Positions 1-64,000 of a stretch of DNA of 64,000 bases are shown here, piece after piece. The DNA comes from an uncultured delta proteobacterium (GTDB lineage: Bacteria > Myxococcota_A > Polyangia > Polyangiales > Polyangiaceae): NCBI GenBank assembly GCA_963782055.1, contig CAWAIF010000003.1:6048001-6112000 (forward strand), given 5' to 3'. The notes beneath the pieces were generated by a model, which did no database searches, was not told the origin of the DNA, and worked only from the letters and a program-made list of their open reading frames with translations. Made by a program: the position numbers and the translations under genes. How positions within the stretch are numbered: the first letter of the stretch is position 1; each line of letters begins with the position of its first letter.

Positions 1-48
1 CCGATCGTCTTCGCGGACGCCCCCTTCCCCTTCCGCGACAAGCCGTGA
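1..48 (+). CDS. 3' end of an upstream gene (partial, ...[15 protein letters not shown])
   Basis: Frame 1 is open from the window edge with GC3-rich codons; its TGA (46-48) overlaps the next gene's GTG (GTGA). Product not identifiable. Confidence 0.55.
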   Translation, partial: PIVFADAPFPFRDKP

Positions 49-1208
49 CGCGCGCGCTGCCCGACTTCGCCGCGGCGGTGCCCGCGTGGCTGGAGGACGC
101 GCACCGCGCGCTCGGCGCGGAGCTCTCCGCGCTGGCGGCCTGGCCGGACGACCACGACGCGTCGCGCGCCGTGGACCGCCTGCGAGGCGCCGGGCTGTTT
201 CGCCTCGTCGTCCCCGCGAAGGACGGCGGCCGCGACGTCGGCGGTGCCCCGGAGCGGGTCAGCGTGCGCGCGCTGTGCGTCGCGCGCGAGGCGCTCGGCT
301 ACGTCTCCCCGCTGGCGGACTCCATCCTCGCGGTGCAGGGCCTCGGGTCGTACCCGCTGGTGCTCTCCCCGACCGCGCACGACCGCGGGCGTATCCTGGG
401 AGAGGTCGCCCGAGGCGATCGCGTCGCGGCCTTCGCGCTCACCGAGCCGGAGGCGGGGAGCGACGTCGGCTCGATGCGCACCGCCGCGCGGCGCGAGGGC
501 GACGGGTGGGTGCTCGACGGCGAGAAGGTCTTCATCTCCAACGTGGGCATCGCCCGGCACTTCGTCGTCTTCGCGCGGGTCGAGGGCGCGCCCAAGCCCA
601 TCTCGGCGTTCCTGGTGCCGCACGACGCGCCGGGCCTGACGCTGGAGAAGGTGCCCATGTCGCTGGAGCACCCGCTCGGCCGGCTGCGCATGAGCGGCTG
701 CCAGCTGCCCGCCACGGCGCTCATCGGCGAGGTCGGGCACGGCATGCGGCTCGCGCTCGGCACGCTGGACGTCTTCCGCACCTCGGTGGGCGCGGCCGCG
801 TGCGGGATGGCGCGCCGCGCGCTCGACGAGACGGTGGAGCGCGTGAAGACCCGCGTGCAGTTCGGCAAGCCGCTCGCCGAGATGCAGCTCACCCAGGCGG
901 CGCTCGCGGAGATGGCGACCGAGCTGGACGCCGCGCGCATGCTCGTCTACCGCGCCGCGTGGCTGAAGGACCACGGCGAGCGCGCGAGCGTCGAGGTGGC
1001 CATGGCCAAGATGTTCGCGACGGAGGCCGCGCAGCGCATCATCGACCGCGCGGTGCAGCTCCACGGCGGCCTGGGCGTCGTGCTGGGCAGCGTGGTGGAG
1101 CAGCTCTACCGGGAGATCCGCCCGCTGCGCATCTACGAGGGCACCACCGAGATCCAGAAGCTCATCATCGGGGGCGCGCTCGTCGCCCCCGCCGGCGAGA
1201 AGCGGTGA
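45..1208 (+). CDS. acyl-CoA dehydrogenase
   Basis: Motifs [60 protein letters not shown]. Confidence 0.95.
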
Positions 1209-2710
1209 GCCTGCTCTTTTCGCCGCTGCGCGTCGGGGCGATGACGCTCCCCAACCGGCTGGTGCTGCCGGCGATGGTGACGCGCCTCTCCGGGGAGGAC
1301 GGCCACGTCAACGACGATATACGTGTAAGGTACACGCGATTCGCCAGGGGCGGCGTGGGCCTGGTGGTGGTGGAGGCGATGGCGGTGCACTCCGCCAAGA
1401 GCGGGCCGCTGCTGCGCATCTCCGACGACGCCTTCGTCCCCGGACTCGCCGACCTGGCGAAGCGCTGCCACGACGCGGGGCCGGGCATGGTGGTGCCGCA
1501 GATCATCCACTTCCTCAAGATCGCCCGCTCCGGCTGGCGGCAGACGGTGGACATGCTCTCGCCGGCGGACCTCGACGGGATCGTGGAGGCGTACGGCCTC
1601 GCCGCCCTCCGCGCCCGGACGTGCGGCTTCGACGGGGTGGAGCTGCACATGGCCCACGCCTACACGCTGTCCTCCTTCCTCTCCCGGCTCAACCCGCGAC
1701 GCGACGCGTACGGCGGCACGCTGGAGAACCGCATGCGCCTCCCCTTGCGCGTCATCGATCGCGTGCGCGCCGTGGTGGGCGCCGACTTCCCCGTCGGCGT
1801 GCGCTTCGTGGGGGAGGAGTGCATCCGCAACGGCTACACCGTGGTCGACGCCGCCCCCATCGCGGCGCGCTTCGCGAAGGCGGGCGTGGACTACGTCTCT
1901 CTCTCGGCGGGCGGCAAGTTCGAGGACGCGCGCCACGTCCCGGGCGAGCCGCTCTACCCGTACACCGGCTACTCCGGCGACCGGTGCATGCCGGGCGCCA
2001 ACTACCCCGACGGCGCCAACCTGCACATCCCGGAGGCGGTGCGCGCGGCGGTGCGCGCGGCGGGACACGACACGCCCATCGTCGCCGCCGGCAAGATCGG
2101 CACACAGGAGCTGGCAGAGCAGGTGCTGCGCGACGGCAAGGGCGACCTCGTCGGCATGGCGCGCGCGCTGCTCGCCGACCCCGACATCCCGCGCAAGTGG
2201 CGCGAGGGGCGCGACGACACGGTCGTGCGATGCGTCTACGGCAACGTCTGCAAGGCGCTGGACGAGAACTTCAAGCGCGTGGTCTGCACCCTCTGGCCGA
2301 AGAAGCTCGGGCGCGCGCCGGAGAGCGACGACGCCGCGCCGCCGGAGTGGCCGGCCGACGGCGCCGGTCTGCGTGCAGAATACAAGGACGGCCGGGTTCT
2401 CCTGCGCTGGCGCGCCGCGCACGACGGCGAGGAGGTCTACGGCTACCAGGTCTTCCGCACGGAGGCGGGCGGCATCCTCTCGCACTACGCGAGCGTGCGC
2501 GCGCAGTCCCTCCGCTTCGAGGATGGGCACGTGGTGGGCGGCGCGCGCTACCGCTACGCCGTACGGCCGTACGACCTCGCGGGCAACCGCGGGCCGGCCT
2601 CGCCGCCCGTCGAGGTGGCGGTGCCCGACACCCACGTACCGCCGGACGAGGCGCCGCCGGTGGCCGGCGATTCCGGCGCGCTCGGGGCGTGCGCCGGCAA
2701 GGTGTCATGA
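1205..2710 (+). CDS. NADH:flavin oxidoreductase (Old Yellow Enzyme family) with C-terminal fibronectin-III-like domain
   Basis: GTG at 1205 overlaps the upstream TGA. Motifs LPNRLVLPAM, GFDGVELHMAHAY, RRDAYGGTLENRMR, GMARALLADP. The C-terminus LLRWRAAHD..VYGYQVFR..YRYAVRPYDLAGNRG resembles FN3. Confidence 0.9.
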   Translation: MSLLFSPLRVGAMTLPNRLVLPAMVTRLSGEDGHVNDDIRVRYTRFARGGVGLVVVEAMAVHSAKSGPLLRISDDAFVPGLADLAKRCHDAGPGMVVPQIIHFLKIARSGWRQTVDMLSPADLDGIVEAYGLAALRARTCGFDGVELHMAHAYTLSSFLSRLNPRRDAYGGTLENRMRLPLRVIDRVRAVVGADFPVGVRFVGEECIRNGYTVVDAAPIAARFAKAGVDYVSLSAGGKFEDARHVPGEPLYPYTGYSGDRCMPGANYPDGANLHIPEAVRAAVRAAGHDTPIVAAGKIGTQELAEQVLRDGKGDLVGMARALLADPDIPRKWREGRDDTVVRCVYGNVCKALDENFKRVVCTLWPKKLGRAPESDDAAPPEWPADGAGLRAEYKDGRVLLRWRAAHDGEEVYGYQVFRTEAGGILSHYASVRAQSLRFEDGHVVGGARYRYAVRPYDLAGNRGPASPPVEVAVPDTHVPPDEAPPVAGDSGALGACAGKVS

Positions 2711-3510
2711 CCGCACCGACGGTCGAGCGGTGGGCGCGCGACTACGTGCTCGCGCGCGACCTGGCCCACAAGCTGGCGCCGCCGCCGCGGCCGCGGGCGT
2801 GGGCGGAGCGACCCCAGCCGGAGCGCGTCGCCGCGCCGGGGAGGCCCCCGGAGCTGACGGTGGCGGCGCGCAGCCCCAAGCCCCTCGGTCCGCGGGCGCT
2901 GGAGCACCCGGAGCGGCGCGCGCGGCTGGTGCACACCTTCCTGCACCACGAGCTGCAGGCGGCGGAGCTGATGGCGTGGGCGGTGCTCGCCTTCCCGGAG
3001 ACGCCGCGCGCCTTCCGCGTGGGCCTGCTGGGGGTGATGGCCGACGAGCTGCGGCACATGGCCCTGTACGCGAGCTACTTGACCGGTCACGGGTTCCGCT
3101 TTGGCGACTTCCCGGTGCGTGACTGGTTCTGGGAGCGCGTCCCCTCCTGCCTCACGCCGGCGGCCTTCGTCGCCACGCTGGGCGTGGGGGTGGAGGGCGC
3201 CAACCTGGACCACACCCGCCGCTTCGCCGAGCGCTTCCGCGCGGCGGGCGACGACGAGGGCGCGCGCCTGCAGGAGACCGTGGGCCGCGAGGAGATCCCG
3301 CACGTCCGCTTCGCGCGGCGCTGGCTCGCGCGCTTCGCCGGCAAGGACGACTTCGACGCCTGGCGCGCCGAGCTGCCTCCGCCGCTCTCGCCCCTGCTCA
3401 TGCGCGGGGTCCCGATGGACCGGCCCGCCCGATTGCGTGCCGGATACACCGAAGACTTCCTGGACCGGCTGGCGGCCTACGACGCCGGCGAGGACGCGCC
3501 GCGCCGGTGA
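2707..3510 (+). CDS. ferritin-like diiron protein (DUF455 family)
   Basis: ATGA overlap at 2707. Motifs HTFLHHELQAAE, DELRH, VEGANLD, EEIPHVRFARRW form an ExxH-type diiron ligand set. Confidence 0.85.
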   Translation: MTAPTVERWARDYVLARDLAHKLAPPPRPRAWAERPQPERVAAPGRPPELTVAARSPKPLGPRALEHPERRARLVHTFLHHELQAAELMAWAVLAFPETPRAFRVGLLGVMADELRHMALYASYLTGHGFRFGDFPVRDWFWERVPSCLTPAAFVATLGVGVEGANLDHTRRFAERFRAAGDDEGARLQETVGREEIPHVRFARRWLARFAGKDDFDAWRAELPPPLSPLLMRGVPMDRPARLRAGYTEDFLDRLAAYDAGEDAPRR

Positions 3511-4397
3511 TCGCCTGGGTGCTCAACCTGGCCGCGGAGGAGGAGCTGGAGCGACCCGACGCCCACACGCCCTCGCGGCGCGCGCGCGAGCGCCTCGCCG
3601 CGCTGATGGCTCACCTGCGGCCGCTGCTCGGGCCGGATGGGGTGGTCGTGGACGACGACACGCGGGTGCCCGCGGGCACGCCAGGGCGCGCGTGGTGCCC
3701 CACGCCGGCCGCGCTGCGCCGGCTCGCCGCGTGCGGCGCCCGGGTGCCGGAGGCGCCGCCGCTGGAGGTGCTCCGCCGCGTCAACCACCGCGCCTTCTGC
3801 GCGGCGCAGGGCCAGACGCTGGAGGGCGCGCGTTTCGTGACGACGATGGATGCGCTGGCGGAGGCGGTGGGGGGGCCGTCGGCCACCGGCGCGTGGCTCC
3901 TCAAGCACCCGCTGGGCTTCGCCGGCCGCGGCAGGTTGCGCGTGCCCTGCGGCCCGCTCTCCCCCGCCGACTGGACCGCGGCCGCGCGCCTGATGGAGCG
4001 GGCGGGAGGCGCGCAGGTGGAGCCGCTCGTCGTGCGACGCGGCGACTTCGGCCTGCACGGCTTCCTCGCGAGGGACGGCGCCCTCTCCACCGGCGAGCCG
4101 ACGACGCAGCAGTGCGACGAGCGCGGCACCTGGCGCGGGACGGCGCGAGGCGCGGACCTCTCGGCGGACGAAGAGCGCGCGCTGCGTAACTCGCTCGTGC
4201 GCGCCGCCGACGCGCTGCGCGAGGCGGGCTACTTTGGCCCCTTCGGCCTCGACGCCTTTCGCTACGAGGGCGCGAGCGGCTCGCTGCGCTTCAACCCGCG
4301 CGCGGAGATCAACGCCCGCTACTCCATGGGCTGGGCCACCGGCATGGGCCCCCTCCGCCCCGACCTGCTCATCGCCGCCTCTCCCACCGGCCGGTGA
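3507..4397 (+). CDS. hypothetical protein, divergent ATP-grasp-like fold
   Basis: GTGA overlap. Motifs WLLKHPLGFAGRG, QVEP, GYFGPFGLDAF, EINARYSMG resemble ATP-grasp ligase motifs. Confidence 0.6.
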   Translation: MIAWVLNLAAEEELERPDAHTPSRRARERLAALMAHLRPLLGPDGVVVDDDTRVPAGTPGRAWCPTPAALRRLAACGARVPEAPPLEVLRRVNHRAFCAAQGQTLEGARFVTTMDALAEAVGGPSATGAWLLKHPLGFAGRGRLRVPCGPLSPADWTAAARLMERAGGAQVEPLVVRRGDFGLHGFLARDGALSTGEPTTQQCDERGTWRGTARGADLSADEERALRNSLVRAADALREAGYFGPFGLDAFRYEGASGSLRFNPRAEINARYSMGWATGMGPLRPDLLIAASPTGR

Positions 4398-4500
4398 GCG
4401 CTCGGCGGCGGCTGTTGCCCATGAGGGTCCACGCACGGCCCGACGCGCAGCGGAGATCCGGCGCGGGCCGGCGCCCAACGAACAACGACCGTTCCTCTCC

Positions 4501-4538
4501 TGTCCCCCCTGTCCCCCCTGTCCCCCCTTCCTGTCCCC
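4501..4538. repeat. tandem repeat (TGTCCCCCC)x3 plus a partial copy
   Basis: Read directly: copies at 4501-4509, 4510-4518, 4519-4527, then TTCCTGTCCCC. Confidence 0.9.
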
Positions 4539-4548
4539 GGACACCCAG

Positions 4549-4580
4549 CGTCGAAGTGCAAGGGTCCTTTCACTCCGACG
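4549..4580. promoter_or_regulatory. imperfect palindrome, candidate MarR operator
   Basis: CGTCGAAGTG-C-AAGG-GT-CCTT-T-CACTCCGACG, about 60 bp upstream of a MarR-like gene. Confidence 0.45.
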
Positions 4581-4637
4581 TTTCTGCGGGGATCCGTGGG
4601 GAGGGGGGGTGGCATGGGGGGTGCTTTGGGGGTGGGG

Positions 4638-5246
4638 ATGATGGCGGGACTGGATCCGGTGTTCTTCACGATCAAGCGGGCGTATTACGCGACGCTCCGG
4701 CTCACCCGGCGGGCGCTTGGGGCGATGGGGCTCACCGCAGCTCGGTTCGATGTGCTCGACGCGCTCTACCGGCTGGGGACGGGGTGCGCGCACTACCAGA
4801 GCGATCTGCGGCGCGGGCTCGGGGTGGCGCGGGCGACGATCAGCGAGATGATGCGGGCGCTCGAGACGATCGGGCTCGTGACGCGGCGGAGGGTCGGGCG
4901 CGAGGTGATCGTCGCGCTCACGGCCGAGGGACGCCGGCGTGTCCGGCGGGCGTATTACGGGCTCGTGCTCGTGGGGCACGTGGGGTTCGCGCTGGACGGC
5001 GCGCTCGCGCCGGGTGAGCGGCGCTGGCCCGATGCGCGGCGGTGCGCCAGTGCACGGCGGCACCTCGAGACGCTCTGCATGCGCATCCGGCACGGGTTCG
5101 GCGATCAGGCCGAGCTCGACCGGCTGACCGAGTGCGGGGCCTGGGTGCTACGGGACCTGGACCGCACCCGCCGCGCCCAGGCGCGCGAGGAGGAGCGCCG
5201 GCGCGAGCTCGATGGCGCACTCGCGCTCGCCACGCCGAGCGCGTGA
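4638..5246 (+). CDS. MarR-family winged-helix regulator with C-terminal extension
   Basis: GLTAARFDVL..QSDLRRGLGVARATISEMMRALETIGLVTR..VALTAEGR. Confidence 0.8.
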   Translation: MMAGLDPVFFTIKRAYYATLRLTRRALGAMGLTAARFDVLDALYRLGTGCAHYQSDLRRGLGVARATISEMMRALETIGLVTRRRVGREVIVALTAEGRRRVRRAYYGLVLVGHVGFALDGALAPGERRWPDARRCASARRHLETLCMRIRHGFGDQAELDRLTECGAWVLRDLDRTRRAQAREEERRRELDGALALATPSA

Positions 5247-5484
5247 CCAGGCCGGCCCGGAAGCGCACCGGGCAAGCGAGCCGAGAGATCGAATCCTCCC
5301 GCCTCCAGGCGCCGCGCCGCGCGGCGGGAAAGAACGGAGCTCGCGCATGCGGCGGCGCGGTCGGCGCCGGCTCCCGAAGCGGGCCGAGCGCTGGTCGAGC
5401 GCAGGTCGTAGCTCGAGTTCGAGCCAAAGGCCGTGAACTCGCCGCTTCCAGACGGGGGTCGGCGCAGCGCCCCGGGGCGTGAGC

Positions 5485-5769
5485 TCAGCCCAGCCCGTGC
5501 GCGAGCTTCCTCGGTCCGTCGGAGAAGAGGACCTCCACACGCAACGGGTCGACGTCGATCACGATGCCCTTGCCGAACTTCACGTGCGACACGTACGCGG
5601 CGCGGGCGAAGCGGGACTTGGGGGAGTACGCGGTGAAGGCGTCATCCGGCTGCGAGGCGACGTCCTTTTCCCAGTCCCACTCCTTCGGGGGCTGTTTTGG
5701 GGAGAAAAACCCACCGTCGCCTTCGCTCTCGCGACCGCGACGCACTTCCTTGGAGCGCTTCATCGACAT
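5485..5769 (-). CDS. small protein with PcrA/UvrD C-terminal Tudor-like motif
   Basis: YVSHVKFGKGIVIDVDPLRVEVLFSDGPRKL; GC3-rich codons. Confidence 0.65.
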   Translation of the reverse strand: MSMKRSKEVRRGRESEGDGGFFSPKQPPKEWDWEKDVASQPDDAFTAYSPKSRFARAAYVSHVKFGKGIVIDVDPLRVEVLFSDGPRKLAHGLG

Positions 5770-5826
5770 GGCGCGTCCCATATACTCGAATCCCGCGCGT
5801 TGACCAGAGGCGCTAGGCTCCTGCGC

Positions 5827-6015
5827 ATGAGGCGAATGCTCTTTCTTGCCTGCGTGGTGGTGCTCGGCTGCCCCACCCGGTCCACCCCCGCGGCGCCCAA
5901 GCCCTGCACCAAGGTGGGTGACTCCTGCCAGTTTGCCCCCGGGAAGCTGGGCACCTGCGTCGCCCGCGACGACTGCCAGGGCCAGAACTGCCTGGTCTGC
6001 CAGTCGCAGCACTGA
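5827..6015 (+). CDS. small Cys-rich secreted protein/lipoprotein (62 aa)
   Basis: Signal MRRMLFLACVVVLGC followed by 6 further Cys; TAGGCT box 7 nt upstream. Confidence 0.6.
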   Translation: MRRMLFLACVVVLGCPTRSTPAAPKPCTKVGDSCQFAPGKLGTCVARDDCQGQNCLVCQSQH

Positions 6016-6107
6016 GTGAACCGCGGCACGCCCGACGCGTGGCGGAGGGTGCGGGTGACGGGCGCATGAACTCCGTGTACGAATGGTGGCCCAACCAGGA
6101 GGGCGTC

Positions 6108-6644
6108 ATGCGCCGGTTCGTCTTGCTGCTCCTCACCGTCCTCGTCGTCACGCTGGCCAGCACGGCCTCCGCGCTGAAGCCCAACGCCCAGGGCTGGTAC
6201 CACACCGGCGACGCCGTCCGGCAGAAGACGGTCGTCTTCGTCTCGGTGAACGTCTACCGCATCAGCCACGACATGAAGTGCGTGGTGCCGCGGAACAAGC
6301 GCGCCGTCATCGACGCCGCCTGCGACAAGCGCTTCACCTGGACGATGATGCGCGACGTGGGCGCGGGGAAGATCATCGACGCGATGCGCGAGGCCTACCA
6401 GATGAACGGCTACTCCAACGCCGCCAAGATCAACCAGGCGCTCGCCGCCTTCAGGGCGGAGTTCAAGGAGAACGCGCAGGTTCGCATCAGCTACAACGCC
6501 GCCGCCAAGACGACGACGTTCTGGGAGCAGAACGGCGGCACCACCACCGTGGCCGGCGAGGACTTCATGAAGGCCACCTGGAGCATCTGGTTCGGCAAGA
6601 TCGACCCGCCGTCGATCGGCGACAAGCTCATCGCCAACCTCTGA
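6108..6644 (+). CDS. secreted chalcone-isomerase-like (fatty-acid-binding) protein
   Basis: GGAGG RBS and signal peptide. Motifs VRQKTVVFVSVNVY, MMRDV..KIIDAMREA, GEDFMKATWSIWFG..P. Confidence 0.75.
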   Translation: MRRFVLLLLTVLVVTLASTASALKPNAQGWYHTGDAVRQKTVVFVSVNVYRISHDMKCVVPRNKRAVIDAACDKRFTWTMMRDVGAGKIIDAMREAYQMNGYSNAAKINQALAAFRAEFKENAQVRISYNAAAKTTTFWEQNGGTTTVAGEDFMKATWSIWFGKIDPPSIGDKLIANL

Positions 6645-6720
6645 GGGGCAGCCGACGCCCCAAGGGCGCGTGGACTGGGCCGTGGTCCCTCCCGCGTTCC
6701 GGCGGGTGTATCCTGGGGGT

Positions 6721-8364
6721 GTGACGACGCGGCCCACCTTCCCCGACGACCTCAACCTCGCCGACTACTACCTCTTCGACCGCCTCAAGGACGGGCTGGG
6801 CGAGAAGGTCGCCCTGCGCTTCGGCGATCGCTCCTGGACCTACCAGACCGTCGCCGAGCGCACGCGCGCCTTCGCCACGCTGCTGGCCGGGTCCGGCATC
6901 CGGCGCGGCGAGCGGGTGCTCATCATCCTGCCGGACGTGCCGCCGTTCGCGTGGGTCTTCTTCGGCACCCTCGCCGCGGGATGCGTGGTGGCGATGGGCA
7001 ACCCCGACGTGCCGGCGGCGTCGCTGGAGTACCTGGTGGACTACACGCGCGCGACCGCCGTCGTGACCGTGCCGAAGGTGTACGAGGCGCTGAAGGAGGC
7101 GATGGCGGAGGGGCGCGTCGGCGCGGAGGTGCGCAGCATGTGGGTCGTCCCGTACGCCGCGACGGGGGAGGACCCGGAGGCGCCGCTCGGCCTCGGCGCG
7201 GTCGAGCTCGCCGCCGCGCTGAAGCGCCCGCCCGCGGAGGGCCGGCTGCCGCGCACGCACCGCGACGAGCCGGCGATCTGGCTGTTCACCAGCGGCTCGA
7301 CGGGCGAGCCGAAGGCGAACATGCACACCCACCGTGACTTCGCCTTCAACACCGAGGTCTACGCCAAGCGGACCGTCGGCTACGCGAAGGACGACGTCTC
7401 GGTGAGCGTGCCGCGCCTGTACTTCGGCTACGCGACCGGCACCAACCTCATGTTCCCCTTCGCCGTCGGCGCGACGGTCGGCCTCTTCAGCGAGCGCCCC
7501 ACGCCGGAGTCGCTGTCGCGCGCCATCGCCACGTACCGGCCGACCGTCGTCACCAACGTGCCGACGATGCTGGGCAAGCTGCTGGAGCACGACGCCGCCC
7601 TGCGCGCGAAGGGCGAGCCCGGCCTGGACCTCTCCAGCATCCGCTTCTCCCTCTCCGCGGGCGAGGCGCTGCCCAGGGCGCTCCTCGACCGCTGGCTGGA
7701 GCGCTTCCACAGCGACGTCTACGACGGCATCGGCTCCGCCGAGATGTTCCACATCTACGCCTCCAACCGCCCCGGCGACGTGAAGCCCGGCTCCCTCGGC
7801 AAGGCGGTGGAGGGCTACGAGCTGCGCATCCTGCCGGCCGACGCCGAGGGCGCGGGCGCGACGCCCTGCGCGCCGGGAGAGATCGGCGTGCTCTGGGTGA
7901 AGGGCGACAGCGTGTCGCTCGGCTACTGGCTGGACCGCGACAAGAGCTTCAGGACCTTCCACGGCCACTGGTGCCGCACCGGGGACCTCTTCCACGTCGA
8001 CGAGGAGGGTTACCTGTACTTCGACGGCCGCGCGGACGAGCTGCTCAAGGTGAGCGGCCTGTGGGTCTCCCCGCTGGAGGTGGAGCAGTGCCTGATGCAC
8101 CACGAGGCGGTCTCGCTCGCGGCCGTCATCGGCGTGGAGGAGGAGGGGCTACTCAAGCCGAAGGCCTTCGTCGTGCTGCGCGCCACGCACTCCGCCAGCG
8201 ACGCGCTCGCCGGCGAGCTGCAGGAGCACGTCAAGGCGCGCCTCTCCAAGCACAAGTACCCCCGCATCGTGGAGTTCGTCGCCGACGTCCCCAAGAACGA
8301 CCGCGGCAAGGTGGACCGCAAGGCGCTGCGGGCGATGGAGACCGGCCGGCGGGCCGGCGGCTGA
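6721..8364 (+). CDS. benzoate-CoA ligase family (aromatic acid-CoA ligase)
   Basis: WLFTSGSTGEPKA, PRLYFGYATG, SAGEALP, DGIGSAEMFHIY, RTGD, GRADELLKVSG, PKNDRGK. Confidence 0.92.
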   Translation: MTTRPTFPDDLNLADYYLFDRLKDGLGEKVALRFGDRSWTYQTVAERTRAFATLLAGSGIRRGERVLIILPDVPPFAWVFFGTLAAGCVVAMGNPDVPAASLEYLVDYTRATAVVTVPKVYEALKEAMAEGRVGAEVRSMWVVPYAATGEDPEAPLGLGAVELAAALKRPPAEGRLPRTHRDEPAIWLFTSGSTGEPKANMHTHRDFAFNTEVYAKRTVGYAKDDVSVSVPRLYFGYATGTNLMFPFAVGATVGLFSERPTPESLSRAIATYRPTVVTNVPTMLGKLLEHDAALRAKGEPGLDLSSIRFSLSAGEALPRALLDRWLERFHSDVYDGIGSAEMFHIYASNRPGDVKPGSLGKAVEGYELRILPADAEGAGATPCAPGEIGVLWVKGDSVSLGYWLDRDKSFRTFHGHWCRTGDLFHVDEEGYLYFDGRADELLKVSGLWVSPLEVEQCLMHHEAVSLAAVIGVEEEGLLKPKAFVVLRATHSASDALAGELQEHVKARLSKHKYPRIVEFVADVPKNDRGKVDRKALRAMETGRRAGG

Positions 8365-9740
8365 TGCGCCTCGCCCGGATGACCACCGACGAGGTGCGCG
8401 CGCTGCTCGAGCGACCGCGCACGGCGGCGATCGTGCCGGTGGGCAGCGTGGAGCCGCACGGCCCGCACCTGGGCCTGTCGACCGACACCGTGATCAGCGA
8501 TCGCGCGGCGGAGCGGGCCGTGGCGCTGCTCGCAGCGAAGGGCGTGGACGCGGTGATCGCCCCCGCGGTGCCGTACGGCGTGACGCGCTACGCGGCGGAC
8601 TTCAAGGGCGCCATCGGCGTCGACGAGGCCGCGCTGGTGCCGTACGTCGCCGCGGTGTGCGCGAGCCTCCTCGCCGATGGCTTCGGCCGGGTGTGCCTGG
8701 TCAACAACCACCTGGAGCCCGCGCACGATCAGGCGGTGCGGGAGGCCGCGCTGCGCGTGGCGGGGCCGGACGGCGCGCCGCTGCACCGCGGGCGGGTGGT
8801 GGTGGCGTGCCCGCTGACGCGCCGGTGGGGCCGGACGCTGTCGGCGGAGTTCAAGAAGGGCAACTGCCACGCCGGCCGCTACGAGACGTCCCTGGCGATG
8901 GCGGCGGGCGAGGATGTGCGTGCAGAGTACAAGGAACTGCCCGCGATCCAGACCAGCCTCTCCGAGGGCATCAAGGCGGGCAAGGCGACCTTCGCGCAGA
9001 TGGGCCTGGACCGCGCGTACACCGGCGCGCCGGCGGAGGCGACGCGCGAGGAGGGGGAGGCGCTCTACGAGAAGCTCGGCGAGATGATCGCGGCGGAGGT
9101 GGTGGAGTCCTTCGACCGCCCGCCGCACGACTCGGCCCCGCTGGCGGCGGCGCGGCAGCGCGCGGGGCGCGCGGTGATGGCGGGCGAGTGGGCGGCGGCG
9201 CGGGCGGCGTTCGCCGAGCTCCGCGACCTCGTCGACGACGCGGCATCGCAGGGGCACCTGAGCGCGCTGGACGTGGCGGCGGTGGACGCGTCGCTCGCCG
9301 CGGTCAGCCGCAAGATGGGGGACGCCGACGCGGCGCGGCGCCACGGGGAGGCCGCGCGAAACGTGTATTCTGCACATGGCGCGCCGCAGCGGAGCGCGCT
9401 GTACCGCATCGAGCGCCTGGTGCTCGCGCACGTGGAGCCGGAGGACATGCCGGCGGACCGCCCGCGGGTGACGGTGGTCCACGCCGGGGTGGAGCACCCT
9501 GTGCGGTGGAGCCAGTTCACCATCGGGCGGTCGGTGGAGTGCGACCTGGTCATCTCGAAGGACACCGTGGCGCGGCTGCACGCGCGCATCGAGTGGGCGG
9601 AGGGCGGCTGGAAGGTCGCCGACCTCAACTCGGACAACGGCACGTGGTTCGAGGGCGCCTCCATCCGGCGGCGCGCCATCGCCGACGGCGAGGAGTACTC
9701 CATCGGCGGCGTTTCCATCCGGGTGCGGGTCTCCCGTTGA
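8364..9740 (+). CDS. creatininase-family amidohydrolase fused to a helical (TPR-like) segment and an FHA domain
   Basis: ATG overlaps the upstream TGA. Creatininase motifs GSVEPHGPHL, NNH, HAGRYETS; FHA motifs FTIGR..CD..ISKDTVARLHARI..DLNSDNGT. Confidence 0.85.
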   Translation: MRLARMTTDEVRALLERPRTAAIVPVGSVEPHGPHLGLSTDTVISDRAAERAVALLAAKGVDAVIAPAVPYGVTRYAADFKGAIGVDEAALVPYVAAVCASLLADGFGRVCLVNNHLEPAHDQAVREAALRVAGPDGAPLHRGRVVVACPLTRRWGRTLSAEFKKGNCHAGRYETSLAMAAGEDVRAEYKELPAIQTSLSEGIKAGKATFAQMGLDRAYTGAPAEATREEGEALYEKLGEMIAAEVVESFDRPPHDSAPLAAARQRAGRAVMAGEWAAARAAFAELRDLVDDAASQGHLSALDVAAVDASLAAVSRKMGDADAARRHGEAARNVYSAHGAPQRSALYRIERLVLAHVEPEDMPADRPRVTVVHAGVEHPVRWSQFTIGRSVECDLVISKDTVARLHARIEWAEGGWKVADLNSDNGTWFEGASIRRRAIADGEEYSIGGVSIRVRVSR

Positions 9741-9762
9741 CGTCGATGGGGGCGAAGGGCGC

Positions 9763-10902
9763 ATGACGCGGGCAATCCGTCCCGGGATGACGGGCGCGCT
9801 CGTCGCGCTCGCGATCGGCTGCGGCCCCGCGGCCCCTCCTCCCGACTCCGGCGCCGGTCAGACCGGTGCCACACGACCCGCCGTCGTGCAGGCCGCGACC
9901 GACGTCTGCCCGCGCTTCGAGACGACCAGCCCGGGCCCCGTGTACCCCACCCGTCGCGCCTTCCCCGGCGTGGGGGCGATCGCGCTCGGTCCCCGTGACG
10001 TCGTCTACCGCGAGGGCAACCGCCTGCGCGCGGTCGCCATCAACGGGCGATCGGAGCCTCGAACAATCTACGAGGGCCAGGAGAACCTGGGCGCATCCAT
10101 CGTCGTCGACGACGCCTCGGCGTTCGTGGCGGACGACCGGGGGCTGCTGCGGATCCCGCTGACAGGAGGCCCGCCGGCGACGCTCGCCATCTCCGGCGCC
10201 CCCGGCGCGGCGTACGAGCCGGTGCTCGCCGGCCCACGGTACGTCTACGTCGTGGCGACGCGCGGGTGCACGACGCCCCAGGACTGCGCGAAGGCCGACC
10301 GACTGCTCCGCGTCCCGAGGGGCGGCGGCAAGAGCGAGGCGCTTCGGGGCGCGCCGCCGGACGCGAGCCCGCTGCTCGCCACCGGGGACGGCCTCGTCTT
10401 CACGACGACTGAGAAGGGCCCCGACGGCAAGGCGATCGTCGTCCTCTGGCGATGGAAGGACGGGGACAGCGCGGCGACGATCAGCCGGGTCGTCCTGAAG
10501 TTCAACTTTGCGCAGGGGGAGTCGTTCGTCGCGGGCGCGCAGGCGGAAGGTGACACGATCTTCCTCGCCACGACCTTCGGCGACATCTTCGGCATCCCCG
10601 CCTCGGGCGGCGCCGCGCGATTTCTCAAGGGCTCCGCGGGCGGCGTCACCGCCTTCGCGATGAACCGCCGCTTCTTCTTCACGTCGCACCAGGTCGGCGG
10701 CCCCCGCTACACCCTGCAGATCCCGCGCGACGGCGTGGTCGACCGCCGCGCCAGCGACAGCGCGCAGATGTCCATCCTCGCGGGCGACAGCCTCCGCGCG
10801 AACGGCGCTTGCGCGTGCGCCACCGCGATCGTCTTCGGCGACCCGCACTCGAGCGCGCACCACGGGACGCTGGAGTGCGCCCTCGTCCCCTTCCGCGAGT
10901 AG
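9763..10902 (+). CDS. hypothetical lipoprotein, probable beta-propeller
   Basis: Lipobox ALAIGC and repeated beta-strand motifs (LLRIPLTGG, LLRVPRGGG, IFGIPASGG). Confidence 0.65.
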   Translation: MTRAIRPGMTGALVALAIGCGPAAPPPDSGAGQTGATRPAVVQAATDVCPRFETTSPGPVYPTRRAFPGVGAIALGPRDVVYREGNRLRAVAINGRSEPRTIYEGQENLGASIVVDDASAFVADDRGLLRIPLTGGPPATLAISGAPGAAYEPVLAGPRYVYVVATRGCTTPQDCAKADRLLRVPRGGGKSEALRGAPPDASPLLATGDGLVFTTTEKGPDGKAIVVLWRWKDGDSAATISRVVLKFNFAQGESFVAGAQAEGDTIFLATTFGDIFGIPASGGAARFLKGSAGGVTAFAMNRRFFFTSHQVGGPRYTLQIPRDGVVDRRASDSAQMSILAGDSLRANGACACATAIVFGDPHSSAHHGTLECALVPFRE

Positions 10903-10911
10903 ACGCGGCGC

Positions 10912-11535
10912 TCAGCGCGCCCAGAGCTGCACGGCGTACGCGCCCTCGCCGTCGCCGACGGAGACCGCCAGCGTGGCGTCGTCCGCCTGCTTGAAGCACA
11001 CCGCCTCGTCCGGCGCGATGGCGTGGTCGATCGGGTCGGTGTGGTACTGCGCGGCGGTGGCGCCGGTAGAGTCCAGCACCAGCACGACCAGGTTCTTGAT
11101 GCCGGGGCTCGCCACGCCGTAGACGCGATAGCAGCGGCCCGCCTCCGCGTGGAAGCGATGGTCGACGGCGGTGGAGGTGGGCTTGAGCGAGCCGGCGGCG
11201 GTCACGCGGGCCGGCTTCGTCCCGGTGGCCTTCGCGCAGCCCTGCGCCAGCGCCGCGACCGAGCGCGACGGATCCGCCCCCGGCGTGAAGCGTGCGTGGC
11301 ACGCCGCCCAGCCCGCCTGAGGCCTGCGCTCCACGCGCGCGGAGGTCAGCTGGTAGGGGGGAGGCACCATCGCGTCGGGCAGGGAGGTGATCGCCGCGGT
11401 GGACGGCGAGACCGCAGCGTCGACCGGGGCGCCCGCGTCGGCGGGGGCCGGACGCGGGGTGACCACCTTGGGCGGGGGCTCCTTGCCGCCGCACGCGGCG
11501 AGCACAAGGAGCACGGGGAGTCCTCGGAGACGCAT
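10912..11535 (-). CDS. hypothetical lipoprotein
   Basis: Lipobox LVLAAC, Pro-rich linker, C-terminal domain GRCYRVYGVA..AVCF..GEGAYAVQLWAR. Confidence 0.75.
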   Translation of the reverse strand: MRLRGLPVLLVLAACGGKEPPPKVVTPRPAPADAGAPVDAAVSPSTAAITSLPDAMVPPPYQLTSARVERRPQAGWAACHARFTPGADPSRSVAALAQGCAKATGTKPARVTAAGSLKPTSTAVDHRFHAEAGRCYRVYGVASPGIKNLVVLVLDSTGATAAQYHTDPIDHAIAPDEAVCFKQADDATLAVSVGDGEGAYAVQLWAR

Positions 11536-11623
11536 CGGCGCGGAGCCTACCCCAACTCCCGCGCCGCGGCGCGCCTTCGAACCAAAGCCTGTATCCGGAA
11601 CGCCACACGCGAGGCGCAGCGGT

Positions 11624-11671
11624 CGTAGGCAATTCGTCGGGGCTGGTGCGCGCCGTAGGTAATTCGCCGGG
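11624..11671. repeat. 18-bp direct repeat pair (candidate enhancer-binding-protein sites)
   Basis: CGTAGGCAATTCGTCGGG (11624-11641) and CGTAGGTAATTCGCCGGG (11654-11671): 2 mismatches, 30-bp period. Confidence 0.7.
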
Positions 11672-11735
11672 CGCCGATCGTCGGCATGCTCGCGATCCGC
11701 CAGACGGCGCCGCGAGATCCGTACGCGGCACCGTC

Positions 11736-11751
11736 TGGCATCCGCCGTGCA
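11736..11751 (+). promoter_or_regulatory. sigma54-type -24/-12 promoter
   Basis: TGGCATCCGCCGTGCA with exact GG-N10-GC spacing, upstream of the ATG at 11765. Confidence 0.55.
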
Positions 11752-11764
11752 CTGGGGGACTGCC

Positions 11765-12520
11765 ATGAACACTTCCACTCGCTTCGCCTTCCTCGGCCTC
11801 CCGCTCGCTCTCGGCGCGTGCTCCCTGTCCTCCTCCTCGTCGCCACCCCCCGGCAACGACAGCGGCCCGCACCACTCCACCGAGTTCACCACCGACCAGC
11901 TCCGCCCCTCGATGAGCGCGCAGTCGGACGGGCACAACCTCACCATCTTCGCCGCGGTGATGACCCACGACGGCAGCCTGGTGAAGGTGGACGGCACCGA
12001 CTGGCTGACCGCCTCCCTGGACGGCAGCCCCGACCTGCTCCTCGACTGGCAGAGCGACGACCCTCCGCACTACGTGGTGAAGGCGCTCGCCCCCACCGAC
12101 GCGACCGACGCCGTGGTGACGCTCCACCGCGCCAACGGGGAGACCGACGCCGTCCACCTGCAGGTACCCGGCGCCTTCGATCTCGCCGGCGACATCCCCA
12201 CCGACGTGCAGCGAGACCAGAGAGTCACCCTTCACGTCACCCCTGCCCCCGATCCCGACGGCGTCTGGTTCGTCTACGCCGACGGCCCGTGCGCCAACTA
12301 CGGCGACGCTCCCTCGAGCTTCGTGGCGAAGCCCTCCGGCGACACGCTGACCTTCACCGCCAAGCTGGACGACCGTGTCGCGAGCGGCGGCTCGTGCACC
12401 GCGACGATGAAGGTGCAGCACCTGACCATGGGCACCGCCGACCCGACGTTCGCCGCCGGCTACCCGATGGATCTGCTCGGCGTCCAGGAGCGCCGCTTCG
12501 TCGTGACCTTCGAGCCCTAA
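11765..12520 (+). CDS. hypothetical lipoprotein
   Basis: Lipobox LALGAC, strong GC3 bias. Confidence 0.75.
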   Translation: MNTSTRFAFLGLPLALGACSLSSSSSPPPGNDSGPHHSTEFTTDQLRPSMSAQSDGHNLTIFAAVMTHDGSLVKVDGTDWLTASLDGSPDLLLDWQSDDPPHYVVKALAPTDATDAVVTLHRANGETDAVHLQVPGAFDLAGDIPTDVQRDQRVTLHVTPAPDPDGVWFVYADGPCANYGDAPSSFVAKPSGDTLTFTAKLDDRVASGGSCTATMKVQHLTMGTADPTFAAGYPMDLLGVQERRFVVTFEP

Positions 12521-12745
12521 TCCCCGGGCCCTCTCGCGCTCGCTTCCCTCTCGCACCCGCGCGAAGGGAGCGAAGCGGGGGGGCGAGCGCGGGCGCCGCG
12601 GCTTGCCAAATCGGCGTTCGTGATCCTCGAACGCCGAACTTCGCGAGCAAAGCGAGCGCCGCGTGGGGTGGTACCCCAAACAAAAAAACCGCGTTTTTCG
12701 GGGCGGGGCGGCGCGTGCCGCCCCGTGAGACAAGACCTAAATCGG

Positions 12746-12772
12746 ACGAGCGCGATTCCGAATCGCGCTCGT
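12746..12772. terminator. perfect 13-bp inverted repeat between convergent genes
   Basis: ACGAGCGCGATTC-C-GAATCGCGCTCGT, 4 nt beyond the stop of the minus-strand M14 gene. Confidence 0.6.
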
Positions 12773-12776
12773 TCAT

Positions 12777-14465
12777 TTAAATCTCGATGTCCAGCCTCGC
12801 CGCGCCGACACGCAGCCCGCTCGCGGTGACGTGCAGCACGCCGCGCCCCTTCACCACGAAGCTCGCCACCCTGGACGCGCCGTTGCCCTTGCTCCGCATG
12901 TGGAAGATGCTCGCGCCGGAGTCGAAGAGGCCGCGGCCCCAGCCCTCCAGGTGCCCCAGCTCCACCCGCGCGTCACCGACGACCTCGCACCCCTCCGCGG
13001 CGACGTGCACGAAGACGCGCGCGTCGAGCGCCAGCTTCTTCGCCGAGGCGAGCACGTACGAGGGCAGGTAGCCCTCGTTTTCCACCACCAGGCGCACGCG
13101 CGTCACGCCGTCGCCCAGCGCCTCGGTATGTGTATGATGCACGCGAATCGCCGGCGCCATCGCCGCGACGCGCAGGAACGTCTTCGCCTGCTTCTCGCAA
13201 ACCTCGCCCAGCCGCTCGTACGGCGGGTTGGAGAGGCCCACGCGCATGTCCAGGCCGCCCACCTCCACCTCGCCGAGCTGCGGGTGGGTCACCTTCTTCC
13301 ACGGGCGAAAGACACGTCCCTTGTTCTTCTCGGCGTCCCACTTGGCGAAGCGGACGAGATCGTCGCGCGTGAGGAAGGCGTAGTGGTCGACGAAGGGCTT
13401 GCGGCGCGGGATGCCCAGCTCGCGGAACAGGTCCCAGATCTCCACCGTGTACCCGAGCGCCCCGCGCTGGTGATACGCGTAGTCGATCACGTCCCCGCGC
13501 AGCGGCTTGTCCGGCTCGTAGAGGAACTCGTGGTACCCGCTCACCGTGGGGTAGCCCCCGTACTGCTCCCCCCACGCCTCGATCTGCCGGTACACCGCCA
13601 GGTCGAAGGGCTCCATCTTGGAGTCGGGCGCGTTGCCGAGCGGGCGGATCTGCACCCCGCCGAAGGTGTGCAGGTCCAGCCACGCCACGATGTGCGGCCG
13701 CGCGCTGGTGAACTCCACCACCGCCCGCGACTCCGGCTCGCTCGTCGGGAAGCTCCCCGCGCCAATCTGCTCCGGCTCCGGCGCCCAGGCGTACGGGAAG
13801 TTGCGGTTCATGTCGGTGTCGTTGTCCGACAGGAAGTACGGGTCGGGGATGGTGTGGCCGTCGAAGTGCTCGATGATCCCCTCGGGGTAGACCTTGTAGA
13901 AGGGCCCGACGTCCTCCAGCGTGCGCGGCACGAGCACGCCGGGCGCCTCCTTCGACAGGGCGAACTCACCGGCGGGATCCGCCACGCGCATCACCAGCGA
14001 GACGCCGTTGCCGTCCACGTCCTTGCAGATCCAGCGCGGCGTCGGCGCGTGGTGGCGCCGGTCGCGGTCGTTGCTGCGCACGTAGCCGCCCGTCCGCAGG
14101 ATGGACTCCGCGCCGTCCGGCGAGATGCGCGGCATCACGTAGAAGAGCACCTCGCGCAGCCTCTCGCAGACATGCGCGGGCAGGTCGCGCACCGTCTGCG
14201 AGCCGGTGTGCAGGGCGATGACGTCCTCCGCCATCGCCAGCGCCACGCTCGATCCCGCCAGCTCGGAGGCGTGCATGTTGCCGCCGACCCACACCGCCGG
14301 GCGCGCGCGGTCCGGCTCCGGGCCGATGACCAGCACCCACAGGTCACGCCCGCCCGTCGACTTGCCGATGCTCTGCAGACGGACGTGGCCGGGGTGCTTT
14401 TTCGCCCAGTCCTGAAGCGTCCGGGTGATCTCGTCGTAGGTGAGGTAGTTCTCGCGGAAGGACAT
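12777..14465 (-). CDS. M14 zinc carboxypeptidase family
   Basis: SIGKSTGGRDLW, NMHASE (HxxE), PRISPDG, DMNRNFP, SEPESRAV, DLHTFGG. The real start is the ATG at 14465. Confidence 0.9.
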   Translation of the reverse strand: MSFRENYLTYDEITRTLQDWAKKHPGHVRLQSIGKSTGGRDLWVLVIGPEPDRARPAVWVGGNMHASELAGSSVALAMAEDVIALHTGSQTVRDLPAHVCERLREVLFYVMPRISPDGAESILRTGGYVRSNDRDRRHHAPTPRWICKDVDGNGVSLVMRVADPAGEFALSKEAPGVLVPRTLEDVGPFYKVYPEGIIEHFDGHTIPDPYFLSDNDTDMNRNFPYAWAPEPEQIGAGSFPTSEPESRAVVEFTSARPHIVAWLDLHTFGGVQIRPLGNAPDSKMEPFDLAVYRQIEAWGEQYGGYPTVSGYHEFLYEPDKPLRGDVIDYAYHQRGALGYTVEIWDLFRELGIPRRKPFVDHYAFLTRDDLVRFAKWDAEKNKGRVFRPWKKVTHPQLGEVEVGGLDMRVGLSNPPYERLGEVCEKQAKTFLRVAAMAPAIRVHHTHTEALGDGVTRVRLVVENEGYLPSYVLASAKKLALDARVFVHVAAEGCEVVGDARVELGHLEGWGRGLFDSGASIFHMRSKGNGASRVASFVVKGRGVLHVTASGLRVGAARLDIEI

Positions 14466-14467
14466 GC

Positions 14468-16000
14468 TCACACCGGCAGGACCATGTGCTTGCGCCGCGG
14501 CCGCCCCTCCACCTTGCCCGCGTAGCGCGCGAAGCGGGTGGCGATCTCCTTGCGGAGCCGCTCGCCAGGGACGACCGCGTCGATCACCAGCTCGCTCGCC
14601 AGCTTCATGATGTCGATGTCCTCGCGGTACTCGTCGCGCAGCTTCGCCACGAAGGCGTCGCGCTCCGGCCCGGCGGGGACCTCCTGGATCTTGTTGTAGT
14701 AGACCGCGTTGACCGCCGCCTGCGGCCCCATGACCGCGATGGAGGCGCTGGGCAGCGCGATGCACGCGTCCGGCTCGAAGGCGGGGCCGCACATGGCGTA
14801 GAGCCCGGCGCCGTAGGCCTTGCGCACCACCACCGAGAGCTTGGGCACCGTCGCCTCGCTCACCGCGGCGATCATCTTGGCGCCCGCGCGGATGATCCCC
14901 TGCCGCTCCACCTTGGTGCCGATCATGAAGCCGGGCACGTCGGCGAGGTACAGCAAGGGGATGTTGAAGGCGTCGCACAGCCAGATGAAGCGCGCAGCCT
15001 TGTCCGCCGAGTCGACGAAGAGCACGCCGCCCAGCCACTTGGGCTGGTTGGCGACGACGCCGACCACGCGCCCCTCGATCCGGGCGAGGCCGGTCAGGAT
15101 CTCCCGCGCGAAGAGCGCCTTGATCTCCAGCCAGGAGCCCTCGTCGATGATCTCGCGGATCACCGCCATCATGTCGAAGAACTTGTTCTCGTCGGCGGGG
15201 ATCAGCTCCTCGATGCGCTTGCCGCTCCTGGCGGGCGCGCGCGGCGCCACGTCCGGCGGCAGCCCCGCCTCGCTGGAGGGGAAGTAGGCGAGGTAGCGCT
15301 TGCAGAAGGCGATCGCCTCGTCCTCCGTCTTCACCAGCACGTCCCCGCAGCCGGAGACCGAGCAGTGCATCTTGGCGCCGCCCATCTCCTCCAGGGTCAC
15401 CTTCTCGCCGATCACCATCTCCGCCATGCGCGGCGAGCCGAGGTACATGGCGGCGTTGCCCTCCACCATCACCACGACGTCGCAGAAGGCGGGGATGTAC
15501 GCGCCGCCCGCGGCGCTCGGGCCGAAGAGCAGGCACACCTGAGGCACCTGCCCGCTGAGCTGTACCTCGTTGTAGAAGATGCGACCCGCGCCGCGTCGCC
15601 CGGGGAACATCTCGATCTGGTCGGTGATGCGCGCGCCGGCGGAGTCGACGAGGTAGAGCATGGGGACGCGCAGGTCTCGCGCCGTCTCCTGGATGCGGAG
15701 GATCTTCTCCACCGTGCGGCGGCCCCACGAGCCCGCCTTGATGGTGGAGTCGTTGGCCATGATCGCGACCGTTCGCCCCGCGACCATCGCCGTGCCGGTG
15801 ATCACGCCATCGGCGGCGAGCTCGGGGTCCAGGTTGTTCGCCAGCTCCGCGTCCTCGACGAAGCTCCCGGCGTCCACGAGCCGCGCGATGCGCTCCCGCG
15901 CGAAGAGCTTCCCCGCGTTGGCGTTCTTCTGGTGGTACTTCGGCGCGCCCCCCTTCTCCACGCGCTCCAGCGTTTCTTCGAGTTTCTTGCCTGCGGTCAT
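14468..16000 (-). CDS. acyl-CoA carboxylase carboxyltransferase (beta) subunit
   Basis: ARERIARLVD, DSAGARI, GPSAAGGAY, EMGGA, ADVPGFMIG, RKAYGAG, AVMGP. Confidence 0.95.
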   Translation of the reverse strand: MTAGKKLEETLERVEKGGAPKYHQKNANAGKLFARERIARLVDAGSFVEDAELANNLDPELAADGVITGTAMVAGRTVAIMANDSTIKAGSWGRRTVEKILRIQETARDLRVPMLYLVDSAGARITDQIEMFPGRRGAGRIFYNEVQLSGQVPQVCLLFGPSAAGGAYIPAFCDVVVMVEGNAAMYLGSPRMAEMVIGEKVTLEEMGGAKMHCSVSGCGDVLVKTEDEAIAFCKRYLAYFPSSEAGLPPDVAPRAPARSGKRIEELIPADENKFFDMMAVIREIIDEGSWLEIKALFAREILTGLARIEGRVVGVVANQPKWLGGVLFVDSADKAARFIWLCDAFNIPLLYLADVPGFMIGTKVERQGIIRAGAKMIAAVSEATVPKLSVVVRKAYGAGLYAMCGPAFEPDACIALPSASIAVMGPQAAVNAVYYNKIQEVPAGPERDAFVAKLRDEYREDIDIMKLASELVIDAVVPGERLRKEIATRFARYAGKVEGRPRRKHMVLPV

Positions 16001-16173
16001 CGGTAGGCCCGCACGGTACCCGAACCGCGGCCCGATGCCGAGGGGACAGGTCGCCGGGCTCGCCGCCCTGACATGCTCCGCTGATCAGGTGCGTGCATGT
16101 CCGACCGATCGGGGAAGCGCGCCGTGATGACGCTTGCCATGTCCACCGTCCGTCTCGCATCCTCGGAAGGACG

Positions 16174-17607
16174 ATGAGCTCGGTTCCGGGTCGGAAAGAC
16201 GGCGACGGCAGGGCACCCGCCGGGACCGACCCGAAGGAGCCCCGCAAGGAGCCGCGCACGCGCACGGCCCCGATGATGCCGGCCACGCAGGCGCCCCCGG
16301 CCGCGCCGCCCTCGCAGGAGCCGGCGGTCGTGGTCTCTCGCGTGCTGGACGTGGGGCCGCCGCTCGTCCCGCGCCATCGCCCCCAGGCCCCGCCCCCGGA
16401 GGCGCCGCCGCCGGTGCCGCCGCCCCCGCCCGTGCCCGCCGTGGCGGTCCCGCCGGTGCGCTCGGCGGCCGCGACCCTCGGCGCGATGCCGGCGATGCGC
16501 CCGCGCGCGCCCACGCTCATCGACTCCACGCCCCCACCCGCGCAGCCCCCGCGCGGCGCGCCGGAGGCCCCCCCGCCCTCGACACGCCACGGCCGTCCGG
16601 CCGCGCCGCCGGTCGACGTCGAGCTCCCGCCCAGCGAGAGCCTCTGGGACAGCGTGGAGGCCCTGCTCGACGACGTCGACGCCGGCTTCGGCGCCATCAT
16701 GGATGGCCCGCCCAACACGCTGCGCGACCCGCAGACGGGCGGGGCGGTGCCCGGTACCGGGATGAAGTCCCCGAGCGGCGGGATGTCCGGCGCGCGTGAG
16801 CTCTTCGCGCAGCTCGCCACCTCGCACGTCCGGCACGTGCGCGACTTCATGATCGACGTGAAGTCCGGCCAGGCCACCGCCGACTGGCTGCCCATCTGCG
16901 AGCCGGCGGTGCGCTCGGTGCGGCAGATGGCCGAGCAGCTCGACCTGCCGGAGCTGTGCAAGGGCCTGGACGGCTACCTCGCCGCGCTCAAGACCGCCGC
17001 GGAGGAGTCCGGCTTCTCGGTGGACGGCATGGTGCGCGACCTGTTGCTCGCCGCCTACGAGCCGCTCGTCACGGCGATGCCCTCCGCCTTCGGCCTGGAC
17101 GCGGTCAAGAGCCGCCGCGAGGGGATCATCGTGCAGTCGCTGCTGTTGCAGATCCCCGACGTGCGCAAGGTCACCATCGACAAGCTCTACGCCAACGGCC
17201 TGACGGCCCTCGACGCCTTCTTCCTCGCCAAGGCGGACGAGATCGCCCTGACGACAGGCATCGACCGCGCCATCGCCGAGAAGATCGTGGACCGCTTCGC
17301 CCGCTACAAGAAGGAGCTGCAAGGCGGCGCGCTGGACGAGGCACGCAGCTTCGAGCACAAGCGCCTGGACGAGCTCGCGGGCGAGCTCGCCACCCAGCAG
17401 GCCGCCTTCGAGGAGGCGGAGCGCAAGGACGAGTCGAGCAAGAAGCGCGCGGCGCGCAAGGCGCGCGAGGCCGTGCTGCTGGAGGTCAAGGTCCTGATGG
17501 CCCGCCTCGGCGAGGTCGAGCGCGTCAACGTCATCGAGCGTCTGCCCTTCTCCAAGAAGGTGGCGGAGCTCCGGAAGTACCTCGAAGAAGCCAGGGAGCG
17601 AACGTGA
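16174..17607 (+). CDS. Pro-rich N-terminus + HPt-like helical bundle + helix-hairpin-helix + coiled-coil protein
   Basis: Low-complexity Pro-rich N-terminus, then AVRSVRQMAEQLDLPEL (HPt-like, no His), LLQIPDVRKVTIDKL..TGIDRAIAEKI (HhH) and a charged coiled coil. Start uncertain. Confidence 0.7.
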   Translation: MSSVPGRKDGDGRAPAGTDPKEPRKEPRTRTAPMMPATQAPPAAPPSQEPAVVVSRVLDVGPPLVPRHRPQAPPPEAPPPVPPPPPVPAVAVPPVRSAAATLGAMPAMRPRAPTLIDSTPPPAQPPRGAPEAPPPSTRHGRPAAPPVDVELPPSESLWDSVEALLDDVDAGFGAIMDGPPNTLRDPQTGGAVPGTGMKSPSGGMSGARELFAQLATSHVRHVRDFMIDVKSGQATADWLPICEPAVRSVRQMAEQLDLPELCKGLDGYLAALKTAAEESGFSVDGMVRDLLLAAYEPLVTAMPSAFGLDAVKSRREGIIVQSLLLQIPDVRKVTIDKLYANGLTALDAFFLAKADEIALTTGIDRAIAEKIVDRFARYKKELQGGALDEARSFEHKRLDELAGELATQQAAFEEAERKDESSKKRAARKAREAVLLEVKVLMARLGEVERVNVIERLPFSKKVAELRKYLEEARERT

Positions 17608-17613
17608 GGGGAC

Positions 17614-18867
17614 ATGCCCGAACTTACGCGTGAGCAGCTCGAGACCAAGGCGGCGGCAGGCGAGAAGCTGGACCGCTCCGACCAGCGCGGTGCGCAGCTC
17701 CAGGGCGTCAAGCTCGCCGGCGCGAGCATGCGCCGGTCGGACTTCGAGGGCGCCAACCTGGAGGGCGCCAACCTCTCCAAGGTGAACCTGAAGAACGCCA
17801 GCCTGCGCGAGGCGTACCTCGCCGGCGCGGACCTGCGGGAGGCCAACCTGGAGAGCGCCGACTTCGAGGGCGCCAACCTGCAGAAGGCGAACCTCTCCGG
17901 GTGCAACCTGGGTCGCGCCAACCTGGAGGGCGCCGACCTCACCGGCGCCAACCTGCGCGGGGCGAAGCTCGCCCACGCCCAGCTCGACTCCGCCAACCTG
18001 GGCGGGGCCGACATCTCCGGCGCCGACCTCTCCCGCTGCGACCTGGTCGAGTGCTACCTGGGCGGCGTCAAGGCGCTCAAGGCGGACCTCTCCGGCGCCA
18101 ACCTGGAGGAGGCCAACCTGGAGGAGGGCGACTTCGCCGAGGCGAACTTCGACGACGCGCAGCTCCCCGGCGTGGGCGCCACCGCGACGAAGTTCGGCCG
18201 GGCGAGCTTCGTCAAGGCGGACTTCACCGGCGCCAACCTGGTGCGCGCCGACTTCTCCGGCGCCGACCTGCGCAAGGCGAACCTGGAGAAGGCCAGGCTG
18301 GAGGACACCATCCTCAGCGGCGCGCGCATCGCCGGCCTGGTCACGAAGGGCGCCACCATCGGCAAGGTGACGATCGACTGGGCGAACATCAGCCCGGAGG
18401 ACACCGGCAGCAAGCGCGCCCAGGGTGACGCCGCGCTCGCCGCGCTCACCGGCAAGGAGCCGGAAGGCGGGGTTCGCTCCAAGCACGTACGCTACTTCGG
18501 CGCGGGCGACGTGCTGCGCTTCGCCGCGCTGGAGTTCGACGCGGGTGCCAGCGTGGAGATCGAGAGCCGCTTCGAGCAGTGCTCCATCGCCCTGGGCGAC
18601 GGCACCGAGCTCGTCGTCGGGAGCGAGGGCGTGCTCGCGGGGTGCAACATCAAGGGGGCGGGCAACATCACCATCCACGGCCAGTTCTTCGAGGGCGGCG
18701 ACGCCCCCGGCATCGTCGGCCCCAGGCGCCTCATCGTGACCACCGGAGGCGTGATGGTGGGCTCGGTCGTGCAGCAAGGGGAGCAAGGCACCGAGTTCGG
18801 TTTCGAGCCGGGCAGCAGGCTCCGCATGAAGATCACACGTAACGCCGGTAAGAATGGGAGGCCGTAA
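17614..18867 (+). CDS. pentapeptide-repeat protein with C-terminal bactofilin-like domain
   Basis: Roughly 45 A(N/D)LxG-type pentapeptides, then LVVGSEGVLAGCNIKGAGNITIHG..LIVTTGGVMVGSV..FGFEPGSRLRMKI, matching the bactofilin beta-helix pattern. Confidence 0.85.
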   Translation: MPELTREQLETKAAAGEKLDRSDQRGAQLQGVKLAGASMRRSDFEGANLEGANLSKVNLKNASLREAYLAGADLREANLESADFEGANLQKANLSGCNLGRANLEGADLTGANLRGAKLAHAQLDSANLGGADISGADLSRCDLVECYLGGVKALKADLSGANLEEANLEEGDFAEANFDDAQLPGVGATATKFGRASFVKADFTGANLVRADFSGADLRKANLEKARLEDTILSGARIAGLVTKGATIGKVTIDWANISPEDTGSKRAQGDAALAALTGKEPEGGVRSKHVRYFGAGDVLRFAALEFDAGASVEIESRFEQCSIALGDGTELVVGSEGVLAGCNIKGAGNITIHGQFFEGGDAPGIVGPRRLIVTTGGVMVGSVVQQGEQGTEFGFEPGSRLRMKITRNAGKNGRP

Positions 18868-19299
18868 ATGAGCGACGCGTCGGAGAAGAAGACTCTGGTG
18901 GAAGAAGGCACCGAGTTCAAAGGCTCGCTGACCTCGAAGTGCCCCGTCGAAGTGCGCGGCAAGGTCGAGGGCGACCTCGCGGCGCCTTCGCTCCACGTCA
19001 GCGACTCGGGCGCCGTGCACGGCAAGGTCCGCGTCGAGCGGCTCGAATCGAGCGGCGAGATCTCTGGTGAGTTCGACGCCGACGCCATCCACCTCTCGGG
19101 CGTGGTGAAGGACAACACCGTGATCCGCGCCAAGACGCTGGAGGTCCGCCTCGCCCCGCCGAGCGGCAACAAGATGCAGGTCATCTTCGGAGAGGTCGCG
19201 ATCGACGTGGGCGACGCCCCCGCGAAGGAGGCCTCCTCCGGCAAGAAGAAGGGACGCGAGAAGGAAGAGGACAACAAGAGCGTTCCGCCTCCCGGCTGA
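18868..19299 (+). CDS. bactofilin (polymer-forming cytoskeletal protein)
   Basis: TLVEEGTEFKGSL..VEVRGKVEGDL..LHVSDSGAVHGKV..GEISGEFDA; the ATG directly follows the upstream TAA. Confidence 0.88.
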   Translation: MSDASEKKTLVEEGTEFKGSLTSKCPVEVRGKVEGDLAAPSLHVSDSGAVHGKVRVERLESSGEISGEFDADAIHLSGVVKDNTVIRAKTLEVRLAPPSGNKMQVIFGEVAIDVGDAPAKEASSGKKKGREKEEDNKSVPPPG

Positions 19300-19469
19300 G
19301 CCTCCCCCAGGCTACGGGCCCGCGGGCTCCAGGCTCCGGCCCTGCGCGAGCTCGGAGCCCGGCGCTGGATCGCGGCCTGTCCATCCCCGCTGCCCACCTT
19401 CCCCTTCGCGCCACCCTGCCGCTCTCACCAACCCGCAGGAATTCGGCATGTACATTGTAACGCCTTGAC

Positions 19470-19485
19470 TGGCGCCCCATTTGCA
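19470..19485 (+). promoter_or_regulatory. sigma54-type -24/-12 promoter
   Basis: TGGCGCCCCATTTGCA with GG-N10-GC and TTGCA, about 45 nt upstream of the ATG at 19531. Confidence 0.65.
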
Positions 19486-19530
19486 GCGAGGACCCTCGCT
19501 CCAGGGTTCGCTGCCAGCGGGACGAGGGTC

Positions 19531-20298
19531 ATGACGCATCACTTTGCTCGGTTTGCTTTCTTTGCGTCCTTCGCGGCCATCGGCGGCTGCGCCACCGGCA
19601 TCCTGCCCATCGGCGACGGAGACGGCGGGGTGGTGGTGCGCGACGGCGGCTCGCACGGCGGCGACGGGGGCACCAACGGCACCGACGGCGGGAGCAACGG
19701 CTGCGGCAGCTGCCCCGCCGGGGCCACCTGCGTGAACGGCGCCTGCGAGTGTCAGGGCGGCAAGATGATGTGCGGCAACACCTGCGTCGACACGCAGAGC
19801 GACGCCAACAACTGCGGCCAGTGCGACAACGTCTGCGGTGCAGACGCCGGGGGGGGCGGCGGCACCTGGGGCTGCAACGCGGGGCAGTGCCAGCTCGGGT
19901 GCACGGGCAACGAGACCGCCTGCAACGGGACCTGCGTCGACACCTCCACCGACACGAACAACTGCGGCACCTGCGGCAACTCGTGCGGGTCGGGGGAGTG
20001 CTGCAACGGGACGTGCGCCGACACGACGAGCGACCAGAACAACTGCGGCACCTGCGGCAACTCGTGCAACGGGCAGAGCTGCGTGAACAGCCAGTGCTGC
20101 GCCAGCCCGCCGACGGGCAACTGCTCGCACGCGCTCTGCACGCAGGGCAGCTACCTCAACGACCTGTGCGACCCCGCCGGCTGCGTCGACACCGTCTGCT
20201 TCTACGACGACTACTGCTGCTACTACGGCTGGGACAGCGCCTGCGTGGACGAGGTCACGCAGTACTGCCAACCGTACAGCTGCAACGGCGGCTGCTGA
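19531..20298 (+). CDS. Cys-rich lipoprotein with CVDxxxDxxNCGxC repeats
   Basis: Lipobox AIGGC, three repeats, and a C-terminal CSHALC..DDYCCYYGWDSACVDEV module. Confidence 0.8.
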   Translation: MTHHFARFAFFASFAAIGGCATGILPIGDGDGGVVVRDGGSHGGDGGTNGTDGGSNGCGSCPAGATCVNGACECQGGKMMCGNTCVDTQSDANNCGQCDNVCGADAGGGGGTWGCNAGQCQLGCTGNETACNGTCVDTSTDTNNCGTCGNSCGSGECCNGTCADTTSDQNNCGTCGNSCNGQSCVNSQCCASPPTGNCSHALCTQGSYLNDLCDPAGCVDTVCFYDDYCCYYGWDSACVDEVTQYCQPYSCNGGC

Positions 20299-20317
20299 GG
20301 CGGCCGGCGGCGGCTCC

Positions 20318-21691
20318 TCACCCGCCGCAGGTGCTGGCGCACTCCGACGTGCACGCGACCTGGCAGAAGCAGCTCGCTCGCGCGTTGTAGTCGCTGATGC
20401 CGTTCGCGTAGCTGTTCGCGCAGTTCTGGCTGCAGGTGCTGTCGCCGTTGCACCCACCGAGACAGCTCGTGAGGTCGGCGCAGTCGGGGTTGTTGTCGCA
20501 GGTCTGCGCCTCCGACGCGCACGCGCCGCTCACCGCGTCGGTGATGCACTGGTCGCAGGTCTGCGTGGTGCCCGACTGGCAGCTCCCGGCCACGCACGAC
20601 TCGCCCCCGCCGCAGGCGTTGCCGCACTTGCCGCAGTTGTTCTGGTCGCTCGAGGTGTCGACGCACGCGCCACCACACATGGCGCCGCCGGTGGTGCACC
20701 CCTGGAAGGAGGTGGACTCGGTGGAGAAGGTGGTGACCTGGACCCAGCCCTCCTTCTGCTCGTGCGCCGTGCTCATCGAACCCTTGGTGGCGATGCCCTT
20801 CTTGGTGTCGACGCGCTGGCGTGAGACCGACACGCCGAGCGTGGAGGACGGGCCGAGCACCTCGTTCACCAGGTCGCGCGCGACGTCGTACTCGCCGGCG
20901 GAGTCCTTCGCCTTGCATGTGGCGGTGCCGCCCGCGCCGGAGAGGGTGATGACGATGGAGTCGTCCCCCGCGGTCCACTGCACCGGCAGCGCGTCGCTGC
21001 CGAAGACCTTCGCCTTGGTGAGCTGACCGAGCTGGGTCTGCAGGAGCGTCGTCGCCGTCACGCTCTGCGACCACGCGGAGAAGCCGGTGGCTGCGGCCCC
21101 GGACGCCTGGACGGTGATGGACGCGCCGGGCACGAAGGGGGCGCCCGTCGTCGGGCCGGAGTACTTGTACGGCGGGTAGAGCGTGATGGGGACCGACGTG
21201 CCGGCGAAGGCCACCGGCCCGGAGTCGAAGGTCTCGACCGCCCGGCACTCCGGGTCCGCGCCCGGGCTCGGGAAGTAGCACTCCTCGCCGTCGCCGCAGG
21301 ACTTGCTGCACGTCTTGGTGCACGTGGGCTGGCAGGAGTCGTTGTACGAGCACACCTCGCCCACGCCGCAGGCCGTGGCGCACTTGGGGGCGGTGACGAT
21401 CTCGCAGCCGTCCATCGCGGTGGAGCACTTCTTCGCGGCGGTGGAGTCCGGGATGAAGCCGACCGAGACGACGGGGGCGACCGTGCCGGTGGTGCTGGTG
21501 CTGTGCGCCTCGCCGAGCAGGACCGTTCCCAGGGCGTGCGGGGGACCCGCCGTCGGGTCGTCGCTGGAGCCGAAGTTGTTGGCCGTGGCGCACGCGACGA
21601 GGGCGATGGCGCCGAAGAGGGACAGGCCGAGGTTCCGCGCGTAGCGCGGGCCGGCCCCAAGGACGCGGGGAGTGGTCAGTGAGGGGCGCAT
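20318..21691 (-). CDS. Cys-rich lipoprotein
   Basis: Lipobox ALVAC, Cys-rich ends including CVDTSSDQNNCGKCGNAC, central beta-rich region; GGAGG upstream. Confidence 0.8.
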   Translation of the reverse strand: MRPSLTTPRVLGAGPRYARNLGLSLFGAIALVACATANNFGSSDDPTAGPPHALGTVLLGEAHSTSTTGTVAPVVSVGFIPDSTAAKKCSTAMDGCEIVTAPKCATACGVGEVCSYNDSCQPTCTKTCSKSCGDGEECYFPSPGADPECRAVETFDSGPVAFAGTSVPITLYPPYKYSGPTTGAPFVPGASITVQASGAAATGFSAWSQSVTATTLLQTQLGQLTKAKVFGSDALPVQWTAGDDSIVITLSGAGGTATCKAKDSAGEYDVARDLVNEVLGPSSTLGVSVSRQRVDTKKGIATKGSMSTAHEQKEGWVQVTTFSTESTSFQGCTTGGAMCGGACVDTSSDQNNCGKCGNACGGGESCVAGSCQSGTTQTCDQCITDAVSGACASEAQTCDNNPDCADLTSCLGGCNGDSTCSQNCANSYANGISDYNARASCFCQVACTSECASTCGG

Positions 21692-21840
21692 GAGTTCGAA
21701 TCCTCCGGGTCCCAGGTACGTGCAGGTGGGTGGATTCTTCCCTCGGCATTGCACTTTTCCCGGCCCCCTTGGCTTGCCCCGCAAATCGGCTAGGGTTGCG
21801 GCGCTTGGCGGGGACCCCGGCCCCGCCCCCGGAGGCTTTC

Positions 21841-23859
21841 ATGCGCTCGACCTCGAACAGGCTGCTCGCCCTCGGCGCGGCGCTCGCCCTCGTGTCCATC
21901 TTCTTCGCCATGTCGGGCTGCGGGGTGCGTTCGCCCCTGGACGACGGCATCCTCTCCGGGGACGGCGGCGTGAACGGCGACGGCGGCCCGTGCGGCCCAG
22001 GCACGCAGGTCTGCAACGGCACCTGCACCGTCACCGACTTCGACCCGAACAACTGCGGCGGCTGCGGGACGGCCTGCGCCCAGGGGCAGTCGTGCGTGGG
22101 GGGCACGTGCACCACCAGCGAGTGCAACGGTGGCTCGACCAAGTGCGGCGACCTCTGCGTGGACACGCAGAACGATCCGGCCAACTGCGGCGGCTGCGCC
22201 CAGAGCTGCCCCGTCGGGCAGGTGTGCTCCGCCGGCAAGTGCGACCTCGCCTGCAACGGCGGCACGACCAAGTGCGGGAACCTGTGCGTCGACGTGCAGA
22301 GCGATCCGAAGAACTGCGGCTTCTGCGGCAACACCTGCCCGGACAACCTGGTGTGCACGCAGGGCGGCTGCAACACGACCTGCCTGGGCGGCACCACGCA
22401 GTGCGGCCAGGCGTGCGTGGACCTGAAGGTGGATCCCTCCAACTGCGGCAAGTGCGGCAACGCGTGCCCCGGCGGGCAGGTATGCTCGGCGGGGCAGTGC
22501 GCGGTCACGTGCGCGCAGGGCCTGACCAAGTGCGGGAACTTCTGCGTCGACACGCAGAACGACCAGAAGAACTGCGGGCAGTGCGGCTTCGTCTGCTCGG
22601 GGACGGACAAGTGCATCACCGGCAAGTGCACCAAGTGCGACAGCGCCACGACCGACTGCGACGGCGACGGGTGGACCGTGGCGGAGGGTGACTGCTGCGA
22701 TCAGCCGGGGCCGTGCGGGTCGGAGCCGGAGCTGGTGAACCCCGGCGCGGTGGAGGTCGTGGGCAACGGCATCGACGACAACTGCAACGGCCTCGTCGAC
22801 CTCTTCGACGACACCGACACGCAGCCGTGCGACAAGGGGCTGGCGGCCAACACCACCAACGCGGTCGACTTCGCCAAGGCGATCGGCATCTGCCGGCAGA
22901 CCACGGCGAACCCGCCGCAGAAGAAGGACAAGACCTGGGGCCTGCTCTCCGCCAAGCTCGTGCGGGCGGACGGCACCGCGCTCACCGACCAGAGCGGCCA
23001 CTCCATCCGCACCAAGTTCGGGCAGAACATCCTGCCGCTGAACGGACAGTCGCTCGCCGTGCTCTCCAGCGGGCTCGCCTCCGACGCGACGCAGACGACG
23101 CCCGGGCCCAACGGGGGGGCGCCGGGCGGCAACAACGTCAGCTACGCCTTCAACCCGAACAGCAACGTCAACATCTCGACCTGCAACGACTCGCTGTGCA
23201 TCAAGGACTGGCTGAAGACGGCGAACCCGCCGCTGAAGGCGGCCAACCAGCTGCCGCAGGCGCCCAACTGCGGCAACATCACGCAGCCGTCCAATGCCCA
23301 CGACTCGGTCATGCTGGTGCTCACCCTGCGCGCCCCCACCAACGCGCGCGCCTTCTCCTTCAACTCCTACTTCTTCTCGGCGGAGTTCCCGGAGTACGTG
23401 TGCACCGCCTACAACGACCAGTTCATCGCGCTGGTGGACACGCCGAACGGCACGCCCTCGCCCATCGCCAACCCGGTGGACAAGAACCTGATGACCTTCA
23501 CCCAGAACAACAAGAAGTGGCCGGTGGCGATCAACATCGCGAGCGGCACCAGCGTGTTCTCGGTGTGCGACGCCGCGTCGAAGAGCCAGCAGTGCCAGGG
23601 CACGCAGGTGAGCAACATCTCCTGCGGGCTGGGGGCGACGCAGCTCGACGGCACCGGCTTCGAGAAGCCGAACGCAGGCAACTGCCTGGTCGGCGGCGGC
23701 ACCTACTGGCTGACCACCGCGGGCAACGTCATTCCGGGGGACACGGTCCAGCTCCGCATCGCGATCTGGGACGTGAGCGACAACATCTACGACTCGCTCG
23801 CCCTCATCGACGGCTTCCAGTGGCTCGCCAACGCGACGCTGCCGGGCACGTCGAACTAG
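21841..23859 (+). CDS. Cys-rich surface lipoprotein: repeats + MopE-like metal-binding motif + choice-of-anchor-L-like domain
   Basis: GGAGG RBS, lipobox MSGC, five CxxxC(V/T)xxxxDxxNCG repeats, DCDGDG..NPGAVEVVGNGIDDNCNG, SAEFPEYVC..YNDQF, IWDVSD..DS. Confidence 0.85.
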   Translation: MRSTSNRLLALGAALALVSIFFAMSGCGVRSPLDDGILSGDGGVNGDGGPCGPGTQVCNGTCTVTDFDPNNCGGCGTACAQGQSCVGGTCTTSECNGGSTKCGDLCVDTQNDPANCGGCAQSCPVGQVCSAGKCDLACNGGTTKCGNLCVDVQSDPKNCGFCGNTCPDNLVCTQGGCNTTCLGGTTQCGQACVDLKVDPSNCGKCGNACPGGQVCSAGQCAVTCAQGLTKCGNFCVDTQNDQKNCGQCGFVCSGTDKCITGKCTKCDSATTDCDGDGWTVAEGDCCDQPGPCGSEPELVNPGAVEVVGNGIDDNCNGLVDLFDDTDTQPCDKGLAANTTNAVDFAKAIGICRQTTANPPQKKDKTWGLLSAKLVRADGTALTDQSGHSIRTKFGQNILPLNGQSLAVLSSGLASDATQTTPGPNGGAPGGNNVSYAFNPNSNVNISTCNDSLCIKDWLKTANPPLKAANQLPQAPNCGNITQPSNAHDSVMLVLTLRAPTNARAFSFNSYFFSAEFPEYVCTAYNDQFIALVDTPNGTPSPIANPVDKNLMTFTQNNKKWPVAINIASGTSVFSVCDAASKSQQCQGTQVSNISCGLGATQLDGTGFEKPNAGNCLVGGGTYWLTTAGNVIPGDTVQLRIAIWDVSDNIYDSLALIDGFQWLANATLPGTSN

Positions 23860-23930
23860 GCCTCACCCCCCCGGCCCCCCTCTCCGCCTCACCCCCCCGG
23901 CCCCCCTCTCCCTACGAGGGAGAGGGGGGA
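23860..23930. repeat. 26-bp tandem duplication ending in a REP-like hairpin
   Basis: GCCTCACCCCCCCGGCCCCCCTCTCC x2 (23860-23885, 23886-23911); the second copy pairs with the following GGGAGAGGGGGG. Confidence 0.8.
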
Positions 23931-23948
23931 GAAGAAGAAGTTGCTGAA

Positions 23949-24524
23949 GTGGATCGCAGGACGTTCCTGAAGCGCGGGGTGGTCGGGGGGGTGCTCCTGA
24001 TGCTCGGGGGCGGGGTGGGGCTGTACGCGGTGCCCACCAAGCACCTCGCCGCGCTGCCGAAGACGCCGCTCGCGGTGCTCGAGCCACGGAGCTTCCAGGT
24101 GCTGGTGGCGGTGGCGGGGCGGGTGGTGACCGCGCAGGGCGCCGACGCCGCGGACATCGCGGCCCGTGCCGACGCCCTCCTGGCGAACGCGCCGGAGGAG
24201 GTGCGCCACGACATCAACCGCCTGCTCATGCTCTTCGAGAACGCGCTCCCCGGCCTCCTGCTCGACGGGCGCCTGCTGCCCTTCACGCGACTCTCCCCGG
24301 AGGCGCAGGACGCCGCGTTGCTCCGCTGGCGCGACAGCTCCTTCGCGCTGCGCCGCAGCGGGTACCACGCGCTGCGCAAGGTCTGCCTCGCGGCGTACTA
24401 CGCCAAGGAGTCGAGCTGGCCGGCGCTCGGCTACGCGCCGCCGACTGGCCTCAACGCGATGGCCTACGACGACTCCAAGGTGGGCACCCCGGAGTGGCTC
24501 GCCAGCCAGGGCAAGGGCGGATGA
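23949..24524 (+). CDS. Tat-exported small subunit (gluconate 2-dehydrogenase subunit 3-like)
   Basis: Twin-arginine motif DRRTFLK; PFTRLSPEAQDAALLRW..YY..W..LGY..P. Confidence 0.75.
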   Translation: MDRRTFLKRGVVGGVLLMLGGGVGLYAVPTKHLAALPKTPLAVLEPRSFQVLVAVAGRVVTAQGADAADIAARADALLANAPEEVRHDINRLLMLFENALPGLLLDGRLLPFTRLSPEAQDAALLRWRDSSFALRRSGYHALRKVCLAAYYAKESSWPALGYAPPTGLNAMAYDDSKVGTPEWLASQGKGG

Positions 24525-26080
24525 CCAAGCTCGCGCTCATCCGCTCCAGCCCCAACGTCGTCGACGGCTCGGCGCAGAAGGCCGACCTCGCCCTCGACGC
24601 CGACGTGTGCGTCATCGGCACCGGCGCGGGGGGCGCGGTGACCGCCTCGGTGCTCGCCGCAGCCGGCCACGCCGTGCTGATGATCGAGGAGGGCGGCTAC
24701 TACACCCAGGACGACTTCACGATGCGCGAGCGCGACGTCGTCCCGAAGCTCTACCAGGAGGCGATGACCCGCACGACGGCCGACCAGGGCATCGCGGTCA
24801 TCCAGGGCCGCACGGTCGGCGGGGGCACCGTCGTCAACTGGACGACCAGCTTCCGCACCCCCGAGGACGTCGTCGCCCACTGGAAGGATCACCACCACGT
24901 CGGGGGCTTCGCCTACGCCGATCTCGTCCCGCACTACGAGGCGATCGAGGCGCGCCTGGCGGTCGCCAAGGTGCCGGTGGACGCCCTCAACGGCACCAAC
25001 CGCAAGCTCTACGAGGGCTGCAAGGCGCTCGGCTGGGACGTCGACACCCTGCGCCGCAACGTCTACGCCTGCATGCAGACGGGCTTCTGTGGCCTCGGCT
25101 GCCCGGTGAACGCCAAGCAATCGATGCTCGTCACCACCATCCCCGACGCCATCGACGCGGGCGCGCGGCTGGTGTTCCGCGCGCGGGCGGACAAGCTGGA
25201 GGCCGCCGGCGGCCAGGTGACGATGCTCCGCGGGACCCTGCTCGACGCCGACGGCAAGAAGCCCACGGGCCGGTCGTTCACCGTGAAGGCGAAGCGCTTC
25301 GTCCTCTCCGGCGGCGCCATCAACAGCCCGGCGGTGCTCCTGCGCTCCGGCCTGAACGCGGGCGGACTGGTCGGCCTGCGCACCTTCCTGCACCCGGTCA
25401 TCGGCAGCGGCGCGCTCTACGACGAGCTCATCATGCCGCAGCAGGGCGCCCCGCAGAGCGCGGCGAGCCACCACTTCGCGCGGCGCAAGGAGGAGGTCGG
25501 CTTCTTCCTGGAGTCGACGCCCTGGTACCCCTCGCTGGCGGCGGGCGCGGCGCCGGGCTTCGGGCCGAAGCACGAGGCCTTCATGAAGCAGTTCGCCCAC
25601 ACGGTGACGCACATCGCGATCGCCATCGACGGCTTCCACGACGACGTGCCCGGCGGCAAGGTCACGCTGCGCCCCTCCGGCGCGCCCCTGCTCGACTACC
25701 CCATCCCCCAGCGCGTCTGGCGCGCCTTCCGCTTCGCGCAGAAGCGCATGGCGGAGCTGCAGCTCGCGAGCGGCGCGAAGACGGTGATGACGCTCCACGA
25801 CCCGCCGCTGGAGATCAAGAACAAGGCGGACATCGACAGGGTCGTCGACGCCGGCCTCTTCGACGTGGGGCGCCTGCCGGTCTTCACCGCCCACCAGATG
25901 GGCGGCTGCCCCATGGGCGACGACCCGAAGACGAGCGTGGTGCGCAGCGAGGACCTGCAGCACCACACGCTGAAGAACCTGCACGTGATCGACGGCTCGG
26001 TGTTCCCGACGAGCCTCGGGGTGAACCCGCAGGAGTCGATCTACGGTCTGGCGCGGCTCATGGCGACCCGAATGAAGTAG
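24521..26080 (+). CDS. GMC family oxidoreductase
   Basis: DVCVIGTGAGG, GRTVGGGTVVN, CGLGCPVNAKQS, GGAINSP, AHQMGGC, DGSVFPTSLGVNP. Confidence 0.95.
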   Translation: MTKLALIRSSPNVVDGSAQKADLALDADVCVIGTGAGGAVTASVLAAAGHAVLMIEEGGYYTQDDFTMRERDVVPKLYQEAMTRTTADQGIAVIQGRTVGGGTVVNWTTSFRTPEDVVAHWKDHHHVGGFAYADLVPHYEAIEARLAVAKVPVDALNGTNRKLYEGCKALGWDVDTLRRNVYACMQTGFCGLGCPVNAKQSMLVTTIPDAIDAGARLVFRARADKLEAAGGQVTMLRGTLLDADGKKPTGRSFTVKAKRFVLSGGAINSPAVLLRSGLNAGGLVGLRTFLHPVIGSGALYDELIMPQQGAPQSAASHHFARRKEEVGFFLESTPWYPSLAAGAAPGFGPKHEAFMKQFAHTVTHIAIAIDGFHDDVPGGKVTLRPSGAPLLDYPIPQRVWRAFRFAQKRMAELQLASGAKTVMTLHDPPLEIKNKADIDRVVDAGLFDVGRLPVFTAHQMGGCPMGDDPKTSVVRSEDLQHHTLKNLHVIDGSVFPTSLGVNPQESIYGLARLMATRMK

Positions 26081-26156
26081 GGCTGCCCCTCCTCGCGGCG
26101 GTGGTGGGCTGGTGATGCCGTGGGGGCGGGCCCGAGCGTCCGTGGTACGCTGAACC

Positions 26157-27455
26157 ATGCTCGCGTCGTTCTCCGTCGCGAATTTCAAGAGTTACAAGCT
26201 CGCCAAGCTGCCGCTGGCGCCGCTCACGGTGCTCGTCGGCGCGAACGCATCGGGGAAGAGCAACCTGATCGAGGCGATGCAGCTCCTTTCGTGGCTCGCG
26301 CATGGTCGGCGCTTGCCCGACCTCTCGGCGGCGATGAAGGCGGGTGAGGTCGCGATCCGCGGGCTACTACCCGACCTCCCCCTCGATCCCTCTCTTCCCA
26401 TCTGCCTTGGCTGCGAGCTCGACGAGCCCGGAGGGCCTCGCCTCGAGCTGGAACTCCGCACCGATAACGGCGGCCCGCGCATCGTGGGCGAAGAGCTGCT
26501 AGTGGACGACGAAGCGTCGAGTGTCCCCTACTACTACCGCATCGATGCGCCTGCTCCGGAGCATGGCAGCGAAGTCCAGGTCGCCTACAACAACTTCTCC
26601 CGCGGCAAGAACAAGCCTCACATTGCGTGCGTCGATCAGCAGGCGATCTTCACCCAGCTCCTGACGCCGGCCAGGTTCGCGAACGAGACGTCGCAGCAGA
26701 AGATCCCGACCGCGGCCACAACCGTCGCGAGCGCGCTCGCCTCGACGCTCTTCCTCGACCCGAACCCGAAGGAGATGCGAGGGTGGGCCTATGCCGACGA
26801 GCAAGAGCTGCGCGGTAGCGGCGCCAACGTCTCCTCGACGTTGAATCGCCTCTGCAACCAGGGCCAGAAGGAAGCGATCCTCTCCTTCGTGCGGGCGCTG
26901 CCCGAGCAAGACATCACTGACATCGGGTTCCTCACGACGGCACGGAACGAGGTGATGGTTCAGCTCACCGAAACCTTCGGTGGGCGCCTGGGGAGCTCGG
27001 ATGCGGCCGTGCTCTCCGACGGAACCCTCCGCGTCCTCGCGGTTGCGGCCGCAGTTCTCTCGGTGGACGAAGGGTCGCTCGTGGTCATCGAGGAGATCGA
27101 CAATGGGGTACACCCGAACCGGGCGCAGATGCTCCTCGAGGCGCTCCATACCACCGCGCGCAAGCGGAACCTTCGGGTCCTACTCACCACGCACAACCCC
27201 GCCCTCGCCGACGCCACGCCAAAGCGGGCGATCCCCGACGTGGTCGCCTGCTATCGCGATCCGGAGTCAGGGCTGAGCTGCTTGCAGCGCCTGTCCGACC
27301 TCGAGGACTACGCGGCCCTCGTGGCGCAGGGACCGCTCGGGTTCCTCCTGCAGAGCGGGACGCTGGACCGGTATCTCAAGCGACAACGAGACGGAACAGC
27401 GCGCGAGCGCGAGAGCCAGGAGGTGTTGCAGCTCTTCCGCAGGATGGGGCAGTGA
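26157..27455 (+). CDS. ABC-type ATPase of the AAA_21/AbiEii-like group
   Basis: NFKSY, Walker A GANASGKSN, signature LSDGTLR, Walker B VIEEIDNGVHP, H-loop LTTHNP; no transmembrane segments. Confidence 0.9.
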   Translation: MLASFSVANFKSYKLAKLPLAPLTVLVGANASGKSNLIEAMQLLSWLAHGRRLPDLSAAMKAGEVAIRGLLPDLPLDPSLPICLGCELDEPGGPRLELELRTDNGGPRIVGEELLVDDEASSVPYYYRIDAPAPEHGSEVQVAYNNFSRGKNKPHIACVDQQAIFTQLLTPARFANETSQQKIPTAATTVASALASTLFLDPNPKEMRGWAYADEQELRGSGANVSSTLNRLCNQGQKEAILSFVRALPEQDITDIGFLTTARNEVMVQLTETFGGRLGSSDAAVLSDGTLRVLAVAAAVLSVDEGSLVVIEEIDNGVHPNRAQMLLEALHTTARKRNLRVLLTTHNPALADATPKRAIPDVVACYRDPESGLSCLQRLSDLEDYAALVAQGPLGFLLQSGTLDRYLKRQRDGTARERESQEVLQLFRRMGQ

Positions 27456-27901
27456 CGATCTGCATCGTCGACACCAGCATCCTCGACGAGCTGCTCAACG
27501 TACCCGGAAAGGCGAACCACCACGTGGAGACGCTCAAGGACTACGAGGCGAAGCAGAAAGGGAGAGAGCAGTTCCTGGTGCCCGTGGCGGTGATGATCGA
27601 GACGGGGAACCACATCGCGCACGCGAGCGAGGGCGATGTACGTCGCAGTCGCGCGGAGGCCTTCGTGGAATTCGTGCGACGGGCACTTGATGGCACGAGC
27701 CCGTTCACTCCCACGCCGTTCCCGGACGACGCGGCGCTACGCAGTTGGCTCGGCGACTTCCCGGATCATGCGATGCGCAGGATCGGTCTGGCCGATCGGA
27801 GCCTCATCGCGCTGTGGCACGAGCAACAGGAGCTCCATCGCCGGAGGCGTGTGTACATCTGGGCGCTGGATGCGGAACTGGCCTCGCGGGACACCGGGTG
27901 A
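27452..27901 (+). CDS. PIN-domain nuclease
   Basis: GTGA overlap with the ATPase stop. IVDTSIL, IETGNHI, GLADRSL and IWALDAEL supply the four acidic positions typical of PIN. Confidence 0.75.
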   Translation: MTICIVDTSILDELLNVPGKANHHVETLKDYEAKQKGREQFLVPVAVMIETGNHIAHASEGDVRRSRAEAFVEFVRRALDGTSPFTPTPFPDDAALRSWLGDFPDHAMRRIGLADRSLIALWHEQQELHRRRRVYIWALDAELASRDTG

Positions 27902-28142
27902 GCACCTCAAGTCTGGCGCGCCGCTCCACCAATCTGGCGCGTGCAATCCCCATTCACGGGACCCGCACCGACGAACACCATCCTCCCCGTGTGGCGCGCG
28001 GAGCGCGACACCGTGGGGAGGACGCGCGCGCGCAGGGCCCACGCGCAAGCCCGCGTGCGCGCCGGATGGTGTGCACCATGCACATCGCCGGCGGCGCGCG
28101 CGCGGGCGAGCATGGGCCCGAGCACGCGCGAGGAGGGGCCTC

Positions 28143-29066
28143 CTACTCCCCGCTCCCCCCCCGCGCGACCTGCAGCTCCGGCGGCTTGATCGCCACGCGC
28201 GATCCCGCCGGCACGCTCTGCGTCATGAAGACGGAGCCGCCCACCACCGTGCCGGCGCCCAGCGTCGTCTCGCCGCCCAGCACCGTCGCGTTGGCGTAGA
28301 CCGTCACGTGATCCTCCACCGTGGGGTGCCGCTTGGTGTTGCGGATGACGCGGCCGCGCTCGTCGCGCGGGTGCGAGAGCGCGCCGAGGGTCACGCCCTG
28401 GTAGAGCTTCACGTGATCGCCGATCTCCGTCGTCTCCCCGACGACGACGCCCGTCGCGTGATCGATGAAGAAGGAGCCGCCCACGCTGGCGCCGGGGTGG
28501 ATGTCGGCGCCGGTGGTGGCGTGCGCCCACTCCGTCATGATGCGCGGCATCAGCGGGATCCCCATCTCGTGAAGCTCGTGGGCGATGCGGTAGACGGTGA
28601 CGGCGAGCATCCCCGGGTACGCGAGGATGACCTCGTCCAGGTTGGTGGCGGCGGGATCGCCGTCGAAGGCGGCCTGCACGTCGTCGAGCAGGCATGCACG
28701 CACCTCGGGAAGCCGGGCGAGCAGACGTCCGGCGAGCTGCCGCGCCGCCGCCGCGCAGTCCTGCTCCGAGAGGGTGCCCTCGTTCTCGGCCGCGTAGCAG
28801 AGACACTGGCCGATCTGCCGCGTGAGCTTCTCCCGCAGCGTCGTCAGGAGCACGCCCACGTGGTAGCCCACGTTCTCGTCGGTGAGGTCCTGCCTGCCGT
28901 AGTAGCCGGGGTAAAAGAGCTGCAGGTAAAGCTCCAGGATGGCGATGATCTCGTCGCGGGAGGGCAAGAACCGGCGGTTGATGTGGTGGGCGCGGGGGTC
29001 GCCGCGGTAGCTCGCGAGCAGCGCGTCGACGAGCGCCGGGAGCTCGGTGGACTCGGTGGGGTTCAT
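28143..29066 (-). CDS. cysE: serine O-acetyltransferase (CysE/EpsC type)
   Basis: GDPAA..EVILAYPG..YRIAHEL, DIHPGA, FFIDHATGVVVGET, YQGVTLGA, KRHPT. Confidence 0.92.
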   Translation of the reverse strand: MNPTESTELPALVDALLASYRGDPRAHHINRRFLPSRDEIIAILELYLQLFYPGYYGRQDLTDENVGYHVGVLLTTLREKLTRQIGQCLCYAAENEGTLSEQDCAAAARQLAGRLLARLPEVRACLLDDVQAAFDGDPAATNLDEVILAYPGMLAVTVYRIAHELHEMGIPLMPRIMTEWAHATTGADIHPGASVGGSFFIDHATGVVVGETTEIGDHVKLYQGVTLGALSHPRDERGRVIRNTKRHPTVEDHVTVYANATVLGGETTLGAGTVVGGSVFMTQSVPAGSRVAIKPPELQVARGGSGE

Positions 29067-29101
29067 CGGGCCGCAGCTTAGCCCGATCGGGAGGAGGCCG
29101 C

Positions 29102-29653
29102 TCAGGCGGGCCGCACCGCCGGCACGCTCCGGGAGCTGCGGAGCGTGCGCATGGTCATGGCGCGGACGATGGCCATGCCGAAGGAGCGCGCCACGTCCGG
29201 GTCGCGCGCGGTGATCAGGTTGCGGTCGATCATCAGACGCCGCGGGGCCACGAGCGCCCCCGCCCGCTCCAGCTCGGCGACCTCGGTGGGGTACGCGGTG
29301 ACACGCCGGCCCGCGAGGAGCCCCGCGTTCGCCAGGATGACCGGGGCGATGCAGATCGCCGCGACCACCTTGCCCGCGGCGAAGAGCTCGCGGGCGGCGT
29401 GGAGCGCGGCCGGGTCGGCGAAGAGCTCCCTGGCGCCCGGCCCGCCGATGAAGGCGACGGCGTCGAAGGTGCTCGCGTCGACGGCATCCAGGGCCTCGGC
29501 GGTCACGGTGCCGCCGCGCGTGCCGGTGCACTCGCCGGCGGAGCGGCTCGCCACGACACACTGGTGCCCGGCACCCTCCAAAGCCTCCCTCGTCTTGAAG
29601 AACTCCTCGTCGCGGAAGCCCTGTCGTGCGACGACCAGCAACACCTTCGCCAT
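29102..29653 (-). CDS. DJ-1/PfpI family protein
   Basis: GFRDEE, FDAVAFIGGPGA, VAAICIAPVILANAGLL.GRRVT. Confidence 0.9.
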   Translation of the reverse strand: MAKVLLVVARQGFRDEEFFKTREALEGAGHQCVVASRSAGECTGTRGGTVTAEALDAVDASTFDAVAFIGGPGARELFADPAALHAARELFAAGKVVAAICIAPVILANAGLLAGRRVTAYPTEVAELERAGALVAPRRLMIDRNLITARDPDVARSFGMAIVRAMTMRTLRSSRSVPAVRPA

Positions 29654-29782
29654 GGGTGCACCTCGTCGCGCGGGGCTTGCGAGCGCCATACCATCCCGAG
29701 AAACCTCGCAAGGCGAGCTCCGGACGGGCGCAGGCGGTGCGCCTCGTGGCGAAAGGAGTGTTGCCCTCGCCGCGGCCGCCCC

Positions 29783-30175
29783 TCACTCCGCGGCAGCGTC
29801 CGCCGCCGCGTCGTCGGCCGGGGCCGCGTCGTCGACCAGGGCCGCGTCGTCCGCCCCGGCGTCGTCCGGCTCCGCCGCGTTCTCGCACTCGTCGGCAATC
29901 TGGCAGGTCTCCGCCTGGCCGACGCACACCCGGTGCGTGTCGTCGAAGACGGTGTCGCAGTAGCCGCCGGCGTCCTCCAGGGTGCAGTCGAGCGGCCTCA
30001 CCCCGCAGAGCTGCTCCAGCCGGTCGCACACCTGGGCGCACGTGGGCGGGGCGTCGGTGGAGCCCACCTTCGGCACCTGGCTGCCGTCGATCCCCCCGGC
30101 GTCCCCGCAGCCGGCGAGGAGCGCGAGGGCCGCCACCACCACCACCGCGCCCCCCGTGCATCGCCATCCGCTCAC
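29783..30175 (-). CDS. small Cys-rich lipoprotein with acidic DDAA tail
   Basis: Lipobox LLAGC, TCAQVCDRL..C..C; GTG start 7 nt after TATGCT. Confidence 0.65.
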   Translation of the reverse strand: MSGWRCTGGAVVVVAALALLAGCGDAGGIDGSQVPKVGSTDAPPTCAQVCDRLEQLCGVRPLDCTLEDAGGYCDTVFDDTHRVCVGQAETCQIADECENAAEPDDAGADDAALVDDAAPADDAAADAAAE

Positions 30176-30329
30176 CAGGGCCAGCATAGGCGGCGCCGGC
30201 GGGCCATGGCCACCCGCGAAACTAGCGGCACCGTGGCGTGGCGCCATGGTACTTTGTCCCCCGGTGCCCCACACGCGGGGCGGACAAGACCATGGCGAAG
30301 CATTGGGGGCGACCAGCGGGGGGACGCCG

Positions 30330-30791
30330 GTGAACGGCGCTGATCCCACCGTGGTGCCCGACCCCTCCCCGCAATCCTCCCCTACCCTCCGCGGCGGCTC
30401 GGTGGAGACACTCCCGCCCCCGCGACCTCGCCGCAGGAAGCGCCTTCCGGCGGCCGTCCTGCTGGCCGGAGGGATCGCCCTGCTCGGGCTGGGAAGCGCC
30501 CTCGCCGCGCTCGTCATCCGCGTCGTCGCGCCCCCCGTCGGGCTGGCGCCCGCCGCCCCCATCTCCACCGGCTCGGTCGCGGCGCGGGTCGACCCGTCCG
30601 CCGCTTCCCTGGCGCCGAGCGCGAGCGTCGCCCAGCCGAGCGCGGTGGTGTCGGCCACCCCACCACCCACCGCCACGGCGCATCACCTGTCCCGCGGCGG
30701 CACGCCCGCGCACTTCCACCCCCACCCCACGGCCAGACCGAAGGGCGGGACGGGCAGCGGGCCCAACCTGGACATCCAGCGCGAGCGCTGA
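30330..30791 (+). CDS. single-pass membrane protein with Pro/Ala/Ser-rich tail
   Basis: RRRKR followed by a hydrophobic helix and a low-complexity tail ending NLDIQRER. Start uncertain. Confidence 0.55.
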   Translation: MNGADPTVVPDPSPQSSPTLRGGSVETLPPPRPRRRKRLPAAVLLAGGIALLGLGSALAALVIRVVAPPVGLAPAAPISTGSVAARVDPSAASLAPSASVAQPSAVVSATPPPTATAHHLSRGGTPAHFHPHPTARPKGGTGSGPNLDIQRER

Positions 30792-30808
30792 GCAGAGCAC
30801 GCCACGGA

Positions 30809-33800
30809 ATGACACGCCGCCCGCGCCGGACCTCCTTGACGCATCGACGATGGGCCCGCCTCGCGTGCGCGCTCCTGCTCGCCCTCGGCTTCTCCCTCGC
30901 CGCCGCGCGGCCCGCCCGCGCCGACAACCTCGCCGACGAGGCGGACCTGCAGTTCCAGCTCGGCGCCGACGCCTACGAGAAGGCCGACTTCAAGGTGGCT
31001 CTCGAGCACTTCCTCACGTCCAACCGGCTCGTCCCCAACCGCAACGTCCTGTTCAACATCGCGCGGACCTACGAGCAGCTCCACGAGGCGCCCGACGCCT
31101 ACCGCTACTACGTCGACGCCCTGGCCGGCGAGACGCGCGCGGCGCAGGTCCGGCGCATCCACGACGCCCTGGCCCGCGTCGCGCCGAGCGTCGCGGTGCT
31201 GAAGGTGATCACCCAGCCCCCCGGCGCCACCGTGTACCTCGACCGCAAGGACCTCGGCCCGCGCGGCAACACGCCGGCGGATCTGGGCCTCCCCTCCGGC
31301 CACCACAAGGTCATCGTGGAGCTCGCCGGCTACGAGACGGCGATCCAGGACAGCGTGGAGGTGAAGGTCGGCAAGCAGACGCGCGTGGAGATGCGCCTGG
31401 TGCCCATCCTGGGCACCGTCCACGTCGGCGGCGAGCCCGGCGCGCAGGTGCGCATCGACAGCGAGGACTCGCCGGTCAAGTGCACCGTCCCGTGCTCCAC
31501 GCAGATCCCGCCTGGCCGCCACGCGGTCATCGTCTCCAAGGAGGGCTACCAGACGCTGGATCTGCCCATCAACCTGCCGCCGCGGGGCGCGGTCACGGTG
31601 CGCGCGCGCATGGCGACGGTGACCGGCTCGGTGGTGGTCAACACCGACATCCACGACGCGCTCATCACGGTGGACGGCCAGCCCAGCGGGTTCACGCCGG
31701 CGGTCATCAACGTGCCCATCGGGACGCACACGCTCCGCGTGACGCTCTCCGGCTTCCGGCCCATCGAGAAGACCATCGTGGTGCGCAAGGGCGCGCAGGT
31801 GAAGCTGGACCTGCAGCTGAGCACCCTGGAGGAGGTGAGCGCGGCCTCCCGCTTCACCGAGTCCATCCAGGACGCGCCCGCGTCGGTCACCGTCATCACG
31901 CAGCAGGAGCTGCGGGCGATGGCGTACCCCACCATCGCCGAGGCCATCCGCGGCATCCGCGGCATGTACCTCTCGTACGACACCAGCTACGACACCATCG
32001 GCGTGCGCGGCTTCTCACGCCCCGGGGACTACGGCAACCGCATCCTGGTGCTCGTCGACGGCCACCCGGCGAACGACGACTACATCTGGTCGTCGTACGT
32101 GGGCTACGACGGCCGCGTCGACATCGACGACGTGGAGCGCATCGAGGTGGTGCGCGGCCCGGGGTCGGTGCTCTACGGCACCAGCGCCTTCTTCGGCGTC
32201 ATCAACCTGGTCACCCGCTCGCGCGACCAGCCGACGCACGTGGAGGCGAGCCTGTCGACCGCCGGCTACGGCGTCGGCCGCGCCAAGGCCACGGGCTACT
32301 GGCGCATCAGCAAGGACGCCGGCGTCTGGACGTCGGTCTCCGGCGCGCACGCCCTCGGCCGCGACTACTACTTCGAGGAGCTGCGCGACAATCCGCGCGG
32401 CACCCCCGACCCGAGCGACCCCACGCAGACCATCCCCCCGCGCACCGACTACTACGGCAAGCCCTACGACGGCTGGGCGCGCGGCGTCGACGGCTTCGAC
32501 GCCGGGATGATCAACGGACGCTTCTGGTGGAAGTCGCTGACGGTGCAGTGGTTCATCAACACCCGCAAGAAGACCCTGCCCTCGACGGAGTACGAGACCG
32601 TCCTGAACGACCCGCGCGACCAGTTCACCGACACGCGCGGCTTCGTCGAGGCGCGCTTCGAGCCGCGCCTGTCCAGGACGGTGCAGCTCTTCGCGCGCGC
32701 GCACCTGGACATGTACGACTTCAACGACTACCTCGGCTACCCGAGCTGGCAGCAGGACCCGACGAGCCGCGGCTCCAGCCGCGACACCTACCGCGGCCGG
32801 TGGGGCGGCCTGGAGGCGCGGGTGCAGCTCACCCCGGTGAAGCAGCTCCGGCTGATGGCGGGCGGCGCCTTCATCCAGCACTTCGAGACCTTCCAGCGCG
32901 GCGTGGACGACATCGGCCCCTACGTCTTCGACGACGCGCGCAACCCCTCGCGCAACGACCCGTTCTACGTCGCCGCCGGGTACGTCAACGCCGACATCAC
33001 GCCGGTCAAGGCGCTCAAGATCACCGCCGGCGCGCGCCTGGACTATTACGAGTCGGTCCACAACTTCCAGTTCCTCGACGCCTTCAACCCCCGCCTCGCC
33101 TTCGTGATCAAGCCGTACCCGCGCGGGACGGTGAAGATCCTGGCGGGTAAGGCCTTCCGCGCCCCCAGCGTCTACGAGCTCTACTACACCGCCGACACGC
33201 AGATCGGGGCGCCGAACCTGACGCCGGAGCAGGTCTACTCCGGCGAGGTGGAGCTCTCGCACCGCTTCACCAGCACGCTGGTGGGCACGGTGGCGGGCTA
33301 CGTCAACGGCGTGACCAACCTGATCGAGCTGGTGGACGTGGTCGACCCGCGCGACGGCGCGACGAAGAATCAGTACCGCAACTCCCCCTTCCCCGTGCTC
33401 GTCGGCGGCGCGGAGGTGGAGGTCCGCCGGGAGTGGCGGGGCGGATGGATGCTCTCCGTCACCGGCAGCGTGCAGAAGGCGCAGTATCTGAACCGCGAGG
33501 AGACGCTCGCCGGGGTGACGGGCGCCGACTGCGCGGCGATCGCCGGGACGGAGACGGCGGGCGGGTGCCGGGCCACGGCGGTCCGCGACGTCCCCAACTC
33601 GCCGCTGCTGCTCGGAGCCATCAAGGGCGCCGTGCCCATCCTGGGGCGCACGCTGATGCTCATGTCGCGCCTCACCTTCGAGGGCGCCCGCGAGGACAAC
33701 AGCTTCGCGGCCTACGACCGCAGCACCTCACCGCCGGAGCCGCTACCCGCGCAGGGCTCCACCAACCCCGGGCTGGTCTGGGACCTGGTCTTCTCCGGGG

Positions 33801-33949
33801 AGGCGGAGCGCCTGGGCGTCCGCTGGGCGGTGGGCGCCTACAACCTGATGGACTGGAAGTACGAGGCCGTCCCCAGCAGCGAGTTCACCCAGCGGACCAT
33901 CGTGCAGAACGGGCGGACCTTCCTGGCGTCGGTCACCGCCTCCTTTTGA
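30809..33949 (+). CDS. TonB-dependent receptor with N-terminal TPR and PEGA domains
   Basis: Signal peptide, TPR (VLFNIARTYEQL), three PEGA-like repeats (PPGATVYLD, LPSGHH, IPPGRH, VPIGTH), plug motifs APASVTVIT and VERIEVVRGPGSVLYG, C-terminal Phe. Confidence 0.92.
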   Translation: MTRRPRRTSLTHRRWARLACALLLALGFSLAAARPARADNLADEADLQFQLGADAYEKADFKVALEHFLTSNRLVPNRNVLFNIARTYEQLHEAPDAYRYYVDALAGETRAAQVRRIHDALARVAPSVAVLKVITQPPGATVYLDRKDLGPRGNTPADLGLPSGHHKVIVELAGYETAIQDSVEVKVGKQTRVEMRLVPILGTVHVGGEPGAQVRIDSEDSPVKCTVPCSTQIPPGRHAVIVSKEGYQTLDLPINLPPRGAVTVRARMATVTGSVVVNTDIHDALITVDGQPSGFTPAVINVPIGTHTLRVTLSGFRPIEKTIVVRKGAQVKLDLQLSTLEEVSAASRFTESIQDAPASVTVITQQELRAMAYPTIAEAIRGIRGMYLSYDTSYDTIGVRGFSRPGDYGNRILVLVDGHPANDDYIWSSYVGYDGRVDIDDVERIEVVRGPGSVLYGTSAFFGVINLVTRSRDQPTHVEASLSTAGYGVGRAKATGYWRISKDAGVWTSVSGAHALGRDYYFEELRDNPRGTPDPSDPTQTIPPRTDYYGKPYDGWARGVDGFDAGMINGRFWWKSLTVQWFINTRKKTLPSTEYETVLNDPRDQFTDTRGFVEARFEPRLSRTVQLFARAHLDMYDFNDYLGYPSWQQDPTSRGSSRDTYRGRWGGLEARVQLTPVKQLRLMAGGAFIQHFETFQRGVDDIGPYVFDDARNPSRNDPFYVAAGYVNADITPVKALKITAGARLDYYESVHNFQFLDAFNPRLAFVIKPYPRGTVKILAGKAFRAPSVYELYYTADTQIGAPNLTPEQVYSGEVELSHRFTSTLVGTVAGYVNGVTNLIELVDVVDPRDGATKNQYRNSPFPVLVGGAEVEVRREWRGGWMLSVTGSVQKAQYLNREETLAGVTGADCAAIAGTETAGGCRATAVRDVPNSPLLLGAIKGAVPILGRTLMLMSRLTFEGAREDNSFAAYDRSTSPPEPLPAQGSTNPGLVWDLVFSGEAERLGVRWAVGAYNLMDWKYEAVPSSEFTQRTIVQNGRTFLASVTASF

Positions 33950-33993
33950 CGCGCTGCGTGTAAGGCGGGCGGGCGCGGGCGCGTTGGAGGGGC

Positions 33994-34725
33994 ATGCGCC
34001 ACCTTCTCCTTCCCCTTCTCTTCGCCGCTTCCATCGGGTGCGGCACCTCCGTCTACATGCCCAGCCAGGTCGCCCACTTCGATCCGGACGGGCCGGCCAC
34101 CGAGATCGACGACCAGGACGTCGCCAAGGCCTTCGCGGCGCGGCCGCAGCTCGGCGACAGGCTGAACGTCGCCTACTTCAGCTTCGACGCGAGCAAGAAC
34201 GCCGACGTCGAGCGCGTGCTGCACGCCATCCCGGGCGTGGGCAGCGTCTACTCCATCCCCGCGCTCGCCGTGACGGGCGCCAGGCGCTTCGACGCGCCCG
34301 CGCCGGAGTGGCAGGCCCCGCCCGCGCGCCCCTTCAGCATGAAGAAGCTCCGGCTTCTGGCGGCGCGCGCGCACTGCGACGTGGTGGTGGTGGTGGACTA
34401 CGGCTACCGCACCGACGTCTCGGCCAACGGGCTCGCCGCCTTCGACGCCCTGCTCGTCCCGGCGCTCTTCCTCCCCTTCCGCGACGTGAAGGTCCAGAGC
34501 TACGTCGACGCCTTCCTGGTCGACACCCGCAACGGCTACCTGTACGGCGAGACGACGAGCAACCACCAGGACGAGAAGAAGTTCCAGACCCTCTACGCCG
34601 ACGACTCCGGCGTCGTCGCCGCGCAGTGGGACACGCTGAAGACGGAGCTCCAGGACTCGCTGGTGAAGGTGGTGGAGGCCGAGCGCTCGAGGGCGAAGGT
34701 CGTCGCCCCCGACGCCGCGAAGTGA
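33994..34725 (+). CDS. hypothetical lipoprotein
   Basis: GGAGGG RBS, lipobox ASIGC, VDTRNGYLY. Confidence 0.75.
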   Translation: MRHLLLPLLFAASIGCGTSVYMPSQVAHFDPDGPATEIDDQDVAKAFAARPQLGDRLNVAYFSFDASKNADVERVLHAIPGVGSVYSIPALAVTGARRFDAPAPEWQAPPARPFSMKKLRLLAARAHCDVVVVVDYGYRTDVSANGLAAFDALLVPALFLPFRDVKVQSYVDAFLVDTRNGYLYGETTSNHQDEKKFQTLYADDSGVVAAQWDTLKTELQDSLVKVVEAERSRAKVVAPDAAK

Positions 34726-34771
34726 CCGGTGCTTCCCGCGGCCACCGGCGGCGGGTACCCTCGGCGGCGCG

Positions 34772-35815
34772 ATGCCCGACCTCGACGATGGCCACACGAC
34801 GCAGGTGAAGGGCTCCGGCTCCGCGGTCTACACGCTGAAGAACAGCGGCGGCGTGTACTCGTGCACCTGCCCGGCGTGGATGCACCAGTCGGTCACCATC
34901 GAGCGTCGCACCTGCAAGCACCTGCGCGCCTTCCGCGGGGAGGAAGCGGAGAAGGCGCGCGTCGGCGCCCTTCCGGAGAAGAAGGCGAGGCCCGCCCGCG
35001 CCGGCGAGGCCGGAGATGCGGGGGCCGAGCCGCCGCTCCTGCTCGCGCACAAGTGGGCGATGGACATCGAGCTCGAGGGCTGGTGGATGAGCGAGAAGCT
35101 GGACGGCGTGCGGGCCTTCTGGGACGGCAAGCAGTTCGTCTCCCGGCTGGGCAACGTCTTCTTCGCGCCGGACTGGTTCGTCGGGGACCTGCCCGCCACG
35201 CCGCTCGACGGCGAGCTGTGGGGCGGCCGCAAGACCTTCCAGCGCACCGTCGGGATCGTGAAGCGGCAGGACAGGCCCCCGCAGTGGAAGGACCTCCGCT
35301 ACGTCGTCTTCGACGCGCCGGAGCACGGCGGCGAGTTCGAGGAGCGCCTCGCGCGGGTGAAGGAGCTGCTGGAGGGCAAGGCCGCGTACGCGAACGTCCA
35401 CCCCCACGAGGTGTGCCGCGGGGTGGACCACCTCAAGGAAGAGCTCGCGCGGGTGGAGGCGCTCGGGGGCGAGGGGCTGATGCTGCGCAAGCCGCGCAGC
35501 AAGTACGAGGCGGGGCGCAGCCACACCCTGCTGAAGGTCAAGACGTTCCACGACGCGGAGGCGCGCGTGGTCGAGCACGTCGCCGGGAGGGGACGCCACA
35601 AGGGCCGGCTGGGCGCGCTGCTCGTGGAGCTGGAGGACGGCACGCGCTTCAACGTGGGCACCGGGTTCTCCGACAGGGAGCGCGAGCACCCTCCGGCGGT
35701 CGGCGCCATCATCACCTTCCGCTACCAGGAGCTGTCGGAGGGCGGCGTACCGCGCTTCCCCACCTACGTCGGCGAGCGCGTCGACGCGAAGTTCGTCTCG
35801 AAGGCGAGGGGCTAG
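34772..35815 (+). CDS. ATP-dependent DNA ligase with N-terminal SWIM zinc finger
   Basis: SWIM CTC..CKH; ligase motifs SEKLDGVR, LDGELW, FDAP, GEGLMLR, LLKVK; OB fold GTGFSD..ITFRYQ..GVPRFP. Confidence 0.92.
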   Translation: MPDLDDGHTTQVKGSGSAVYTLKNSGGVYSCTCPAWMHQSVTIERRTCKHLRAFRGEEAEKARVGALPEKKARPARAGEAGDAGAEPPLLLAHKWAMDIELEGWWMSEKLDGVRAFWDGKQFVSRLGNVFFAPDWFVGDLPATPLDGELWGGRKTFQRTVGIVKRQDRPPQWKDLRYVVFDAPEHGGEFEERLARVKELLEGKAAYANVHPHEVCRGVDHLKEELARVEALGGEGLMLRKPRSKYEAGRSHTLLKVKTFHDAEARVVEHVAGRGRHKGRLGALLVELEDGTRFNVGTGFSDREREHPPAVGAIITFRYQELSEGGVPRFPTYVGERVDAKFVSKARG

Positions 35816-35819
35816 CGCT

Positions 35820-36977
35820 TCACTTGCAGACGACGGTGATCGTCTGGGTGCCGTTGTTGCCCAACTGGCACGTCGGGCCGTTGATGCCGCCCCAGTCGCC
35901 GTTGGTGTTGATGCACGGCCGCACGTTGTAGGTGCCGTTGCAGCTGCACGTGGTGGCGTCGGCGGAGAGCTCCCACGTCATGCCGGAGCAGAAGTCGACG
36001 TTCCACGTGTAGCCGCCGCAGCTCAGGCCGGCGACGGTGGTGCCGTTGTGCAGCGCCTGGCAGAGGGTGTTCGCCCCGGCGCCGGTGCAGGTGCGGCCGG
36101 TCTGGTCATTCGACCCGCTCAGGGTGATGGAGGTGTACGTGCCGGTGAGCTTGGTGCGGAAGGCGTTCCAGTCGATGCACTGCTGCGTCGCCACCTGGCC
36201 CTGCGTGAAGGTGTCGGTGAAGGTGGTCGCGGCGGTGCACTGCCCCGCGCTGCAGACGGGCGTGTTGCCGTTGCACGTGACCCCGCAGCCGCCGCAGTTG
36301 TTGGTGTCGCTCTGCACGTCCACGCACGCGCCGTTGCACACCTCCTGGCCGACGGCGCAGCAGTGGCCCTGATCGCACCACTCGGTGTCCGCGGCGCACG
36401 CGGTGTTGCAGTCGCCGCAGTGGTCGTGGAAGTTCTGTGTGTCGTAGCAGATGCCGTCGGCGCACTCGGTCATGCCCTGCGGGCAGGTGACGCCGCACGC
36501 GCTGTTGGCGCACGAGGCGGTGCCCAGCGACCAGCCGGTGCCGCCGTCGTAGCCGCCGTCGAAGAAGACGCCGGAGTCGGGGTTGCCGTTGCCGGGAGGC
36601 AGGGCCCCCGCATCCGCCGTGCTGCAGGCGGTGGTGCACTGCCCGCAGTGCGCGGGGTCCTTGGTGAGGTCCGCGCACGTGCCCGCGTCGTCGTTCTGGC
36701 ACTTGACGAGGGGCGGGTCGCACTGCGCCTTGCACTGCCCGTTGGAGCAGACCTCCGCCGGCTGGCACGCGTGGGTGCAGCTCCCGCAGTGCTGCGGATC
36801 CTTGGTGAGGTCGTACTGCGGGCAGGCGCTCGCGTCCCCGATGGGATTGCTCCCGTCGGGCAGGCTCCCGTCCGCGCCGGCGTCCGCGTCCGGCTGGATG
36901 ACCAGCCCGTTGGCGCACGCCGCGAGCGCCGCCGCCGTCACCACCACTGCCCCGGCCCAGAGTGCTCCCCGCTTCAC
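35820..36977 (-). CDS. Cys-rich lipoprotein
   Basis: Lipobox ALAAC, DLTKDPxHCGxC and CVDVQSDTNNCGGC repeats, distinct C-terminal domain. Confidence 0.8.
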   Translation of the reverse strand: MKRGALWAGAVVVTAAALAACANGLVIQPDADAGADGSLPDGSNPIGDASACPQYDLTKDPQHCGSCTHACQPAEVCSNGQCKAQCDPPLVKCQNDDAGTCADLTKDPAHCGQCTTACSTADAGALPPGNGNPDSGVFFDGGYDGGTGWSLGTASCANSACGVTCPQGMTECADGICYDTQNFHDHCGDCNTACAADTEWCDQGHCCAVGQEVCNGACVDVQSDTNNCGGCGVTCNGNTPVCSAGQCTAATTFTDTFTQGQVATQQCIDWNAFRTKLTGTYTSITLSGSNDQTGRTCTGAGANTLCQALHNGTTVAGLSCGGYTWNVDFCSGMTWELSADATTCSCNGTYNVRPCINTNGDWGGINGPTCQLGNNGTQTITVVCK

Positions 36978-37003
36978 GGGACCAACGTAGCAGATGTGCC
37001 CCG

Positions 37004-37786
37004 CTACCGCCCCTTGAACGCCGGCTTGCGCTTCTCCGCGAAGGCGCGCAGCGCCTCGGTGCGGTCCTCGCTCACCAGGGTCCTGTCGTAGCTCACCTTC
37101 TCCAGCTCCAGGCCCAGCTCCAGCGTCGTGTCCAGCGCGCGGTCGATGGCCTCCAGCGCCGCCGCCTGCGCGATGGGCGCCCCGTTCGCGATGGGGGCGA
37201 TCCACTCCACGGCGTCGTCCACCACGCTCTTGCCGGCGGGCGTCACGCGGTTGAGCAGCCCCCAGGCGAGCGCCTCCTCGGCCGAGAGCACGCGCGCGAG
37301 GAGGATCATCTCCTTCGCCCGCGCCTCCCCCACCACGCGCGGGAGGCGCTGCGTGCCGCCGGCCCCGGGGATGATGCCGAGCGAGGTCTCCGGGAGCGCG
37401 AGCCGCGCGTGCGCGGCGCCCACGCGCAGGTCGCACAGCAGCGCGAGCTCCAGCCCGCCGCCGTACGCGACGCCGTTGATGGCCGCGATCACCGGCTTGG
37501 GCGAGCGGTCGAGCGGGCCCAGCTCGGAGCGATACAGCTGCACCTGGGTACGCACGTCGTTCTCGCTCATCCCCTGGCGCTCCTTCAGGTCGGCGCCGGC
37601 GCAGAACGCCTTCTCGCCCGCGCCGGTGACGACGATGGCGCGGACGGAGGGGTTTTCCACCGCCTCGCGCGTGAGGCGGCCGAAGGCGAGCAGGGTGTCG
37701 CGGGAGAGGGAGTTGCTGCGGTCCTGGCGGTCGATGGTCCACACCGCCACGGCGCCGCGCTGCTCGACGCGGATGGGGTCGGTCAT
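37004..37786 (-). CDS. enoyl-CoA hydratase/isomerase
   Basis: AFCAGADLKE, PKPVIAAING.AYGGGLELAL.CD, PETSLGIIPGAGGTQRLPR. Confidence 0.95.
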   Translation of the reverse strand: MTDPIRVEQRGAVAVWTIDRQDRSNSLSRDTLLAFGRLTREAVENPSVRAIVVTGAGEKAFCAGADLKERQGMSENDVRTQVQLYRSELGPLDRSPKPVIAAINGVAYGGGLELALLCDLRVGAAHARLALPETSLGIIPGAGGTQRLPRVVGEARAKEMILLARVLSAEEALAWGLLNRVTPAGKSVVDDAVEWIAPIANGAPIAQAAALEAIDRALDTTLELGLELEKVSYDRTLVSEDRTEALRAFAEKRKPAFKGR

Positions 37787-37793
37787 GCCTTGC

Positions 37794-40373
37794 CTACTTC
37801 TTCCCCTTGCTCTTCGGTGCGCCCCTGGCGGGCTGCTCCTCCGGCGCGACCCGCGCCTCCAGCTTCGCCAGCCGCGCCTTCAGCTCGGCGTGCTCGTTCT
37901 GCAGCTTGTCGAAGTCCTCCCGGAGCTGCTCGGCGGCGCGCTTGCCCTCCCCGCCAATCTCTCGCAGCACCTCGCGGATGCGCCGGCGCACGCGAGGGTC
38001 CAGGTCCACCGCGAGCCGCGCGCGGAGCGCGGGCCGAGACTTGGCGTCGCCCAGCTCCCCGATGGCGCGCGCCACGTCGACGCGCAGGTACGGGTCTGGG
38101 TCCTCCAGCAGCTCCTCCAGCGCCTCGCGACCGCGCCGGTCCGCGGCGATCTTGGGGATGGCCATGATGGCGGCGCGCCGCGCGCGCGTGGGGTGGCCGT
38201 AGCGCGTGCGCGTGAGCACGTGCGGCACGGCGCGGTCGTCCCGCAGGGCGGCCATGCCGTCCAGCGCGCCGGCGGAGATGACGTCCGCCCAGGCGCGGCG
38301 GTCCACCACGTCCACCAGGACCTCCAGCACCGAGCCCTGCTTGGTCTTGCCGAGCGAGCGCGCGGCCTCCGACTCGACGAGGTAGCTCGCGTCGCGCAGG
38401 GCGAGCGGCTTGATCGCCTCCGCGGCCGCGGCCGTCTTGAACTGGCCGAGCGCCGCCACGACCGCGCGACGCACCTTCGGGTGCTTGACGCCCGTCATCG
38501 CGGCGAGCGCGTCGAAGCACTCGCGCGCGCGGATCTTCCCGAGCGCCTCCGCGGCGTCCGCGCGGACACCCCAGAACTCGCGGTCGTCCTTGAGACACGC
38601 GGAGAGTGCCTCGATGGTCACCGGGTCGTCGCTGCGGGAGAGCGCGCGCGCGGCGAGCCATCGGCCGCGGCCGGACTTGGCCATGCGGAGCTGCGCGCGC
38701 AGCATGTCGAGCGGCGCGTTGACCGTCACGCTGCCAAGGATGGCCAGCTCCGGGTCCACCACCACGAAGGCCGGCCTCTCCGCGCACGGCAGGGCGAAGC
38801 TCTCCACCTTCTGCGTGACCCCGACGCGGCGGCGCTCGACGGTCCCGTCGCCCACCACCACGTCCAGCACGAGCGAGAGCGCGAAGGCGGCGGGGACGCC
38901 GTCGCTGGTCGACTGGTGCTGCTTGACCTCCACCACCAGCAGGCCCTTGTCCCAGGAGAGGTTGACGTCCACCTCCGGGTGACCGGGCTTGTGCACCCAC
39001 TGCTCGAAGAAGCGACCGAGGCTCCGCCCGCTGACCTCTTCCAGCGCGCGCATGAGATCGCGCGTCTCCACCAGGCCCCGCGCGTGGCGCGTGAGGTAGA
39101 CGTTGATGCCCTTCCAGAAGACGTCGTGCCCCAGCTCGGCGCGGAGCATGTGGAGGGTGACGCCGCCCTTCTCGTAGAGGTGGCGATCGAAGAGGTCCAG
39201 CGGGGCGTCGTAATCCTGGCAGACGATGGCCCGGCGGTAGCGGCCCGTCGCCTCGCCCACGTACAGCTCCAGGTCGCCCTTCAGGCCGTAGTCGTACTCG
39301 TCCTTGCCGAGGTGCTTCTCCCGCCAGACGTGCTCCATGAAGGTGGCGAAGCCCTCGTTCAGCCAGCCCTCCGACCAGTCGCGGCAGGTCACGTAGTCGC
39401 CGAACCACTGGTGGGCGAGCTCGTGGGAGATGAGGTCGTCGCTGGTGATGTCCAGCGTCGCGCGCTTGTCGAGCAGGGTGTGCTCGTAGAGGGTGGTGGC
39501 GGTGGTGTTCTCCATCCCACCGAAGATGAAGTCGCTGACGACGACCTGGGCGTACTTGTTCCACGGGTACGGCACGCCGAAGAGCTCGCCGAAGTAGCTC
39601 ACCATCGCGGGGGTGTTGGCGAAGGTGCGCTCGACGTCGCCGGAGCGGCCCTTCGGCACCCAGTAGGAGAGCGGCACCTTGCCGGCCTTCCCCTCGCGGA
39701 CCTCGAACTCGCCGGCGACCAGCGTGAGCAGGTAGCTGGAGTGGGGCTCCACCATCTTCCAGTGGAAGACCCAGGGGCCCTCCTTCGGCGTGTGCTTGGA
39801 GACCAGCTCGCCGTTGCCGAGGACGCTCCAGCCGTGCGGGGCGTGGACCGTCATCTCGGTCTTCATCTTCACGTGCGGCTTGTCGTGGCACGGCAAGAAG
39901 TGACGCGCGTCCTCCTCCTGGCACTGGCTCCACACCTGGTACGGCCGGTCCGGCATGTGCTCGTCGGGGGCGAGGAAGTACAGGCCGCGCCGCGGCGTCG
40001 CCCCGTAGACGATCTCGATCACCGCGTGCTCCGCCGCGCGCGGGATGGCGACGAAGAGCAGGCGGCCGTCGTAGCGGTGACGCGCCGCCTTGCCGTCGAC
40101 GCGCACGCTGGTGAGGCGGAAGCCCACCGCGTCCAGCTCGATGCCCTCGGCGTCGGCGGCGATGCGTCGCACCGTGAGCTTCGTCGTGGCGCGGAGGGAC
40201 CGGGTCGGCACCTCCAGCGTGACGTCGGCGGCGAGGTGCTCGATGGCGAAGGGCCGGTCCCGCTCGAAGTTGTGCGGCGTGCCGGAGAAGGCGAACGGGC
40301 GGCCGCCCCCATGCTCGCCCGAGGCGTGGGAGGCGCTGCACCCGCAGCGTTCGTGCAAGCGTTGATGAGCCAT
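37794..40373 (-). CDS. M1 aminopeptidase with C-terminal HEAT repeats and coiled coil
   Basis: GGMEN, HELAHQWFGD, WLNEGFAT, YEKG; HEAT repeats VRADAAEALG, VRRAVVAALG. Confidence 0.93.
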   Translation of the reverse strand: MAHQRLHERCGCSASHASGEHGGGRPFAFSGTPHNFERDRPFAIEHLAADVTLEVPTRSLRATTKLTVRRIAADAEGIELDAVGFRLTSVRVDGKAARHRYDGRLLFVAIPRAAEHAVIEIVYGATPRRGLYFLAPDEHMPDRPYQVWSQCQEEDARHFLPCHDKPHVKMKTEMTVHAPHGWSVLGNGELVSKHTPKEGPWVFHWKMVEPHSSYLLTLVAGEFEVREGKAGKVPLSYWVPKGRSGDVERTFANTPAMVSYFGELFGVPYPWNKYAQVVVSDFIFGGMENTTATTLYEHTLLDKRATLDITSDDLISHELAHQWFGDYVTCRDWSEGWLNEGFATFMEHVWREKHLGKDEYDYGLKGDLELYVGEATGRYRRAIVCQDYDAPLDLFDRHLYEKGGVTLHMLRAELGHDVFWKGINVYLTRHARGLVETRDLMRALEEVSGRSLGRFFEQWVHKPGHPEVDVNLSWDKGLLVVEVKQHQSTSDGVPAAFALSLVLDVVVGDGTVERRRVGVTQKVESFALPCAERPAFVVVDPELAILGSVTVNAPLDMLRAQLRMAKSGRGRWLAARALSRSDDPVTIEALSACLKDDREFWGVRADAAEALGKIRARECFDALAAMTGVKHPKVRRAVVAALGQFKTAAAAEAIKPLALRDASYLVESEAARSLGKTKQGSVLEVLVDVVDRRAWADVISAGALDGMAALRDDRAVPHVLTRTRYGHPTRARRAAIMAIPKIAADRRGREALEELLEDPDPYLRVDVARAIGELGDAKSRPALRARLAVDLDPRVRRRIREVLREIGGEGKRAAEQLREDFDKLQNEHAELKARLAKLEARVAPEEQPARGAPKSKGKK

Positions 40374-40476
40374 GGATCTGCGACTCTGGCACGACTCGAA
40401 GGGCATTTGGAGACGCTTGATGCGGCGTCTGTCATCCCACATCCACCTACCGGCTCCCCGCGCGGACGCGCGCGCG

Positions 40477-41085
40477 TCAAAGCAGGCGGTAGTGGCCGAG
40501 GCGCGTCCAGGCATCCAGGACGTCGTCCTCCGTCGGCGTGGGGCCCATGTTGTGGATGAGGAGTGGCACGCCGCGCGGCCCTTTCCTGTCGCTCACCACG
40601 CCGATGTGCTGCGGCGAGCAAGCCGGGCAGGCCGTGAAGGAGATGACGACGATGTCACCCGGGGCGTAGCCGGAGGCTGGCTCGATGGGCAGGCTGCGGG
40701 CGTGGCGCTTCAGGTACACCCAGAGCGGACCGACGCGGCGGTGGTCGATGTTGGCGTCGGGCTTCTTCACGTAGGCGGCATAGGCCTGCGGCGCGCGCAG
40801 CACGTCCTGGTGGACCAGCTTCTGAAGGTCAATCCCCGCGGCGCGGTACCCGCGGATGACGACGTCGGTGCAGACGCCGATGGAAGAGTCGACGTCTCCG
40901 CCGGGGTAGGAGATGGGGAACCAGCGGCCGTCGTAGGCGACCTGGCGTGTCACCTCCAGCCGCGCGCGAGACACGACCTGTTCCCTCTTGCTCTCCTGCT
41001 TCTGCGCGGCGGGGCCATCCGCACGAACCAGGAGCGGGGAGAGCAGGGCGAGCGCGCCCGCGACCAACAGAGCAGCCGTACGCAT
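40477..41085 (-). CDS. DUF1287 (YijF-like) secreted protein
   Basis: YPGGDV..GVCTDVVIR.YR..GIDLQ.LVH, DANIDHRRV, HIGVVSD, IHNMG. Confidence 0.88.
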   Translation of the reverse strand: MRTAALLVAGALALLSPLLVRADGPAAQKQESKREQVVSRARLEVTRQVAYDGRWFPISYPGGDVDSSIGVCTDVVIRGYRAAGIDLQKLVHQDVLRAPQAYAAYVKKPDANIDHRRVGPLWVYLKRHARSLPIEPASGYAPGDIVVISFTACPACSPQHIGVVSDRKGPRGVPLLIHNMGPTPTEDDVLDAWTRLGHYRLL

Positions 41086-41205
41086 GGCGTCTCGTTGGAC
41101 ACGGGGCCACGGCAGGGCTTTGCCCTCTTCTCCCGCGGGGAAGAGGATCGCCGAAAGATCAGAAGATCAGGAAGATGGAGGGGTTGGCAGCCCCGGGGGC
41201 TGGGC

Positions 41206-41667
41206 TCACGTCTCGGTGGTGAGGAACTGAAAGAGCTCCTCGCGGGTCCAGCGCTCCTTGCCCTCGCGGCAGAAGCCATGAATCCAGGCCGCCGCACCCT
41301 CCCTGTCGGCGAAGACCTTGGTGGGCGTGCGCGGGCGGCCCACGAGCACCATCGTGCTCAGGAAGGCGCGCGTGGCCGCCCCGGCGAGCCCCTCCACCAG
41401 AACCAGATGTGCGGTGGCGAGGTTGAAGATGGACTCCGAGCGCGTCATGCGCGCCGTCTCCTCCCGAACCTCCTGACTGAAGGAGGGCTTGCCGGAGAGC
41501 ACCACGTTGAAGAGGGCGAGCTGGTCGTACGTCCGGCGGATCTCCTTGCCGGCCCGCGCGAACTCGCGAAGCTGAGGGACGGTGGGCGCGTCGTACCACG
41601 CGGCGAGTACGCAGTTGCGCTCCTGCGTCATGCGCAGGATGTGATCCTTGAACAGCTCCCGGGCCAT
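41206..41667 (-). CDS. hypothetical protein, STAS/SEC14-like
   Basis: PSFSQEVRE..GLAGAATRAFLS..PTKVF..AAAW resembles myxobacterial STAS/SEC14-like proteins. Confidence 0.6.
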   Translation of the reverse strand: MARELFKDHILRMTQERNCVLAAWYDAPTVPQLREFARAGKEIRRTYDQLALFNVVLSGKPSFSQEVREETARMTRSESIFNLATAHLVLVEGLAGAATRAFLSTMVLVGRPRTPTKVFADREGAAAWIHGFCREGKERWTREELFQFLTTET

Positions 41668-41716
41668 CGACGGCCGAGGGTACCACAGCGCGCGAGGCGC
41701 TACGGCGCAGCGGGCG

Positions 41717-42658
41717 TCACTTGATCGGGATGCCGCCGCCGTCCTGGTCGGTCACGGGCGCGGACGTCGTCGACCCGGCGCCCCAGAACACCAGGTTCGG
41801 CGGGGCGTTGGGGATGTTGATGTTCTGCGTGACGATGGCGTTGTTCTTCGCCGTGATCTGGAAGAGCTCGCCGGCGGCGTCGAAGCCGAAGAGGGTGCCG
41901 CCCCAGAAGGCGAGGCCGTAGACCGCCGAGTGGTTCACCGAGCCGTAGTTCTGCACCACGTTGCCGGTCTTGGGGTCCACCTGCAGCAAGCAGTCGTTGC
42001 AGCTGTTGCCGTTCACCGTGAGGAAGGTGCCGCCGTTGATGACCGAGACGATGTCCCCGCTGGACGAGTAGCCACCGGTGAGGGTGCCGACGTTGGTCAC
42101 CGCGCCGCTGGAGGTGTCGATGCGCACGTAGGTGCTGCCGAAGTAGCCGACGAGCGCCTCGGCGTTCGCGTCCAGCGTGCCCTTCGGGACGAAGGACAGG
42201 GAGTTCGGGTAGCTGCCCGTGGAGACCTGCGTGCACTTCGCCGTGGCGAGATCCAGCTTGTAGAAGGCGCTGAAGGTGGTGACGAAGGCGTTGGAGTTGG
42301 CGTCGATGGCCAGGTCGATGACGCTGGAGCAGCCGCCGCTGAAGCTCCCGACGAGGGTGACGCCCTTGGTCTTCGGGTCGACCTTGTAGAGCTGGCTGGG
42401 GCTGTGCGCGTAGACGACCGCGACCTCCGGCGGGGGCCCGGAGTCCACCACGACGCCGGCGTCGCCGCCGTCGAAGCTGACGAAGCCGGAGTCGTCCCCG
42501 TTGGTGCCGCCGCCGTCGTCGGTGGTGCCGCCGCCGTCGTCCCCGCCGCCCGCGTCGCCGCCGTTGTCGAAGCCGGACGGGCCAGTGGTGCCGCCGCAGG
42601 CCGCGAACGCACCGGACACCAGGACCGCACACCCAAGGGCAAGCAAGCGACTACGCAT
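41717..42658 (-). CDS. hypothetical lipoprotein, probable beta-propeller
   Basis: GGAGG RBS, lipobox AFAAC, LYKVDP, SSGDIVS, VYGLAFWGG, FWGAGSTT. Confidence 0.8.
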   Translation of the reverse strand: MRSRLLALGCAVLVSGAFAACGGTTGPSGFDNGGDAGGGDDGGGTTDDGGGTNGDDSGFVSFDGGDAGVVVDSGPPPEVAVVYAHSPSQLYKVDPKTKGVTLVGSFSGGCSSVIDLAIDANSNAFVTTFSAFYKLDLATAKCTQVSTGSYPNSLSFVPKGTLDANAEALVGYFGSTYVRIDTSSGAVTNVGTLTGGYSSSGDIVSVINGGTFLTVNGNSCNDCLLQVDPKTGNVVQNYGSVNHSAVYGLAFWGGTLFGFDAAGELFQITAKNNAIVTQNINIPNAPPNLVFWGAGSTTSAPVTDQDGGGIPIK

Positions 42659-42723
42659 GACGGCCTCCTGGTCTGAATCTAACAGACCGAGCCCCGGCGG
42701 ACCACCGCGGCGGTGGCGTACGC

Positions 42724-43944
42724 TCAGGGATCGGCCGCCGGCGCCAGCGTGGGCAAGACGATCCCGCGTGTCTCGGGCAGCACCCAGACCCACGACGCGG
42801 TGCACAGCGCGAGGACCAGCGGGACGGACAGGCCCCCCGCGAGGCCGTACGCGCCGACGGCCCACGCGACCAAAATGGGCGCGCCGAGCTGCGCCGCCCG
42901 CGCCAGGTTGTAGGTCGTCCCCATCGCGAAGGCGCGCACCTCCGTCGGGTAGAGCTCCGCCAGCAACGCGCCGAACCCCGCCGTGCAGCCGGAGCCCACG
43001 CCCAGGGCGAGCATCGTCGCCCAGAAGAGCACCGGCGTGGCCGAGAGGCGCTCCCACGCGAAGGCGAGCGGCGCGATGGCCGCGGCGGTCAGCACCGAGA
43101 AGAGCGCGAACGCCGGCCGGCGGCCGAGACGGTCGGACACCTGGCCGAAGATCAGCATGCCGGTGAACTGCCCGACCTGCGCGGTCATCACCCACGCGAC
43201 GCTCCGGGCGACGCCCTGGTGCATCTCCTTCACCAGGAAGGACGGCAGCCACGTGTAGCAGGTCCAGTAGGTGCCGAGCTTGAAGACGCCGAGGATCCAC
43301 GCGAAGAGGAGGCGCTTGCCCACGCCCGCGGCGATGACCTCGCGTATCGGCGGGCGTTTCTGGCCGACGTCGTTCGGCAGGTGGAGCGAGCGGCGCGCGG
43401 CGAAGGCGAGCAGCGCGGTGGCGCTCGAGCCGATCATCACCCAGCGCCACCCCACGTGCGGCGCGATCAGGTAGCCGGCGATCGCCGCGATCGCCACGCC
43501 CACCGGCTCGCCCGACTGCAACAGCGCGGAGCCGCGCCCGCGCATGTGGTTGCCGATCGCCTCCGCCACCAGCGCGTGGCCGATCGCCCACTCGCCGCCG
43601 ACGCCGAGCCCGACGATGGCGCGGCCGAGCAGGAAGACCCAGATGTTCGGGGCGAGCCCGGCGACGATGGACCCGAAGGAGTAAAAGAGGATGGTCGTGG
43701 CGAGCATCGTGCGCTTGCCGATGCGGTCGGCGAGCGCGCCGGCCACGATGCCGCCCAGGCCGGAGGTGCCGAGCGCCACGCCGAGCATCCACGCCTCGCC
43801 GGTGGCGGTGAGGTGCAGCGACTTGCCGACGTCGTCCTTCAGGAAGCCGAGCAGGACGAGGTCGTAGAAGTCGAACGTCCAGCCGAAGAAGGCGAAGAGG
43901 AAAATCTTCGTCGGGAAGCGGCTCGCCGCGGGCGCCTCGGCCAT
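42724..43944 (-). CDS. MFS transporter
   Basis: WTFDFYD, GALADRIGKR, GLGVGGEW, SDRLGRR, AELYPTEVR, LPETRG. Confidence 0.93.
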   Translation of the reverse strand: MAEAPAASRFPTKIFLFAFFGWTFDFYDLVLLGFLKDDVGKSLHLTATGEAWMLGVALGTSGLGGIVAGALADRIGKRTMLATTILFYSFGSIVAGLAPNIWVFLLGRAIVGLGVGGEWAIGHALVAEAIGNHMRGRGSALLQSGEPVGVAIAAIAGYLIAPHVGWRWVMIGSSATALLAFAARRSLHLPNDVGQKRPPIREVIAAGVGKRLLFAWILGVFKLGTYWTCYTWLPSFLVKEMHQGVARSVAWVMTAQVGQFTGMLIFGQVSDRLGRRPAFALFSVLTAAAIAPLAFAWERLSATPVLFWATMLALGVGSGCTAGFGALLAELYPTEVRAFAMGTTYNLARAAQLGAPILVAWAVGAYGLAGGLSVPLVLALCTASWVWVLPETRGIVLPTLAPAADP

Positions 43945-43958
43945 CCGCCCAGCCTACC

Positions 43959-44438
43959 TCAGGGCTTGCGCGGGCGGCGCGACGGACGACGGCTCGGCCG
44001 CGCGGGCGCCTCGTCCTCCTCCTCGCGCGGGATGGGCTTGCCCGTCGGGCGACGCGGCAGGGCCAGCTCCTTCGGCGCGGGGCGCGCGGCGACCGCCGGG
44101 TCCGGGGCCTGGTCGGAATCCAGCCAGCTCGCGCGCACGTCCATCGTCTTGTTCATCGACCGGCGCCCGGGGCCCGGGGGACGAGCCTCACTGCCGGGCA
44201 GCGGGGGCACGGCCAGGCGCGCGCCGGGGATGGGCGGCGGCACCTGCTTCTTCCTCGCCTTCCCTTCCGCCTCGCGCTCCTGCTCCTCCTCCGGCTCGAG
44301 CCAGTCGCTCTCGACGGTGAGCGTCTCGCGTTTGCGCGAGGACGCGGAGGTGCGCACCGAGGGGCGAGGGGGCGAGGGCCGCGGAACGGAGGGGCGCGGC
44401 GGCTTCTTCGACGTCCGCGGGGGCTTGGATGCGGTCAC
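43959..44438 (-). CDS. hypothetical disordered Pro/Arg-rich protein
   Basis: GTG 9 nt after TATGCT, GC3-rich codons, two T(L/M)xVxxxWL(E/D) motifs. Confidence 0.55.
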   Translation of the reverse strand: MTASKPPRTSKKPPRPSVPRPSPPRPSVRTSASSRKRETLTVESDWLEPEEEQEREAEGKARKKQVPPPIPGARLAVPPLPGSEARPPGPGRRSMNKTMDVRASWLDSDQAPDPAVAARPAPKELALPRRPTGKPIPREEEDEAPARPSRRPSRRPRKP

Positions 44439-44514
44439 GACGCGGCGAGCATACCACTTCCCCGGAGGGCCGGCCCGCCACCCCCGAGAGGCGCGCGCCA
44501 GGACCGTTGCGCGC

Positions 44515-44530
44515 TGGCCCGGAGAGTGCC
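44515..44530 (+). promoter_or_regulatory. possible sigma54-type promoter
   Basis: TGGCCCGGAGAGTGCC with GG-N10-GC, directly upstream of the ATG at 44542. Confidence 0.4.
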
Positions 44531-44541
44531 AACGTGGGGGC

Positions 44542-45792
44542 ATGATGCCCTCCTTTAAGCTCCTGATGCTTGGCTTGGTCCCGCTCGCCGTCGCCGCGTG
44601 CGTCGGCGACTCGCCGGTGACGACGAACGACGCCGGCGGCGACGATAGCGGCGTCACCCCGGACACCGGCGCCCCCCCCGCCGACGCGGGCGGCACGGAC
44701 GGTGCGAGCGACGCCGCCGCGGACGCGCCCCTCACCTGCAACAACGGCCTGACGGCGTGCGGAGGGACGTGCGTCGACACCTCCATCGACGACAAGAACT
44801 GCGGCAAGTGCGCCCACGACTGCGGCGGGGTCGGCCTGTGCACCGATGGCGTCTGCCAGCCTCAGGTGATCCGCGACAAGATCGCGTACGGCCCGGTCAC
44901 GATGACCGTCGACGACAACGGCGTCTACTTCTACGCGCAGAACGACAACGCCTTTCAGATCCAGAAGTGCCCGCTCGCCGGATGCACCCAGACGCCGGCG
45001 ATCGTCGGGACCATGATCAACTACTACTACAGCCTGATGGGACAGGCGGGCACGCTGGTCTTCACGAGCTCGAACCAGTCGACGAAAGAGCGTCCGACCT
45101 TCTTCTACTGCGACGACAAGGGGTGCCCATCGTCCGGGACGGTGATCTCCAGTCAGAGCGTCGACAGCGACGGGCTCGGGTCGGTCGACCTGCTCTCCTT
45201 CAAGGGCAAGGACGCGTACTACCTCCACCAGAACGCCCACGCCCTCCGCCACACCGTGTGCGAGGCGGGGGTGTGCGGCAGTCACGAGGACATCTTGTCC
45301 ACGTCGACGACCTCCGTGAAGATGCTCACCTCCGACGGGACGAACCTCTTCTTCATCGACGGCAACGGCGCCCTCGATCGCTGCGCCGCCAGCGGCGCGT
45401 GCACGCCCACGGTCCTCGCGGGCAACCAGAACGCCAAGGCCATCGCGATCGAGGGCACCAACCTCTTCCTGCTCGTCTCCGGCGCGTCCGGCTACCAGGA
45501 CGGGCAGATCAAGACGTGCCCGACGAGCGGGAACTGCTCCCCGGTCGTCTTCCTCAAGAACATGGCCTACCCGACCAGCTTCACCGTGACGCCCGTCGGC
45601 CCGGCGTGGTTCGCCGAGGACGTCGGCAACCTGCAGACCTGCCCGCTGCAGAACTGCGTCGCCCCGATCAACGTGGTCAAGAACCTCGCGTCCGTCGGGC
45701 TCCAGCAGCTCCAGTCCAACGGCAACTTCGTCTACTGGGTGCAGAACGGATCCATCGCCAACACGCAGGCGATCTTCCGCGTCGCGCTCTGA
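44542..45792 (+). CDS. Cys-rich lipoprotein with propeller-like repeats
   Basis: Lipobox AVAAC, CVDTSIDDKNCGKC, repeated CPxxGC blades. Confidence 0.8.
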   Translation: MMPSFKLLMLGLVPLAVAACVGDSPVTTNDAGGDDSGVTPDTGAPPADAGGTDGASDAAADAPLTCNNGLTACGGTCVDTSIDDKNCGKCAHDCGGVGLCTDGVCQPQVIRDKIAYGPVTMTVDDNGVYFYAQNDNAFQIQKCPLAGCTQTPAIVGTMINYYYSLMGQAGTLVFTSSNQSTKERPTFFYCDDKGCPSSGTVISSQSVDSDGLGSVDLLSFKGKDAYYLHQNAHALRHTVCEAGVCGSHEDILSTSTTSVKMLTSDGTNLFFIDGNGALDRCAASGACTPTVLAGNQNAKAIAIEGTNLFLLVSGASGYQDGQIKTCPTSGNCSPVVFLKNMAYPTSFTVTPVGPAWFAEDVGNLQTCPLQNCVAPINVVKNLASVGLQQLQSNGNFVYWVQNGSIANTQAIFRVAL

Positions 45793-45854
45793 CGCCCGCA
45801 CCTCCCCGGCGCCCCACCGACGTGCAGCGGAGGGGCGCGTAGGGAGGAGGGGCC

Positions 45855-48153
45855 TCAGCGGCCGAGCGCCTCCGCCCGGTTGACGATGCGCGGCGTGAGG
45901 AAGATCACCAGCTCGTTGCGCGAGTCGCTCGCGCGGCGGCGCTGGAAGAGCACGCCCAGGATGGGGATGTCGCCGAAGAAGGGCACCTGATCCAGGTTGC
46001 GGCCGGTGTTGCGGGTGTAGATGCCGCCGATGACCGCGGTGTGGCCGTCCATGACGAGCAGATCGGTCTCCGCCTCGCGCTTGAGGATGGTGGGGTCGCC
46101 GCGCGCCGACGTCTGCGTGAAGTCCGGCTCGTCGCGGTTGATCTTCACGTGCATGGCGACCGAGCCGTCGGCCGTCACGTGCGGGCGCACCAGGAGCTGC
46201 AGCTTGGCCTCCTGGAAGGTGGTCTGCACGCCCTGCGCGCTGATCTGCGCGAACGGAATGAGCGTGCCCTGGTTGATGCGCGCCTCGCGGTTGTCCAGCG
46301 TGAGGATGCGCGGGCTGGAGACGATGCGGATCATGCCGCTCGACTCGGCGGCGGAGAGGCGCACGTTGAGGTTCAGGTTGTTGTCGACCGACCCGAACGT
46401 CAGGCCGAGCGCGCCGCCGGCCCCGGTTCCGACCGCGGCAGGGAGGTTGACCGCGAAGTTGGGGTTGGGGATCTGCCGCTGGAACGGCGAAAGACCCGCG
46501 GTGGGCGACTGCTGGTCGTAGTTACCGCCAGTGACGCCGACGCGCGAGGGGAAGGCGATGCCGGTGGGGTTGCCGGTGGCCTCGCTGAAGGTGGTGTCGC
46601 CACCCCACTGGATGCCGACGTCGCGCAGGTACTTGCTCGTGGCCTCGACGATGCGCGCCTCGACGAGCACCTGCGGGGTCTGCGTGTCGAGCGAGCGCAC
46701 GAGCTCCTCGACGTGGTTCAGGTTGCCGGCGATGTCGCGCGCGATGAGCACGTTGGTGCGCTCGTCGACGGCGATGGACCCGCGCGGGGAGAGCAGGTCC
46801 TTGGCGCGCGCCTGGAGCTCCTCGGCGTTGGCGTAGCTCACCGGGATGAGGCGGGTCTCGAGCGGCGCCAGGTCGAGCTCCTGCTTGGCGGCGGCGAGCT
46901 TGAGCTCGCGCTCCTTCTGCAGCACGGCGATGGGCGCGACGCGGATGATGTTGCCCTGGCGCACCATGCCGAGGCTCTTGGCCTGCAGGACGACGTCGAG
47001 CGCCTGGTCCCACGGCACGTTGCGCATGCGGATGGTGATGTTGCCGGAGACGTCGTCGGCGGTGACGATGTTGACGTGCCCGACGTCCGCCAGCAACCGC
47101 AGGATGTTGTGGATGTCGGCGTCCTTGAGGTCGAGGTCGATGCGCCGCCCGTGGTAGCGCCCCACCTGCGCGTTGACGGTGGACGCGAAGCCCGCCGCCC
47201 CGCCGCCGGTGGTCTTCTCCTCGATGCCGCCGCCGTCCTCGTAGTTGGTGATGACGCGCGGGACGTCGACGGGCTCGTCCTCGCGGGCGACGGTGATGAC
47301 GCGGCGGCCACCACGCGCGGGCCCGGAGATGGGCGAGTCGACGCCGCTCCCGGCCGGCTCGTCGAAGGACCACACCAGCTTGTTGCCCTCCACCGTGACC
47401 TCGCCCTCGGCGGAGCCGGCGCGATTGATCTCGATGATGGCCTTGCCCGCGTGGTTGTCCACGAAGGTGCTGACGGTCCGCAGGAACCCGTGATACGCGC
47501 TCACGTCGAGCGTGCGGAGCAGGGTGTCGGGGACCTTGGTGTTCTTGAGCTCCAGCCGGACCCTGCCGCTAGGCGTGGTGGTGAGCGTGTACGCAGGCAT
47601 GGGCGAGACCGAGATGACGACCCGGTCGTGGCCGCGGCCGACGCCCGCCGGCTGACGCTCGAAGCGCACCTCGGAGAGGGCCGCGCGGTCCGGCTCGGTC
47701 TTCGCGAGCGTGGGTGCGGGCAGGGTGCTCGGCGCGGTGGTCCCCGCGGGCGCGAGGATCAGGTGCAGCGTCGTGCCGTCCACGCGCACCCGGTAGGTGG
47801 CGTCCCTGGTCATGTTGACCAGCACGCGGGCGATCGTCCCCGACCCCGAGCGGTAGGCGCGTGTGAGGACGCCGAAGCCCGAACGGGACAGCGCCTGCGG
47901 CGCGCCGACGACGTCCGCGTTGGAGAGGTCCAGGATCAACCTCTTGCCTCCGGCGTCCGAATCGGACCTGGTACGAGGGCGCGGACGTGCCGACGACCTC
48001 GATGTCGGTCGCCGAGGGTATCCCGTCGGCCGCGTGCACTCTGACGTCCCGCACGTGATTCGGAGCCGCCTGGGCGAGCGCCGAGGCCGGCCAGAGGCCG
48101 AGCGCCGACGATCCCAACATGGCGATGGCTCGCGTTCGTGCTGCCTTCTTCAT
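45855..48153 (-). CDS. pilQ: type IV pilus secretin PilQ (one +1 frameshift near 47960)
   Basis: Signal peptide in the frame starting at 48153; the rest in the frame ending at 45855 (IDLDLKDADI, VPWDQAL, QVLVEARIVE, VPFFGDIPILG, ELVIFLTPRIV). Deleting one base at 47960-47961 gives a 765-aa ORF. Confidence 0.92.
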
Positions 48154-48364
48154 GGCAACTCCTCGCGCCCTTCGGACAGAAGGGCATGCGAGAGGACGGT
48201 AGTCCGGGCATCCGGAGACGGCCCACTTTGTGGCGAAAGTCAGCGCGCGAAGACGCCAGGCAGAGCATTGTCGCCGGCCACCACGCCGCCCGACGCGAGC
48301 GGGAGGATGGGGCGCGGCCGCACGGGAGGGCTCCGGACGCCCGACGCGTGGCGGAGGGCCACGC

Positions 48365-48967
48365 TCAGTTCACGCGCGGCTGGCCGTTCTGGTGGTCGCT
48401 CTCGGGGTGGAGCGGGATGACGCGCGTCGCGGGCGGCACGCCGGGCTGCGCGGGGTCCTCGCGCGTGAGCACGATATCGCCGTCGCGGATGCGGTCGACG
48501 CGCCAGTTGAGCTGGTAGTCGGCGCCGTTGGTGCCTCCGGTGTGCACGGTGTCCGGCCGGCCGATGAAGTCGCCCTTCTTGACCACCCAGCCCTTCGTCG
48601 TCGGGTCGACCAGCATCGCCCGGGGGTAGTCACCGCCGCGGACGATCGCCACCAGCTTGAGCTCGTCGAGCGAGTACTGCGGCAGCACGACGGGGAGCTG
48701 GCGCTCGTGGGTGTGGGACTTTTCCTGGACGAAGAGTTGAGCGAAGGAGCGGAAGGGATCGCGGGAGTGGTCGCTCTCGGTGAACTCGTTCTCGGTGTAC
48801 TCGACCATCGGCCCCTTGGGGGCGAGCGCGCCGGCGTCGGGCGCCTTCTTGGCCGCGCTGCGCTGCGCAGCCGTGGGCGGCGGGGGCATCTTGTTGGCCT
48901 TGCTCCCGCCGCACGCGGCGATGGACGCCGCGGGCAAGAGCACGCAGAGGAGCAGGAGGCGGCGCAT
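48365..48967 (-). CDS. pilP: type IV pilus lipoprotein PilP
   Basis: Lipobox IAAC, RDPF, YSLDELKLVAIV, AMLVDP, VKKGDFIG; position in operon. Confidence 0.85.
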   Translation of the reverse strand: MRRLLLLCVLLPAASIAACGGSKANKMPPPPTAAQRSAAKKAPDAGALAPKGPMVEYTENEFTESDHSRDPFRSFAQLFVQEKSHTHERQLPVVLPQYSLDELKLVAIVRGGDYPRAMLVDPTTKGWVVKKGDFIGRPDTVHTGGTNGADYQLNWRVDRIRDGDIVLTREDPAQPGVPPATRVIPLHPESDHQNGQPRVN

Positions 48968-49611
48968 CACTTCATCCCTCCGGGCGGCGGGCGTCCGCCG
49001 GGCGGCGCCTTGCCGCCGGGCGCCTTCGCCGGCTTGGCGGCCACCGCGTGGAACGTCGTCGCGAGGCACTTGGCCTTCACCTTCACCTCGTCCCCGTCGA
49101 GGTGCGGGTCGCTCATCTCGATGTTCTCGATGTTGATGATGCGCTCCACGCGCCCCGCCTCGTAGGCGAACTTGGCGATCTGGTGGAAGCGGCCGCTCAT
49201 CTCCAGCTTCATGGGGAACTTGGCGTAAAAGGCCTGCTGCTGCTCGTCGAGGGGCTGCCAGGACTTCAGGTCGACGCCGCTCACGTTGGCCACCTGCTGC
49301 AGCGCGGAGAGGAAGGCGGGCGCCTCGGTGTCGGCGGGCAGCTCCTTGTTCAGCTCGCGCTGCTTCTGCTGGCGGAGCGCGAGTTCGTCACGGTCGGCGA
49401 TGTAGGAGGCCTGCGCCTGCTGCTCCTTCGACAGCTCGGACTGGAGGCGCGTGTGCGCGTTGTTCGCCGCCTGGATCTTGGCGGAGATGTCGCTGTAGAA
49501 GACGACCCAGTAGACGAGCGCGACGAGCACGACGCCGATGGCGCCGACGCCGAGCCGGGCGGGGAGTCCGAGCTTCGCGAGCCCGCTGGTCTGCGCGGTG
49601 GAGGTGGCCAT
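48967..49611 (-). CDS. pilO: type IV pilus protein PilO
   Basis: TM segment + coiled coil, ELP..E...L, FYAKFPM, GRFHQI, ERIINI; position in operon. Confidence 0.88.
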   Translation of the reverse strand: MATSTAQTSGLAKLGLPARLGVGAIGVVLVALVYWVVFYSDISAKIQAANNAHTRLQSELSKEQQAQASYIADRDELALRQQKQRELNKELPADTEAPAFLSALQQVANVSGVDLKSWQPLDEQQQAFYAKFPMKLEMSGRFHQIAKFAYEAGRVERIINIENIEMSDPHLDGDEVKVKAKCLATTFHAVAAKPAKAPGGKAPPGGRPPPGGMK

Positions 49612-49612
49612 G

Positions 49613-51325
49613 TCAGTATTTCACCTTCGCGCTGACGGCGAACTGCTTCAGGCTGATGTGGGTGTCCTTGTCGACGACCTCGGTCGCCGGGAGCGGCTTC
49701 ACCTCGTAGAAGAAGTCGCTCAGGGCGAGGCGCCGCAAGAACTCGGCGACGTCCTCGCCGTCGCGGGCGAGGCCCTCGATCTTCACGTTGCGGTCGACCT
49801 CGGAGTACTTGGTGAGCCACAGGCGACGCGGGTCCCAGTTGGGGTTGGGGACGGCGCCCGGGTTGTCGCGCTTGAGCTGCTCCAGCTTGTCGTGGTCGAC
49901 GGTCGGCCCGCGGCCGACGGTGAGGATGCGCGAGAGCTCCAGCAGCACCGACGTGGGGCCGGTGCGCGCGGCCTGCAGCTTCTGGATGGCGTCCTCGCGG
50001 TCGCGGAGCTGCGCGAGCTCGGCCTTGATCTTCGGGTGGTCCGCCGTGTCCTTCTTGATCTTGTCGATGCTGGTCTGCAGGTCGGTGTTGTCGCCGTTGA
50101 TGCGGGTGAGGGTCGTCTGCTGCGAGCTGTGGAAGAAGGCGAGGCCCGCGATCTCCAGGAGCATCGCCAGGACGACGAGGCCGACCCACGCCTGGCCGCC
50201 CGCCCCGGTGGAGGCGCGGCGGGAGGTCTCCTTGCGCTGCGCGAGGAGGTTGATGCGGACGCGGCGCGTCTCCAGGTCGCGGCGCTCCTTGTCGGCGCGC
50301 AGGGCGAGGCCCACGGCCACACAGAGCTGCGGCGAGCGGGAGCGGAGCTCCGCCTCGTTCACGGTCTTCGGGTCGACGGCGAGGTTGGCGAGCGGGTCGA
50401 GCACCATCACCGGCACGCGCGCGCGCTTCTCGACGGCCTGCACGAGCGGCTGCAGGAAGGCGCTGCCGCCGCACACGTAGACCCGGTGGATCTCCGTCTC
50501 GCCGCTGGTCGCGAGATAGAAGTCGAGGGAGCGCTGGATCTCGCCGGCGAGCGAGTCGCACGCCTGCAGGATGACCTGCATCACCTGCGGGGGGGCCTGG
50601 CCGTGCGCGGCGCCGAGCTTGTACTGCTCGGCCTGGTCGAAGGGCACGCCGAGCTGGCGCTGGATCTCCTCGGTGATGGTGTTGCCGGCGTTGGTGACCT
50701 CGCGCGTGAAGGCGGAGACGCCGCGCGAGACGATGTTGAGCGAGGAGACGGTGGCGCCGATGTTGAGGAGCGCGACGGTCTGATCGTCCGGCAGGCCGTG
50801 GATGTACTCGAAGACGTTCTGGACGGTGAACGCGTTGATGTCGACGACGGTCGGCTTGATGCGAGCTTCCTTGACGATGCTCGCGTAGTCGTTGATCTCG
50901 TCCTTCTTCGCGGCGACGAGGAGGAGATCCATCTGCCCGGCCTCCGGCCGCCGGCGCAGGACCTCGTAGTCGATGTTCATCACCTTGATGTCGAAGGGGA
51001 TGTGCTGCTCCGCCTCCCAGGTGATCTGCTCGGCCAGCTCCGCGTTCGTCATGAGCGGCACTGTGATCTTGCGCACGATGACGCTCTGGCCGTACACGCC
51101 GATGGCGCACTCCTTCTGGGGGATCCGCTGCTCGCGGAACAGGCGCGAGATCGCCTCCAGCACCGCGGGGCGGTTCATCACGTGCCCGTCGACGATCGTC
51201 TGCGGGGGCAGCGGCATGTAGCCGTAGCGCACGACGGTCAGCCGCTTCCGGGCTTCCTTGAGGAGCACCACCTTGATGGAGCTCGCCCCGATGTCGACTC
51301 CGACCAGGTTCTTGCCTTCGGCCAT
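49613..51325 (-). CDS. pilMN: PilM-PilN fusion protein
   Basis: PilM motifs VGVDIGASSIK, EAEQHIPFD, LNIGA, EIQRSLDFY, VAVGLALR continue in frame into PilN RINLL + TM + coiled coil + LWLT..IEG.A. No stop or start codon at the junction. Confidence 0.9.
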   Translation of the reverse strand: MAEGKNLVGVDIGASSIKVVLLKEARKRLTVVRYGYMPLPPQTIVDGHVMNRPAVLEAISRLFREQRIPQKECAIGVYGQSVIVRKITVPLMTNAELAEQITWEAEQHIPFDIKVMNIDYEVLRRRPEAGQMDLLLVAAKKDEINDYASIVKEARIKPTVVDINAFTVQNVFEYIHGLPDDQTVALLNIGATVSSLNIVSRGVSAFTREVTNAGNTITEEIQRQLGVPFDQAEQYKLGAAHGQAPPQVMQVILQACDSLAGEIQRSLDFYLATSGETEIHRVYVCGGSAFLQPLVQAVEKRARVPVMVLDPLANLAVDPKTVNEAELRSRSPQLCVAVGLALRADKERRDLETRRVRINLLAQRKETSRRASTGAGGQAWVGLVVLAMLLEIAGLAFFHSSQQTTLTRINGDNTDLQTSIDKIKKDTADHPKIKAELAQLRDREDAIQKLQAARTGPTSVLLELSRILTVGRGPTVDHDKLEQLKRDNPGAVPNPNWDPRRLWLTKYSEVDRNVKIEGLARDGEDVAEFLRRLALSDFFYEVKPLPATEVVDKDTHISLKQFAVSAKVKY

Positions 51326-51372
51326 GCTGGTTCGTGCTTTCCGGCGAAGCGGTCCGACCGCGTTCGGACGTA

Positions 51373-51402
51373 AGTGTGGCACCCCCGTTCGGCGTCGGTC
51401 AA
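51373..51402 (-). promoter_or_regulatory. candidate sigma70 promoter of the pil operon
   Basis: Minus strand TTGACC-N18-CACACT with an extended TG, preceded by a T run. Confidence 0.4.
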
Positions 51403-51455
51403 AAAAGAGCGCCCTGAGCATTGGAGCGTCGGGCCGCTTGAGGTATGGACGCTCC

Positions 51456-52472
51456 ATGCAGTTTGCACGGATCGCGGCGGTGGCGGCGGCTCTCGGGCTG
51501 ACCGCGGTGGCCCCCCGCGCCGGGGCCGACGTGACCCACGTGGTGGCCCGGGGCCACACGCTGACGGCCATCGCCCACCGCTACCACGTGACGGTCAAGG
51601 CCATCATGACCCGCAACCACATCAAGGACGCGCGGCACCTGCGGATCGGCCGGGTTCTGGTGATTCCGGGCGTGAACCCCACCCGGGAGCAGCACGGCCA
51701 CGGCGCCAAGGCCTCCCATGGGCACACCCGCCCACACAGCTACGCCACCCGCGCCAAGACGCCGGGCGTGGTCCACCTGAAGCGCCTGGCCACCGACGAG
51801 AAGGCCACCGTCCGGCTGCTGGACCGCCGCCGACGCGTCCCGCCGACAGCCCTCAAGCGGATGCGCCACATGATGCGCTACCCCGACGGGGAGACGCACG
51901 CCATCGACGGGCGGCTGCTGGCCCTGCTGGCGATCGTCTCCGATCACTTCGGCAGCAGGCCCATCGAGATCATCAGCGGGTTCCGGCCCTACCGGCCCAC
52001 CCAGTACACCCCGCACTCCAAGCACAACATCGGCCACGCCGTCGATTTCCGCGTGGTGGGCGTGCCCAACGAGGCCGTGCGCGATTTCTGCCGGACGCTG
52101 CACAACACCGGCTGCGGCTACTACCCCAACAGCGTCTTCGTCCACATGGACAGCCGGAGCGCGCCGGCCTACTGGGTCGACTACGCGCGCCCGGGGGAGC
52201 CGCCCAAGTACGACAAGCCCAACTCCGGGGCGGACGAGAGCGGCTCGGATGTCGCCAACGAGCAGCACATCGCCGCGCCCAAGGAGCCGGATGGCGCCGC
52301 TGCGGACCCATCGCGGCAGGGCGACAGTCCTCCGCCGGACGCGAAGGACTCGGACGACGGGAAGACCGACACGCCGGCCAACGCGCCCGCGGACGGAAAG
52401 AACAGCGCTCCGCCCCCTGCCGCCTCGGCCTCGGGGTCAGCCGCGACCCCCCCGCCGAAGCCGAGCCACTAG
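51456..52472 (+). CDS. LysM + DUF882/peptidase M15A (YcbK/MepK-like) cell-wall peptidase
   Basis: LysM HVVARGHTLTAIAHRY..LRIGRVLVIP; IISGFR, SKH..G.AVDF, GCGYYP..FVHMD. Confidence 0.88.
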   Translation: MQFARIAAVAAALGLTAVAPRAGADVTHVVARGHTLTAIAHRYHVTVKAIMTRNHIKDARHLRIGRVLVIPGVNPTREQHGHGAKASHGHTRPHSYATRAKTPGVVHLKRLATDEKATVRLLDRRRRVPPTALKRMRHMMRYPDGETHAIDGRLLALLAIVSDHFGSRPIEIISGFRPYRPTQYTPHSKHNIGHAVDFRVVGVPNEAVRDFCRTLHNTGCGYYPNSVFVHMDSRSAPAYWVDYARPGEPPKYDKPNSGADESGSDVANEQHIAAPKEPDGAAADPSRQGDSPPPDAKDSDDGKTDTPANAPADGKNSAPPPAASASGSAATPPPKPSH

Positions 52473-52773
52473 CGGCCAGGCGTGCCGAGAGCGGGGGCCC
52501 CTCCCCATTTTCCGGGCAAATGCTTGATTGCTAGCGTGCTTGCAATGGACGGAACACATACCGTCCGTTCGGACGGATACTCCTTTGGCGGGTGTGGTCA
52601 CGTCCGATTGTCAGCAGGCTTGCAGTGGGACGGGTGAAAGCGCGGGTGGGGGCGAGGGGGGGCTGCTGCGTGAGTCATTCGTGACCTGGCAGGCTGGGGG
52701 TTTGTGGTCACCAGCGACCGCAATCGGTCGGCCTGGCGGCCGTAAGATACTGAGAATAGGCGTTAATGTTGCT

Positions 52774-52789
52774 TGGCACGCTTGTCGCA
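52774..52789 (+). promoter_or_regulatory. sigma54-type -24/-12 promoter
   Basis: TGGCACGCTTGTCGCA: consensus TGGCACG box with GG-N10-GC spacing, about 30 nt upstream of the ATG at 52819. Confidence 0.65.
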
Positions 52790-52818
52790 ATACCTCCTCC
52801 GCGAAAGGCAAGGATGCG

Positions 52819-53418
52819 ATGACCGCCCAGCTTCACAACCCCACGGCCCACGAGGTCACTCAGTTTCTTCCGCTCGTCTACAAGACGGTCGCGCGGATGG
52901 CCGGGCGTCTTCCTCCCAACGTGCTCCGCGACAATCTCATCGCCGCCGGCACCTACGGCCTGCTCGACTCCCTGCGTCGTGATGGCGGCGAGCGCGGCCC
53001 GCAGTTCGAGTGGTACGCCCGCATCCGCATCAAGGGGGCCATCGTCGACGAGCTGCGCGCCCAGGACTGGCTGTCGCGGCGGGCACGCGGCCGCGTGACC
53101 GCGGCCGGCAAGAGCGAGACCCCGTCGGAGCGTGCCACCGTCGTCGGCTTCGACGACCTGCCGGGCCGCAGCGGCGCCAACCTGACCGACGCCAACGACC
53201 CGTCCCCGTCCGACCTCGTGGAGGAGCAGGCCGAGCGCCGCGCCCTGCGCGAGGCGGTGGGCGAGCTGCCCGAGCGCGAGCGCTACATCGTCTCGATGCA
53301 CTACTTCGAGGGCGTGCAGCTCAAGGACATCGCCCGCAAGCTCGGCGTGAGCGAGCCGCGCGTGTCGCAGCTCCACGCCCGCGCCGTCTCGATGCTGCGG
53401 CAGAAGATGGCGGCCTGA
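52819..53418 (+). CDS. FliA/WhiG-like sigma70 factor, shortened (199 aa)
   Basis: Region 2 LPLV..RLP..G.YGL..YARIRIKGAIVDELR.QDW; region 4 LPERER..KDIA..LGVSEPRVSQLH. Confidence 0.88.
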   Translation: MTAQLHNPTAHEVTQFLPLVYKTVARMAGRLPPNVLRDNLIAAGTYGLLDSLRRDGGERGPQFEWYARIRIKGAIVDELRAQDWLSRRARGRVTAAGKSETPSERATVVGFDDLPGRSGANLTDANDPSPSDLVEEQAERRALREAVGELPERERYIVSMHYFEGVQLKDIARKLGVSEPRVSQLHARAVSMLRQKMAA

Positions 53419-53440
53419 GCGCCGCTCCCGCCACCTGGCG

Positions 53441-56026
53441 CTACTTCCGCGCCTCGAAGTGGAAGGCCCGCGGCTTCATCGCCTTCGCCATCACGAACAG
53501 GCGCGTCTCGGGATCGCGCGCCACCGGCGGCGCCCCCGTGCCCGCCCGGCGCACCGGGGCCGTCGACGAGACGCCGCGGTCGAGGAGCACCGCGCGCGTG
53601 CACCTGGCGTGCGCCAGCGCCTCGCCGAGCGGCGCCGGCGAGAGCGTGTCGCCGCGCGCCACCATCACCCGACCGTCCGGCGCGATGCCCAGCACCGCGT
53701 GCGGCTGGGCGCCGTCCGCCTTGCGGAGGAAGGACAGCCTGGCGTCGGTCGTGAGCTGGCCTCCATCCAGCACCAGCGGCAGCTCCACCGCGTCGACACC
53801 CGGCCCGGCCTCCAGCGCCTCGGCGCCCGTCAGGATGGCGAGCCGCCCGCCCCGATGCACGACGAGCACGCCCATCCCCGCGCCTCGCCGCACCGGGAAG
53901 ACGTTCTTGCCGGAGATGATGAGGCCGCGCGGGCGGTCGTCGCGAGCCACGCCCATCCCCACCGTCATCACCACCTTGGCCTCGTCGCCCGCGTCAATCT
54001 CGTGCGGCGGCGCGCTGCCGGTGCCCGCGTCCGGCTCCGCCGTGCCCGCCGCGACGGCGAAGGTGGCGCGCCCGCTGACGACGCTGACGACCGAGACCGC
54101 CGCCCCATGCTCGGTGACGCCGGCCTGCCAGAGCCCGGGGCTCCACGCCGGCGGCGGCTGCGTCCCCGCGTCCGGCTCCCACGCGACGCCGTCCAGCGGC
54201 GCGGGCGTGGGGTCGCGCATGAGCATGTAGAAGAAGTCCTTCGGCGCGTACTCGATGTAGCGGTCCGTCGACACCCCCATGAGCGGGGTGAGCAGCTCGG
54301 AGTGGTAGTCGTGCGTCTTGAGGTCGTGGATCGTGGTGAAGATGAAGCCCGTGTGGTGCGGGTTCATGTCCAGGTGGATGGCGTAGTCGCAGCCCGCCGC
54401 CAGCAGCGCCTTGCCGAGCGAGGTGGCGTTGGTGTCGTCGCCCCACCCGTACATCATGTGGCCGGCGCGCGTGACGCACATGGCGCTGCGCTCGGTCTCC
54501 ATCGTGGTGCCGGGGAGGGTGTAGCCCCAGAGCAGGCGCTTGGTCGGGTTGACCTTCCCACCGTCGACGAGCGGGTCCAGGTTCTGCCGGAAGGAGTCGA
54601 TGTCGGCGTCGGGGATCCCGAGCAGCCCGCCGATGTCGGTCGTGTTGCCCCAGGTGCCGAAGCCGGCGCGCCCGTCGGCGAGCACCACGACGGTGGCGGC
54701 GCTGGGTTGCGGGGGCAGCAGCACGCGCTTGTGCACCATCATCCCGTAGTTGCCGTGCTCCGTCTTGAAGGCGCCGTTGAACGCCGCGACGACGCGGGTG
54801 AGCACCGCCGGGTCGCGCGGGAGGCGCCCGGGGCCCGCCGCGCCGGTGAGCGGCTTGGGGTCCTCCGTGCCCGCCTCCATCTGCAGGTCGAGCTGCCGCA
54901 TGTCCATCGCGACCAGGATGATGTGCGTGTACGGCCGCGCCTCGTCCGGCCGCACGAAGGTCTGGTAGAAGGCCGGCGGCGGCTTCCCGCCCGCCGGCGC
55001 GGGGAAGCGCTTCATCCACGCGGGCTGGAAGGGCTTCCACTGGCCCTCCCCGGGCTCCGCGGTCTTCCAGATGGAGGGGATGTCGGCGGGCGGCCAGGCG
55101 CTGTCGTCGGAGAGGTTGGCGGTGTCGAGCACCTTCGGCGGGACGGCGGCGAGGGTGTCGGTGTCCGTCGGCCCGTGGAGCTTGAAGGCGGTCTGCTTGA
55201 GGGTGTCGCGCGCGGCGAACACCTTCTCCTCCAGCCAGGCGATGGGGGCGGGGCCGGTCACCGCGCGCACCGTGTCCACCGCCCAGAAGATGAAGCGCTT
55301 GGGCAGGTGGCGCGCGGGCTGGGCGTGGACGCCGTGGACCGGCGCGGCGAGATCTCCGTGCACCAGGTCGAGCGCGGCGTGGCGCGTGCCCACCCTGTCT
55401 CCCAGGTCGATGGCGAGCGCGCTGTCCCCCAGGGTGAGGCCCAGGCGCTCCGGGGGCTGCTCGAAGGACACGTCGATGCGCCCGACGCCCACGCCGCTGC
55501 CGGTCTGCTGCAGGTTGGTGACGTACGCCGTCGCACGGTCGAGGGGCTTGATCGCGGTGTTCTGCGCGCCCTCGCCGCCGAGGTAGAGCGCGGTCACGCT
55601 CTGCTCCTGCCCGTAGGCGTAGGTCGCGAAGGCGGCGCGATCGCCGCGCACCACCAGCGCGTGATCGTCCCCGAGCGGCGTGTCGGTCAGGTCGTGCGCG
55701 CCGCCCAGGGCGACGGGGTGGCCCTCCGGCGAGACGCGCACGCGCACGCGCCACACGTCCCGCGGACCGCCGGGCGTGGCGCTGGAGAGCACCAGCGCCC
55801 AGCGCCCGAGCACGTAGTCGGAGAGCTCGCCGCCGGACGGCTCCCAGCGGACGTCCTGCGGCGCCACGTGACCGGAGGTCGCCTCGCCCATCGCGTCGGC
55901 GAGCGACTGGATGCTGTTGCCCGGCGCGCCGCCGCGCGCGAGCGCGACGGCGACCGCCGCTCCGGCGCCGAGCAAGGCGACCCGGGCGTGCAAGGCCACG
56001 TACGTTTGCAGGGAGATCTCGGCCAC
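53441..56026 (-). CDS. large membrane-anchored protein with phosphodiester-glycosidase (NAGPA)-like domains
   Basis: N-terminal hydrophobic segment; AAFNGAF..GMM, ERSA.C, AGCDYAIHLDMN; second degenerate copy AVLGIAPDGRV..CTRAVLLD. Start uncertain (55999 or 56026). Confidence 0.65.
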   Translation of the reverse strand: MAEISLQTYVALHARVALLGAGAAVAVALARGGAPGNSIQSLADAMGEATSGHVAPQDVRWEPSGGELSDYVLGRWALVLSSATPGGPRDVWRVRVRVSPEGHPVALGGAHDLTDTPLGDDHALVVRGDRAAFATYAYGQEQSVTALYLGGEGAQNTAIKPLDRATAYVTNLQQTGSGVGVGRIDVSFEQPPERLGLTLGDSALAIDLGDRVGTRHAALDLVHGDLAAPVHGVHAQPARHLPKRFIFWAVDTVRAVTGPAPIAWLEEKVFAARDTLKQTAFKLHGPTDTDTLAAVPPKVLDTANLSDDSAWPPADIPSIWKTAEPGEGQWKPFQPAWMKRFPAPAGGKPPPAFYQTFVRPDEARPYTHIILVAMDMRQLDLQMEAGTEDPKPLTGAAGPGRLPRDPAVLTRVVAAFNGAFKTEHGNYGMMVHKRVLLPPQPSAATVVVLADGRAGFGTWGNTTDIGGLLGIPDADIDSFRQNLDPLVDGGKVNPTKRLLWGYTLPGTTMETERSAMCVTRAGHMMYGWGDDTNATSLGKALLAAGCDYAIHLDMNPHHTGFIFTTIHDLKTHDYHSELLTPLMGVSTDRYIEYAPKDFFYMLMRDPTPAPLDGVAWEPDAGTQPPPAWSPGLWQAGVTEHGAAVSVVSVVSGRATFAVAAGTAEPDAGTGSAPPHEIDAGDEAKVVMTVGMGVARDDRPRGLIISGKNVFPVRRGAGMGVLVVHRGGRLAILTGAEALEAGPGVDAVELPLVLDGGQLTTDARLSFLRKADGAQPHAVLGIAPDGRVMVARGDTLSPAPLGEALAHARCTRAVLLDRGVSSTAPVRRAGTGAPPVARDPETRLFVMAKAMKPRAFHFEARK

Positions 56027-56149
56027 GGTGTCACGTCGAACGCGCCGCGGGGGCGCTTGCATCCCCGAGTAAGCGCGCGAGGCCGGGCCGTCAACATTAC
56101 GGCGCCCCCGAACTTGGCCCGCGCGGCGAGGGCTTCGTAAGAACGGCTC

Positions 56150-57064
56150 ATGCGTACGGCGCGCCTGGCGCTGGTCGTCGCGACCAGCTTGCTCGCAACG
56201 GGGTGCATCGAGTCGATGCTCACCAACGGCACCATCGCCTCCACCCGCGAGGCCTCCGACGTGCTCGACCAGATGGGCGACTTCGAGCTGGCGAAGAGCG
56301 CGGTGCAGGCGGGCAACGTGCAGAGCGAGGGCTTCCACAAGCTCGCGCCGGACAACGAGGACGCCCTCTTCATGCTGGTGCAGGGCTGGGCGGGCTACGC
56401 GTGGGGCTTCTGCGAGGACGACATGGAGGTCGCCCAGGACGCCGGCAACGACGCGCTCGCGGAGTACCACCAGAAGCGCGCGAAGATGGCATACGACCGC
56501 GCGGTCTTCTACGGGCTGGAGCTCATCGGCCACAAGGACGGCGGCTTCAAGGACGCGAGCAAGAGCGAACCCAAGCTGCAGGCGTGGCTGAAGGACCACT
56601 TCGACAGCGAGGCCGACGCGCAGAACCTCTTCTGGCTCGGCTACGCGTGGATGTCGCGCGTCAACCTGCTGCAGGACGACCCGGCGATGGTCGCCAACCT
56701 GTACATCGGCGTGGACTTCATGGAGCGCTCGATGGAGCTCGACCCCGACTACTACGGGTCGAGCGCGATGGTGGCGATGGCGGCGTACCACGGCCGCGCG
56801 GCGAACGCGGAGGTGGCGGAGGCGCGCAAGCTCTTCGACCAGGCGCTCGCCAAGACGCACCGCAAGGCGCTCACCGTGCAGCTCACCGAGGCGCAGTTCG
56901 CGTGCACCATCGGCGACAAGAAGCTCTACGAGAGCCTGCTGCGCGAGATCCTCGCCGCCGACGACCCCGACCCGGCGCAGCGGCTGAACAACATGCTCGC
57001 GAAGCGACGGGCGGCGCGGTACCTCGACCCGAAGCGGGAGATGGACTGCGGCTTCCTCGAGTAG
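56150..57064 (+). CDS. TRAP transporter T-component (TatT-like) lipoprotein
   Basis: Lipobox LATGC, DFELAKSA, EG...L.PDN, LFW.G.AW, ELDPDYY. Confidence 0.75.
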   Translation: MRTARLALVVATSLLATGCIESMLTNGTIASTREASDVLDQMGDFELAKSAVQAGNVQSEGFHKLAPDNEDALFMLVQGWAGYAWGFCEDDMEVAQDAGNDALAEYHQKRAKMAYDRAVFYGLELIGHKDGGFKDASKSEPKLQAWLKDHFDSEADAQNLFWLGYAWMSRVNLLQDDPAMVANLYIGVDFMERSMELDPDYYGSSAMVAMAAYHGRAANAEVAEARKLFDQALAKTHRKALTVQLTEAQFACTIGDKKLYESLLREILAADDPDPAQRLNNMLAKRRAARYLDPKREMDCGFLE

Positions 57065-57080
57065 CGCGCGCCCCGGGCGA

Positions 57081-57674
57081 TCAGCCGCGCTTCGTCTTGC
57101 GTCCTCTCGGCGGGTGGAGCGTCTCCCCCTTCGCGCACATCGTGACGAAGCGGGCGATACGCTCGGCGCGCGTCTCCGGCTTCTTCGCGCTCTGCACCCG
57201 GTAGAGGATGGCGTAGCGGTTGGCGCGGTCCAGCTCCTCGAAGAAGGCGCGCGCCTTCGCGTTGCGCGCGAGCGCGGCGGCGAGATCGTCGGGCACGGCG
57301 GCGCTCCTCGAGCCGTCGTACGCCCGGTCCCACCGACCGTCGCTGCGCGCGCGCTCCACCTCCGCCACGCCCGGCGCCGCCATCTTGCCCGCGGCGAGCA
57401 GCGCCTCCGCCCGGGCGCGGTTGATCTTCGACCACGGGCTCTTCGCCGTGCGCGGCGTGAAGCGCTGCAGCCACGCGGTCGCGTCGAGCGCGCGCTTCTG
57501 GCTGTCAATCCAGCCCCACGCGAGCGCCGCGTCGAGCGCCTGGGCGTAGGTGATCCCCTTCGCGCCAGGCCCCTTCGGGATGCGCAGGAGCACGCCGCCC
57601 CGCTCGGTGTGATGTGCCGCCAGCCAGGCGTACCACTCCGCGGCACGCCCGAACGTCAGGATGGTCTCCGCCAT
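57081..57674 (-). CDS. YdeI/OmpD-associated (bacteriocin-protection) family
   Basis: W.AWL..HH, AL.WGWIDS, RFTPR..SPWSKIN, VPDDL..AL, AKKPETR..RI. Confidence 0.9.
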   Translation of the reverse strand: MAETILTFGRAAEWYAWLAAHHTERGGVLLRIPKGPGAKGITYAQALDAALAWGWIDSQKRALDATAWLQRFTPRTAKSPWSKINRARAEALLAAGKMAAPGVAEVERARSDGRWDRAYDGSRSAAVPDDLAAALARNAKARAFFEELDRANRYAILYRVQSAKKPETRAERIARFVTMCAKGETLHPPRGRKTKRG

Positions 57675-57730
57675 GGGCTCACCTCCTGGCACCGGCGCGC
57701 CCGGGCGTCTTGCAAAATCCCGTCACGACG

Positions 57731-58897
57731 TCACGTGCCGGCGCGATCGACCCGCTCCGCCACCCGCCGGATCCCCTCGGCGAAGCGGTCCTCGGGCGTC
57801 AGCAGGCTCACCACGACGAACGCCTCCTGCGCGAAGTCGAAGAAGGCGCCGGGGTGGACGTAGACACCGCCCTCGAGCAGGGCGAGCGCCCACGCCTCCT
57901 CCGGTCGCGTGAGCGGGAGGCGCAGCGTGGCGTACCAGCCGCCCTCCGCCGACAGCAAGGTGACGGCCGTCCCGGCGAGCAGCTGCCGCGCCGCCTCCAG
58001 GTTGGCGCGCGTCCGCGCGCGGATGGCCCCCGCCGCGCGCTCCCGGGTCGCGAGCAGCGCGGGGAGCGCCGCCTGCACCGGCGCGCCCACGGAGAGGTAC
58101 GCGTCGGCAATCCACTCCAGCCGCCGCAGCGCCTCCGCTGCCTCCCCCGGCGGGCCGGCGACCACCGTCCATCCCAGCTTCATCTGCGGCAGGGCGGCGA
58201 GCTTGGACAGCCCACCCAGCGCGAACACCAGGGAGTCGTCACCCTCCCGCGCGACGCTGGTGACGCGGCGCTCGTCGCCGCCCGCCGCCGCGTCGGAGAG
58301 CGGGTAGGACGCGAAGACCTCGTCGCACACCAGCGGCAGGCCGAGCGACCGCATCGCCGCGAGCTCGCCCGCCTTGAGGAAGGAGCCGGTGGGGTTGTTG
58401 GGGCTCACCGCCAGCACCGCGCGCGTGCGCGCCGTTCGCGCGCGGCGCAGCGAGTCGGTGTCGACGTGCCACGCGCCATCGTAGCGGAGACGGTACGGCG
58501 ACAGGCGCACGCCGTTGAGCACGGCGAGCTGGCCGAAGAGCGGGTAGCTCGGCGCGGGGACGAGCACCTCGTCGCCGGGGTCGCAGAGCAGGGTGAAGAG
58601 GAAGGCGTAGGCCTCGCTGGTGCTGGCGGTGAGCACGACGCGCGAGGCGTCCGCCCCCACCTCCCGCGCCACCGCCTCCCGCGCCGCGTGCGTGCCGAAC
58701 GCCGCCGGCTCGTAGACGAGGGCGCCGGGCGACGCGAGGGCGGAGGCGACGGCGGCTCCGTCGTAGGGGATGCCCGCGGTCGTCGGGTTGGAGACGGTGA
58801 GGTCGAGCACCTCGAGGCCCGCGGCGCGCCGCGCGGCGAGCGCCCTCGCCAGCGCGTTCGGCTCCGGGTCGTGCGCGCTGCGCGCCGAGAAGCTCAA
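57731..58897 (-). CDS. PLP-dependent aminotransferase class I/II
   Basis: TTG start overlaps the upstream TGA; DLTVSNPT, TASTSEAY, PAPSYP, SPNNPTG, DEVF, GGLSK..K.GW. Confidence 0.9.
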   Translation of the reverse strand: MSFSARSAHDPEPNALARALAARRAAGLEVLDLTVSNPTTAGIPYDGAAVASALASPGALVYEPAAFGTHAAREAVAREVGADASRVVLTASTSEAYAFLFTLLCDPGDEVLVPAPSYPLFGQLAVLNGVRLSPYRLRYDGAWHVDTDSLRRARTARTRAVLAVSPNNPTGSFLKAGELAAMRSLGLPLVCDEVFASYPLSDAAAGGDERRVTSVAREGDDSLVFALGGLSKLAALPQMKLGWTVVAGPPGEAAEALRRLEWIADAYLSVGAPVQAALPALLATRERAAGAIRARTRANLEAARQLLAGTAVTLLSAEGGWYATLRLPLTRPEEAWALALLEGGVYVHPGAFFDFAQEAFVVVSLLTPEDRFAEGIRRVAERVDRAGT

Positions 58898-59334
58898 GGC
58901 GACGACCGCACCAGGCGCTCCCCGTCGACGGTCATCACCCACTCCGAGCCGTCCAGGTGAGGCGGGTCGGTGACCTTCAGGCGCTTCTCGTGGACGAGGA
59001 GGTTGATCACGATGTCGTCGCCGGCGAAGCCGAGGAGCGCGCCCTTGTAGGACTCCTTGGCGCCGCCCTTCGCGTGGGTGTAGTCGATGCTGCCGCGCCG
59101 GATGACGAGCGTCGTGTGCGGGCCGGTCCACTCGCCGACGTAGTCCATCTTGCCCGGGGGGATGGACGCGTCGGCCATCGCCGCGGCGTGGGAGGCCGCC
59201 GCGCGCGCCCCCGACTGCAGCGCGCGGATCCCGCGGTAGGCGACGTAGAAGAGGACGACGCCGCTCAGCACGAGCGTCGCGGCCATGATGGCCATCACCG
59301 CGTAGAGCTTGTTGTTGGGGGCCCTCTGCGGCAT
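58894..59334 (-). CDS. hypothetical single-pass membrane protein
   Basis: N-terminal TM segment, DYVGEWTG; co-oriented and closely packed in the operon. Confidence 0.7.
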   Translation of the reverse strand: MPQRAPNNKLYAVMAIMAATLVLSGVVLFYVAYRGIRALQSGARAAASHAAAMADASIPPGKMDYVGEWTGPHTTLVIRRGSIDYTHAKGGAKESYKGALLGFAGDDIVINLLVHEKRLKVTDPPHLDGSEWVMTVDGERLVRSSP

Positions 59335-59337
59335 CGG

Positions 59338-60324
59338 CTAGCGGCCGTGCCTCGCCGCCTCGTCGTAGACGGCGGGACTGAAGGTGGTCCCGCGGAGCCG
59401 CGCGCGCGTGTCGGCGAAGAGCTTGTTCCACTGCGCGACCTCCGCCGCGTTGGGCGTGTACGCGGTCATCCGCTGGCGGCGCCGCGCGAAGGCGGCGTCG
59501 TCTTCCCGCCGGATGCTCGTCGTCAGCGCGCGCGCGGCGACGCGCCCCGTGTCCATCACCGCGGACTGCGCGTCCGGCGGGAGGGAGCGCATGCGCCCGA
59601 GCGACATGAAGAGCGCGCCGATCTCGAAGTGGGTGGGGAGGGTGTCGATGTGGTCCAGTCGGGCCGCCCACTGGAGCTGCTCGGCGACGAGCGGCGGCAC
59701 GTTGATGACGTTGACCTGTCCGGCGGTGAGCGCGGAGAGGACCTCTGTCTCGCTCATCGCCTGAGGCGTGATGTCGCCCAGCACCGAGTAAAAGACGGGG
59801 TCGACGGGGTCGCCCGGGATGAAGAAGGTCTTCCGGTGCTTCACGTCGGCGGGCGATCGCACCGGGTAGCCCCCCGACATGAAGCGGCCGGTGCCGATGT
59901 CGCCCCAGCCGACAATCTTGAAGCCTGCCTTCTCGAAGCCGGCGTCCATCGTCGGCTGGAGCGCCTGGCGCGCCTCGTCCAGCTTGGCCCACGAGGGGAA
60001 GAGGCCGGGGAGCTGGAAGACGAGGCACTGCTTGTAGACCTGACCGAGGCCGATGGCCGTGACGGCGGCGCCGTCGAGCTGGCCAGTGCGCATCTTGGCG
60101 ACCATCGCCGCCTCGTCGCCCTGCGTCGCGTTCCAGAAGAACTGGATGCGCACCGCGCCGTGGGAGCGCTCGGCGGTGGCGCGCGCCCACACCTTGAACA
60201 CCTTGCCCCACGGCGACGCCGGCGGCGCGACGGTCCCGAACTTGAGGACCACGCCATCGGCGCGGGCGGCCCGCGCGGGCACGAGGAGGCAGAGCAGCGC
60301 GAGGAGGGGGAGGAGCTTCCTCAT
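59338..60324 (-). CDS. dctP: TRAP substrate-binding protein (DctP/TatP family)
   Basis: Signal peptide, LKFGTVAP..SPW, GDE..MV.KMR.GQLDG, LPGLF. Confidence 0.85.
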   Translation of the reverse strand: MRKLLPLLALLCLLVPARAARADGVVLKFGTVAPPASPWGKVFKVWARATAERSHGAVRIQFFWNATQGDEAAMVAKMRTGQLDGAAVTAIGLGQVYKQCLVFQLPGLFPSWAKLDEARQALQPTMDAGFEKAGFKIVGWGDIGTGRFMSGGYPVRSPADVKHRKTFFIPGDPVDPVFYSVLGDITPQAMSETEVLSALTAGQVNVINVPPLVAEQLQWAARLDHIDTLPTHFEIGALFMSLGRMRSLPPDAQSAVMDTGRVAARALTTSIRREDDAAFARRRQRMTAYTPNAAEVAQWNKLFADTRARLRGTTFSPAVYDEAARHGR

Positions 60325-60395
60325 GGCGCGGCCGAGCTTACACCTCGAGCGCGACGAAGCCGAGCGTCGCGCCGCGTGCTACGGTGCGCGGCCGC

Positions 60396-61329
60396 ATGGA
60401 CCTGAAGGAGCTCATCGTCACGCCGGAGCTGGATGGCGTGCGCCTGGACAAGGCGGCCGCGGCGCTCGCCACCGGCCTGTCGCGCGCGCGGCTCAAGAAG
60501 GCCATCGACGATGGCCTGGTGCGCGTCAACGGCCGGCGGCTGCCCAAGGGCGCGCTGGTCACCAAGGGCGACGTGCTCTCCATCGACACCGCCGGCATCC
60601 CCGACCCGGACGCCCCGGCGGTCGCGACGCCCGACGCCCCGCTCGAGGTGCGCTTCGAGAGCCCGGAGGTCCTGGTGGTGGACAAGCCGGCGGGCCAGCC
60701 CACCGCGCCGCTCCGTCCCGGGGAGACGGGCACCCTCGCCAACGCGCTGCTCGGTCGCTACCCCGAGCTGCTCGGCGTCGGCTACGGCCCGCGCGAGCCG
60801 GGCATCGTGCACCGCCTGGACACCGACACCTCCGGCCTGGTGATCGTCGCGCGCAGCAAGGCGGCGTTCGAGGCGCTGCGCGCCGCCCTGCAGGAGGGGC
60901 GCGTGGAGAAGGCGTACCTGCTCGTGTGCGAGGGCAAGGACCTGCCCGACGAGGGCACCATCGCCTTCCCCATCGCCAACCACCCGAAGGACCAGCGCCG
61001 CGTGCAGGCGTGCGTGCACCCGCGCGACGTGATGCGGCTGCACCCGCGCCCGGCGTCGACGCGGTACCGCGTCGTGCGGCGGAGCGGGAAGTGGGCGCTC
61101 GTGGAGGCGCGCATCGAGAAGGCGCTGCGCCACCAGAATCCGCGTGCACTTCGGCGCGATCGAGCACCCGCTCGCGGGGGACAAGCTGTACGGCGGCGTG
61201 CCGGTGCGGGACCTGGAGCGCCACGCGCTGCACGCGTCGCTCGTCGCGTTCGCCGGGGCCGAGGGCGTGCCGGCGTTCCGCGTGGAGTCGAGCCTGCCGG
61301 CGGAGCTCGAGACGCTGCTGGCCAGCTAG
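60396..61329 (+). CDS. rluD: RluA/RluD pseudouridine synthase with S4 domain (one +1 frameshift at 61137-61138)
   Basis: RLDK..SR..G.V.VNG, VVDKPAG, GIVHRLD.DTSG. Deleting one A restores HQIRVH..HPLAGD.LYG..LHA (310 aa). Confidence 0.88.
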
Positions 61330-61334
61330 TTGCG

Positions 61335-61757
61335 TCAGCCGGCGGCGACCTTCGTCAGGAGGCGCAGCAGGTCGCGGCGCTCTCGGGCGGTGAGCGAGGG
61401 GAAGCCGCTCGCCTCGAAGCCCAGAAGCGCGCGCACGACGGCCTTGCGGCGACGCGCGTCGAAGGGCGCGGGCTCGATGCGAAACGCCCGCTTGTCGGCC
61501 CCGTCGCGGGTGCGACGCACCAGGCCCGCCTTCTGCATGCGGTCGATCGCCCCGGTGAGGGTGCCGCTACTCAGCACGAGCGCGCGCTGCAGCTCCCCCA
61601 CCTTCATCGGTCCCTCGAACCACAGGAGCACGAGGATGTGCGCCTGCTCGGCGGAGAGGCCGAAGGGGCGCAGCAGGTTGTTGCAGTCGCGGTTCACCCG
61701 GCGGAACGCGCGGACGAGCGCGTAACCGAGGGACCCCGCGAGGCGATCGTCTTGCAT
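61335..61757 (-). CDS. MarR family regulator
   Basis: GLSAEQAHIL..GEL..LSSGTLTGAIDRM.K.GLVRR..DKR. Confidence 0.9.
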   Translation of the reverse strand: MQDDRLAGSLGYALVRAFRRVNRDCNNLLRPFGLSAEQAHILVLLWFEGPMKVGELQRALVLSSGTLTGAIDRMQKAGLVRRTRDGADKRAFRIEPAPFDARRRKAVVRALLGFEASGFPSLTARERRDLLRLLTKVAAG

Positions 61758-61758
61758 G

Positions 61759-61782
61759 CGAGATAATTACCTCGTATACGAG
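61759..61782. promoter_or_regulatory. two overlapping palindromes, candidate MarR operators
   Basis: CGAG-A-TAATTA-C-CTCG (61759-61774) and perfect CTCGTATACGAG (61771-61782) in a 36-bp divergent gap. Confidence 0.65.
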
Positions 61783-61793
61783 ATGACTGCACC

Positions 61794-62900
61794 ATGGATC
61801 GACTTCGCCTCCTCCTGGATCGGCTGGTGCTGCGGAGCAAGGACCCGCCCGCCGGCGGCGAGGTCGGGGAGGTACCCGCCGACCGCTACACCTCGCCGGA
61901 GCGCTTCGCCGGGGAGCTGCGCGTGCTCGGACGGACGCCGTCGCCCGTCGCGGTGGAGGCGGAGCTCGCCGTGCCGGGCGCGTGCGTGGCGGTGGAAGTC
62001 GGCGGCGTGCCGCTGATCGTCGCGCGCGGTGACGACGGCGTCTTCCGCGCCTTTCGCAACGCATGCCGCCACCGGTCGACGGAGCTCCTGGCGCAGGGCG
62101 CGCCCTGCACGAAGAAGGCGTTCGTCTGCCCGTACCACGGGTGGACCTACGACCTGCGTGGGCGCCGCATCCACCTCCCGCACCCCAAGGCCTTCGGCGC
62201 GATGGCCGACCCGCGCGATGGCCTGGTGCCGGCGCACGCCGAGGTCCGCCACGGCCTGGTGTGGGCGGCGCTCGCGCCCTTCGACCTGGACGCGCACGCC
62301 GCGCCCATCGCCGGCGACCTGGACGCGCTGGGGATGGATCGTCTCGCGCTCTACCGGCGCGCCACGCGCGAGGTGCGCGGCAACTGGAAGCTGATCGTCG
62401 ACGCCTTCCTGGACGGCTACCACATCCGCCACCTGCACCGCGACTCCATCTACCGCTTCTTCGTCGACGCCCTGGTCGAGGCCGAGCAGGCGGGGCCGCA
62501 CGTGCGCGCGCTCACCGCGCGGCGCGAGCTCCTGCAGGCGAAGGACCTGGCGGGCGCCGACGTGCGCGAGGTGGCGACGCCGAGCTACGTCGTCTTCCCG
62601 AGCACCGTCCTGGTCGCACACCCGGACTTCGTGAGCGTGCTCACCTGCACCCCGCGCGCCGCCGACCGCACCCTCTTCTCCCACGCGATGCTCGTGCCGG
62701 CGGAGCGCCGCGGCGAGGAAGCGCACTGGGCGAAGAGCTTCGCGCTCATCGACGAGACCGTCTTCGGCCGCGAGGACCTGGCGACGGTGGAGGCGATCCA
62801 GCGCGGCCTCGCCGCCGGCGCGTCGGAGACTCTCCTCTTCGGCGAGCTGGAGCAGGCGTCGCTCTGGTTTCACCGCACGCTGGACGCGGCGGTGGGCTAG
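61794..62900 (+). CDS. Rieske non-heme iron oxygenase alpha subunit
   Basis: Rieske NACRHR..CPYHGW; mononuclear site NWK..D.FLDGYH...LH; ED...E.IQRG. Confidence 0.92.
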   Translation: MDRLRLLLDRLVLRSKDPPAGGEVGEVPADRYTSPERFAGELRVLGRTPSPVAVEAELAVPGACVAVEVGGVPLIVARGDDGVFRAFRNACRHRSTELLAQGAPCTKKAFVCPYHGWTYDLRGRRIHLPHPKAFGAMADPRDGLVPAHAEVRHGLVWAALAPFDLDAHAAPIAGDLDALGMDRLALYRRATREVRGNWKLIVDAFLDGYHIRHLHRDSIYRFFVDALVEAEQAGPHVRALTARRELLQAKDLAGADVREVATPSYVVFPSTVLVAHPDFVSVLTCTPRAADRTLFSHAMLVPAERRGEEAHWAKSFALIDETVFGREDLATVEAIQRGLAAGASETLLFGELEQASLWFHRTLDAAVG

Positions 62901-63871
62901 GCGCTCGCCCGCACGTAAAGCGAGGGGGCGCACGCCCACGCGTCGATCGCCGCCGCGTCCTCCGCGAGGAGGAAGGGCGCGACCTCCTCCACCAGACCCA
63001 CGCGAGCCGTCGGTGCCCCCAGGCGGATCGCCGCCGCCTTCGCCACGGCCGCCACCATCGGGTGCGGCGACTGCACCAGCCGGGTCAGCTCCGGCACCAG
63101 CGTGGTGAGGCCCAGCTCCGCGACGAGCACCGCCGCGAGCGGCCGGCGATCCAGCTCGTGCTCGACGCGGTCGCGCAGCACCGCGCGCAGCGCGTCGATG
63201 GTCTGCGGCGACGCGGCGCGACCGCCGCCGAAGCGGTAGCCGGAGGTGGGGACGCCCAGGCGCGTGGACGCGGGCCCCTCGTGGAGCGCGTCGGCCGCGG
63301 CGGAGAGGAGCAGCTCGAAGTCGGGCTCGGTGGGGCCCTCGCCGCACCGCTCGCCGTCCATGTCCAGGGCGACGCGGCGGGAGGCCTCGCTCGTGTAGGC
63401 GTCCAGGTGCACGAGCAGCCGCTCCAGCGGGGCGGCGCCCGCCGTCCGGCCGGCGAACCGCTCGTGCTCGGTCTCGACCGAGACCACGCTCCACAGCGTC
63501 GAGGGCGTCGCCATGTCGCGGCCGTAGACCATGTGGAGCTGCACCCCGCGGAGCGCGGGCCAGTGCAGCACGCGCGGCGCGTCCTCCTCGCCGACCACCA
63601 CGCCCCACGGGGTGAAGCCGAGGCGCACGGCGGAGCTGCCCCACCGGCGCGTCGGGCCGCCGAGCTTGCGCAGCGCGAGCGCGAGACCGGTGGAGAGAGC
63701 GGCGGCGCCGAGCAGCGCCTCCTTCAGGCCAAGCTCGCCGAGGACGCCTGCCCCCAGGCCCGCGCCCAGCGTGAAGAGGCTCGCCGCCACGCGCGTGGCG
63801 AGCCTGGGCCCCGGCTCGAAGCCGACGTAGCGGAAGTCCGGGGGTGGGGCGAGCCGTCGAGCTGCGGGCAC
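62897..63871 (-). CDS. hypothetical membrane protein
   Basis: Two N-terminal TM segments, GC3-rich codons, HEAT-like C-terminus. Confidence 0.7.
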   Translation of the reverse strand: MPAARRLAPPPDFRYVGFEPGPRLATRVAASLFTLGAGLGAGVLGELGLKEALLGAAALSTGLALALRKLGGPTRRWGSSAVRLGFTPWGVVVGEEDAPRVLHWPALRGVQLHMVYGRDMATPSTLWSVVSVETEHERFAGRTAGAAPLERLLVHLDAYTSEASRRVALDMDGERCGEGPTEPDFELLLSAAADALHEGPASTRLGVPTSGYRFGGGRAASPQTIDALRAVLRDRVEHELDRRPLAAVLVAELGLTTLVPELTRLVQSPHPMVAAVAKAAAIRLGAPTARVGLVEEVAPFLLAEDAAAIDAWACAPSLYVRASA

Positions 63872-64000
63872 GGGGGGTGCTTGAAGTGTACGATCCGGGC
63901 GAGTCCACCGCGAGCGTTCCCTTGCCCACGTGCGCCCACTGCAGAGCCGAAGTCCCGCCGCCGGTGCGCGTGTGCCCGTCGTGCCATGCGCTCGTGCCGC

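Follow-up and report, generated by a model that had tools for sequence, protein, structure and literature searches.

Which structure is built by three adjacent genes that encode a bactofilin, a long pentapeptide-repeat protein, and a protein of helical domains was the question raised by a locus in an uncultured member of the Polyangiaceae. In the window analyzed (the whole stretch of 64,000 nucleotides), gene 1 (P0001, 477 amino acids; 16174..17607), gene 2 (P0002, 417 amino acids; 17614..18867), and gene 3 (P0003, 143 amino acids; 18868..19299) all lie on the plus strand with gaps of 6 nt (genes 1 and 2) and 0 nt (genes 2 and 3), and a preliminary description was right about this tight, co-oriented packing. 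Gene 1 encodes a probable adaptor and begins with a start sequence common to close relatives; gene 2 encodes a pentapeptide-repeat rod joined to a divergent domain of predicted bactofilin fold; gene 3 encodes a bactofilin (PF04519) with a short polar N-terminal tail and a remodeled last winding.

Conservation and distribution of the trio

All three genes are under purifying selection (dN/dS of 0.12 to 0.48 versus six close loci, with a high GC3 that depresses dS), and a pattern search found neither a sigma-70 promoter nor a plus-strand terminator at the trio. Gene 3 followed gene 2 in 79 of 79 genome loci and gene 1 preceded gene 2 in 75 of 76, and the proposal of the preliminary description thus passes its own test of co-conservation; in metagenomes, the corresponding counts were 73 of 74 and 44 of 45 loci. 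Of one set of 61 genomes, 17, 16, and 18 contained the individual genes of the trio. One 96%-complete genome (G030) carried genes 2 and 3 without gene 1, which was absent from the approximately 2.9 kb upstream. Carriers belong to the Polyangia (many soil myxobacteria) and the Blastocatellia (some acidobacteria) and include the cultured Minicystis rosea (locus L047). Within the genus, three of six genomes carried the trio, always at the same site adjoining a carboxyl-transferase gene, and some sister genomes have lost it. With no more than 14 candidates scored in each genome, the phylum scan may have missed weak homologues.

Among 219 proteins, gene 1 was fused to gene 2 in 8 and gene 2 to a complete gene 3 in 4, on separate branches of a tree that serves only to show this scatter (quick method, 122 columns, 52 of 107 branches open); at least two fusions (P0078 and P0112) resemble read-through artifacts. 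No fourth conserved gene was found in 80 genome loci (heuristic gene calls) or among 50 neighbors of 14 metagenome loci, and judged by gene neighborhood, no conserved neighbor names a client of the trio. A published description of the module was not found in the open-access PMC and bioRxiv literature. The single paper containing both "bactofilin" and "pentapeptide repeat" (PMC12475490) is unrelated in its accessible part, and bactofilin surveys (PMC12448750; bioRxiv 10.1101/617639) rest, in the portions available, on annotated domains, although their supplements could list gene 3 homologues.

Gene 2 joins a pentapeptide rod to a domain of predicted bactofilin fold

The product of gene 2 matched PF00805 with 196.6 bits, and 44 of 50 frames fit the repeat pattern in one register versus 0 to 4 in the other four. 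The repeat consists of 48 five-residue units (12 coils; residues 17 to 256, 17662..18381, plus strand), close to the roughly 45 estimated earlier, and carries a net charge of about −6. Rods of 48 units were found in 68 of 90 loci of the family and rods of 40 units in 18 of 90, so that 86 of 90 loci have a rod of 10 or 12 coils. The net charge of the homologous rods was negative in 90 of 90 (median, −10), and calling the rod acidic is thus modestly true. Models of the Qnr family and MfpA gave 48 to 84 bits with gene 2, far below their cutoffs of 240 to 500; the sole named pentapeptide family model over its cutoff was the generic, 113-position Alr5209 (139 versus 125 bits). A C cap and a variable linker follow the rod (residues 257 to 292, 18382..18489, plus strand), with 29 to 53 residues between the last conserved Trp and the next domain in 90 loci.

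This next domain (residues 293 to 408, 18490..18837, plus strand) was modeled with a pLDDT of 90.9 as a right-handed beta-helix of six windings. When the model was ranked by VIA-align against 48,161 chains, three bactofilin structures came out on top, matched over whole chains (Z of 13.0 to 14.6, rmsd of 1.5 to 2.2), with TtBac 6rib at Z 14.6 (rmsd 1.9, 101/101 aligned) and BacA 2n3d at Z 13.8 (rmsd 2.2, 103/103 aligned), versus Z 11.0 for the best nonbactofilin fold; Foldseek ranked 6ria first (E of 0.057, probability of 1.00). These predicted structures make it almost certain that the C-terminal domain has a bactofilin fold, as had been proposed from C-terminal motifs that are indeed present in the protein. 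By sequence, homology of the domain to bactofilins is barely detectable. It had no match in Pfam or NCBIfam and stayed below the cutoff of PF04519, which was matched by 1 of 63 gene 2 family members (E of 0.003). Comparison by hhalign was not significant (5.5% versus gene 3 and 7.5% versus the four canonical paralogues of the genome), a sequence search of the PDB returned beta-helices only (E ≥ 0.78), and ESM Atlas scores of 0.76 to 0.78 are leads only. A last winding of canonical type was kept in 73 of 73 gene 2 rows, with an invariant L403 that aligns with the tail-interface Phe of TtBac (F105) in a register that a weak profile comparison supplied.

Gene 3 is a bactofilin with a remodeled last winding

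Gene 3 had been taken for a canonical bactofilin, which the alignments contradict. It matched PF04519 with 50.6 bits (cutoff, 27.9) over profile positions 1 to 87 of 98 only, versus 73.5 to 95.9 bits for the four other bactofilins of the genome. Windings 1 to 5 align with these four canonical paralogues (hhalign, 91%). The last winding (residues 90 to 118, 19135..19221, plus strand), which alignment and complex model point to as the predicted interface with gene 2, is rebuilt: the canonical pattern with its self-pairing Phe was found in 0 of 73 gene 3 rows and a conserved pattern of its own in 69 of 73, with F107 and G115 invariant. An N-terminal membrane-targeting peptide is typical of bactofilins, although not universal (PMC12448750). 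None of 123 gene 3 tails starts with MF; Phe, Trp, Leu, or Ile occurs within the first four residues in 21 of 123, mostly as Leu following Asp. The genome also carries a separate cluster of three bactofilins, which is BacNOP-like by arrangement alone.

Genes 2 and 3 are predicted to pair tail to tail

Bactofilins polymerize independently of nucleotides into nonpolar filaments; of such an assembly, a 1:1 heterodimer of the gene 2 domain and gene 3 was modeled. The tail-to-tail model reached an ipSAE of 0.80 versus 0.00 for the best of a set of controls without canonical paralogues, and the mark used was attained by 116 of 157 pairs with solved structures and by 2 of 215 mismatched ones, a rough guide for our own alignments. 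Contacts agreed to 91% or more between model runs (pLDDT of the partner, 86), which placed the last winding of gene 2 (residues 393 to 409, 18790..18840, plus strand) against residues 90 to 96 and 104 to 118 of gene 3. A similar complex, the bactofilin tail-to-tail interface in 6rib, has already been solved, and the pass may therefore reflect likeness. On these models, tail-to-tail binding of gene 2 to gene 3 is highly probable, and co-assembly of the two proteins is supported at the level of modeling. Mutual information for contacts between the two proteins was dropped, since even within-domain contacts were not recovered (73 paired rows, effective number of 41), and a distance-matrix correlation of 0.74 was set aside as reflecting shared ancestry.

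Gene 1 encodes a candidate adaptor

In the product of gene 1, a proline-rich disordered N-terminal region is followed by a short acidic-aromatic helix, a His-less HPt-like bundle, an (HhH)2 domain, and a C-terminal helical bundle, and residues 148 to 477 were modeled at a pLDDT of 89.1. Inside the disordered region, a short, beta-strand-like motif (residues 50 to 61, 16321..16356, plus strand) is conserved in 16 of 92 homologues versus a shuffle maximum of 1, by a pattern composed after the sequences had been viewed. The acidic-aromatic motif (residues 161 to 176, 16654..16701, plus strand) surrounds F172, which is Phe in 216 of 233 rows. Of 17 gene 2 homologues that are extended at the N terminus, 9 carry this motif in the extension with 4.8 bits or more; reversed controls did not exceed 2.0.

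For the four-helix bundle (residues 202 to 304, 16777..17085, plus strand), the best structural match was 1tqg (Z 11.8, which is within the range of common helical bundles; rmsd 3.0, 101 aligned), and 5 of 50 structural-match rows were CheA P1 entries. Profile matches to 1tqg (E of 0.14) and 2ld6 (E of 0.17) were weak and covered the same residues. The position of the phospho-accepting His corresponds to R247 and is His in 4 of 233 rows, in a register from a weak alignment. Comparison with the HPt domains of the genome itself gave 0.6% (hhalign), Foldseek with the gene 1 model gave no match at E ≤ 0.001, and the bundle as a single-sequence query found nothing in the PDB. The earlier label pseudo-HPt can be kept as a tentative one: the structural and sequence matches, though weak, concur, and the His is absent.

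The (HhH)2 domain (residues 323 to 375, 17140..17298, plus strand), of RadA/Rad51 N-terminal type, matched HHH_5 (PF14520) with an E of 1.4e-4 and 22.7 bits, below the 27-bit cutoff, and the RadA N-terminal domain with an E of 1.5e-5 in a profile comparison; 58 of 63 gene 1 homologues matched HHH_5 at E ≤ 1. DNA-binding HhH domains are marked by a Gly-hydrophobic-Gly hairpin and a basic surface. Across 233 rows, gene 1 departs from both marks, with Gly at the hairpin positions in 36 and 37 rows and a median net charge of +1, and in a divergent clade, Gly is retained at one hairpin position in 31 of 32 rows. The C-terminal bundle (residues 385 to 476, 17326..17601, plus strand), known from the model, had generic helical structural matches only.

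By patterns composed after the data had been viewed, a peptide resembling the membrane-targeting consensus of bactofilins (PMC12448750) was found at the N terminus of 41 of 92 gene 1 homologues, and a zinc ribbon of the PF13240 type opens 20 of 92 and also some gene 2 homologues. Gene 1 of the window has neither, like 32 of 92 homologues. The gene 1 module is also present away from bactofilins, alone or terminal in 1,250-amino-acid proteins, and had no ParB-family match in Pfam or NCBIfam. Fusions and linkage suggest that gene 1 is probably the adaptor of a scaffold and part of the complex.

A proposed hetero-bactofilin scaffold and its alternatives

We favor, at a probability of roughly 0.6, an accessory, self-contained hetero-bactofilin scaffold of two unlike subunits that is tethered by gene 1. 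Gene 3 would be the bactofilin with the rebuilt tail winding, and gene 2 would present a 10- or 12-coil acidic rod followed by a divergent bactofilin domain with a tail winding matched to that of gene 3. Stacked tail to tail, the two would form a single uninterrupted beta-helix, with the fold taken from models and the pairing predicted. Bactofilins polymerize only by joining head with head and tail with tail (bioRxiv 10.1101/617639, in its accessible part), and heterotypic tails would thus give either a strictly alternating 2-3-3-2 copolymer with rods at regular intervals or, if the head of gene 2 is blocked, a finite, rod-capped complex. From the fusions and the linkage, we infer that gene 1 binds the rod or the bactofilin part. 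It may bring the targeting signal that gene 3 is without, which in most gene 1 homologues would be a membrane peptide or a zinc ribbon, and its nonphosphorylatable HPt-like bundle, HhH domain, and acidic motif may be surfaces on which proteins dock. Like other bactofilins, the scaffold would probably position partner proteins, either at the membrane or at the pole, and the balance tips toward such a role rather than one on DNA.

The preliminary description had the HhH protein link the filament to DNA or signaling and noted that pentapeptide helices such as Qnr and MfpA interact with topoisomerases. In a reading built on the DNA link, the acidic rod would act on gyrase like MfpA and Qnr, for which the consistently negative rods of 10 or 12 coils, the resemblance of the HhH domain to RadA, and the Gly of the divergent clade can be cited. 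A link to DNA or topoisomerases is not supported, because the near-neutral HhH that mostly lacks the hairpin glycines, the low scores of the Qnr and MfpA models, and the neighbors (no ParAB, topoisomerase, or repair gene among the 50 scanned) all argue against it, as does the separate three-bactofilin cluster, and we consider a DNA-mimic or nucleoid device quite unlikely. Somewhat less unlikely is a signaling scaffold, in which the module chiefly holds gene 1, the partners of whose His-less bundle and acidic motif would be receiver domains or polarity regulators, and the bactofilin pair only localizes it; this is compatible with the favored scaffold and places its function in chemosensory or polarity signaling. 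CheA P1 ranks first in the structural comparison of the bundle and gives a weak sequence match over the same residues, the gene 1 module recurs on other proteins, and zinc ribbons open gene 1 and gene 2 homologues; in Myxococcus xanthus, the accessible texts report that the GltJ zinc ribbon binds MglB (PMC11135422) and that BacP positions the GTPase SofG (PMC5703909). However, the Z of the bundle is common among helical bundles, its similarity to the HPt domains of the genome is negligible, no recurrent chemosensory or GTPase gene lies beside the trio, and zinc-ribbon ligands vary, according to the available part of PMC11135422.

That the near-canonical head of gene 3 joins other filaments, which the pair would then cap or decorate, is improbable: its first five windings do align with the housekeeping paralogues, and BacNOP of M. 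xanthus co-assemble, with mixing an open question in the part of PMC5703909 available, but the trio never lay beside canonical paralogues in the loci examined, and sister genomes that lose it keep them. Hardly credible is a mobile or antiphage cassette. Presence is patchy, in two phyla and varied neighborhoods; yet PADLOC assigned 0 families for 4 of 4 queries, no match occurred in 72,556 plasmid records, 50,697 phage records, or IMG/VR, no catalytic domain is encoded, and the site is constant within the genus.

As for the favored hetero-bactofilin scaffold, a stricter form is tentative, at slightly less than even odds: a bactofilin that obligately consists of two subunits, with tails that do not pair with themselves, with gene 2 as a size-fixing end cap or the alternate subunit of a strictly periodic copolymer with rods of fixed length, and with the membrane anchor transferred to a distinct adaptor protein. 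If true, it would mean built-in control of length and periodicity in a nucleotide-free cytoskeletal polymer, and bactofilin-fold proteins that hide outside the Pfam family. Nucleotide-independent control of bactofilin assembly and mixed polymers of paralogues are described as open in the accessible part of PMC5703909, and the gene 2-gene 3 pair would offer a clean test, with small subunits, matched conserved tails, and an interface predicted to be breakable by single substitutions. The locus would also exemplify a bactofilin-fold domain unseen by sequence libraries, a pentapeptide rod that forms the arm of a scaffold, and a membrane peptide that another protein provides in trans.

Comparison with known systems

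Gene 2 shares a long, regular, net acidic repeat with pentapeptide-repeat proteins (PF00805; Qnr, MfpA, and HetL), whereas it ends in a bactofilin domain and, Alr5209 excepted, scored below the cutoffs of the named models. Gene 1 may resemble CheA P1/HPt in having a bundle of four helices that agrees with it in size and register (by weak alignment) but lacks the phospho-accepting His and any kinase or CheW domain. Like canonical bactofilins (T. thermophilus TtBac 6rib and 6ria, C. crescentus BacA 2n3d, and PF04519), the gene 2 domain forms a predicted six-winding beta-helix, and gene 3 belongs with them by Pfam; the predicted stacking resembles the C-C interface, as far as the accessible text of bioRxiv 10.1101/617639 goes. 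Unlike in canonical bactofilins, this interface would join unlike subunits, the tail winding of gene 3 is rebuilt and its N-terminal tail is not membrane targeting, and the gene 2 domain escapes Pfam and is fused to a rod. In comparison with BacNOP-PadC of M. xanthus, as described in the available part of PMC5703909, the adaptor of the trio is not ParB-like, its docking arm would be a folded rod rather than a disordered tail, the neighbors scanned show no ParA link, and the genome has its separate three-gene bactofilin cluster. Common to both, on the same part of that source, are several bactofilins that share an operon with an adaptor of their own, co-assembly (here predicted), and an auxiliary, not essential, role.

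Organization and conservation of the trio

Gene 1 (16174-17607, forward strand, 477 aa), gene 2 (17614-18867, forward strand, 417 aa) and gene 3 (18868-19299, forward strand, 143 aa) are separated by gaps of 6 and 0 nt, and all three open reading frames, their strand and their spacing agreed with the preliminary description. Gene 2 comprises 48 pentapeptide units followed by a C-terminal part (120 residues) without a match in Pfam or NCBIfam. Gene 3 passes PF04519, but only profile positions 1-87 of 98 are covered, and the HHH_5 match in gene 1 was below the Pfam threshold. Against six close loci, dN/dS was 0.12 to 0.26 for the gene-2 domain (residues 293-408), 0.14 to 0.25 for gene 3, 0.18 to 0.35 for the rod and 0.32 to 0.48 for gene 1.

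Of 61 related genomes, 17 carried the gene-2 domain, 16 carried gene 1 and 18 carried gene 3, the differing counts being explained by G030, which is without gene 1, and G024, with gene 3 at a contig start. The suggested co-conservation was borne out: among the best 80 of 184 GTDB matches, gene 3 followed gene 2 in 79/79 loci with enough flank and gene 1 lay upstream in 75/76, the sole locus without it having a full trio elsewhere in its genome; the nearest named loci were titled Polyangiaceae. Among metagenome loci of a divergent clade (best 80 of 425 matches, partly redundant), gene 3 followed in 73/74 and gene 1 preceded in 44/45. The domain was found in 5/301 genomes of the window's phylum and 26/151 genomes of the class of a Blastocatellia-titled record; in ten loci fetched from that class, gene 3 followed in 10/10 and gene 1 preceded in 9/10, the tenth stopping at a contig edge. 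Among 219 proteins, parts of gene 1 were fused to gene 2 in 8 and gene 2 to whole gene 3 in 4; a second cluster member backs three fusions, and two (P0078 and P0112) are probably artefacts. At three loci, genes 1 and 2 form a single frame followed by gene 3. The trio was absent at the matching site in three same-genus genomes (92 to 98% complete) that retain four canonical bactofilins, and the module is therefore accessory. No recurring fourth gene was found beside the trio among the neighborhoods scanned.

Several variants were also seen. One genome (G351; L093 and L211) combines a full trio with a further pair of genes 2 and 3 that has no gene 1. An orphan second gene 3 (L200:5376-6491) is truncated in its last winding, and no gene 2 occurs in 10 kb of sequence there. 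At L140, genes 1 and 2 are present but the 2.2 kb that follow them lack gene 3. The gene 2 of L135 is shortened, carries an unrelated N-terminal segment and is not accompanied by gene 1. The canonical bactofilins of the window's own genome are three in tandem and one alone (C2:237612-238615 and C3:2805844-2806134). In the window, carboxyl-transferase and M14 carboxypeptidase genes precede the trio (12777-16000, reverse strand); it adjoins the carboxyl-transferase gene in several close relatives, and this site is trio-less in the three same-genus genomes mentioned above. Three Cys-rich repeat proteins, probably secreted, follow (19465-23859; STIG1-like matches in both of two scanned), and at 26157-27901 an ATPase-like frame precedes a short one resembling a PIN-type partner, in a stretch of lower GC by eye.

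A modelled bactofilin fold in gene 2

In sequence searches of 1.84 billion representatives, the gene-2 domain formed a self-contained family of 168 clusters (E ≤ 0.001), nearly always C-terminal to pentapeptide repeats in longer members, and sequence and profile comparisons gave no significant link to bactofilins. An AlphaFold2 model built on 63 rows (pLDDT 90.9) consisted of short strands in succession, and its best matches among 48,161 chains were the bactofilins BacA (Z 13.8, rmsd 2.2, 103/103) and TtBac of Thermus thermophilus (Z 13.0, rmsd 1.5, 89/90), followed by TibA (Z 11.0); the TtBac filament structure 6rib gave Z 14.6, rmsd 1.9, 101/101, and pentapeptide proteins reached Z 9.0. Foldseek also ranked TtBac top, though only at E 0.057. 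A weak profile alignment with the four canonical bactofilins was collinear across 82 columns and placed L403 on the last-winding Phe. The modelled structure thus clearly relates the domain to bactofilins, as had been proposed.

The canonical-type last winding was kept in 73/73 gene-2 rows and 0/73 gene-3 rows, so that gene 3, previously called canonical, is not so at this end (the tail); 69/73 gene-3 rows share a conserved pattern of their own, with F107 and G115 invariant. Because the tail patterns differ, a heterotypic tail-tail contact was expected. A tail-to-tail heterodimer of genes 2 and 3 was indeed predicted, with a score of 0.80 (best control 0.00, among controls without canonical paralogues); the mark is reached by 116/157 solved complexes and 2/215 mismatched pairs and is rough here because own alignments were used. 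At least 91% of contacts agreed between runs (partner pLDDT 86). The predicted interface joins gene 2 residues 393-409 to gene 3 residues 90-96 and 104-118, with L403 contacting residues 91 and 112-114, and the contact order implies antiparallel strands. Since a like complex is already solved, this pass may stem from likeness. The first winding is the most conserved stretch of the gene-2 domain and would fit a second interface, so that genes 2 and 3 may assemble into either a capped tetramer or a 2-3-3-2 copolymer.

Gene 1 and the rod

Gene 1 residues 148-477 were modelled (pLDDT 89.1) as a short helix followed by a four-helix bundle, an (HhH)2 domain and a C-terminal helical bundle. For the four-helix bundle (residues 202-304), the top structural match was CheA P1 (Z 11.8, with five P1 entries among the 50 rows), echoed by profile matches at E 0.14 and 0.17, which is suggestive of a P1-like fold. 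Of the proposed pseudo-HPt, the position aligned with the phospho-accepting His holds Arg here and His in 4/233 rows, and the HPt fold is suggested. The HhH (residues 323-375) belongs to the RadA N-terminal type (E 1.5e-5), but its hairpin glycines are mostly missing and its charge is near neutral.

Removal of duplicates reduced the homologues whose upstream frame is intact from 98 to 92. Of these, 41 start with a hydrophobic-basic peptide and 20 show a zinc ribbon at the start (means after shuffling 0.24 and 0; both patterns were written after inspection); one long frame bears both, and 32, including the window's gene 1, bear neither. By these sequence patterns, the N-terminus appears modular. 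This peptide is similar to the membrane-targeting consensus of bactofilins (PMC12448750), and no such peptide was found in gene-3 tails (0/123); we infer that gene 1 may supply targeting in trans. In a clade of gene-2 homologues (L198:564-2258 of G030, P0072, P0073, P0083, P0086, P0092 and P0098), a zinc ribbon at the N-terminus is found together with the acidic-aromatic motif of gene 1; no gene-1 match was found in G030, and it looks as though the N-region of gene 1 had been grafted onto gene 2.

The gene-1 module occurs on other proteins too. Proteins of about 1,250 aa (L206:2263-6087, L207:1621-5619, L208:1711-5661 and L209:2240-5935; G349 and G350 each have two) have almost no Pfam match and end in the whole module, with the His-less HPt-like bundle, HhH and helical bundle; they are an unannotated family of their own. 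Shorter stand-alone paralogues were seen at L205, L210 and L212.

Rod length is stepped across 90 loci (48 units in 68, 40 in 18). Its acidity was upheld, net charge being negative in 90/90 (median -10; -6 here). As two coils can be lost and a cap plus linker of 29 to 53 residues ties the rod to the domain, it would be a spacer or docking arm.

Proposed role and alternatives

The fold, matched tail sequences, linkage and fusions are computational observations. Gene 1 would be the tether and docking hub of a gene 2-gene 3 scaffold. That the scaffold instead serves signalling is unlikely, although it is the foremost of the alternatives; the zinc ribbon has a precedent in PMC11135422. A DNA or gyrase device is improbable; Qnr-family and MfpA models scored far below cut-offs against gene 2. 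That the trio modifies housekeeping bactofilins, which persist in trio-less genomes, seems more doubtful still. We give very little credence to a mobile or defence cassette; plasmid, phage, viral and PADLOC collections contained no match.

We found no description of the trio in the open-access PMC and bioRxiv literature, and every part of it lacks a hallmark of the family closest to that part. By analogy, the tethered gene 2-gene 3 scaffold would position proteins in a role like that of BacNOP-PadC (PMC5703909); the trio is comparable as a bactofilin-adaptor scaffold, yet it is a distinct system.
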